This document shows positions 1-12,566 of a stretch of DNA of 12,566 bases, piece by piece (the first letter of the stretch is position 1; each line of letters starts with the position of its first letter). The position numbers and the translations under genes were made by a program. A model generated the notes under the pieces. The model saw only the letters and a list, made by a program, of their open reading frames with translations, did no database searches and had not been told where the DNA came from. The stretch spans positions 1-12,566 of the forward strand of contig CAZGJX010000110.1 of assembly GCA_964525635.1 (NCBI GenBank). The letters run 5' to 3'. The stretch comes from an uncultured archaeon. GTDB taxonomy: Archaea > Asgardarchaeota > Lokiarchaeia > Sigyniarchaeales > SOKP01.

Positions 1-114
1 TTATTAAAATAGGTGATATATATGTGATATAATAAAAGAGAACAGAACAATTCAATTTTTATTATTGCGTTATAAATATTTTTTTTCCATCTCCTTGAAG
101 GGATAAGACTTAAT

Positions 115-148
115 AAAATTTCACTTTTTGTCCATATGGCTTTATTAA
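115..148 (+). promoter_or_regulatory. Conserved 20-bp motif AAAATTTCACTTTTTGTCCA (115-134) plus TATA-like box TTTATTAA (141-148) upstream of GH9
   Basis: Exact copy of the motif found before all five genes, with a 6-bp gap to the TATA-like box. Confidence 0.75.
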
Positions 149-213
149 TTGTGCTAAAAGAAGCATATATTAATTCTAATAAATTAGAATAAAAAATAAA
201 AAAGTGTTTAATA

Positions 214-2694
214 ATGTTTAAAAAAGAACTAAAAAAAAAAAAGGCCATCCTAATTATCACAGTTTTGATATTTAGTACATATTATGGAATATACTTACCA
301 AATTCAAGTCAAAAATCTAATATTACAATAGATATCAACGCATGGGCACCCCCAGCAGAAGTAAGTGATAATTATGGTGCTGCATTGCAGAAAGCAATAT
401 ATTTTTATATACTACAACGTTCTGGAAAATTACCTACGGATAATCCTTGTATTTGGAGAGGTGATTCTTGCTTAAATGATGGTTCTGATGTAGGATTAGA
501 TTTAACTGGAGGTTATTTTGATGCTGGAGACCATGTAAAATTTGGTTTACCTATAGCTTCAACTATAGTTACATTAGCATTAACTGTTTATGAATATGAA
601 TCAGTATTTCGGAGCTTAGGGCAATATGAGGAGGTGATTGATGCTATTAAGTGGGGAACAGATTATTTTATTAAATGCAATCCTGATTCAAATACATTTT
701 ACTTTCAAGTAGGAGATGGTGGTACTGATCATGCATGGTGGGGACCTGCTGAAGTTCTCGAAAATGTGATGAGTAGACCTTCTTATAAAGTAACAGCAAC
801 ACAAGGAGGATCTGCTGTCTGTGGAGCAACTGCTAGTGCTCTAACACTCACATCTATTATTTTAGAAGATTCTGATCCCTCATATGCTGCTTTATGTTTA
901 GATCATGCTATAGATTTATACAATCTTGCTCGAATAGCTCAATCAGATGATTATTACAATTCAATTGCAGGATCATTTTATGAATCTTGGAGTGGATTTT
1001 GGGATGAAATAGCAGCAACAGGAGCTATGTTATATTTAAAAACAGGTGATAATAAATATTTAACTCAAGCAGAAGAGGCTGCTCAAAACTGGAATACACA
1101 AGGTCAAGAACCATATTGGGAATACAAATGGGGTCACTCTTGGGATGATATGCACTATATTGCTCAGATGTTATTAGCAGATATAACAGGAAAACAAGAA
1201 TATATTGATTCGGTTGAAAGGAATTTAGATTGGTGGATGCCTGAGGGTGGAATAACCTATACTACAGGTGGACTTGCATGGTTAAATTCATGGGGTTCAC
1301 TTCGATATGCATCAAACACTGCATTTATGGCATTTATGTGGGTCGATAATCCTTTATGTACATCTTCAAAAGTTTCTATATATAGGAATTTTGCAGAAAA
1401 CCAAATTAATTATATTCTCGGAGAAAATCCAAATGGAAGAAGTTATATTTGTGGTTTTGGAACGAATCCTCCAGTAAATCCACACCATAGAACTGCTCAT
1501 GGCTCTTGGGCAAATAGTGTGAATACTCCTGAAGAGACCAGACATATTCTTTATGGTGCTTTAGTTGGAGGTCCTAATGCAAGTGATTATTATCAAGATG
1601 ATAGAACTGATTTTGAAATGAATGAAGTTGCTTGTGACTATAATTCAGGTCTCATTGGTGCCTTAGCTAAAATGGTAATCTTATATGGAGGTTCTCCACA
1701 TAGTGATTTTCCGAGGATATCATGGTTTAAGCCAATAGTAGAGAGAATACCTGAAATTTATCTTGAAGCCAGACTTAATTCTGAAGGAAATACATATACT
1801 GAAATAAGTGTAGATCTAATTAACCATGCTGCATGGCCAGCAAGAAATGGAGATAAATTATTATATCGTTATTTTTTTGATATATCAGAATGTATTGATG
1901 CAGGTTATTCGATAAATGATATTATTATAACTAAAGGGTATACAGAAGCACCAGTAACTGTTAGTGGCCCACATCAACTTATGGATAATGAATATTATAT
2001 TGATATAGATCATACAGGTTTTAATATTTTTCCAGGAGGACAATCAGAATGTGCAATAGAGAGTCAAATTAGAATAGGCTTACCTAATGATGCTCCTCCT
2101 TCAGCATGGGCTCCTACGAACGACTATTCATATCAAGGATTATCAAATATAAAAACAATTTCCAAATATATTTATGTTTATAACGATGGGATTCAAGTAT
2201 GGCCAAATAATATTAACCCGGGACCAATAATAAATCATCCAGATGATATTACATACTATTTAAGAACTACTGGTAATATGTTAACTTGGATAGCAACAGA
2301 TGACAATCCGACAACTTTTACAATTTACCGAGATAGTACATATCTCATTACAGCGTCATGGTGGTCTGGTGTAGAAATTAAATATCCTATTGATGGTTTG
2401 GATGTTGGGACTTATACTTATAGATGTATAGTTTCTAATGCAGATGGTTATAGTACTGCTGATTCTGTTATTGTATCTGTTATAGATCCACACCCCTTTG
2501 GAGATGTAAATCGTGATGGAACTGTTGATATTAAGGATGCTCTATGGATAGCTCGATATTATGTAGGTCTTAATCCTCAACCATTCTATGAAGAACAAGC
2601 TGATATAAATTCAGATGGTTTTATTGATATTAAAGATGCTTTATTGATAGCTCGATATTATGTTGGGTTAATACCATCGCTACCTCCTCCTTAA
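214..2694 (+). CDS. Modular endoglucanase/cellulase: signal or anchor, GH9, CBM3c, Ig-like, dockerin (826 aa)
   Basis: N-terminal basic then hydrophobic stretch (KKELKKKK-AILIITVLIFSTYYGIYL). GH9 motifs LTGGYFDAGDHVKFG (D103, D106), NPHHRTAHGSW and DDRTDFEMNEVACDYN (E471). CBM3c-like segment, and duplicated dockerin Ca-binding repeats at the C-terminus. Confidence 0.95.
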   Translation: MFKKELKKKKAILIITVLIFSTYYGIYLPNSSQKSNITIDINAWAPPAEVSDNYGAALQKAIYFYILQRSGKLPTDNPCIWRGDSCLNDGSDVGLDLTGGYFDAGDHVKFGLPIASTIVTLALTVYEYESVFRSLGQYEEVIDAIKWGTDYFIKCNPDSNTFYFQVGDGGTDHAWWGPAEVLENVMSRPSYKVTATQGGSAVCGATASALTLTSIILEDSDPSYAALCLDHAIDLYNLARIAQSDDYYNSIAGSFYESWSGFWDEIAATGAMLYLKTGDNKYLTQAEEAAQNWNTQGQEPYWEYKWGHSWDDMHYIAQMLLADITGKQEYIDSVERNLDWWMPEGGITYTTGGLAWLNSWGSLRYASNTAFMAFMWVDNPLCTSSKVSIYRNFAENQINYILGENPNGRSYICGFGTNPPVNPHHRTAHGSWANSVNTPEETRHILYGALVGGPNASDYYQDDRTDFEMNEVACDYNSGLIGALAKMVILYGGSPHSDFPRISWFKPIVERIPEIYLEARLNSEGNTYTEISVDLINHAAWPARNGDKLLYRYFFDISECIDAGYSINDIIITKGYTEAPVTVSGPHQLMDNEYYIDIDHTGFNIFPGGQSECAIESQIRIGLPNDAPPSAWAPTNDYSYQGLSNIKTISKYIYVYNDGIQVWPNNINPGPIINHPDDITYYLRTTGNMLTWIATDDNPTTFTIYRDSTYLITASWWSGVEIKYPIDGLDVGTYTYRCIVSNADGYSTADSVIVSVIDPHPFGDVNRDGTVDIKDALWIARYYVGLNPQPFYEEQADINSDGFIDIKDALLIARYYVGLIPSLPPP
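370..1680 (+). other. GH9 (alpha/alpha)6 catalytic domain, aa ~53-489
   Basis: Runs from NYGAALQKAIYFYILQRSGKLP through WRGDS, DAGDHVKF, WGSLRY, HHR and GALVGGP to NEVACDYN. All are hallmark GH9 motifs; the catalytic Asp pair and Glu are intact. Confidence 0.95.
1753..2205 (+). other. Family 3c carbohydrate-binding module fused to GH9, aa ~514-664
   Basis: EIYLEA...INHAAWPAR...YRYFFDISE...IFPGGQS...QIRI...NDYSYQGL...YIYVYNDGIQVW matches the pattern of CBM3c modules in GH9-CBM3c enzymes (T. fusca Cel9A / clostridial Cel9G type). Confidence 0.85.
2224..2481 (+). other. Ig-like beta-sandwich spacer domain, same family as the scaffoldin spacers
   Basis: PIINHPDDITY...TGNMLTWIATDDNPTTFTIY...W.SG...IDGLDVGTYTYRC.V...G....DSV.VSV aligns by eye with the seven spacer repeats in genes 2, 3 and 5. 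Confidence 0.8.
2497..2691 (+). other. Dockerin domain with two F-hand repeats
   Basis: GDVNRDGTVDIKDALWIARYYVG ... ADINSDGFIDIKDALLIARYYVG. Two DxNxDGxxDxxD Ca-binding loops, each followed by a helix, at the extreme C-terminus. Confidence 0.93.
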
Positions 2695-2724
2695 TATTTT
2701 CTATTAAGAGAAATAAATTACTAA

Positions 2725-2737
2725 TTTTCTTTTTTTT
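2725..2737 (+). terminator. Probable archaeal oligo-T terminator after GH9
   Basis: TTTTCTTTTTTTT about 30 bp after the stop codon, with no GC-rich hairpin. Confidence 0.45.
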
Positions 2738-2831
2738 CAATATTTTAAATTTAAATTACTATTTTCAATTTAATTTATACTATTTTGGAATAAATATAAC
2801 CTAATAATGGTTTATGTTGATGTAGATTTTT

Positions 2832-2865
2832 AAAATTTCACTTTTTGTCCATATACCTTTATAAA
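2832..2865 (+). promoter_or_regulatory. 20-bp motif (2832-2851) plus TATA box TTTATAAA (2858-2865) upstream of scaffoldin A
   Basis: Exact motif copy, 6-bp gap, archaeal consensus TATA box. Confidence 0.75.
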
Positions 2866-2948
2866 AAATATTCTCTTCGCATTTATTAAATAATTATACA
2901 AAAAAAAAATAGAATAAAAATACAAAAAAATTAGAGGAATTTTTAAAA

Positions 2949-5246
2949 ATGAAACATAGAAAAATTACAACTATTCTTATATTAAGCACAGTATTTATGG
3001 GATTCTTCTTAACAATGAATATTAATTTTTCAATGCCACAGACTTCTATGTCTAAAACACTTAATCTATCTGGTCAAGGTGGAGATGTTTGGTTTAGCTC
3101 AGTATCAACCCAAACCGTTGGTAACACTTTTGAGACTGAGATTTATGTCAATACAAGTAGTCAGATTTTAGGAGCTTATGGAATTGAAATTGTTTATAAT
3201 GAAGATGTTGTTCAAATCGCAAGTGATAACGATGTAGAAGCTGGTGATGAAGGATTTGTTTCTGCCGTTAATATTGATAATGATAATGGAGTGGTTACAA
3301 TTGCTGGATTTGATGCTATGGGTCAAGGACCAAGCTCTCAACTCCACTTATTAACCATTAATTGGACCGCAGTTGGCGCAGGTAGCAGTTCATTAGATTT
3401 ATCCATTATCGATTTAGCAGATAACCTTTTAGATCCAATAGGTACTCCTAACGATATTGATGGTAGTGTTGTTGTAGAAATAGGTGCACAAGCTCCAGTT
3501 CTTAATTCTCCACTATATATTTACTATCAAGAAGGTACTACAGGACATTCAATTACATGGATAGCGAAAGATGACAATCCTACAACCTATACTATAACTC
3601 AAAATGGTACTCAAGTAGATTCTGGTTCATGGAGTTCTGGTGTTGGAATCACGGTGAGTGTTGATGATTTATCAGAAGGTTCTTATACTTATATGTGTAC
3701 CATTAATGATGGAGATGGATTATCTGATTCAAACAACGTTACTGTAAATGTTGTTCCTGAAGCTGTTGGAAATGTATGGTTTAGCTCAGTATCAACCCAA
3801 ACCGTTGGTGACTCTTTTGAGACTGAGATCTATGTAAATACAGGTAATCAAAGATTAGCTACTTATGGATTTATTATTACTTATAATATGGATGTTATTC
3901 AAATAGCAAGTGTTGATGATATAGAGGCTGGTAGTGAAGGTTTTGTTTCTACAGTCCATCTTCAAAATGATAATGGATATACTAATATAACTGGATTCGA
4001 AGCAACAGCTACAGGCCCAAGCTCTCAACTCCACTTATTAACCATTACCTGGACCGCAATTGGCACAGGTCGTACTCCAATAAAATTACACAAAATAGTT
4101 TTATTAGATCCAGATTCCATCGAAATAGGTACTCCTAACGATATTAGGGGTAGTGTAATTGTAGAAGCACCTTTACAAGCTCCAGTTCTTAATTCTGCAT
4201 TAGATGTTTACTATCAAGAAGGTACTACAGGACATTCAATTACATGGATAGCGAAAGATGACAATCCTACAACCTATACTATAACTCAAAATGGTACTCA
4301 AGTAGATTCTGGTTCATGGAGTTCTGGTGTTGGAATCACGGTGAGTGTTGATGATTTATCAGAAGGTTCTTATACTTATATGTGTACCATTAATGATGGA
4401 GATGGATTATCTGATTCAAACAACGTTACTGTATATGTCGGGCTTGATACTGGTGGAGATGTATGGTTCAGTTCAGTATCACCCCAAACTGTTGGTGACA
4501 CTTTTGAGACTGAAATCTATGTAAATACAGGTAGTCAAAAATTAGCTGCTTATGGATTTAATATTACCTACAATGAAGATGTTATTCAAATAACAAGTGA
4601 TGATGATATAGAGGCGGGTGCTGATGGATTTATTTCTGTTGTCAATATAGATAATGATAATGGATTGGTTAGGATAGCTGGATTTGAAGCAACGGGTACA
4701 GGCCCAAGCTCTCAACTCCACTTATTAACCATTACCTGGACCGCAGTTGGTATAGGTAAAAGTTCATTAGATTTATCCATTGGAGAATTAGTAGATACAG
4801 ATGTATTCACAATAGTTACTCCTAACGATATTGATGGTAATGTAGAAGTTGAAGAAGCACCTACACAACCTCCAGTTCTTAATTCTCCATTAGATGTTTC
4901 CTATCAAGAAGGTCAAACTGGAAATTCCATTACTTGGACTGCTATAGATGATAATCCAACAACCTATATTATAACTCAAAATGGTATGATAGTTGCAAAT
5001 GGTTCTTGGAGTTCTGATAATCCAATCACAATAAATGTTGATGGTCTATCAGAAGGTTCTTATATCTATACTTGTACTGTCTATGATGGAGATGAATTAA
5101 CTGATTCTGATTCTGTTAATGTTTTAGTATATCCAGTAAAAGGAGGCGGAGACGGAGAAATTCCTGGATATAATTTATTTATATTTCTAGGAAGTTTATG
5201 GATTATGGTCCTTGTTGTAATATATCTAAGGAAAAGAAGACAATAA
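2949..5246 (+). CDS. Scaffoldin-like surface protein A: signal, (cohesin-Ig)x3, IPGY/TM/basic anchor (765 aa)
   Basis: Signal MKHRK-ITTILILSTVFMGFFL. Three ~133-aa beta-rich repeats starting G(D/N)VWFS at 3081-3479, 3768-4166 and 4455-4853, each with a cohesin-like pattern (VGDTFETEIYV..., AYGF.I.YN.DV.QI, LLTI.W.A.G.G.S.L.L). Ig-like repeats at 3492-3752, 4179-4439 and 4869-5129. C-terminus GGGDGEIPGYNLFIFLGSLWIMVLVVIYLRKRRQ. GAGGA at 2934-2938. Confidence 0.85.
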   Translation: MKHRKITTILILSTVFMGFFLTMNINFSMPQTSMSKTLNLSGQGGDVWFSSVSTQTVGNTFETEIYVNTSSQILGAYGIEIVYNEDVVQIASDNDVEAGDEGFVSAVNIDNDNGVVTIAGFDAMGQGPSSQLHLLTINWTAVGAGSSSLDLSIIDLADNLLDPIGTPNDIDGSVVVEIGAQAPVLNSPLYIYYQEGTTGHSITWIAKDDNPTTYTITQNGTQVDSGSWSSGVGITVSVDDLSEGSYTYMCTINDGDGLSDSNNVTVNVVPEAVGNVWFSSVSTQTVGDSFETEIYVNTGNQRLATYGFIITYNMDVIQIASVDDIEAGSEGFVSTVHLQNDNGYTNITGFEATATGPSSQLHLLTITWTAIGTGRTPIKLHKIVLLDPDSIEIGTPNDIRGSVIVEAPLQAPVLNSALDVYYQEGTTGHSITWIAKDDNPTTYTITQNGTQVDSGSWSSGVGITVSVDDLSEGSYTYMCTINDGDGLSDSNNVTVYVGLDTGGDVWFSSVSPQTVGDTFETEIYVNTGSQKLAAYGFNITYNEDVIQITSDDDIEAGADGFISVVNIDNDNGLVRIAGFEATGTGPSSQLHLLTITWTAVGIGKSSLDLSIGELVDTDVFTIVTPNDIDGNVEVEEAPTQPPVLNSPLDVSYQEGQTGNSITWTAIDDNPTTYIITQNGMIVANGSWSSDNPITINVDGLSEGSYIYTCTVYDGDELTDSDSVNVLVYPVKGGGDGEIPGYNLFIFLGSLWIMVLVVIYLRKRRQ
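3520..4433 (+). repeat. 227-bp identical direct repeat within gene 2 (3520-3746 = 4207-4433), encoding Ig-like modules 1 and 2
   Basis: Compared base by base by eye with no mismatch seen; offset 687 bp. Confidence 0.9.
5160..5246 (+). other. C-terminal sorting/anchor signal (IPGY motif, TM helix, basic tail; Loki-CTERM-like). Copies at 7152-7238 and 12293-12376.
   Basis: Tripartite layout typical of archaeal PGF-CTERM-like sorting signals, preceded by a Gly/Pro linker and conserved in all three paralogs. Confidence 0.8.
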
Positions 5247-5251
5247 TAATC

Positions 5252-5264
5252 TTTTTTTTTTTTT
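5252..5264 (+). terminator. Probable oligo-T terminator after scaffoldin A
   Basis: T13 run immediately after TAATAA. Confidence 0.55.
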
Positions 5265-5359
5265 CAATATTTAAAATTTTAATTCTTTTTTCACATTTAA
5301 TTTGTAGTAATTTAGAGTACTGTAGAAACAATAATGATCTAATATTGGTATAGATTTTC

Positions 5360-5379
5360 AAAATTTCAATTTTTATCCA
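5360..5379 (+). promoter_or_regulatory. Degenerate extra copy of the 20-bp motif (AAAATTTCAATTTTTATCCA, 18/20)
   Basis: Two mismatches to the consensus; 125 bp upstream of the exact copy at 5485. Confidence 0.5.
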
Positions 5380-5484
5380 ACTCCTTTTTTATAATAAGTC
5401 TACAAATAATATCTAAAGCGTCGTTTAATATAACCTAATCCAAAATCTAATGATTTCCCATTATTAGTTCTTTTTTTTTCGCTC

Positions 5485-5518
5485 AAAATTTCACTTTTTG
5501 TCCATATGCCTTTATAAA
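5485..5518 (+). promoter_or_regulatory. 20-bp motif (5485-5504) plus TATA box TTTATAAA (5511-5518) upstream of scaffoldin B
   Basis: Exact motif copy, 6-bp gap, consensus TATA box. Confidence 0.75.
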
Positions 5519-5600
5519 AAATATTCTCTTCGCATTTATTAAATAATTATAAAAAAAAAAATAGAATAAAAATACAAAAAAATTAGAGGAATGTTTAAAA

Positions 5601-7238
5601 ATGAAACATCGAAAAATTACAACTATTCTAATATTAAGCACGGTATTTATTGGATTCTTCTTAACAATGAATATTAATTTTTCAACACCACAGGCTTCTA
5701 TTTCTAAAACACTTAATCTATCTGGTCAAGGTGGAGATGTATGGTTCAGCTCAGTATCAACCCAATCCGTTGGTGACACTTTTGAGACTGAGATCTATGT
5801 CAATACAAGTAGTCAGATTTTAGGAGCTTATGGATTTGAAATTGTTTATAATGAAGATGTTGTTCAAATCGCAAGTGATAACGATGTAGAAGCTGGTGAT
5901 GAAGGATTTGTTTCTGCCGTTAATATTGATAATGATAATGGAGTGGTTACAATTGCTGGATTTGATGCTATGGGTCAAGGACCAAGCTCTCAACTCCACT
6001 TATTAACCATTAATTGGACCGCAGTTGGCGCAGGTAGCAGTTCATTAGATTTATCCATTATCGATTTAGCAGATAACCTTTTAGACCCAATAGGTACTCC
6101 TAATGCTATTGATGGTAGTATAGAGGTTGTAGAAGGTTCTGGAGGAGCTCCAGTTCTTAGTTTTCCAGTAGCTTTTTACTATCGAGAAGGTACTACAGGA
6201 CATTCAATTACTTGGATAGCAACAGATGATAATCCTACAACCTATAATATTACTCGAATAAAAATGCCAGATTACCAAAATGTAACTCAAATAGCCTCTG
6301 GTTCTTATAGTTCTGGAGATTCAATAACAATTACTGTTGATGGGTTATCAGTAGGTACTTATCACTATACCTGTACCGTTTATGATGGAGATGGATTATC
6401 TAAATCAACCATGACTATGGTAAAAGTCATTCCTACTACTCTTGGAAATGTATGGTTCAGCCCAGTATCAACCCAAACCGTAGGTAACACTTTTGAGACT
6501 GAGATCTATGTTGGTACAGGTAATCAGAATATAGCCGCTTATGGACTTAATATTACTTACAATGAAGATGTTATTCAAATAGCAAGTGATAATGATATAG
6601 AGGCTGGTGCTGAAGGATTTGTTTCTGCAGTGAATATTGATAATGCTAATGGATGGGTTATGATAGCTGGATTCGAAGCAAAGGGTACAGGTCCAAGTTC
6701 TCAACTGCACTTATTAAGCATTACCTGGACCACAGTTGGCGCAGGTACCAGTTCATTAGATTTAACCATTGAACATTTAGTAAATAATTATACAACGCCA
6801 ATAGAACATCCTAACGCTATTGATGGTAGTGTAGTTGTAGAAAGAGGTCCTGAAATAACTCCAGTTCTTAATTCTCCTACTGATGTTTCCTATCAAGAAG
6901 GTGAAACCGGAAATTCTATTACCTGGATACCTACAGATGACAATCCTACAATTTATACTATAACTCAAAATGGTACTCAAATAGCTTCTGGTTCATGGAG
7001 TTCTGGTAATCCAATCACAATAAATGTTGATGGATTATCTCCTGACCTATATATATATAAAATTACCGTATATGATGCAGATGAATTAACTGATACTGAT
7101 TCTGCTTATGTTTTAGTATATAAAGTACCTGAACCACCCGGAGGGGGAGAAATTCCTGGATATGATTTATATATATTTCTACTAAGTCTCTGGGTTACAG
7201 TCCTTGCTATAATATATCTAAGGAAAAGAAGCCAATAA
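5601..7238 (+). CDS. Scaffoldin-like surface protein B: signal, (cohesin-Ig)x2, IPGY/TM/basic anchor (545 aa)
   Basis: Paralog of gene 2. Cohesin-like modules at 5733-6128 and 6444-6842; Ig-like at 6147-6428 and 6858-7118; anchor at 7152-7238 (IPGYDLYIFLLSLWVTVLAIIYLRKRSQ). GAGGA at 5586-5590. Confidence 0.85.
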   Translation: MKHRKITTILILSTVFIGFFLTMNINFSTPQASISKTLNLSGQGGDVWFSSVSTQSVGDTFETEIYVNTSSQILGAYGFEIVYNEDVVQIASDNDVEAGDEGFVSAVNIDNDNGVVTIAGFDAMGQGPSSQLHLLTINWTAVGAGSSSLDLSIIDLADNLLDPIGTPNAIDGSIEVVEGSGGAPVLSFPVAFYYREGTTGHSITWIATDDNPTTYNITRIKMPDYQNVTQIASGSYSSGDSITITVDGLSVGTYHYTCTVYDGDGLSKSTMTMVKVIPTTLGNVWFSPVSTQTVGNTFETEIYVGTGNQNIAAYGLNITYNEDVIQIASDNDIEAGAEGFVSAVNIDNANGWVMIAGFEAKGTGPSSQLHLLSITWTTVGAGTSSLDLTIEHLVNNYTTPIEHPNAIDGSVVVERGPEITPVLNSPTDVSYQEGETGNSITWIPTDDNPTIYTITQNGTQIASGSWSSGNPITINVDGLSPDLYIYKITVYDADELTDTDSAYVLVYKVPEPPGGGEIPGYDLYIFLLSLWVTVLAIIYLRKRSQ

Positions 7239-7244
7239 TAACAA

Positions 7245-7255
7245 TTTATTTTTTT
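7245..7255 (+). terminator. Probable oligo-T terminator after scaffoldin B
   Basis: TTTATTTTTTT after TAATAA, at the position homologous to the T13 run after gene 2. Confidence 0.45.
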
Positions 7256-7340
7256 AATATTAAATTTTTTATAATTTTTTCTTTAATTTAATCTGAAATA
7301 GTTTAGAATATAAATAATCTATTATTGGTATAAAATTGCA

Positions 7341-7360
7341 AAAATTTCACTTTTTGTCCA
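7341..7360 (+). promoter_or_regulatory. 20-bp motif upstream of the beta-helix gene
   Basis: Exact copy, ending 97 bp before ATG 7457 (97-98 bp for genes 2 and 3). The TATA box is less canonical here (TTATAT at 7370). Confidence 0.65.
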
Positions 7361-7456
7361 AATTATTTCTTATATCATTATTTACTTGTGTAACTCTATG
7401 ATAATATTACCAAAAAATTTCTACCAAAAATGTGCTGAAAATAAAGATTAAATAAA

Positions 7457-10400
7457 ATGAAAAAAAGAAATGGAGTATATATATATAAGATGAGAACCCT
7501 AAAATTGGATTCAGGAAATAGAATGAACAAAAGTCCATTTATCTTAGTTTTAATACTCATTTTAAGTATAAATATTATCCTTTTTCTAAATTCAGGATAT
7601 TCTATATTAGAAAATGATTCTAGGAGAAATTCAAGTAATAATTATAATGGATTATTAGAAAATTCAGATTACTGGGATCTTTCAAATATCTTTATTAACG
7701 ATAGTGCAACTGGTTTAGGGGCTCATAATTGGACATGGGCTGTAAACCAAGACTGGTGTAATGGTTCAGGTGCATGGGATGATCCATATGTAATTGAAAA
7801 TATCACCATAAATGGATTGGGGAATTTAGTTCCAATCCATATAACCGATTCTGATAAATATTTTATTATCAGAAATTGTACTCTTTATAATTCACCATTT
7901 TTTTCAGAGCGTGATCGATATGTAGGTGGAATTCTTTTGGAAAATGTAAGTAAAGGAATAATAGAAAATAATAACTGCTTTGAAAATAGTAATGAAGGAA
8001 TTATTTTAAAATATAGTAGAAATTGTACAGTAAAACAAAATATAGTTAATCTAAATAACAATGGTATTACACTTTTTTATAGTAATAGTTGCACAATTAA
8101 AGAAAATACTGTTGAATTCAATATTAATAATGGAATAGAATTATATTATAGTAATAATAGTATAATTGAAGAAAATACTATTGAATCCAATTGGTATAGT
8201 CAAATTGCATTATCTTGGAGTAATAATATTGATGTGATTAAGAATAAGATCAATAATAATGGGGAAATTGGGATGGGCATCATAGGTAATACTCAGGATT
8301 CTTATATATTTAAAAATAACATAAGTAAGGGGTATTATGGTATTTCAGTTGGTGGTTATAATAATCTCATTAAAAATAACTGTATCTATAATTGCACCTT
8401 GAATGGAATAACTATAAGAGACTATGAAATAATACCTACAATAACTATAGAATCTATGAATAACACTATAATTGATAATAATTGTATTAATATAACAATT
8501 GATGGAATTTCAATCATGGATATGGCTCATAATACTTTTGTAAGAAATAATACTATCATTAATTCTAATTCCAATGGAATAATCGATAGAGGTGATAATT
8601 CCACTTTATATAATAATAAAGTACTTTTTTCTAAATATGGCATTTTTATAGAGAGTTATGCTGATAATGGTAATTATTCATATAATCTCATAAAAAGATG
8701 TGAAATTGGAGCCTATTTTTCTGGAAATGGGGAGAGTCATATAATTAAAAATAATGAATTAAAAATGTGTGGAATCTTTTTGAATCAAGAAGATTCTTTA
8801 TGGGACCTCACATCATATGAAATTGATACTTCAAATAAAGTAAATAACAGACCCATTTATTATTTTGCCAATTCTAGAAATTTAAATACTGTAAATTTTA
8901 CAAATTATGGGCCTCCAGGACAAATTATACTTATTAACTGTGAAGATTCAATAATTTCTAATTTTAAAATAATTAATTCGTCTTATAGTATAGTAATCTT
9001 ATATTCAAATAATATAACTCTCAGTAATAATAATGCTATCAATAACACACTTAGTAGTTTCTTTTTATATTTTGCTATTAATTGTAATATCATTAATAAT
9101 AATATTTCTTCAAATTATGGCAATGGATTAATTGTAGATAATTGTTTTAATCTTTCATTCGAATATAATTTATTTGAAAATAATGATATTAGTGGTATTT
9201 ATTTAACAAGAAGTACACAAATGAAAATTGAAAATAATACCTTTTATAAAAATAAAATTCATGGTATTGATTTTGATGGATTATGTACTGATAATGAAAT
9301 TATTAATAATACAATTACAGGTTATTATCAAATTGGAATAAATATCGTAAATTCAGGGAATATTAATATTTTAAATAATAAAATAAGTGATACTACTTTT
9401 ATTGGGCTTAATTTAGAATCTAGTGAAGATATTTTTATAAAAGATAATAGAATTAACAAATGTAATATTGGGATTAATCTTAATCTTATCAATAACTTAA
9501 AAATAGAAAATAATATAATCTCAGATAACTCATATGATGGAATTATAATTGTAAATTCAAAAGAAGTTGAGATTATAAACAATACTATTAAAGATAATCG
9601 CTATAATGGATTATATTTAAGTAATACAAATACTACTTTTCAATTATATAATATCATCATATATAATAACATATTCGAGAATAATCTAAATTCTATATAC
9701 CTTGGACCAAACACATTTAATATTACAATTGATTCTAATTTTATCAGTTTTAGTGTTTATGGTATTGTTATGGATAATTGTTTTAATTCAACTTTTAAGA
9801 GGAATAATTTCACTAATAATTATAAAGGTATTATAATAACAGAAGATTCGGGAGGTAATTTAATTTACCTTAATGAATTTTATAAAAATATTATACATGC
9901 GGAGGATGATGGAAGTAATAATAATTGGGATAATGGAACTATAGGTAATTATTGGGACGATTATAAAGGTAATGATCTAAATGGTGATGGTATTGGTGAA
10001 TTATATTATTCCATTTCTGGAAATGCTAATTCAGTAGATCGCTTTCCAATTTATAAACCTGATCATGAAAAACCTGATGATGAAAATCCCTTCTATGCTA
10101 TGATTACTGCTTTAATTAACAATCTTTTATCACCTATTAGTATATTAAGTGCTTCTATTATTATTACTTGTTCTATATTGGTTTTTTTACTTACTAGGAA
10201 AGAATATTTTCCTGGAAATGTCTTAGGAAACCCTGAAGGTGATTTTATTTTTAAGAATAAAAATCATATATTAAATAACTTCATTAATTCAGATGAATTA
10301 TTAGAGTTTAATCCTATAATTCAAGATTATCTTGTTGCTTCTTTAAAGCCATTAGATCTAAAAAAAATTGACAAATTAGATTTACCCCTTGATGAAAAAA

Positions 10401-10492
10401 ATAAATTTATAGCAGAATTCATTAATCTTAATTCAAGAGAAAGAAAAGAAATTATTAATGAAATGTTAAAAAGTCAAAAAGAAAATTTATAA
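7457..10492 (+). CDS. Right-handed parallel beta-helix (NosD/CASH-like) membrane protein with C-terminal TM and ~99-aa cytoplasmic tail (1011 aa; alternative start at 7523)
   Basis: Many G-I-x-L-x-x-S-x-N-x-x-I-x-x-N-x-I-x-x-N repeats. N-cap GSGAWDDPYVIENITI; C-cap NWDNGTIGNYWDDY.G.D.NGDGIG...Y.I.G....DRFP. N-terminal hydrophobic segment FILVLILILSINIILFL and a TM at 10136-10192 followed by RK. Confidence 0.85.
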   Translation: MKKRNGVYIYKMRTLKLDSGNRMNKSPFILVLILILSINIILFLNSGYSILENDSRRNSSNNYNGLLENSDYWDLSNIFINDSATGLGAHNWTWAVNQDWCNGSGAWDDPYVIENITINGLGNLVPIHITDSDKYFIIRNCTLYNSPFFSERDRYVGGILLENVSKGIIENNNCFENSNEGIILKYSRNCTVKQNIVNLNNNGITLFYSNSCTIKENTVEFNINNGIELYYSNNSIIEENTIESNWYSQIALSWSNNIDVIKNKINNNGEIGMGIIGNTQDSYIFKNNISKGYYGISVGGYNNLIKNNCIYNCTLNGITIRDYEIIPTITIESMNNTIIDNNCINITIDGISIMDMAHNTFVRNNTIINSNSNGIIDRGDNSTLYNNKVLFSKYGIFIESYADNGNYSYNLIKRCEIGAYFSGNGESHIIKNNELKMCGIFLNQEDSLWDLTSYEIDTSNKVNNRPIYYFANSRNLNTVNFTNYGPPGQIILINCEDSIISNFKIINSSYSIVILYSNNITLSNNNAINNTLSSFFLYFAINCNIINNNISSNYGNGLIVDNCFNLSFEYNLFENNDISGIYLTRSTQMKIENNTFYKNKIHGIDFDGLCTDNEIINNTITGYYQIGINIVNSGNINILNNKISDTTFIGLNLESSEDIFIKDNRINKCNIGINLNLINNLKIENNIISDNSYDGIIIVNSKEVEIINNTIKDNRYNGLYLSNTNTTFQLYNIIIYNNIFENNLNSIYLGPNTFNITIDSNFISFSVYGIVMDNCFNSTFKRNNFTNNYKGIIITEDSGGNLIYLNEFYKNIIHAEDDGSNNNWDNGTIGNYWDDYKGNDLNGDGIGELYYSISGNANSVDRFPIYKPDHEKPDDENPFYAMITALINNLLSPISILSASIIITCSILVFLLTRKEYFPGNVLGNPEGDFIFKNKNHILNNFINSDELLEFNPIIQDYLVASLKPLDLKKIDKLDLPLDEKNKFIAEFINLNSRERKEIINEMLKSQKENL

Positions 10493-10499
10493 TTTTTTT
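10493..10499 (+). terminator. Possible oligo-T terminator after the beta-helix gene
   Basis: T7 directly after the stop codon; weak evidence in such AT-rich DNA. Confidence 0.35.
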
Positions 10500-10650
10500 A
10501 AGAAATCCTATATATGAAAATAAATAATCTATTATAATTTTATTATATTTACAAAAATGTCTTATATATTATAATTAACTAGAGAGTTTTCTTATGTAAC
10601 TTAATCCAAAACCTAATGATTTCTCATTATTAATCCTTTTTTTTTCTGTT

Positions 10651-10684
10651 AAAATTTCACTTTTTGTCCATATGTATTTATAAA
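10651..10684 (+). promoter_or_regulatory. 20-bp motif (10651-10670) plus TATA box TTTATAAA (10677-10684) upstream of scaffoldin C
   Basis: Exact motif copy, 6-bp gap, consensus TATA box. Confidence 0.75.
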
Positions 10685-10744
10685 AAAATTCCTCTTTGAT
10701 TTTATTAAATAAATATATAAAAAAAAATAGAGGAATATTTAAAA

Positions 10745-12376
10745 CTGAAACATCGAAAAATTACAACTGTTCTAACGTTAAATACGGTATTCATAGGTTT
10801 CTTCTTAATGATGAATATTAATTTATCAACAACAGAGTCTTCTATTTCTAAAACGCTTAATCTATCTGCAAGTGGAGATGTATGGTTCAGCTCAATTCCA
10901 ACCCAAACTGTTGGTGACACTTTTGAGACTGAGATCTATGTTGATACTAATAGTCAGAGTTTAGCCACTTATGGATTAAGGATTGTTTATAATGAAAGTG
11001 TTATTCAAATAGCAAGTGTTAATGATGTAATTGCTGGTGCTGAAGGATTTGTTTCTACTGTCAATGTTGATAATGCTAATGGATTCGTTACTATAATTGG
11101 AATCGATGAAATGGGTGTAGACCCAAGCTCTCAACTCCATTTATTAACCATTAACTGGTCTGCGGTTGACGCAGGTACTAGTTCATTAGATTTAACCATT
11201 GACACTTTATCAGATATAGATTTCTTCGATATAGGTACTCCTAACGCTATTGATAGTAGTGTAGAGGTTAAAGAACCTCCTCAAGCTCCAGTTCTTAGTT
11301 TTCCAGTAGCTTTTTACTATCGAGAAGGTACTACAGGACATTCAATTACTTGGATAGCAACAGATGATAATCCTACAACCTATAATATTACTCGAATAAA
11401 AATGCCAGATTACCAAAATGTAACTCAAATAGCCTCTGGTTCTTATAGTTCTGGAGATTCAATAACAATTACTGTTGATGGGTTATCAGTAGGTACTTAT
11501 CACTATACCTGTACCGTTTATGATGGAGATGGATTATCTAAATTAACCATGACTATGGTAAAAGTCGTTCCTAAACGGGGTGGAAATGTATGGTTCAGCT
11601 CAGTATCAACCCAAACCGTTGGTGACATTTTTGAGACTGAGATCTATGTCAATACAAGTAATCAGAAGTTGGCTGGTTATGGATTTGATATTAGATGGAA
11701 TCAAAATATCCTTAATGTTCAAGGTGGATATGATGGGATCACTGCAGGTGCCGATGGATTCCTACCATACGCTATTGTTGACAATAATGCCGGTACTATG
11801 ATGCTTACTGGATTTGATCCCAATGGAGTAGGTCCTAATAATCAACTTCATTTATTAACTATTACCTGGATCGCAATTGGCATAGGTAACAGTCCATTAA
11901 ATTTATTCATTGACGATTTACTAGATACAGATTTAAACACATTAGGTATTCCTCAAGATTTTGATGCTAGTGTAGAGGTTGAAGATATACCTACACAAGC
12001 TCCCGTTCTTAATTCTCCTGCTAATGTTTCCTATCAAGAAGGTGAAACTGGAAATTCTATTACCTGGATAGCAACAGATTATAATCCTACAACCTATACT
12101 ATAACTCAAAATGATACTCAAGAAGCTTCTGGTTCATGGAGTTCTGATAATCCAATCACAATAAATGTTGATGGATTATCTTTTGGTTTATATATTTATA
12201 TAATTACCGTAAATGATGGAAGTGGAAACAATGCAACTGATTCTGTTTATGTTTTAGTATATAAAGTACCTGAACCACCCGGAGGCGGAGAGATTCCTGG
12301 ATATGATTTATTTATCTTTCTAGGAAGTTTATGGATTACGGTCCTTGCTATGATATATCTAAGGAGAAGAAGATAA
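10745..12376 (+). CDS. Scaffoldin-like surface protein C: signal, (cohesin-Ig)x2, IPGY/TM/basic anchor. The homologous start codon is CTG at 10745; the first ATG is at 10808.
   Basis: The in-frame upstream extension reads (L)KHRKITTVLTLNTVFIGFFLMMNIN, matching MKHRKITTILILSTVF(M/I)GFFLTMNIN of genes 2 and 3. Cohesin-like modules at 10874-11269 and 11582-11983; Ig-like at 11285-11566 and 11999-12259; anchor at 12293-12376. Confidence 0.8.
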   Translation: MKHRKITTVLTLNTVFIGFFLMMNINLSTTESSISKTLNLSASGDVWFSSIPTQTVGDTFETEIYVDTNSQSLATYGLRIVYNESVIQIASVNDVIAGAEGFVSTVNVDNANGFVTIIGIDEMGVDPSSQLHLLTINWSAVDAGTSSLDLTIDTLSDIDFFDIGTPNAIDSSVEVKEPPQAPVLSFPVAFYYREGTTGHSITWIATDDNPTTYNITRIKMPDYQNVTQIASGSYSSGDSITITVDGLSVGTYHYTCTVYDGDGLSKLTMTMVKVVPKRGGNVWFSSVSTQTVGDIFETEIYVNTSNQKLAGYGFDIRWNQNILNVQGGYDGITAGADGFLPYAIVDNNAGTMMLTGFDPNGVGPNNQLHLLTITWIAIGIGNSPLNLFIDDLLDTDLNTLGIPQDFDASVEVEDIPTQAPVLNSPANVSYQEGETGNSITWIATDYNPTTYTITQNDTQEASGSWSSDNPITINVDGLSFGLYIYIITVNDGSGNNATDSVYVLVYKVPEPPGGGEIPGYDLFIFLGSLWITVLAMIYLRRRR

Positions 12377-12384
12377 TAATAATA

Positions 12385-12397
12385 TTTTTTTTTTTTT
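12385..12397 (+). terminator. Probable oligo-T terminator after scaffoldin C
   Basis: T13 run after TAATAATAA. Confidence 0.55.
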
Positions 12398-12566
12398 AAT
12401 TTTAGAATTTTTAACTATTTATTCTTCGGTGAAACTCCAACCTAATTCTTTATTAACAAAAAACATCATTTTAAAAATAGCCTAAGAAATAAGGGGTGGA
12501 ATTTAATGAAAAAATAGAAAAAAAACTCCTTGCGAACTAAAGTTCGCTTCTAATCACAAAACTTTT

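Follow-up and report, generated by a model that had tools for sequence, protein, structure and literature searches.

Does any archaeon build a cellulosome? The question is raised by the window analysed here, the 12,566 nt at positions 1-12,566 of contig CAZGJX010000110.1, in which an earlier note had seen a candidate Asgard cellulosome cluster with no known characterised example. In a survey of 305,693 RefSeq prokaryotic assemblies, cellulosome gene sets were found in 37 bacterial species only (PMC11557425). The papers searched, with subscription journals mostly outside the coverage, yielded no description of an archaeal cellulosome, nor of a dockerin, cellulosome or GH9 from Asgard archaea or Lokiarchaeia. 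Archaeal proteins with multiple cohesins have already been described in ANME (PMC9012536); their pairing with cellulases was not found in the papers searched. Our analysis supports the candidate cluster: the locus was confirmed and the system is larger than the window.

Organization of the locus

All five open reading frames were confirmed in place, each on the + strand. A cellulase gene (214-2694) is followed by those for scaffoldin A (2949-5246; 765 aa), scaffoldin B (5601-7238; 545 aa), a membrane-spanning beta-helix protein (7457-10492) and scaffoldin C (10745-12376). As had been proposed, the genes have one upstream motif in common, an exact 20-bp copy of which precedes each of them on the same strand. 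The copy before the cellulase gene, AAAATTTCACTTTTTGTCCA, lies at 115-134 with a TATA-like box about 7 bp downstream. The others lie at 2832-2851 before scaffoldin A, where TTTATAAA follows, at 5485-5504 before scaffoldin B, with a second copy carrying two mismatches at 5360, at 7341-7360 before the beta-helix gene and at 10651-10670 before scaffoldin C. The 4.45-Mb genome holds seven exact copies including these five, and three shuffles of the genome gave none within one mismatch. Two other species have the motif without a single base changed, and gene duplication partly accounts for the copies that precede the scaffoldins. It is found on only 2-3 of the genome's 25 dockerin genes, which weighs against a cellulosome; since most dockerin genes lack it, a genome-wide cellulosome regulon defined by this motif was ruled out.

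The cellulase consists of a signal peptide, a GH9 domain (373-1665), a CBM3c (about 1738-2202), an Ig-like spacer (2221-2496) and a C-terminal dockerin (2500-2691). The Pfam profiles for GH9, CBM3 and Dockerin_1 matched this ORF with E values of 3.6e-140, 2e-8 and 2e-10, respectively. Residues 53-665 align to Cel9G (1g87; E 3e-183), and an unbroken alignment of about 610 residues to 1g87 and 1js4 indicates that GH9 is joined directly to CBM3c as in the Cel9G/E4 type. The catalytic residues D103, D106 and E471 are all present. These results bear out the description of a secreted GH9-CBM3c cellulase with intact catalytic residues and a C-terminal dockerin. The Asp/Asp/Glu set is also retained in all three dockerin GH9s of the genome and in 24 of 24 dockerin-bearing GH9 sequences examined.

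The three scaffoldins together carry seven cohesin modules (3+2+2), at 3081-3482, 3768-4169 and 4455-4859 in scaffoldin A, 5733-6137 and 6444-6848 in scaffoldin B, and 10874-11275 and 11582-11989 in scaffoldin C. The modules are 134-136 aa long, are 48-94% identical to one another and alternate with Ig/PKD-like spacers. Scaffoldins A and B begin with signal peptides, and all three end in IPGY-TM tails (from 5160 in A, where a basic stretch follows, from 7152 in B and from 12293 in C). In scaffoldin C the first ATG (10808) falls downstream of the signal peptide; homology places the start codon at a CTG (10745), from which the protein would have 543 aa, and the letters at this start are identical in two other samples. 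The lost ATG weighs against a cellulosome, as does the small number of cohesins per scaffoldin, three here and four in relatives.

The profile check proposed earlier succeeded for GH9, CBM3 and Dockerin_1 and only partly for Cohesin. On the contig, scaffoldin C alone passed the Pfam cut-off (27.3 versus 24.1 bits), and in the genome scan two scaffoldin A modules passed as well. A single-sequence PDB search with scaffoldin A gave no cohesin match, and profile and fold comparison were needed. A PDB profile search with the cohesin matched 6kgc (E 1e-3). The AF2 model of a cohesin module (135 aa, pLDDT 97.8) is all-beta, and its best Foldseek matches were all cohesins (1aoh, E 1e-9, TM 0.81). Structure comparison by VIA against the CipA cohesins gave a Z of 16.4 with an rmsd of 1.8 over 128 residues. 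The model is closest to type I (TM 0.8, Z 15-16), with lower scores for types II and III, and shows a predicted nine-stranded jelly-roll lacking type II/III insertions. By modelled fold, the seven repeats are type-I-like cohesins with the jelly-roll that the earlier note had wanted checked. A complex prediction for the GH9 dockerin and the third scaffoldin A cohesin (score 0.17, mark 0.32) speaks neither for nor against their pairing. For a naturally occurring cohesin-dockerin tandem, AF2 folds each of the two modules (pLDDT 95) but leaves their mutual orientation uncertain (pTM 0.72), and a fold search with this model returned cohesins only.

Host assignment

The contig comes from a Promethearchaeota (Lokiarchaeia) archaeon of salt-marsh sediment. 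Its genome encodes an actin-family gene (E 9e-133), genomes of the same genus are named Promethearchaeota, and 14 proteins other than the scaffoldins pass the Loki-CTERM cut-off. A 16S rRNA gene was not found in the assembly. The IPGY-TM-basic tails had been taken as an archaeal sorting signal; they match Loki-CTERM (NF033507) over its full length (E 0.01-0.04), but at 14.3-16 bits they score under the cut-off of 19.9. The supposed NosD-type protein, also cited as a sign of an archaeal host, gives no such evidence: it reaches 130 bits against a TIGR04247 cut-off of 300 and is a generic beta-helix.

We considered whether this contig entered the bin by bacterial contamination or is a chimera. 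It carries no core gene, bacteria have close relatives of its GH9 and cohesins, and it is the most tetranucleotide-divergent among 187 contigs longer than 5 kb. However, the GC3 of its genes (0.14-0.19, against 0.17 +/- 0.04 for the genome) and their codon use match the genome, so the tetranucleotide skew stems from amino-acid composition. A paralogous scaffoldin lies on a 61-kb contig that also encodes an actin-family gene, orthologous scaffoldins share a 43-kb Promethearchaeota contig with genes for RpoB and a Ras GTPase, and an orthologue adjoins a GTPase in an independent assembly. Contigs from other samples bridge three gene junctions of the locus, and the contig GH9 nests inside a Lokiarchaeia clade (support 0.97). 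Contamination is therefore highly improbable and already largely refuted, and the contig is assigned to Asgard archaea. Two of the three conditions under which the earlier note would have given up its proposal, a bacterial or chimeric contig and repeats without the cohesin fold, were thus checked, and neither refuted it.

The system in the genome and in relatives

The genome encodes 25 dockerin proteins above the Pfam cut-off, all of one uniform two-helix type, and six anchored proteins that together offer 12 cohesin sites. Four anchored proteins carry 3, 3, 2 and 2 cohesins, and dockerins are fused to GH9 (three), GH5 (four, and one frameshifted) and GH16 (one); both features are genomic criteria for cellulosomes in PMC11557425. 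The dockerin cellulases have hydrophobic N-termini that would serve as export signals, and the GH5s carry the NEP acid/base motif. Genome totals are eight GH9, eleven GH5, three GH94, two GH3 and several CBM3s. A profile search found neither CBM3 nor any other CBM in the scaffoldins of the genome, whose module maps leave no space for one. The lack of a CBM3-bearing scaffoldin weighs against a cellulosome, as do two further observations: only about eight of the 25 dockerin proteins are glycoside hydrolases, the other 17 or so being C25 and S8 peptidases, a solute-binding protein, an I42 inhibitor, Ig arrays and unknowns, and GH48, the exoglucanase expected of cellulosomes that degrade crystalline cellulose, was not found in the 245-contig draft genome.

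Among 400 genomes of the phylum scanned, the expanded system occurs in four of four genomes of the genus and in one other. Enlarged sets of dockerins (11-25 copies) and of cohesins coincide in these same five genomes, which represent two lineages and not five independent cases; two further genomes have a cohesin match. GH48 is present in three of the five (G002, G003 and G035), each time with a cohesin-dockerin tail, and was not found in G000, G001 or any of the 36 other relatives searched. In relatives, GH48, GH9 and GH5 enzymes end in cohesin-dockerin tandems, and one GH5 is fused directly to four cohesins and an anchor; about 50 proteins join a cohesin of the same family directly to the same dockerin. 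In G192, of another genus, an anchored protein with four cohesins was found but no dockerin was detected, which weighs against a cellulosome; at the corresponding locus of another MAG, however, the counterpart of this protein has a dockerin. A cohesin-dockerin contig in G084 has a different anchor and looks unlike its host, and was left out of the counts. Fourteen-cohesin proteins were observed in Halovivax.

Proposed mechanism and candidate sensors

Module content and modelled folds make it likely that this Lokiarchaeia genus assembles several enzymes into a cellulosome-like complex anchored to the cell. If they behave as characterised cohesin-dockerin pairs do, the dockerins would bind the cohesins Ca-dependently and, because the two dockerin helices are near-identical, probably in either orientation. 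As the scaffoldins lack a CBM, attachment of the cell to cellulose would fall to the CBM3/CBM4 modules of the enzymes themselves. Like Cel9G/E4, the GH9-CBM3c would be a processive endoglucanase. Once imported, cellodextrins would be cleaved within the cell by GH94 phosphorylases and by GH3 glucosidases, and cohesin-dockerin tandem enzymes would let the complex grow as branched chains. More speculatively, a winged-helix regulator, together with partner membrane sensors, may act at the 20-bp site next to the TATA box to co-regulate the beta-helix gene, GH9 and the scaffoldins.

The beta-helix protein is predicted to comprise an extracellular right-handed beta-helix, a TM near residue 885 and a cytoplasmic domain of about 95 aa (10208-10489), and looks like a candidate membrane sensor. 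An ESM Atlas search with the cytoplasmic domain gave no usable match. Its family is Lokiarchaeia-wide, is usually encoded beside a winged-helix (TrmB-like) regulator and includes catalytically dead GH9(-CBM3) membrane proteins adjoining such regulators, which suggests cellulose sensing. By analogy, the arrangement resembles RsgI/sigma-I biomass sensing of Acetivibrio (PMC11557425) in having a membrane protein with a carbohydrate-binding or dead-GH domain outside, a domain inside and an adjoining regulator. This putative sensing system uses parts unrelated to RsgI/sigma-I, the tail domain and the TrmB-like protein. We tentatively raise a stronger possibility, that the genus truly degrades cellulose anaerobically and possesses the first cellulosome of an archaeon, in which bacterial cohesin, dockerin and cellulase modules sit on archaeal membrane anchors, enzymes with cohesin and dockerin form branched chains, and dead GH9-CBM3 and beta-helix sensors coupled to winged-helix regulators are a convergent counterpart of clostridial RsgI.

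Alternatively, the complex may assemble as a general detritus-scavenging surface hub for proteins, soluble glucans and oligomer capture, with cellulases minor and crystalline cellulose not degraded. The non-GH majority among the dockerin cargo fits this explanation, as does the lack of GH48 in G000 and G001. ANME dockerins occur on ABC solute-binding proteins (PMC9012536), a fusion found once in our genome, and about eight dockerin-GHs make it a "low DocGH" genome in terms of PMC11557425. However, clostridial cellulosomes also contain many non-GH dockerin proteins, and GH48 is present in sister species. Together with the genome's GH9, GH5, CBM3 and GH94 complement and the dead GH9-CBM3 proteins beside regulators, this makes a scavenging role unlikely. 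The cohesin-Ig arrays could also be adhesins or envelope proteins that bind none or only a subset of these dockerins, leaving the cellulase a neighbour that works free. The cohesins are just 13-22% identical to those of solved complexes, and the G192 and Halovivax proteins are compatible with such a function. It is nonetheless improbable given that cohesins and dockerins expand together and are directly fused in the proteins described above, that GH-dockerin genes adjoin scaffoldins and have the same promoter motif on two contigs, and that the G192 counterpart has a dockerin; archaeal cohesin-dockerin pairs have moreover been shown to bind, as cited in PMC9012536.

Comparison with known systems and origin

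The cellulosome-like complex that we favour shares with the bacterial type I systems of Acetivibrio thermocellus (CipA) and Ruminiclostridium cellulolyticum (CipC and Cel9G) a type-I-like cohesin fold (TM about 0.8), a two-EF-hand dockerin, a Cel9G-type GH9-CBM3c-dockerin, GH5 and, in relatives, GH48, as well as peptidase and inhibitor cargo and GH94 in the genome. Unlike them, it has an archaeal host and short scaffoldins (2-4 cohesins) with strict cohesin/Ig alternation, a direct IPGY-TM anchor and no CBM3, X2, type II dockerin or SLH adaptor, and many of its enzymes end in cohesin-dockerin tandems. Ruminococcus-type systems have CBM-less scaffoldins with a direct surface anchor. The archaeal system resembles these in that enzymes bind the substrate, cargo is mixed and a C-terminal sorting signal ties the scaffoldin to the cell, but its cohesins are nearer type I than type III by fold scores, its dockerins form a single uniform group, and no sortase motif or adaptor hierarchy was seen. 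Among archaea, the Archaeoglobus fulgidus cohesin (2xdh) has the same fold (Z 15.9), and ANME have proteins with up to five cohesins and share the dockerin-bearing ABC solute-binding protein. These archaeal proteins are treated as non-cellulosomal (PMC9012536) and are described without cellulases, whereas the dockerins here are on intact GH9, GH5, GH16 and GH48.

Asgard scaffoldins with dockerin-bearing GH9, GH5 and GH48 would bring cellulosomes into the third domain, in a lineage related to the ancestor of eukaryotes. If so, some Lokiarchaeia would not only ferment peptides but act as primary degraders of plant material in anoxic marsh sediments, and cellulose would be a concrete enrichment substrate for an uncultured Asgard genus. 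The divergent cohesin-dockerin family, mostly missed by standard HMMs, is possibly orthogonal for designer cellulosomes.

The closest bacterial multi-cohesin proteins are the Spirochaetales MAG scaffoldins MBN2533187.1, MBN2737270.1 and MBN2738599.1, of which no description was found in the papers searched. Their cohesins and dockerins are of the same sequence family as those here (aligned cohesin modules are 34-47% identical), but the proteins are bacterial, carry CBM3, an internal dockerin and 6-10 cohesins, and have neither the IPGY anchor nor the Asgard Ig spacer. Spirochaetales-like bacteria are the probable source of the modules, which would since have diversified within the Lokiarchaeia lineage; we infer this direction from a midpoint-rooted FastTree phylogeny of 135-residue cohesin domains, most rows being of unknown origin, with no true outgroup or AU test. 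The same proteins point to undescribed cellulosomes in Spirochaetales.

The GH9 cellulase of the window

The window is a complete contig, C110, with a length of 12,566 bp. It belongs to the draft genome G000 (4.45 Mb), rated as 100% complete and 3% contaminated, and its forward strand carries five long ORFs. By profile search, the first (214-2694, + strand) encodes a secreted GH9 cellulase with a signal peptide, GH9, CBM3c, an Ig-like spacer and a dockerin. The alignment of this protein with Cel9G and E4 was unbroken, and D103, D106 and E471 are retained. The earlier note had described a GH9-CBM3c enzyme with intact catalytic residues and a C-terminal dockerin, and these results bear that description out. 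In a GH9 tree, the enzyme belongs to an 18-sequence clade (support 0.97) whose identified members are all Lokiarchaeia; since this clade includes catalytically dead paralogues, GH9 has diversified within the lineage. The nearest named bacterial relatives are from the Sedimentisphaerales. At the far end of the window (12500-12566), there is a repeat of about 65 bp, and at least 12 other contigs of the genome have it at their ends; it is probably the end of a mobile element or another dispersed repeat where the assembly broke.

Cohesin modules and their dockerin

Three ORFs, scaffoldins A, B and C, are built of a 134-136-aa module that alternates with a 90-aa Ig/PKD-like module 3, 2 and 2 times, and at their C-terminal ends IPGY is followed by a transmembrane helix and then by basic residues. 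The repeats were scarcely detected by Pfam Cohesin and were not recognised as cohesins when the PDB was searched with a single sequence. With a 113-sequence alignment as input, AF2 modelled the module at pLDDT 97.8. The top 50 Foldseek matches to this model were all cohesin-containing entries, CipA being first (E 1e-9, TM 0.81). An independent structural search returned 20 cohesin entries at the top (Z 16.4, rmsd 1.8 over 128 residues) and unrelated folds at Z <=11.6. Fold scores were higher for type I cohesins and for the one from Archaeoglobus than for types II and III. By their predicted structure, the repeats, which had earlier been taken as cohesin-like 133-aa units, are cohesins. The dockerin consists of two Ca-loop-helix repeats, near-identical both within a dockerin and among 35 Asgard copies; by analogy with clostridial dockerins, this suggests two binding orientations. 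Scaffoldin C has CTG at 10745-10747, the site of its paralogues' ATG, and a less hydrophobic signal peptide; the same letters are present in two other samples, and the CTG may be a non-canonical start or a sign of early decay.

Host of the gene cluster

G000 encodes actin (E 9e-133) and 14 Loki-CTERM proteins, and genomes of the same genus carry the name Promethearchaeota. An actin-family gene shares its contig of 61 kb with a three-cohesin paralogue and a GH5-dockerin gene. Orthologous four-cohesin scaffoldins are encoded on a 43-kb contig that also carries RpoB and a Ras-family GTPase. In an independent assembly, an orthologous four-cohesin scaffoldin adjoins a small GTPase. The window DNA is also contained in salt-marsh metagenomes, whose contigs cover each of the 30 bins and run across three of the junctions between genes. 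The window contig lacks core genes and is the strongest tetranucleotide outlier of its bin, as contamination would be; however, it is in line with the genome in GC3 and codon use, and the linkage of scaffoldin relatives to the actin-family gene, RpoB and GTPases on other contigs makes contamination highly improbable. The host is an Asgard archaeon, as had been claimed.

Proposed function of the system in G000

The genome encodes 25 dockerin proteins, including three GH9, four GH5, a GH16 and a frameshifted GH5-cohesin-dockerin protein, and its 12 cohesin sites are on six IPGY-anchored proteins. Also encoded in the genome are eight GH9, eleven GH5, three GH94 and two GH3. We consider it probable that the scaffoldins are exported and then kept in the membrane by their C-terminal tails, where dockerin enzymes would be loaded onto the cohesins. 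The enzymes' own CBMs would fix the cell to plant fibre, and the cellodextrins set free would be imported and phosphorolysed. The analysis shows the identity of the modules, the catalytic residues, the host and the joint occurrence of cohesins and dockerins; that the proteins bind one another, assemble on the surface, are active and are regulated is what we infer.

It is rather unlikely that the scaffoldins form a general scavenging hub, a reading to be set beside the non-GH cargo, which consists of C25 and S8 peptidases, an oligopeptide-type solute-binding protein, an I42 inhibitor, Ig arrays and unknown proteins. Slightly less likely still is that they are adhesins that do not dock. A counter-case to the joint occurrence of cohesins and dockerins is G192, a genome of another genus, which encodes an anchored four-cohesin protein (L068:12388-14832) and in which no dockerin was detected. 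This protein might capture the dockerin enzymes of other organisms, or its cargo might have been lost; its counterpart P0010 has a dockerin at the position of the third cohesin.

A GH5-Fn3-Ig-cohesin-dockerin gene of G000 (L007:4045-7301) is frameshifted in mid-cohesin. Two giant C25 peptidases carry dockerins (L011:71-5158 and L011:7179-13475), and the larger, with three tandem cohesins, would be an unanchored catalytic adaptor. An ORF of at least 6,440 aa (L016:657-19976) combines an N-terminal dockerin with LamG and CBM96 domains.

Upstream motif and candidate sensors

A 20-bp motif precedes all five window genes and ends about 7 bp ahead of a TATA-like box, in agreement with the single upstream motif reported for the cluster. 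The genome has seven exact copies and shuffled sequences have none; the motif is exactly kept in two other species. Its role as a general dockerin regulon was rejected. Behind one exact copy (C31:35750 of G000) there is just a short ORF, with about 64 codons.

The fourth window ORF encodes a beta-helix membrane protein with a transmembrane helix and, on the cytoplasmic side, an unnamed domain of 95 aa (10208-10489). The earlier note had called it NosD-type, an identity that we rejected. Fourteen proteins of G000 share the 95-aa domain, and 11 of these are encoded no more than about 600 bp away from a gene for a TrmB-like winged-helix protein; the partner is a 225-aa TrmB-like double winged-helix protein (L005:145-819). 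On contig C10, in the related genome G002 and in another assembly, the genes for regulator, beta-helix protein and scaffoldin lie next to one another. The tail domain is present in 20 of 41 related genomes of the order, with 18 copies in G019. Catalytic residues are lost in all four GH9 proteins with this tail and kept in all 24 dockerin-bearing GH9s. Two dead GH9-CBM3 genes of G000, on C75 and C33 (L024:2364-5507 and L077:16194-20000, both on the minus strand), encode a transmembrane helix and the cytoplasmic tail and are located 22-36 bp from a winged-helix gene; a third dead GH9, on C222, is cut off by the contig end. The dead GH9-CBM3 membrane proteins are the sister clade of the window GH9 and are candidate cellulose sensors. 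The 95-aa domain and the winged-helix protein may form an undescribed pair for transmembrane signalling in Lokiarchaeia, which would have been co-opted for polysaccharides.

Relation to known systems

A RefSeq survey found cellulosome producers in bacteria only (PMC11557425); by its criteria G000 is a producer, as a case low in dockerin-bearing glycoside hydrolases. The system is not of the CipA type because its scaffoldins are without CBM3. Archaeal dockerins are known to bind cohesins, and in ANME archaea there are proteins of up to five cohesins, whose cargo is for transport and the S-layer (PMC9012536). For haloarchaea, GH26 mannanases that bear dockerin domains are mentioned, without cohesins (PMC10963439). 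In literature that covered subscription journals thinly, we found no description of scaffoldins together with dockerin cellulases in any archaeon. The system is of a known kind, occurs here in a domain of life that is new for it and has an architecture of its own.

Distribution and origin

Cohesins of the window family were found in 7 of 400 genomes of the phylum. Expanded cohesin sets with 11-25 dockerins occur in five of the 400, namely all four of the genus and one of another family. GH48 is present in three of these five and was not found in the draft genome of G000. The GH48, GH9 and GH5 enzymes of relatives often end in Ig-cohesin-dockerin, and one scaffoldin begins with GH5. About 50 proteins of the wider family have a cohesin-dockerin tandem with linkers of <=5 residues. 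In our judgement these are too short to let a tandem bind itself through the canonical face; each tandem enzyme would therefore add one docking site per site occupied. In the relative G035, most cohesin matches are within enzyme-cohesin-dockerin tails (L056-L059, L064) and no multi-cohesin scaffoldin was seen in the fragmented draft, so that assembly is possibly by scaffoldin-free chains.

The best named non-Asgard cohesin matches were Spirochaetales MAG proteins with CBM3, dockerin and 6-10 cohesins. When the tree was rooted at its midpoint, most cohesins from Asgard archaea, Hodarchaeota among them, formed one clade (0.99) nested in diversity that holds Spirochaetales sequences. Since the distribution is patchy, the simplest reading is a putative transfer from bacteria. 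The parts may have several donors because the nearest named bacteria are Sedimentisphaerales for GH9 and Spirochaetales for the cohesins. The large scaffoldins of uncultured Spirochaetales (P0024, at L087:10001-15697, P0027 and P0031; 6-10 cohesins, with CBM3 and dockerin in P0024 and P0027) apparently represent an undescribed bacterial cellulosome family. In a haloarchaeal protein of 2,059 aa (P0035, Halovivax limisalsi), about 14 segments gave distant cohesin-like matches, and the anchor is of the PGF type.

Follow-up and report, generated by a model that had tools for sequence, protein, structure and literature searches.

Three neighbouring genes of an Asgard archaeon encode surface proteins in which cohesin and Ig-like modules alternate and which end in the lineage's own C-terminal sorting signal. 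We put at roughly three in four the probability that a Lokiarchaeia-type host uses these proteins as scaffoldins, bound to the cell, of a cellulosome-like system, a reading for which binding, tail processing, cellulolysis and co-regulation are inferred. The genes lie in the window, the whole 12 566-nt stretch of DNA that was analysed. It comes from a MAG of 245 contigs and 4.45 Mb, the assembly of which is broken at repeat-rich scaffoldin genes.

Architecture of the scaffoldins

Translation and domain mapping give P0002, P0003 and P0005 one general plan: signal peptide, (cohesin–Ig)n, Gly/Pro linker, EIPGY motif, transmembrane (TM) helix and basic cluster, with n = 3, 2 and 2, respectively. 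P0002 (2949..5246; this and all other window features are on the + strand) has cohesins at 3084–3494, 3771–4181 and 4458–4868, each followed by an Ig module (3492–3770, 4179–4457 and 4869–5147). A Gly linker then leads to the Loki-CTERM tail at 5160–5243, GGGDGEIPGYNLFIFLGSLWIMVLVVIYLRKRRQ. P0003 (5601..7238) has a signal peptide, cohesins at 5736–6146 and 6447–6857, Ig modules at 6147–6446 and 6858–7142, a Pro/Gly linker and a tail at 7152–7235 that reads ...PPGGGEIPGYDLYIF...RKRSQ. P0005 (10745..12376) repeats this order, with cohesins at 10877–11287 and 11585–11998, Ig modules at 11285–11584 and 11999–12283, a Pro/Gly linker and the tail ...GGGEIPGYDLFIF...RRRR at 12293–12373.

The linkers from cohesin to Ig and from Ig to cohesin are all 4–8 residues long, and the strict alternation with very short linkers described in the initial annotation is thus confirmed. 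The absences that it listed were also found: a Pfam search of the three proteins gave no CBM_3, SLH or dockerin domain, and regular expressions gave no LPXTG motif and no Pro/Thr run of at least six residues. Its span of 2949–12 376 for the scaffoldins holds for these three genes but also takes in P0004, which was rejected as a scaffoldin because it encodes a beta-helix/NosD-type membrane protein.

The start of P0005 differs from the others. An ATG-initiated reading frame covers 10808–12376, and reading in frame from a CTG at 10745–10747, the position at which the paralogs have ATG, adds the conserved signal peptide; this CTG is the ancestral start codon. The protein therefore has a signal peptide only if the CTG initiates, the ATG product being without one. 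In another assembly, a copy with 99% identity has also been called from the internal ATG.

Cohesin and Ig modules

By sequence the cohesins are weak matches. The family model PF00963 detected six of the seven at 17.9–28.7 bits (cut-off 24.1) and left the first cohesin of P0003 undetected; the cut-off was passed by two modules in a six-frame scan and by the first cohesin of P0005 in a protein scan. Sequence searches with the window modules found no solved cohesins. Structure prediction gives a firm result instead. Foldseek matched an AF2 model of one cohesin–Ig unit of P0003 (pLDDT 92.7) with probability 1.0, and VIA-align placed its cohesin best on the type I cohesins of CipA, CipC and CaCohA2 (Z 15.1–15.8, rmsd 1.8–2.0 Å, ~125 residues), the closest of these type I superpositions having Z 15.8 and rmsd 1.8 Å over 126 residues. 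Scores were lower against type II (Z 12.8–13.5) and type III (Z 10.5–12) cohesins. As the model superposes on solved cohesins, the nine-stranded beta-sandwich that defines them is predicted here too, and on the strength of the model we class the window modules as type-I-like.

The Ig module matches PF22352 (K319L-like PKD) above the Pfam cut-off. These spacers had been described as rigid, which the models do not bear out: a single unit reaches pTM 0.61 and P0003 in full 0.45, with low-confidence junctions. In the full-length prediction, which the initial annotation had proposed, a TM helix was modelled at residues 521–544 of P0003.

The C-terminal tail and archaeosortase H

All three proteins finish, at the extreme C-terminus, with EIPGY[DN]L, ~20 hydrophobic residues (tail-helix hydropathy 2.86) and RKRRQ, RKRSQ or RRRR. 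Taken in isolation, the 36 C-terminal residues give 22.0, 21.1 and 21.2 bits against the Loki-CTERM model NF033507, borderline values for a cut-off of 19.9. Full-length scaffoldins fall below it (14.3–16.0 bits), six-frame scans give 19.3–20.5 bits, and in such scans this short model also matches control genomes. Among tail matches at E up to 10, Loki-CTERM is the best and Heimdall-CTERM the next, SepX_GlpR_1 (E 0.2) appears for the P0002 tail only, and PGF-CTERM is absent. The genome encodes archaeosortase H (ArtH; equivalog NF041736, 293.6 bits, cut-off 200), and both of its archaeosortase-family genes match ArtH best, so an assignment to PGF-CTERM and ArtA was rejected. The proposal that the tail is an archaeal sorting signal is therefore supported, with Loki-CTERM rather than PGF-CTERM as its family, and the archaeosortase gene that it called for is present. 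That each protein is both scaffold and anchor follows from the architecture.

The tail could also be a plain C-terminal TM anchor, the scaffoldins then being type I membrane proteins that undergo neither archaeosortase cleavage nor lipid attachment. We consider this unlikely, though it deserves some weight. The Loki-CTERM score is borderline, and we know of no experiments on ArtH, its substrates or Loki-CTERM. A CBM3-bearing protein of the same genome ends in a TM helix that has no PGY motif, and plain C-terminal TM helices have been predicted for bacterial cohesin proteins (PMC11557425). Against this, ~35 proteins of the genome end in xIPG[YF][DEN][LI], TM helix and basic tail, with an invariant IPG[YF] whose spacing to the helix is constant; ~21 proteins exceed the NF033507 cut-off. 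Furthermore, 146 of the 161 class genomes encode ArtH, against none of 14 control genomes. An invariant motif, a fixed spacing and such a distribution of the enzyme are together the signature of exosortase/archaeosortase substrates, and we favour a sorting signal.

Distribution and origin

While ArtH is near-universal in the class, the window-type cohesin family occurs in only 6 of the 161 genomes; the five other cohesin-bearing relatives all have ArtH. The same genes are present in three congeneric MAGs and two further Lokiarchaeia genomes. The closest cohesins outside the Asgard archaea, at ~41–42% identity, belong to scaffoldins of Spirochaetales MAGs. The window Ig module, common to many Asgard proteins, is also found directly before Loki-CTERM tails in non-cohesin proteins and before dockerins in enzymes. 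A near-universal ArtH, a rare cohesin family and a native Ig-plus-anchor cassette fit the addition of cohesins to that cassette, and the suggestion that cohesins were grafted onto a native archaeal chassis is thus supported.

It is very improbable that the contig is a mis-binned bacterial one, for instance that of a Clostridium or Spirochaete able to degrade cellulose. In favour of this, the non-Asgard cohesins closest to those of the window come from Spirochaetales MAGs, and cellulosomes are otherwise bacterial or fungal. Against it, the tails agree with the Loki-CTERM set of the genome itself, the promoters are of archaeal TATA type, the genes recur in the five related genomes, all with ArtH, many Asgard proteins share the Ig module, and low GC (21–37% across the window) and shared modules tie the window contig, C110, to C10, C29, C90 and other contigs.

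Candidate dockerin partners

The genome encodes 25 dockerin proteins, with the canonical duplicated F-hand of type I. Nine are glycoside hydrolases (three GH9, five GH5 and one GH16), several with a CBM3 of their own. One of them, P0001 (214..2694), opens the window and is a candidate cargo enzyme in which Pfam finds GH9 (PF00759, 468.6 bits), CBM3 (PF00942, 34.8 bits) and a type I dockerin (PF00404, 41.2 bits), with a PKD-like Ig module before the dockerin (residues 678–767 of the stop-to-stop frame). There are four (Coh-Ig)n proteins in the genome, plus other cohesin proteins, some of them bearing dockerins. A separate fragment, C24:1–993, is that of a CBM3-bearing anchored scaffoldin, its orthologs having the order cohesin, CBM3, TM; it is this protein that has no PGY motif. 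With these genes the system is not purely single-tier. CBM3 is thus carried by enzymes and by the C24 protein and not by P0002, P0003 or P0005. By published genomic criteria a cellulosome calls for one or more multi-cohesin proteins and one or more dockerin-bearing glycoside hydrolases (PMC11557425); here there are four and nine.

The other 16 dockerin proteins are not glycoside hydrolases; they include two C25 and two S8 peptidases, an SBP_bac_5 protein, a chagasin-type inhibitor, a beta-propeller, giant proteins and unknowns. Together with the CBM-free scaffoldins of the window and the non-cellulosomal cohesin–dockerin systems documented in archaea (PMC9012536), this would suit a general-purpose surface docking platform for any secreted protein with a dockerin, be it a protease, a solute-binding protein or an adhesin, with cellulases as only one class of cargo, as proposed for ANME and Archaeoglobus. 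We think such a platform improbable in place of a cellulosome, at about the level of the plain anchor. At both loci a scaffoldin gene adjoins a dockerin cellulase gene with the same promoter box (GH9 on C110, GH5 on C10), the dockerin enzymes include GH9-CBM3 and GH5-CBM3 proteins, and the genus has a CBM3-bearing anchored cohesin protein. These points argue for a cellulosome-like system.

A shared promoter box

Each of the five window genes has a 20-nt box immediately ahead of its TATA box. Upstream of P0001 (119..138) it is an exact match, TTTCACTTTTTGTCCATATG, with the TATA-like TTTATTAA 2 nt later. It recurs, with a TATA box, upstream of P0002 (2836..2855, one mismatch), P0003 (5489..5508, exact) and P0005 (10655..10674, exact), and upstream of P0004 with two mismatches (7345..7364). 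At up to two mismatches the 4.45-Mb genome has only eight sites, all upstream of genes; seven belong to cellulosome-locus genes on C110 and C10, and the eighth lies upstream of a gene at C31:35754. The P0004 variant is kept in a congeneric genome (L016/L042), and between congeneric genomes the box is identical at 19–20 of 20 positions whereas the scaffoldins are 65–70% identical.

P0004 (7457..10492) has an N-terminal signal anchor, a right-handed beta-helix (NosD-like) ectodomain, a TM helix and a cytoplasmic tail of ~100 aa, the domain of which recurs on other large membrane proteins. A paralog, C10:1027–4056, is directly upstream of the C10 scaffoldin gene. P0004 is a candidate sensor linked to the scaffoldin genes.

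Comparison with known systems

The C. acetobutylicum CipA, R. cellulolyticum CipC and C. cellulovorans CbpA systems also combine several type I cohesins and Ig-superfamily spacers in one polypeptide, and their scaffoldin genes have a cluster of enzyme genes as neighbours (PMC11557425, PMC9022034). Since such simple clostridial scaffoldins regularly have X2 modules between their cohesins (PMC11557425, PMC9022034), the alternation, which had been called unusual, is not so in itself. The clostridial proteins have an N-terminal CBM3a, X2 spacers and no C-terminal membrane signal, whereas the window proteins have no CBM, K319L-like PKD spacers, a Loki-CTERM anchor and an archaeal host. Membership of the CipC/CipA type was rejected for want of CBM_3 and X2, the spacers matching PF22352, and that of SLH- or sortase-anchored scaffoldins because no SLH (Pfam) or LP.TG (regex) was found. 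Covalent sortase anchors and Ig-like X2 spacers each have bacterial precedents.

R. flavefaciens ScaE is likewise a cohesin protein without CBM3 that ends in a tripartite signal (motif, hydrophobic helix and basic tail) served by a dedicated transpeptidase (PMC11557425, PMC12484212). ScaE, however, has one type III cohesin that binds another scaffoldin, and LPXTG and sortase join it to peptidoglycan; the window proteins have two or three type-I-like cohesins, which probably bind enzymes directly, and IPGY and ArtH would join them to a membrane lipid.

The PGF-CTERM substrates of ArtA, such as the Haloferax S-layer glycoprotein, resemble Loki-CTERM proteins in their tripartite signal, many substrates per genome and cognate archaeosortase gene (Haft 2012, cited in PMC5244752), but here the best match is Loki-CTERM and the enzyme ArtH. 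The searchable literature describes no cohesin-bearing substrate of any archaeosortase.

Archaeal cohesins and dockerins occur in A. fulgidus and in ANME-1 and -2, the latter with up to five cohesins per protein (PMC9012536), and the A. fulgidus cohesin 2xdh superposes on the window model with Z 15.4. Neither group is cellulolytic, and most of the cargo there consists of solute-binding and S-layer proteins, in contrast to the nine dockerin glycoside hydrolases and CBM3 modules linked to scaffoldin genes here. The best structural match to a whole unit is the cohesin–FN3 of C. perfringens GH84C (PDB 2w1n; Foldseek E 2e-11; Z 14.5 over 211 residues), in which an Ig-like beta-sandwich also follows the cohesin directly, but there the pair occurs once, within an enzyme of a toxin complex, and not as a repeated, membrane-anchored scaffold.

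A proposed cellulosome-like system in an Asgard archaeon

Each scaffoldin would be exported via its N-terminal Sec-type signal peptide and held in the membrane by the EIPGY motif, TM helix and Arg/Lys cluster of its tail. By analogy with ArtA and PGF-CTERM, ArtH would probably cut the tail and link the new C-terminus to a lipid. Two or three cohesins, with PKD/Ig-like spacers between them, would then be displayed and capture the Ca-binding dockerins of the 25 proteins, so concentrating the GH9, GH5 and GH16 enzymes on the cell surface. Substrate targeting would come from enzyme-borne CBM3s and probably from the CBM3-bearing anchored scaffoldin. The genes for scaffoldins, flanking GH9 and GH5 dockerin enzymes and a beta-helix membrane protein would each have their own promoter, and the box abutting TATA, common to them all, suggests one regulon.

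We found descriptions of cellulosomes in the literature for bacteria and fungi and none outside these groups; the window would place a cellulosome-like machine in an Asgard archaeon. As most of its dockerin proteins are not glycoside hydrolases, the platform may be a general one and not specific to cellulose.

Scaffoldin architecture

The three candidate scaffoldins in the window, P0002, P0003 and P0005, are probably simple scaffoldins held at the cell and remade with Asgard export parts. The window comprises all of contig C110 in a metagenome-assembled genome (MAG) of 4.45 Mb in 245 contigs. The first of its genes, P0001 (214-2694, + strand), encodes a GH9-CBM3-Ig-dockerin enzyme. It is followed by P0002 (2949-5246, +), with a signal peptide, three cohesin-Ig units [(Coh-Ig)3] and a C-terminal tail, and by P0003 (5601-7238, +), which has the same plan with two units. 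P0005 (10808-12376 from its ATG, +) encodes (Coh-Ig)2 and a tail, and would also have the signal peptide if translation starts at an in-frame CTG at 10745-10747. The initial annotation had treated 2949-12376 as one scaffoldin stretch; this is right for these three genes but not for P0004 (7457-10492, +), which lies inside the span and encodes a NosD-like right-handed beta-helix membrane protein.

Modules were mapped on the translations with HMMs built on the window's own modules. Together the three proteins carry seven cohesins, each of about 136 aa, and seven Ig-like modules of 93-100 aa, with linkers of 4-8 residues on both sides of the modules. The strict alternation with very short linkers that had been noticed from the sequence is thus borne out, with n = 3, 2 and 2, and so are the absences noted with it: a Pfam domain scan found no CBM_3, SLH or dockerin domain in the three proteins, and a regex search found neither LPXTG nor a long Pro/Thr run.

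P0005 has its CTG where its paralogs have ATG, and the signal-peptide codons downstream are still in frame and conserved. In another assembly, a copy 99% identical to it is also called from the internal ATG. It may be that translation starts at a non-ATG codon, that export was lost recently or that the assembly is in error here.

The identities between modules form a mosaic. In P0002, Ig1 and Ig2 share 90% identity; the Ig1 modules of P0003 and P0005 are 95% identical to each other and have a 7-aa insertion in common (the stretches concerned are 3492-4457, 6147-6446 and 11285-11584). The cohesins that flank these near-identical internal modules are just 62-69% identical, and the membrane-proximal Ig modules form a class of their own at 68-79%. 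This pattern suggests that modules were exchanged among the paralogs, by gene conversion or module shuffling. A related-locus search with P0003 found nothing in the genome-contig collection.

Cohesin fold and spacers

By sequence the cohesins are marginal, scoring 17.9-28.7 bits against PF00963 (cut-off 24.1). A profile search of PDB sequences returned no cohesin, only PKD matches for the Ig part, and the cohesin call therefore rests on structure. An AF2 model of a single Coh-Ig unit (pLDDT 92.7, pTM 0.61) has a first domain that superposes on the type I cohesins of Clostridium thermocellum CipA, C. cellulolyticum CipC and C. acetobutylicum CipA with Z 15.1-15.8 (rmsd 1.8-2.0 A across some 125 residues). 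Type II cohesins reach only a Z of about 13 and type III cohesins 10.5-12; the Foldseek probability of the cohesin match is 1.0. As a whole, the unit most resembles the cohesin-FN3 double module of C. perfringens GH84C (2w1n). The Ig module scores above the cut-off of PF22352 (K319L-like PKD).

Modelled at full length (pTM 0.45), P0003 has four beta domains and, at its C-terminus, a helix spanning residues 521-544; confidence falls below 50 at residues 179-181, 417-421 and 511-521. The short linkers between the modules are real, but the rigid spacers proposed in the initial annotation are not supported by these models.

The C-terminal tail and archaeosortase H

The tails read GGGDG-EIPGYNL, a hydrophobic stretch and RKRRQ in P0002, PPGGG-EIPGYDL to RKRSQ in P0003, and PPGGG-EIPGYDL to RRRR in P0005. 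They had been taken for archaeal sorting signals, with Loki-CTERM and PGF-CTERM as the families to search, and the first of these is the one that stands. Taken alone, the last 36 residues score 22.0, 21.1 and 21.2 bits on the Loki-CTERM model NF033507 (cut-off 19.9); Heimdall-CTERM is the next-best model, and PGF-CTERM does not appear among the matches of the isolated tails. Within the full-length proteins the Loki-CTERM score falls to 14-16 bits, so the HMM call is borderline.

About 35 proteins of the genome end in xIPG[YF][DEN][LI], a transmembrane (TM) helix and a basic cluster, and some 21 tails exceed the Loki-CTERM cut-off in a six-frame scan. The genome also has the archaeosortase gene that the sorting-signal reading calls for, an equivalog of archaeosortase H (ArtH) scoring 293.6 bits against a cut-off of 200. 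ArtH occurs in 146/161 genomes of the class, including 38/40 of high quality, and in 0/14 control genomes, three of them archaea with other archaeosortases. These like tails, the ArtH gene and its distribution therefore speak against a tail that matches no archaeal sorting family and is common in bacteria, and the genome context settles the borderline assignment. By analogy with ArtA and PGF-CTERM (Haft 2012, cited in PMC5244752), the tail would be cleaved and the protein attached to lipid.

Two further loci were observed in the same genome. A weaker ArtH-like paralog of 126 bits (G000:C79:12621-14000) adjoins a gene for a 219-aa protein with a PGF-type VPGFE-TM tail, and the two may be a dedicated sortase-substrate pair. 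At G000:C57:21810-22448 a 184-aa single-cohesin protein is closely followed by a separate 28-aa frame with a Loki-CTERM score of 17.8 bits; here cohesin and anchor may have been split by a stop codon or frameshift.

Candidate dockerin partners and further cohesin proteins

The genome encodes 25 dockerins, each a canonical duplicated F-hand whose two halves are nearly symmetrical, the half consensus GDVNxDGxVDIxDALLxAQYYVG occurring twice. Their cargo includes the glycoside hydrolases GH9 (three), GH5 (five) and GH16, two C25 peptidases, two subtilases, a family-5 solute-binding protein and a chagasin-type inhibitor, the remainder being a beta-propeller, giant proteins and unknowns. Contig C10 has a fourth scaffoldin, (Coh-Ig)3-tail in form, with a GH5-dockerin gene directly after it, and C29 carries Coh-Ig-tail and Coh-Ig3-tail proteins.

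Two proteins contain both cohesins and a dockerin, and second-tier docking is therefore possible: a peptidase C25-CARDB-Coh3-Ig-Doc protein (G000:C90:7179-13475) and a GH5-fn3-Ig-Coh-Doc protein (G000:C47:9044-12300), the latter broken into two overlapping frames within its cohesin by a frameshift or other interruption. They may serve as adaptors or as a means of daisy-chaining.

CBM3 is found on enzymes and on one anchored fragment at a contig start (G000:C24:1-993), which reads ...Ig-Ig-CBM3-TM-KKKRN, uses the same modules as the scaffoldins and has a tail without the IPGY motif. Its orthologs in two congeners (G037:C209:3-761 and G038:C354:6332-7078) read ...Coh-CBM3-TM and are likewise cut by contig ends. 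The genus very probably has a CBM3-bearing anchored scaffoldin that is broken in the assemblies, most likely because its repeats kept it from being assembled.

A shared promoter box and P0004

All five window genes are preceded by a 20-nt box, TTTCACTTTTTGTCCATATG, with 0-2 mismatches (119-138, 2836-2855, 5489-5508, 7345-7364 and 10655-10674), and a TATA-like element follows the box after 2-4 nt. At up to two mismatches there are only eight sites in the genome; the three outside the window are those of the C10 scaffoldin and the C10 GH5-dockerin gene (G000:C10:4225 and C10:6729) and one at C31:35754. Before orthologous genes in congeneric genomes the box is identical at 19-20 of 20 positions, the proteins encoded there being only 65-70% identical. 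It is a candidate operator of a cellulosome regulon.

P0004 carries a signal anchor at its N-terminus and a TM helix close to the C-terminus, and its cytoplasmic tail of some 100 aa is a domain also seen in further large membrane proteins (on C82, C13, C70 and C33). At 21-26%, the GC content of P0004 is below the roughly 35-37% of the scaffoldin genes. A paralog (C10:1027-4056) immediately precedes the scaffoldin on C10. P0004 is possibly a polysaccharide sensor.

Origin and distribution

The cohesin family of the window is present in 6/161 genomes of the class: all four of the window's genus, 1/54 of a second genus and one of another family. The second-genus carrier has four tandem cohesins without Ig spacers and a Loki-type tail, and the carrier in the other family encodes X-Ig-Ig-Coh-Doc. 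Only the window's genus and its close metagenome relatives have the alternating (Coh-Ig)n-tail design, which reaches up to four units. The Ig module is widespread in Loki-, Thor- and Heimdall-type proteins; in this genome it precedes Loki-CTERM tails in proteins that have no cohesin (C167, C106 and C70) and dockerins in enzymes. The proposal that cohesins were grafted onto a native surface-protein chassis gains support from this distribution, a rare cohesin family set beside near-universal ArtH and an Ig module and tail that occur together without cohesin; it supports the joining of cohesins to a native Ig-plus-anchor cassette. Contamination of C110 by bacterial DNA was considered and rejected.

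Outside Asgard the closest cohesins, at about 41-42% identity, belong to proteins of Spirochaetales MAGs in which 8-10 tandem cohesins are combined with an internal dockerin. Large proteins of this kind (P0052, P0061, P0096 and P0192) have 6-10 tandem cohesins, and P0052 and P0061 also have a dockerin. The locus tags of these proteins resemble those of Lokiarchaeota MAG relatives, and one congeneric Loki MAG carries the name Zod_Metabat.578. A 16-row cohesin alignment was too divergent for scanning, and a tighter one used as query matched only two Promethearchaeota MAGs. In a FastTree analysis of 146 cohesin modules the Asgard cohesins fall together amid Spirochaetales-type relatives, with weak support (0.59-0.66); the tree is rooted at the midpoint and made up mostly of unnamed metagenome rows, and for these reasons we claim no donor or direction of transfer.

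Comparison with known scaffoldins

Ig-superfamily X2 modules between cohesins are typical of simple clostridial scaffoldins (PMC11557425, PMC9022034), an arrangement that the alternation in the window proteins resembles. Ruminococcus offers precedents for scaffoldins that lack CBM3 and are attached covalently through sortase (PMC11557425, PMC12484212), and bacterial cohesin proteins with plain C-terminal TM helices have been predicted (PMC11557425). Archaeal proteins with cohesins and dockerins are known and regarded as non-cellulosomal (PMC9012536). A 2025 review of cellulosomes leaves archaea unmentioned, a survey of 305,693 RefSeq genomes lists bacterial producers only, and in all searchable sources cellulosomes are bacterial (Clostridia-type) or fungal. 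The searchable literature holds no report of a cellulosome or cellulosome-type gene set in Asgard or other archaea, nor of a cohesin protein with an exosortase/archaeosortase-type signal.

Implications

In its widest form our reading, to which we give a probability of roughly 40%, is that this genome encodes a complete, self-regulated archaeal cellulosome. Its (Coh-Ig)n scaffoldins would be processed by ArtH and anchored to lipid, and would be joined by the dockerin-bearing adaptors (C25 peptidase-Coh3-Ig-Doc and GH5-Ig-Coh-Doc), the CBM3-bearing anchored scaffoldin and about nine cellulases and glucanases. Expression of the whole would be turned on through the one 20-bp box, with the beta-helix protein acting as membrane sensor alongside a partner regulator. 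Its cohesin and dockerin components would derive from Spirochaetales-like bacteria and have been fused to native Asgard Ig-stalk and sorting modules.

If this is true, cellulosome producers would gain a third domain of life, and anchoring of the exosortase/archaeosortase type would be a third covalent or cell-bound principle beside SLH and sortase. It would also be a clear example of modules passing between domains of life and then being fused to export parts specific to the host, and designer cellulosomes or archaeal surface display could draw on its compact scaffolds with short linkers. The scaffoldins would be the first concrete functional substrates of the Loki-CTERM/ArtH pair, and Asgard archaea would be able to act as primary degraders of plant polymers in sediments.
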